A stretch of DNA of 14,441 nt from a virus (Duplodnaviria > Heunggongvirae > Uroviricota > Caudoviricetes): the IMG/VR virus record IMGVR_UViG_2531839554_000008, one strand, 5' to 3'. Positions 1-14,441 of this stretch are shown here, piece by piece. The position numbers and the translations under genes were made by a program. The stretch's first letter is position 1. Each line of letters opens with the position of its first letter. Under the pieces are notes generated by a model, which saw nothing but the letters and a program-made list of their open reading frames with translations, ran no database searches and was not told where the DNA came from.

Positions 1-31
1 CCTTTAGGATGTACAAAATGAGACAGAAGAG

Positions 32-256
32 CTATGCGACTGCCGCTTCTACTTCGACGGGCACAATAACACTGGCGTGATTGCCTTTTGGCCCCTGGTG
101 GACATCAAACTGAACGGATTGTCCAGCTTTTAGCGTTCTGTAACCATCCATCTGAATGGTGGAATAATGAGCGAAAATATCTTCGCCGCCGCCTTCAGGG
201 CAGATGAAACCAAACCCTTTGGCATTGTTGAACCACTTGACAGTACCCTTTTCCAT
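32..256 (-). CDS. cspD: cold-shock-domain protein CspD
   Basis: 74-aa ORF MEKGTVKWFNNAKGFGFICPEGGGEDIFAHYS... with the KGFGFI RNP-1-like motif of the CspA family. ATG at 256-254 is preceded by AAGGA; the track ORF 32..286 extends upstream to a TTG. Stop TAG at 34-32. Confidence 0.93.
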   Translation of the reverse strand: MEKGTVKWFNNAKGFGFICPEGGGEDIFAHYSTIQMDGYRTLKAGQSVQFDVHQGPKGNHASVIVPVEVEAAVA

Positions 257-472
257 GCTTCGACATCCTTCGCAAATCTTATACAAGTAAGATGGAATAA
301 ACCGGGGTCAGAGAGGGGGCTGTTCAAAACCTCGCCAACTCTAGAAATACAATTTAGAGAATTAGGGCGAGCCGTCAAGCATTTGACAGGGGCCAGGGGG
401 CAGGTATGAATCAAAAATTTGAAGCAGTTAACGCTATTGACAGGAATGTGACAGATGTCGCTGATGCCAACG

Positions 473-494
473 ATAGATGATAGTTATTTATCAG
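473..494. repeat. candidate attL core (ATAGATGATAGTTATTTATCAG)
   Basis: 20 of 22 positions identical to 11304-11325; identical 11-mer ATGATAGTTAT at 477-487 and 11308-11318; outermost repeat pair bracketing the island. Confidence 0.4.
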
Positions 495-497
495 TTA

Positions 498-640
498 GTG
501 TTCGCGGGTGTTCGCCGTGGTGTATCTGTCTCATTTATTGCTATGATTATAAAGGAAAATTTCGTTTTTCTTGTTCGCCCTTGTTCGTCGCTGTTTGCCC
601 TTGTACGATGCACGGTGTAGTCAATGGTGTAGTTAATTTT
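498..640. repeat. left arm: phased (G/T)TGTTCG repeats plus tandem GGTGTAGT(C/T)AAT pair (candidate integrase/RDF arm-type sites)
   Basis: GTGTTCGC at 498 and 508; TTGTTCG at 571 and 581 (10-bp phasing); ACGGTGTAGTCAATGGTGTAGTTAATTTT at 612-640 matches 11211-11239 at 28 of 29 positions. Confidence 0.55.
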
Positions 641-660
641 GATGACCGGAAATACGAAAC

Positions 661-1899
661 ATGAGCAGGGCAATTCATAGACTTAGCGACACTCTTTTAC
701 GAAAATTAAGCGGATCACCAACCACAAAAAACACCTTTTTTAATGATGGTGGCAACCTTAGCGTAAGGCATTCAACCAATGGCCTGTTAACTTGGTATTT
801 CACTTACAGGGCCGGAACTGGCAGGCAGGTATCACCGGAACGCCTGAGACTGGGCAACTATCCCGATCTGAGCCTGAAAGCAGCCAGAGAAAAAGCGGCA
901 CAGTGTCGCGCCTGGCTGGCTGAGGGGAAAAATCCGCGCTATGAACTTAATCATGCTGTACAGGACGCGTTAGCCCCCGTGACGGTTAAGGAAGCGCTCA
1001 CTTACTGGCTTGAATCGTACGCAAAGGAAAAGCGCACTGACTACGAATCACTGAAAAGCCGGATCAATAAACACATAATTAGCCAGATTGGCGCTATGCC
1101 ACTGGAAAAATGCGAGCTACGGCACTGGTTGGCCTGTTTTGACCAGATGGCAAAGCGAAGCCCAGTATCTGCCGGATTTTTGCTACAGGTATGCAAACAG
1201 GCGCTTAAGTACTGCCGAAAACGACGATACGCAATCAGCAACGTTCTTGATGATATGGTTGTCGGTGATGTGGGAAAAAAAGCAGAAGTGAGCGAGCGCG
1301 TACTAACAAACAAGGAGCTTGGGGAATTACTCCGCGCCCTGGATGACAAAATATTCCCGCCATACTACAGCGCCCTAATTCGCCTCCTGATTGTTTTTGG
1401 ATGCCGTACCACTGAGCTAAGGCGCTCTGAGGTGCAGGAGTGGGATTTTAAAGAAATGCTCTGGACAGTACCGAAGGAGCACAGCAAAACGAAGGTCGCC
1501 ATATTCAGGCCAATACCGGAAAGCATTTTGCCGTTCGTCACGCAACTGGTGGAGCAGAACAGACACACGGGCTTATTGCTTGGTGAACTGAAAGGACAAT
1601 CTTCGGTAGCAGAGTACGGAAGAACAGCGCACAGACGAATTAATCAAGCCCCTTGGACGTTACACGATATCCGGCACACATTTACAACCATGCTGAACGA
1701 TTTAGGCGTGGATCCGCATATTGTCGAGCAGCTTACAGCCCACCAGATGCCAGGGATGCAACGAGTCTATAACCACTCCCGCTATCTTGATGCAAAACGT
1801 GATGCTCTTAATCTATGGGTAGACCGTCTCGAGCTTCTCCAGAACAATGATGAAAAAATCGTTGTTATGACCCCACGAATTTACACCCAAAATTCTTGA
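661..1899 (+). CDS. int: tyrosine site-specific integrase, P4-type
   Basis: 412 aa. N-terminal arm-binding-type region (LSD..LRKL...WYFTYRAGTGRQV...LGNYPDLSLKAAREKA); C-terminal catalytic signature LHDIRHTF ... VYNHSRY (H-x-x-R and Tyr nucleophile). Adjacent to the island end. Confidence 0.93.
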   Translation: MSRAIHRLSDTLLRKLSGSPTTKNTFFNDGGNLSVRHSTNGLLTWYFTYRAGTGRQVSPERLRLGNYPDLSLKAAREKAAQCRAWLAEGKNPRYELNHAVQDALAPVTVKEALTYWLESYAKEKRTDYESLKSRINKHIISQIGAMPLEKCELRHWLACFDQMAKRSPVSAGFLLQVCKQALKYCRKRRYAISNVLDDMVVGDVGKKAEVSERVLTNKELGELLRALDDKIFPPYYSALIRLLIVFGCRTTELRRSEVQEWDFKEMLWTVPKEHSKTKVAIFRPIPESILPFVTQLVEQNRHTGLLLGELKGQSSVAEYGRTAHRRINQAPWTLHDIRHTFTTMLNDLGVDPHIVEQLTAHQMPGMQRVYNHSRYLDAKRDALNLWVDRLELLQNNDEKIVVMTPRIYTQNS

Positions 1900-2308
1900 C
1901 AAATTACGGCTGTTTTTTCTTTAAGAGATTACAGCCGTGAATAAATCGACGAATATCGACAAAGTTCGTTGTGTTTTTATTTGTCAACCATCGAAAAAAT
2001 TGAAATGTCTTCTTCTGAATTCTTATTCTCTGTTTTTTGATCGTTCCCGCAATCGATGGTTTATCTGTTTGTTTTTAATGAGATAATTCAAACGTAATGC
2101 CAAATGACGACATTTTTTGTTGCGTCGCTTAAAAACTCGTGACACGATTTTAAACACTAACGAGCTTCTACGAACCTTAGCGAACAAAGCCTTTAGCAAG
2201 GTTGTGTTTTTAATTTAAGAGGTGAAAAAGAATCTAAGTAATATCCGATCTCATATATCTACAGCTAAGAGAAAAGTTTATATACGTAATTTTTATGTAG
2301 GTTTTTGT

Positions 2309-2518
2309 ATGCGTGAAATAAATGAAGATCGCGTAATCCGTGAGGATGAATGTCGTAAGTTAACTGGAGTGTGTCGCACTACACGCTACGAACTGGAGAA
2401 AAAAGGATGCTTTCCGTCACGTCTTAATCTGGGTGGTCGCTCTGTAGGTTGGCTGCTGTCCGAGGTTATGGAATGGGTTAAAAGCCGGGATCGCATTAAT
2501 TCAGGCAAGGCAGCGTAA
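2309..2518 (+). CDS. alpA: AlpA-family transcriptional regulator / excision activator (small HTH protein)
   Basis: 69 aa MREINEDRVIREDECRKLTGVCRTTRYELEKKGCFPSRLNLGGRSVGWLLSEVMEWV... matches the AlpA pattern (R..TG.s..t.Y......FP......G.sVGW...E...W). In-frame ATG at 2309 chosen over the track GTG at 2222. Lies downstream of int as in P4-like elements and PICIs. Confidence 0.85.
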   Translation: MREINEDRVIREDECRKLTGVCRTTRYELEKKGCFPSRLNLGGRSVGWLLSEVMEWVKSRDRINSGKAA

Positions 2519-2532
2519 AGGGGAGTATATGA

Positions 2533-2565
2533 CACATAAAACAAAGGCGACCGGAGGCGGTCGCC
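2533..2565 (-). terminator. rho-independent terminator, minus strand
   Basis: 8-bp GC-rich stem GGCGACCG/CGGTCGCC (2546-2565) with a 4-nt loop, followed on the minus strand by UUUGUUUUAU (2545-2536). No U-tract on the plus side. Confidence 0.55.
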
Positions 2566-2656
2566 AATGGGAAAACACTAAACATAAGCCCGAACATCAT
2601 AGCGATTTGCTGGCTGGTGGGCAATGTGATCAGTGTGCTGGCTTGCTGGTGGGCTA

Positions 2657-2836
2657 TCAACCTTTTGGCTCGATACCGCGCTGTTGTAATTCTTTGCGGA
2701 TTATTCGCTTTATCCAGGCAGCAAGAGAATCATCGCCGTCCTGTTGTTGTGCTTTTTCCATCTTTTCCCGTAAGTCAGGATCTAAACGGAACTGGAACGG
2801 AGGATTACCACGCCTTTCGTTTTTGTGTGTTGACAC
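2657..2836 (-). CDS. small ribbon-helix-helix-like DNA-binding protein (putative repressor), 59 aa, not in the ORF track
   Basis: Minus-strand ORF GTG(2836)...TGA(2657): (M)STHKNERRGNPPFQFRLDPDLREKMEKAQQQDGDDSLAAWIKRIIRKELQQRGIEPKG. The pattern strand FQFRL, helix PDLREKMEKA, turn, helix AAWIKRIIRKEL fits Arc/CopG-type RHH. GGGGTG lies 8 nt upstream of the GTG; followed by the minus-strand terminator at 2533-2565. Plus-strand ORFs here (2529..2942, 2617..2841) are Cys-rich and implausible. Confidence 0.45.
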   Translation of the reverse strand: MSTHKNERRGNPPFQFRLDPDLREKMEKAQQQDGDDSLAAWIKRIIRKELQQRGIEPKG

Positions 2837-2857
2837 GTTAATTACACCCCATGTAAT
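2830..2857 (+). promoter_or_regulatory. sigma70-type promoter (TTGACA-N16-TGTAAT) for the icd-like-to-primase operon
   Basis: Perfect -35 TTGACA at 2830-2835, 16-bp spacer, -10 TGTAAT at 2852-2857; first downstream gene starts at 2970. Confidence 0.45.
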
Positions 2858-2865
2858 GTATTTAT

Positions 2866-2884
2866 GTGTAATGACACATTACAC
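2866..2884. promoter_or_regulatory. candidate operator: palindrome GTGTAATG-aca-CATTACAC
   Basis: Perfect 8-bp inverted repeat with 3-bp spacer just downstream of the -10; the half-site TGTAATG also overlaps the -10 (2852-2858). Sits between the divergent RHH ORF and the plus-strand operon. Confidence 0.4.
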
Positions 2885-2969
2885 ACAATCGGCGCAAAAA
2901 GCAAAGCCCCGCAAGTGTCGTTACCACTGGCAGGGCTTATAACCACAAACCGTTATGAGAGGTAGTTTT

Positions 2970-3167
2970 ATGGCTGTAAGACAGCATACCCCACACCTAG
3001 CGCACACACAAACGGCCTTTGTGTGGCGTTTTCTGGCACTGAGTGCCGGAGAATCTCAAATCGTCCACGTAACCGCCTGGACAGAACGCGAAGCGCGTAA
3101 CCGTTGTCCGTCCGGTTGTGTCGCTGTATTCGCTGCCCGTATTCGTCAGGGGGTGTGCCATGATTAA
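2970..3167 (+). CDS. Icd-like / Ash-family small protein (tentative)
   Basis: 65 aa MAVRQHTPHLAHTQTAFVWRFLALSAGESQIVHVTAWTEREARNR...FAARIRQ. The motif pattern W-R-F-x-A ... T-A-x-x-E-x-E-A-R ... F-A-A-R resembles Icd-like proteins of P4-type elements, from memory only. GAGAGGTAG RBS 4 nt upstream of ATG 2970. Confidence 0.5.
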   Translation: MAVRQHTPHLAHTQTAFVWRFLALSAGESQIVHVTAWTEREARNRCPSGCVAVFAARIRQGVCHD

Positions 3168-3471
3168 CCTGTCACTTACTGACCTTAACCGCATTCAGTT
3201 TCGTGAGAAATTTACCGGGCAGCTACTGGTCAATGTGGATAAAGGCCGCGTGGTGTGTAATTACCACCTGCCAGATGAAGCAATTGTCGCAACAAGGGAA
3301 TCATTACAGGAACTCGCAGACAAAGCGCATAAGCACGCCACCAGCGAAACAGAATATGCCGGGGCTTTCGTTCCTCACTCACTGGCTGTTATGCAATTTA
3401 GTGCTGATATGGCGCTGAATGAGGCAGGCAAAATTCTTACCGCAGATATTCAAGGGGTGCACCATGCATGA
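3160..3471 (+). CDS. hypothetical protein (103 aa)
   Basis: ORF MINLSLTDLNRIQFREKF...; AGGGGG RBS upstream of ATG 3160; overlaps the previous stop by 8 nt and the next start (ATGCATGA) in operon style. Confidence 0.6.
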   Translation: MINLSLTDLNRIQFREKFTGQLLVNVDKGRVVCNYHLPDEAIVATRESLQELADKAHKHATSETEYAGAFVPHSLAVMQFSADMALNEAGKILTADIQGVHHA

Positions 3472-3691
3472 TGACCGTTATTTTAAATCAATGAGCCATG
3501 CAGAAAATGCACTGACTAACAGTGAATGCTTGCGGCAAATATTGCTTATTTGGCTTGATGGTTTAAGTGATGCGCCGGAAGATGAACGTGAATCTAATCT
3601 TGCTGGTGCGTTTATTTCATTACTCGATACGGTAATCGTCGAATTAAATAAAGCGATCGAAATTCACGATAAAAAAATAAACGCGGAATAA
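3464..3691 (+). CDS. hypothetical protein (75 aa)
   Basis: ORF MHDDRYFKSMSHAENALTNSECLRQILLIWLDGLSDAPEDE...; start overlaps the upstream stop (3469-3471); AAGGGG upstream. Confidence 0.55.
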   Translation: MHDDRYFKSMSHAENALTNSECLRQILLIWLDGLSDAPEDERESNLAGAFISLLDTVIVELNKAIEIHDKKINAE

Positions 3692-3696
3692 AAACC

Positions 3697-3984
3697 ATGA
3701 AAAATAAAAATTCTGGCTTTACCGCCAGCGGCCCCGCTCGTCCTGAATTTATGAACGGCGATATTTACCGCGATAAATATGGCGGCATGGTAACGATTAA
3801 AGGCGTGGCAGAACGGCGCATCACTTACCGCCGTGATGGCTACGAATATGACTGCGTGATGCCTGTTTATCAGTTCCGGCGTGATTTCACGCTGGTGGGC
3901 CATCGTAAAGCCGTAAATCAGAAACGTGCAGCAAGCTATATCCGCAAAATCCGTGAAATGCTGGTCGCAGGGGGTAAGAAATGA
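3697..3984 (+). CDS. hypothetical protein (95 aa)
   Basis: ORF MKNKNSGFTASGPARPEFMNGDIYRDKYGG...; stop overlaps the primase ATG (ATGA at 3981-3984); weak RBS. Confidence 0.55.
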   Translation: MKNKNSGFTASGPARPEFMNGDIYRDKYGGMVTIKGVAERRITYRRDGYEYDCVMPVYQFRRDFTLVGHRKAVNQKRAASYIRKIREMLVAGGKK

Positions 3985-5735
3985 AACTGGCACCGAACGT
4001 AAAAAAACAACCACGCGGAATAAAACACAAAGACACAGAGGTAATTATTTTCGCGGGTAGTGATGCGTGGGCACATGCAAAACAGTGGCAGGAGCAGGAC
4101 GGCCCCGCATCCGGCGATGATGTGCCGCCTGTGTGGCTTGGGCCAAATCAGCTTGCCGAACTTGATGCGCTGAAAATTGTTCCGGATGGGAAAAAACGCG
4201 TAAGGCTGTACCAGGCCGGAGAACTGGATTTAGTGGAGACCAAAAAGATTGGTCAGAAGCTGGCGGCGGCAGATATTCAGGATGCGAATTTTTACCCTGA
4301 AGGAACGCACGGTCAGGAGGTGGAAAACTGGCGCGAATATCTGGCCCGTGAGCGCCAGAATCTTTCTGATGGTCTGGTGATTGAGCTTCCGGTAACGCAA
4401 AAGGCGCAACTTTCGCAGATGGCAGACAGTGAGCGCGCACTGCTGCTGGCTGATCGCTTTGATGGCGTTTGTGTGCATCCGGAAAGTGAAATCGTCCACG
4501 TCTGGCGCGGCGGGGGATGGTGTCCGGTCAGCACAATGGAACTGAGTCGCGAAATGGTGGCGATTTATTCAGAACATAAGGCCACTTTCAGCAAGCGCGT
4601 AATCAGTAACGCCGTTGAAGCGTTAAAAGTTATTGCCGAACCAATGGGCGAGCCGTCCGGTGATTTGCTGCCGTTCGCCAATGGTGCGCTTGACCTGAAA
4701 ACGGGGGAATTTTCCCCGCACTCGCCGGAGAACTGGATCACCACGCACAACGGTATTGAATACACGCCGCCAGTACCAGGGGAGAATATCCGCGACAACG
4801 CGCCAAACTTTCATAAATGGCTTGATCACGCTGCCGGAAAAGATCCGGGCAAGATGATGCGTATATGCGCCGCGCTATACATGATTATGGCGAACCGGTA
4901 CGACTGGCAGATGTTTATTGAGGCCACCGGAGACGGCGGGAGCGGCAAGAGCACTTTCACGCACATAGCCAGCCTTCTGGCAGGGAAACAGAACACCGTA
5001 AGCGCTGAGATGACATCGCTTGATGATGCTGGTGGGCGTGCGCAGGTTGTCGGGAGTCGGCTTATTGTCCTGGCAGACCAGCCGAAATATACAGGCGAAG
5101 GCACGGGCATCAAGAAAATCACGGGCGGCGACCCCGTGGAAATTAACCCGAAATATGAGAAGCGTTTCACAGCGGTAATCAGGGCGGTTGTGCTGGCAAC
5201 CAATAATAACCCGATGATATTCACCGAACGGGCCGGAGGTGTGGCACGTCGTCGCGTGATTTTCCGTTTCGACAATATCGTCAGTGAGGCCGAAAAAGAC
5301 AGGGAGCTACCGGAAAAGATTGCGGCTGAAATCCCCGTCATTATCCGCCGATTACTGGCGAACTTTGCAGACCCTGAAAAGGCGCGGGCTTTACTACTGG
5401 AACAGCGTGACGGTGATGAAGCACTGGCAATAAAGCAGCAGACGGATCCGGTTATTGAATTTTGCCAGTTCCTGAATTTTCTGGAGGAAGCACGTGGCCT
5501 GATGATGGGCGGCGGTGGCGATTCCGTGAAGTACACAACCAGGAACAGCCTTTACCGCGTCTATCTGGCGTTTATGGCGTACGCAGGCAGGACCAAACCG
5601 CTAAACGTAAATGATTTTGGCAAAGCCATGAAGCCCGCCGCAAAAGTTTACGGACATGAATATATTACGCGGAAAGTTAAGGGGGTAACGCAGACTAACG
5701 CAATAACAACCGACGATTGCGACGCATTTTTATAA
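3981..5735 (+). CDS. replication initiation protein, P4-family primase C-terminal / SF3-helicase-like P-loop NTPase (PICI pri-rep-like)
   Basis: 584 aa; Walker A GDGGSGKST; upstream motif LPFANGALDLKTGEFSPHSPENWITTHNGIEYTP typical of the phage/plasmid primase P4-family C-terminal domain; Walker B-like RLIVLADQP; AGGGGG RBS. Followed by an iteron-rich region. Confidence 0.88.
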   Translation: MKLAPNVKKQPRGIKHKDTEVIIFAGSDAWAHAKQWQEQDGPASGDDVPPVWLGPNQLAELDALKIVPDGKKRVRLYQAGELDLVETKKIGQKLAAADIQDANFYPEGTHGQEVENWREYLARERQNLSDGLVIELPVTQKAQLSQMADSERALLLADRFDGVCVHPESEIVHVWRGGGWCPVSTMELSREMVAIYSEHKATFSKRVISNAVEALKVIAEPMGEPSGDLLPFANGALDLKTGEFSPHSPENWITTHNGIEYTPPVPGENIRDNAPNFHKWLDHAAGKDPGKMMRICAALYMIMANRYDWQMFIEATGDGGSGKSTFTHIASLLAGKQNTVSAEMTSLDDAGGRAQVVGSRLIVLADQPKYTGEGTGIKKITGGDPVEINPKYEKRFTAVIRAVVLATNNNPMIFTERAGGVARRRVIFRFDNIVSEAEKDRELPEKIAAEIPVIIRRLLANFADPEKARALLLEQRDGDEALAIKQQTDPVIEFCQFLNFLEEARGLMMGGGGDSVKYTTRNSLYRVYLAFMAYAGRTKPLNVNDFGKAMKPAAKVYGHEYITRKVKGVTQTNAITTDDCDAFL

Positions 5736-5744
5736 TTTTTTGCA

Positions 5745-5980
5745 GTGGCTGTCTACCCTGTCTACCTGAGCGATAAAAGTTGTTTTGATTCAGTGTGTTA
5801 ATTTGGGTAGATAGCTTTTTTTTACTGTCTACACACTATCTACCCTGTCTACCTGTTTTGGTAGCCAGTCGGAGGGATGGGTAGACATCATGTAGACAGA
5901 GATTTTTTACTGTCTACCACCATGAAACCCGCGTCATTACTGGCCTGAGCATCCACCAGGTAGATAAGGTAGACAAGGTG
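5745..5980. repeat. iteron array, candidate replication origin
   Basis: At least 11 copies of GTCTACC / GGTAGAC and close variants in both orientations (e.g. 5751, 5760, 5847, 5912 forward; 5880, 5968 reverse); 20-bp unit CTRTCTACCCTGTCTACCTG at 5749-5768 and 5836-5855; AT-rich runs between. Immediately 3-prime of the primase/helicase gene. Confidence 0.6.
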
Positions 5981-6023
5981 GGGGTATCTCCAAAACTTTT
6001 TAAACGAGGGGGTAAAAACAAAA

Positions 6024-6281
6024 ATGCACACATCAGGAAAACTTAACAATCAGAAGAAGCAACATAGCCGCCCCATTGACCTTACAGAGCACTGGCTGAG
6101 GGTGGCGATAAAAATCATCGACCGCAACGCGGGAGAAGGATACGCGAAAGCACATCCTGAACTGATAAGCGCATTCATGACCACGGCGGCAGCAAACTTT
6201 GCCACGCTGACAGAACGGGAGATTGCCGAAGCGGAACAGGTGACAACCATCAACGTTAAAACCGGAGAGCAGACAGCATGA
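6024..6281 (+). CDS. hypothetical protein (85 aa)
   Basis: ORF MHTSGKLNNQKKQHSRPIDLTEHWLRVAIKIID...; GAGGGGG RBS 10 nt upstream; stop overlaps the ssb start. Confidence 0.6.
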   Translation: MHTSGKLNNQKKQHSRPIDLTEHWLRVAIKIIDRNAGEGYAKAHPELISAFMTTAAANFATLTEREIAEAEQVTTINVKTGEQTA

Positions 6282-6700
6282 CAGCACAGATAGCAGCTTA
6301 CGGGCGGCTGGTGGCTGACCCGCAGTTAAAGACCACCAGCAAAGGGACACAAATGACGATGGCGAGTATGGCGGTCCCCCTTCCGTGCAGCCAGGCAGAT
6401 GACGGACAGGCGACGATGTGGTTATCCGTGATAGCGTTTGGCAGACAGGCCGAAGCGCTGGCAAAGCACCGCAAGGGGGAACTCCTGAGCGTGGCTGGTA
6501 ACATGCAGGTGAACCAGTGGACAGGCCAGAACGGGGAAACGCGGCAGGGCTGGCAGGTTATCGCAGACAGTGTAATCAGTGCCAGAACGGCGCGACCAGG
6601 TGGTAAAAAAGGCCAACAGGGGCAGGCCACTGACGCACTGAACAGGGCAAAACAACAGGCGGGGAATGATGATCCGTACGGGGATAACATACCGTTTTAA
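6278..6700 (+). CDS. ssb: single-stranded DNA-binding protein (short phage/plasmid-type SSB)
   Basis: 140 aa; OB-fold region aligns by eye with E. coli SSB (YGRLVADPQLKTT..., W-x-x-V-x-x-FG-x-x-AE, KG..L.V.G.....WT.Q.G..R); C-terminal acidic tip ...DDPYGDNIPF like SSB DDDIPF; GGAGAG RBS. Confidence 0.8.
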   Translation: MTAQIAAYGRLVADPQLKTTSKGTQMTMASMAVPLPCSQADDGQATMWLSVIAFGRQAEALAKHRKGELLSVAGNMQVNQWTGQNGETRQGWQVIADSVISARTARPGGKKGQQGQATDALNRAKQQAGNDDPYGDNIPF

Positions 6701-6715
6701 GCAACGAGTAACAGA

Positions 6716-6738
6716 AGCTGGAGCAATCCGGCTTTTTT
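6716..6738 (+). terminator. rho-independent terminator after ssb
   Basis: Stem GCUGGA/UCCGGC (one G-U pair) with GCAA tetraloop, followed by UUUUUU (6733-6738). Confidence 0.6.
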
Positions 6739-6812
6739 ACGGGTCCTCCCGGTGTAGTGACCTGCCACGGGGCGGGAGCGTCGCGGAAAAAGGCTGGTTT
6801 TTGCATTTTCAT
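6732..6812. repeat. ~81-bp direct repeat, copy 1 (CTTTTTTACGGGTCCTCCCGGTGTAGTGACCTGCCACGGGGCGGGAGCG...TTGCATTTTCAT)
   Basis: Near-identical (about 2 mismatches) to 9266-9346; both copies begin at the U-tract of a terminator. Confidence 0.8.
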
Positions 6813-6998
6813 GGCGGCGGCAGCATGTGTGATAATTTATTGATAATTAAAAATTATTTCTGTTTTCACCTGTACAATATTTTTTTCTCCCTGTCATTAG
6901 ACTAGTTTGCAATTAATTGAAATATATAAATAAATTGGTTTTTCACCTGCCAGATGGAGTTGCCTGTGCAAAACGTGTTCAGATGGCGGGATATTTAT

Positions 6999-7021
6999 GC
7001 CGGATTCTCTCCGGCTTTTTT
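6999..7021 (+). terminator. rho-independent terminator in the ssb-to-capsid gap
   Basis: Stem GCCGGA/TCCGGC with loop TTCTC, followed by TTTTTT (7016-7021). Confidence 0.5.
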
Positions 7022-7123
7022 GTGTCTGAATCTGATTAATCTATTTTTATGATAGAAATATGTTTATCTACCACTTTTATCGATCAATAATGCGCGCAGT
7101 TTAGTCAGTAAGAGGAAGTTACT

Positions 7124-7330
7124 GTGAATTGTATTAACGACCTGAACACAGGCGAGGTAAAAGGTGGTTCCGTTCATCTGGATGCGCAGACCGTTATGCG
7201 CCTTAAGCAGTACAGGATCGACCATATAAATCATCATCCTAACAAACCATTACCAGGTGTGGCGCAGATTGTCAGACATGCCGTAAACACCTGGCTTAAT
7301 CAGAATGGTTTTGCATCGGTGGGGGAATAA
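7124..7330 (+). CDS. hypothetical small protein (68 aa), first gene of the capsid operon
   Basis: GTG start with AGAGGAAG RBS 6 nt upstream; MNCINDLNTGEVKGGSVHLDAQTVMRLKQYRI...; stop overlaps the ATG of the capsid gene (TAATG). Possibly a small DNA-binding protein; not assignable. Confidence 0.55.
   Translation: MNCINDLNTGEVKGGSVHLDAQTVMRLKQYRIDHINHHPNKPLPGVAQIVRHAVNTWLNQNGFASVGE

Positions 7331-14441: not shown

Follow-up and report, generated by a model that had tools for sequence, protein, structure and literature searches.

A dense array of short repeats lies directly downstream of the replication gene (rep) in a 14,441-nt stretch of DNA that is recorded as viral (Caudoviricetes; IMG/VR record IMGVR_UViG_2531839554_000008) and is called the window below. 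The question raised by this locus is whether the array is the site at which its element starts to replicate, and by what kind of initiator it would be read. Several uropathogenic E. coli strains, e.g. strain F11, carry the window in their chromosome with 100% identity, and within it an island of 10.8 kb (477-11318) sits between cspD and clpS. The features of this island, a phage-inducible chromosomal island (PICI), that bear on the question are the following.

477 to 487, plus strand: attL core ATGATAGTTAT, left end of the PICI; exact match to the published cspD-clpS att core
661 to 1899, plus strand: tyrosine integrase (Pfam Phage_integrase and Arm-DNA-bind_3; RefSeq annotation)
2309 to 2518, plus strand: AlpA-family regulator, PICI activator (Pfam Phage_AlpA, E = 9e-16)
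3981 to 5735, plus strand: Rep, 584 aa, SF3 helicase with a predicted C-terminal origin-binding domain (Pfam D5_N, DUF5906, i.e. the SF3 helicase core, and Pox_D5 only)
5442 to 5708, plus strand: part of rep for the predicted winged-helix origin-binding domain, residues 488-576 (phmmer against PDB 1KA8)
5736 to 6023: whole putative ori interval from rep to the next ORF, 288 nt (equal in length and 88% identical to the EcCICFT073 interval)
6024 to 6281, plus strand: conserved 85-aa ORF downstream of the putative ori (annotated CDS; also follows the ori in EcCICFT073)
6278 to 6700, plus strand: island SSB, single-strand DNA-binding protein (Pfam SSB, E = 1e-16)
11308 to 11318, plus strand: attR core ATGATAGTTAT, right end of the PICI; second copy of the 11-nt att core

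Only these two copies of the 11-nt core are present in the window, against 0.01 expected. Gene order to the left of the array is cspD, yljB, integrase, AlpA, an Icd-like protein, small ORFs, a DUF4222 protein and Rep; to the right it is the 85-aa ORF (no match in Pfam or NCBIfam), SSB, a ClpP-protease/capsid fusion, a DUF1441 protein, small ORFs, clpS and clpA. The island thus shows the features by which PICIs are recognised: integrase, AlpA and Rep (plus SSB) all on the plus strand, att sites of its own and a length of ~10 kb. Its prevalence is 400 of 5426 complete E. coli genomes (~7%), chromosomal in every case. The same att core is given in Table S1 of Fillol-Salom et al. 2018 (PMC6092414) for EcCIIHE3034 (10.5 kb) and EcCI18098 (10.8 kb), both at cspD-clpS. 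The island of the window certainly belongs to this EcCI18098/EcCIIHE3034 class, a match at the level of the class, EcCI18098 having been published without an accession. Both islands, that of IHE3034 and that of 18098, have a gene for a TerS homolog (PMC6092414), and the DUF1441 gene of the window island may be its counterpart. The 18098 island, the best match to that of the window, showed only low-frequency transfer, with its resident prophages (PMC6092414).

The array itself had been described, in the preliminary description of this locus, as at least 11 copies of a 7-bp motif in both orientations, arranged as a duplicated 20-bp unit and inverted pairs among AT-rich runs. All of these elements are borne out, with twelve copies found in 5751-5974.

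5751 plus, 5760 plus, 5806 minus, 5827 plus, 5838 plus and 5847 plus: iterons 1 to 6 (7-mer starts)
5860 minus (GGCTACC, degenerate), 5880 minus, 5891 minus, 5912 plus, 5959 minus and 5968 minus: iterons 7 to 12 (7-mer starts)
5769 to 5805: AT-rich spacer, candidate unwinding element (70% AT; nearest-neighbour stability)
5806 to 5833: inverted iteron pair flanking a T8 run (GGTAGATAGCTTTTTTTTACTGTCTACA); direct-repeat partner at 5892-5917; low duplex stability

The first iteron begins 16 nt past the rep stop codon (stop 5735, iteron 5751), so that the placement of the array directly 3' of the replication gene also stands. Exact GTCTACC is found seven times in the whole window, six of these in 5751-5974, with a chance expectation of 0.79 for the whole window (dinucleotide-preserving shuffles). 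When one mismatch is allowed, 12 of the 31 matches in the window fall inside these 224 bp, six of them exact and six with one mismatch, in both orientations, where ~0.30-0.35 copies are expected by chance (Poisson P ~1e-15). The degenerate form RTCTACM gives 11 of its 14 matches in the array, with 3.7 expected for the whole window. The remaining three (at 1818, 2257 and 7066) are therefore at chance level, and the lone related copy upstream of the capsid operon, which had been placed at 7067-7074, carries no signal; it is in fact ATCTACC at 7066-7072, which places TATCTACC at 7065-7072. No second iteron cluster is found in the window or the island by either the RTCTACM or the one-mismatch scan.

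Larger repeats are built from the iterons. The 20-bp unit occurs at 5749-5768 and 5836-5855 with 95% identity and, inverted, at 5957-5975; a second duplicated block, GTAGAYAG-T-run-ACTGTCTAC, occupies 5807-5832 and 5892-5917. T-runs lie between inverted sites at 5813-5826 and 5898-5911. The least stable DNA of the window is near 6800-6950, 9350 and 10850, rather than in the candidate unwinding element, which is only 70% AT. Folded as single-stranded DNA the interval scores z = -2.1, and the predicted stems are simply oppositely oriented iteron pairs, so the fold brings no independent support. The interval 5736-6023 contains no DnaA box with up to one mismatch, and tRNA and Rfam scans return no match in or near the array.

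The protein encoded next to the array is of a kind that could read it. Rep residues 488-576 match the origin-binding domain of P4 alpha (PDB 1KA8) with E = 1e-6 at full length and 9e-8 for the domain alone, and residues 195-432 match SaPI5 PriRep (PDB 7OLA) with E = 8e-14. P4 alpha combines a primase of DnaG type with an SF3 helicase and, at the C-terminus, a DNA-binding domain of winged-helix fold (PMC2777425). Rep of the window is annotated as 'DNA primase family protein', and the P4-family 'primase C-terminal' domain of NCBIfam scores slightly under its cutoff. By Pfam, neither the Zn-ribbon (Zn_Ribbon_Prim) nor Toprim (Toprim_3) is found in it, whereas both are found in P4 alpha and in a Morganella relative, and ~200 residues of the primase region are missing from the window Rep in the alignment. 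Of the earlier name 'primase/helicase', then, the helicase half holds, with an SF3 core and an origin-binding domain, and the primase half does not; given the absence of the Zn_Ribbon_Prim and Toprim_3 domains, the name is a misnomer on present evidence.

Experimental data on the locus can be garnered from a closely related island. In EcCICFT073 (NC_004431, 1377749-1389210) the local order is DUF4222 protein, 584-aa Rep, a 288-nt gap, 85-aa ORF and SSB. The interval is 288 nt in both islands and 88% identical, with nearly all iterons unchanged and the differences in spacers; site 7 of the window array (GGCTACC) is missing in EcCICFT073, and the T-run at 5898-5911 is replaced there. Rep of the window and EcCICFT073 Pri-Rep are 92% identical, with a single substitution past residue 480, i.e. 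residues 480-584 are almost invariant. The two islands are thus alike in TCTACC iterons, in gene order and in the position of the array between pri-rep and the 85-aa ORF. They differ in insertion site (ycfD-phoQ for EcCICFT073, cspD-clpS for the window) and in the late module, which comprises a ClpP-protease/capsid fusion and DUF1441 in the window and a capsid plus decoration protein in EcCICFT073.

Fillol-Salom et al. placed pri-ori, pri-delta-ori and delta-pri-ori of EcCICFT073 on a temperature-sensitive vector; growth into colonies at 44 C required both the gene and the 'ori site' (PMC6092414). With the ori deleted, colony numbers are given as 'significantly reduced', not as abolished, and the fragment of rep plus interval alone drove plasmid replication (PMC6092414). 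Figure 2a of that paper is presented as giving maps and iteron sequences of several E. coli PICIs (PMC6092414). The published primers were mapped onto the CFT073 sequence (locus L003 in our set) for plasmids pJP2027 (pri-ori) and pJP2028 (pri-delta-ori). The forward primer lies at 5198-5218 of that locus; of the reverse primers, the one for delta-ori ends at 7000, 4 nt past the rep stop, and the one for pri-ori at 7307, 23 nt inside the next ORF. Primer rep-2cNotI is unmatched as printed and matches once one G is restored, so its printed sequence probably carries a one-base slip. From these end points, the 'ori' that was tested is exactly the interval equivalent to 5736-6023 of the window.

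The iterons of the window are organised in two arms, and two further blocks accompany them.

5749 to 5855: arm A, six iterons as [+ +] AT-rich [-] T-run [+ + +]; reverse complement of the six-site unit
5860 to 5975: arm B, six iterons as [- - -] T-run [+] spacer [- -]; layout of P4 ori1
5929 to 5943, plus strand: non-iteron block CGCGTCATTACTGGC within the spacer of arm B, nearly invariant among 49 distinct TCTACC-type arrays
5992 to 6001, plus strand: AAAACTTTTT motif after the last iteron pair; probable part of the origin, outside the limits drawn for the array in the preliminary description

Read in reverse, the spacings of arm A are 9/11/21/46/9, and these match both arm B (20/11/21/47/9) and P4 ori1 (~10/11/21/44/10). 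From these spacings the putative origin consists of two inverted copies of one unit, [- - -][+][- -], with the dyad near 5857. The type-1 repeats of the P4 ori (GenBank NC_001609) are at 9310 minus, 9320 minus, 9331 minus, 9353 plus, 9396 minus and 9406 minus. P4 9310-9413 aligns in register with arm B, with arm A once this is reverse-complemented, and equally with the arms found in the Klebsiella and Serratia relatives. The block at 5929-5943, also given as CGCGYCATTACTGG, has the core YCATTACTG, which recurs in arrays of another iteron type (L074 and L075) and in P4 ori1 at 9340-9348. The AAAACTTTTT motif is present in 70 of 88 fetched loci, always directly past the terminal [- -] pair, Morganella and P4 crr included. 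It is single-copy in every carrier except one Morganella locus (L006), which has a second copy elsewhere, and in arrays whose arms are swapped it goes along with arm B. Alongside the iterons, the conserved non-iteron blocks of the origin are AAAACTTTTT and CATTACTGG.

The presence of AAAACTTTTT at P4 crr touches on a different reading of the locus, that of an accessory cis element which Rep binds and replication needs while initiation takes place elsewhere in the island. P4 crr has the same position, directly 3' of alpha as the window array is directly 3' of rep, and the same kind of iteron; it is annotated as required in cis and as distinct from the ori, and it has AAAACTTTTT in common with the window array. 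The orientation of its unit, [+ +] AT [- - -][+], differs from that of the window and ori1, and both arms of the window follow the ori1 layout. Since the window offers no other iteron cluster at which Rep could initiate, with the RTCTACM matches outside the array at chance level, and since the rep-plus-interval fragment of EcCICFT073 replicated a plasmid by itself (PMC6092414), an accessory role of this kind is very unlikely, and an origin remains the preferred reading.

Whether the same anatomy is kept among relatives was followed through Rep. Rep scans provided 3 loci from reference genomes, the Klebsiella satellite vB_KppS-Ant (induced) and 80 IMG/VR loci; the IMG/VR scan used a Rep alignment, while a scan of genome contigs with Rep alone yielded three loci only. 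Rep identity among these relatives extends from 97% down to 40%. Each of the 86 rep loci analysed has an iteron array immediately 3' of the gene (67 distinct versions), and the arrays can be grouped into four types by iteron sequence.

TCTACC: 68 loci, including the window and EcCICFT073
TGTTCAC(C): 4 loci, namely Serratia, vB_KppS-Ant (Klebsiella) and L074/L075
TGTTCAT: 7 loci, Morganella and the group of L076
GTATAC: 7 loci, the group of L077

Across all four types the layout is kept as [+ +], ~45 nt of AT-rich DNA, [-], T-run, [+ + +], [- -] [+], ~46 nt, [- -], and the AT-rich spacer has a constant length (~45 nt) and the same position in relatives with other iteron sequences. Variation is local: the inner part of the first arm is [- -][+ +] in 24 distinct arrays, and inner arm A sites differ between relatives. 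Arm B precedes arm A in four distinct TCTACC-type arrays (loci L068-L071); the order is permuted in L074 and L075 too, as judged by eye, where automated classification made no call. Among the 49 distinct TCTACC-type arrays, conservation is 0.81 for iteron columns vs 0.69 for spacer columns (Mann-Whitney P = 4e-6), a difference treated as supporting evidence only, since the alignment is gappy (444 columns from 300-nt inputs) and its columns are not independent.

Such conservation bears on the possibility that the array has no present function, being a decayed relic or a cluster of repeats that arose by chance. One degenerate site and the variable inner sites of arm A would fit decay. An enrichment at P ~1e-15, iterons conserved above spacers in the 49 distinct arrays and a layout kept across four iteron specificities, down to 40% Rep identity, all speak against it, and a relic or chance cluster is the least probable of the readings considered here.

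The array might also consist of operator sites, bound by Rep or another regulator, for a promoter of the 85-aa ORF/ssb operon, with no origin present. It does lie directly 5' of a conserved ORF, and on the opposite strand the iteron contains TAGACA, which resembles a -35 hexamer; three promoter-like matches are found vs 0.9 expected. All three are made of the iteron itself and lie on the minus strand, facing away from the genes downstream. Moreover, loci with swapped arms or with another gene downstream keep the array, and operator sites would leave the deletion result for the orthologous ori unexplained. Because the promoter-like matches face the wrong way and are built of iterons, and because the array persists beside other downstream genes, operator sites are extremely unlikely to be the explanation.

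If Rep reads the iterons, a change of iteron would be accompanied by a change in Rep. Within a group of closely related 587-aa Reps, 54 alignment columns are variable, and only columns 559 (T vs A/N), 562 (V vs M) and 587 separate TGTTCAT from GTATAC arrays; all three are within the C-terminal domain. As far as comparison of sequences goes, this covariation is the pattern that a Rep-iteron recognition pair predicts, in a small sample of few and phylogenetically non-independent lineages. The covarying positions align with ...HTKQGIQTN... of P4 alpha and ...KVKGVTQTN... of the window. In the usual winged-helix topology the terminal beta-hairpin (the wing) is found at such a stretch, and the covarying stretch is probably this wing. 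A single-sequence AlphaFold model of Rep 470-584 reached a pLDDT of 55 and was discarded; as that model was too poor, the placement of the wing rests on the 1KA8 alignment and the usual topology.

Array statistics, orthology to EcCICFT073, Rep domain homology, covariation, the conservation footprint and the P4 ori1 register together indicate that the array is very probably the vegetative replication origin of a Gram-negative PICI. That it would be an origin of PICI type, as had been proposed, is in line with the PICI gene content, the att repeats, the cspD-clpS site and the orthologous EcCICFT073 interval. The companion proposal, that a P4-alpha-type protein would bind the iterons, agrees with the likeness of Rep 488-576 to 1KA8, an iteron two bases away from that of P4 and the ori1 layout.

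A mechanism for this origin can be outlined as follows. A helper phage would switch AlpA on, whereupon the island would excise and Rep be expressed. The C-terminal winged helix of Rep is predicted to recognise the 7-8-bp iteron (T)GTCTACC at twelve sites. Adjacent sites follow each other at 9-11 bp, close to one turn of the helix, so that the bound domains would lie on the same side of the DNA and could there seed the SF3 helicase ring. The inverted arms would then load rings in opposite orientations. Opposed ring loading is established for other SF3 helicases whose origins have dyad symmetry, e.g. SV40 large T antigen and papillomavirus E1. Melting would begin in the AT-rich spacer 5769-5805 or in the T-runs, and the opened strands would be coated by the SSB of the island, whose gene lies just downstream. 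Priming would presumably fall to the host primase, since Rep has no recognisable primase domain.

A broader joint reading is somewhat favoured. Under it, the six-iteron unit of P4 ori1 would be present in the enterobacterial PICI ori as an inverted doublet, and the same winged-helix domain would read both; with P4 crr as third member, the two would make up a single evolving family. Iteron specificity in this family would have switched at least four times through changes in a short segment close to the C-terminus of Rep, which is probably the wing, and the arms can be permuted as A-B or B-A. If true, this origin family would be a natural series of matched Rep/iteron pairs for orthogonal satellite replicons.

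The origin as such is already known and belongs to a published, experimentally supported class, real but ordinary, given that an orthologous origin was tested in 2018 and the island type of the window is listed in the founding paper. What is added is detail: base-level anatomy, the inverted doublet that corresponds to the P4 ori1 unit, Rep/iteron variants, permutable arms and the missing primase domain. The value is thus one of annotation, not discovery, and a known mechanism is refined with none newly revealed. The comparative by-products may help builders of PICI-based delivery vectors as well as studies of satellite incompatibility.

Among known systems, theta plasmid origins of the RepA/pi/RepE type resemble the array in having multiple initiator-binding repeats beside an AT-rich region. 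Their iterons are ~17-22 bp long and mostly direct, their initiator is not a helicase and DnaA boxes are usual. With repeats of 7-8 bp in both orientations, an SF3 helicase as the putative initiator and no DnaA box in the interval, a theta-type iteron origin was rejected.

The likeness to SaPI origins is closer. In SaPIs, Rep is a helicase that loads itself; its C-terminal winged helix binds 6-12 iterons immediately past the 3' end of rep, which form opposed sets around an AT-rich centre with at least two per side (PMC9371898). The window likewise has iterons 3' of rep, opposed sets, an AT-rich region and an SF3 Rep with a predicted winged helix at its C-terminus. Detectable sequence similarity is limited to the helicase core, and the likeness is otherwise functional and architectural; the iteron sequences are unrelated, the host phylum is another one, and regulation is by Stl in SaPIs and by AlpA in the window.

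The closest correspondence is with P4. The window Rep and P4 alpha have in common a D5_N/SF3 helicase and a C-terminal winged-helix origin-binding domain, while the Zn-ribbon and Toprim primase of alpha is lacking in Rep. The iteron of the window, TGTCTACC, is not that of P4, differing from the type I iteron TGTTCACC at two adjacent bases, whereas the Klebsiella vB_KppS-Ant and Serratia relatives do have TGTTCAC(C). In P4 the ori1 and crr sites are ~4.5 kb apart; in the window a single compact locus holds two ori1-like units, fused and inverted.

The origin, twelve GTCTACC-type iterons in two arms directly 3' of rep, is not arranged in one fixed order among its relatives. Within the first 330 nt past the rep stop, the IMG/VR rep loci L068-L071 carry the arms reversed, arm B being followed after ~90 nt by arm A, and the same order, arm B before arm A, was judged by eye in L074 and L075. 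Because its two six-site arms are found in opposite order in these loci, the origin acts as a pair of modules that can be permuted.

Two motifs other than the iterons belong to this arrangement, located in the window and in relatives, including satellite phage P4 (L008), as follows (strand where noted).

Window 5992-6001: AAAACTTTTT motif, after the terminal inverted iteron pair
L008 (P4) 4472-4481, minus strand: AAAACTTTTT, in the P4 cis element crr
Window 5929-5943: CGCGTCATTACTGGC non-iteron block
L074/L075 3322-3330: YCATTACTG, core of CGCGTCATTACTGGC, in arrays with a different iteron
L008 (P4) 9340-9348: YCATTACTG, core of CGCGTCATTACTGGC, within the P4 cis element ori1

Of the 88 loci, 70 have the first motif behind the terminal inverted iteron pair, P4 crr among them, and each carrying locus has one copy, with the Morganella locus (L006) as sole exception. 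Where the arm order is swapped, the motif travels with arm B, so it is part of the origin and not of the translation signals of the downstream gene. Within TCTACC-type arrays, the second block is conserved to the same degree as the iterons; a single occurrence in the window, against 0.22 expected, is not significant taken alone.

Iteron type can also be compared with the Rep protein. The near-identical Reps of L076-L088 divide into those with TGTTCAT-type and those with GTATAC-type arrays, and only columns 559 (T versus A/N), 562 (V versus M) and the last residue tell the two apart. All of these discriminating residues are inside the C-terminal origin-binding domain, and from the alignment the split at columns 559 and 562 is a candidate natural specificity switch worth testing.

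The window rep gene (3981-5735), whose product is annotated as 'DNA primase family protein', yielded only D5_N, SF3 helicase and Pox_D5/winged-helix domains. P4 alpha and the Morganella relative carry Zn-ribbon and Toprim primase domains, whereas both are absent from the window Rep in the domain search. For the related PICI EcCICFT073, primer EcCICFT073-rep-2cNotI is printed as GCGCACATCAGAAAACTTAA, one G short of the CFT073 genome sequence GCGCACATCAGGAAAACTTAA (PMC6092414, supplementary primer table), probably a typographical slip.

Three further features lie downstream, the last outside the island.

6800-7100: AT-rich stretch, flanked by ssb and by the gene for the protease/capsid fusion
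7064-7237, minus strand: 57-aa ORF in this AT-rich region
14250-14277 and 14310-14337: a pair of CRISPR-DR4 repeats separated by a single 32-nt spacer

Nowhere in the window is the AT content higher than in the first (GC 0.34-0.36 over 6800-7100), and its part 6800-6950 is among the least stable DNA of the window. The late module is probably controlled from this stretch, in which the lone iteron also sits. The CRISPR-DR4 pair, between clpA and tRNA-Ser, is at the site where E. coli has its small clpA-infA CRISPR remnant, which is type I-F associated.

Strain Combat2C1 (L001) carries an island inserted at the att site that the window island also occupies, and the two islands are identical over 501 nt (window 5600-6100) covering the rep 3' end and the origin. 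Their late modules differ: that of Combat2C1 (L001 10517-12551) is EcCICFT073-like, with separate capsid and decoration genes, whereas that of the window (7330-9243) has a ClpP-protease/capsid fusion. The same rep 3'/origin stretch beside another late module points to an exchange of modules among PICIs having one replicon in common.
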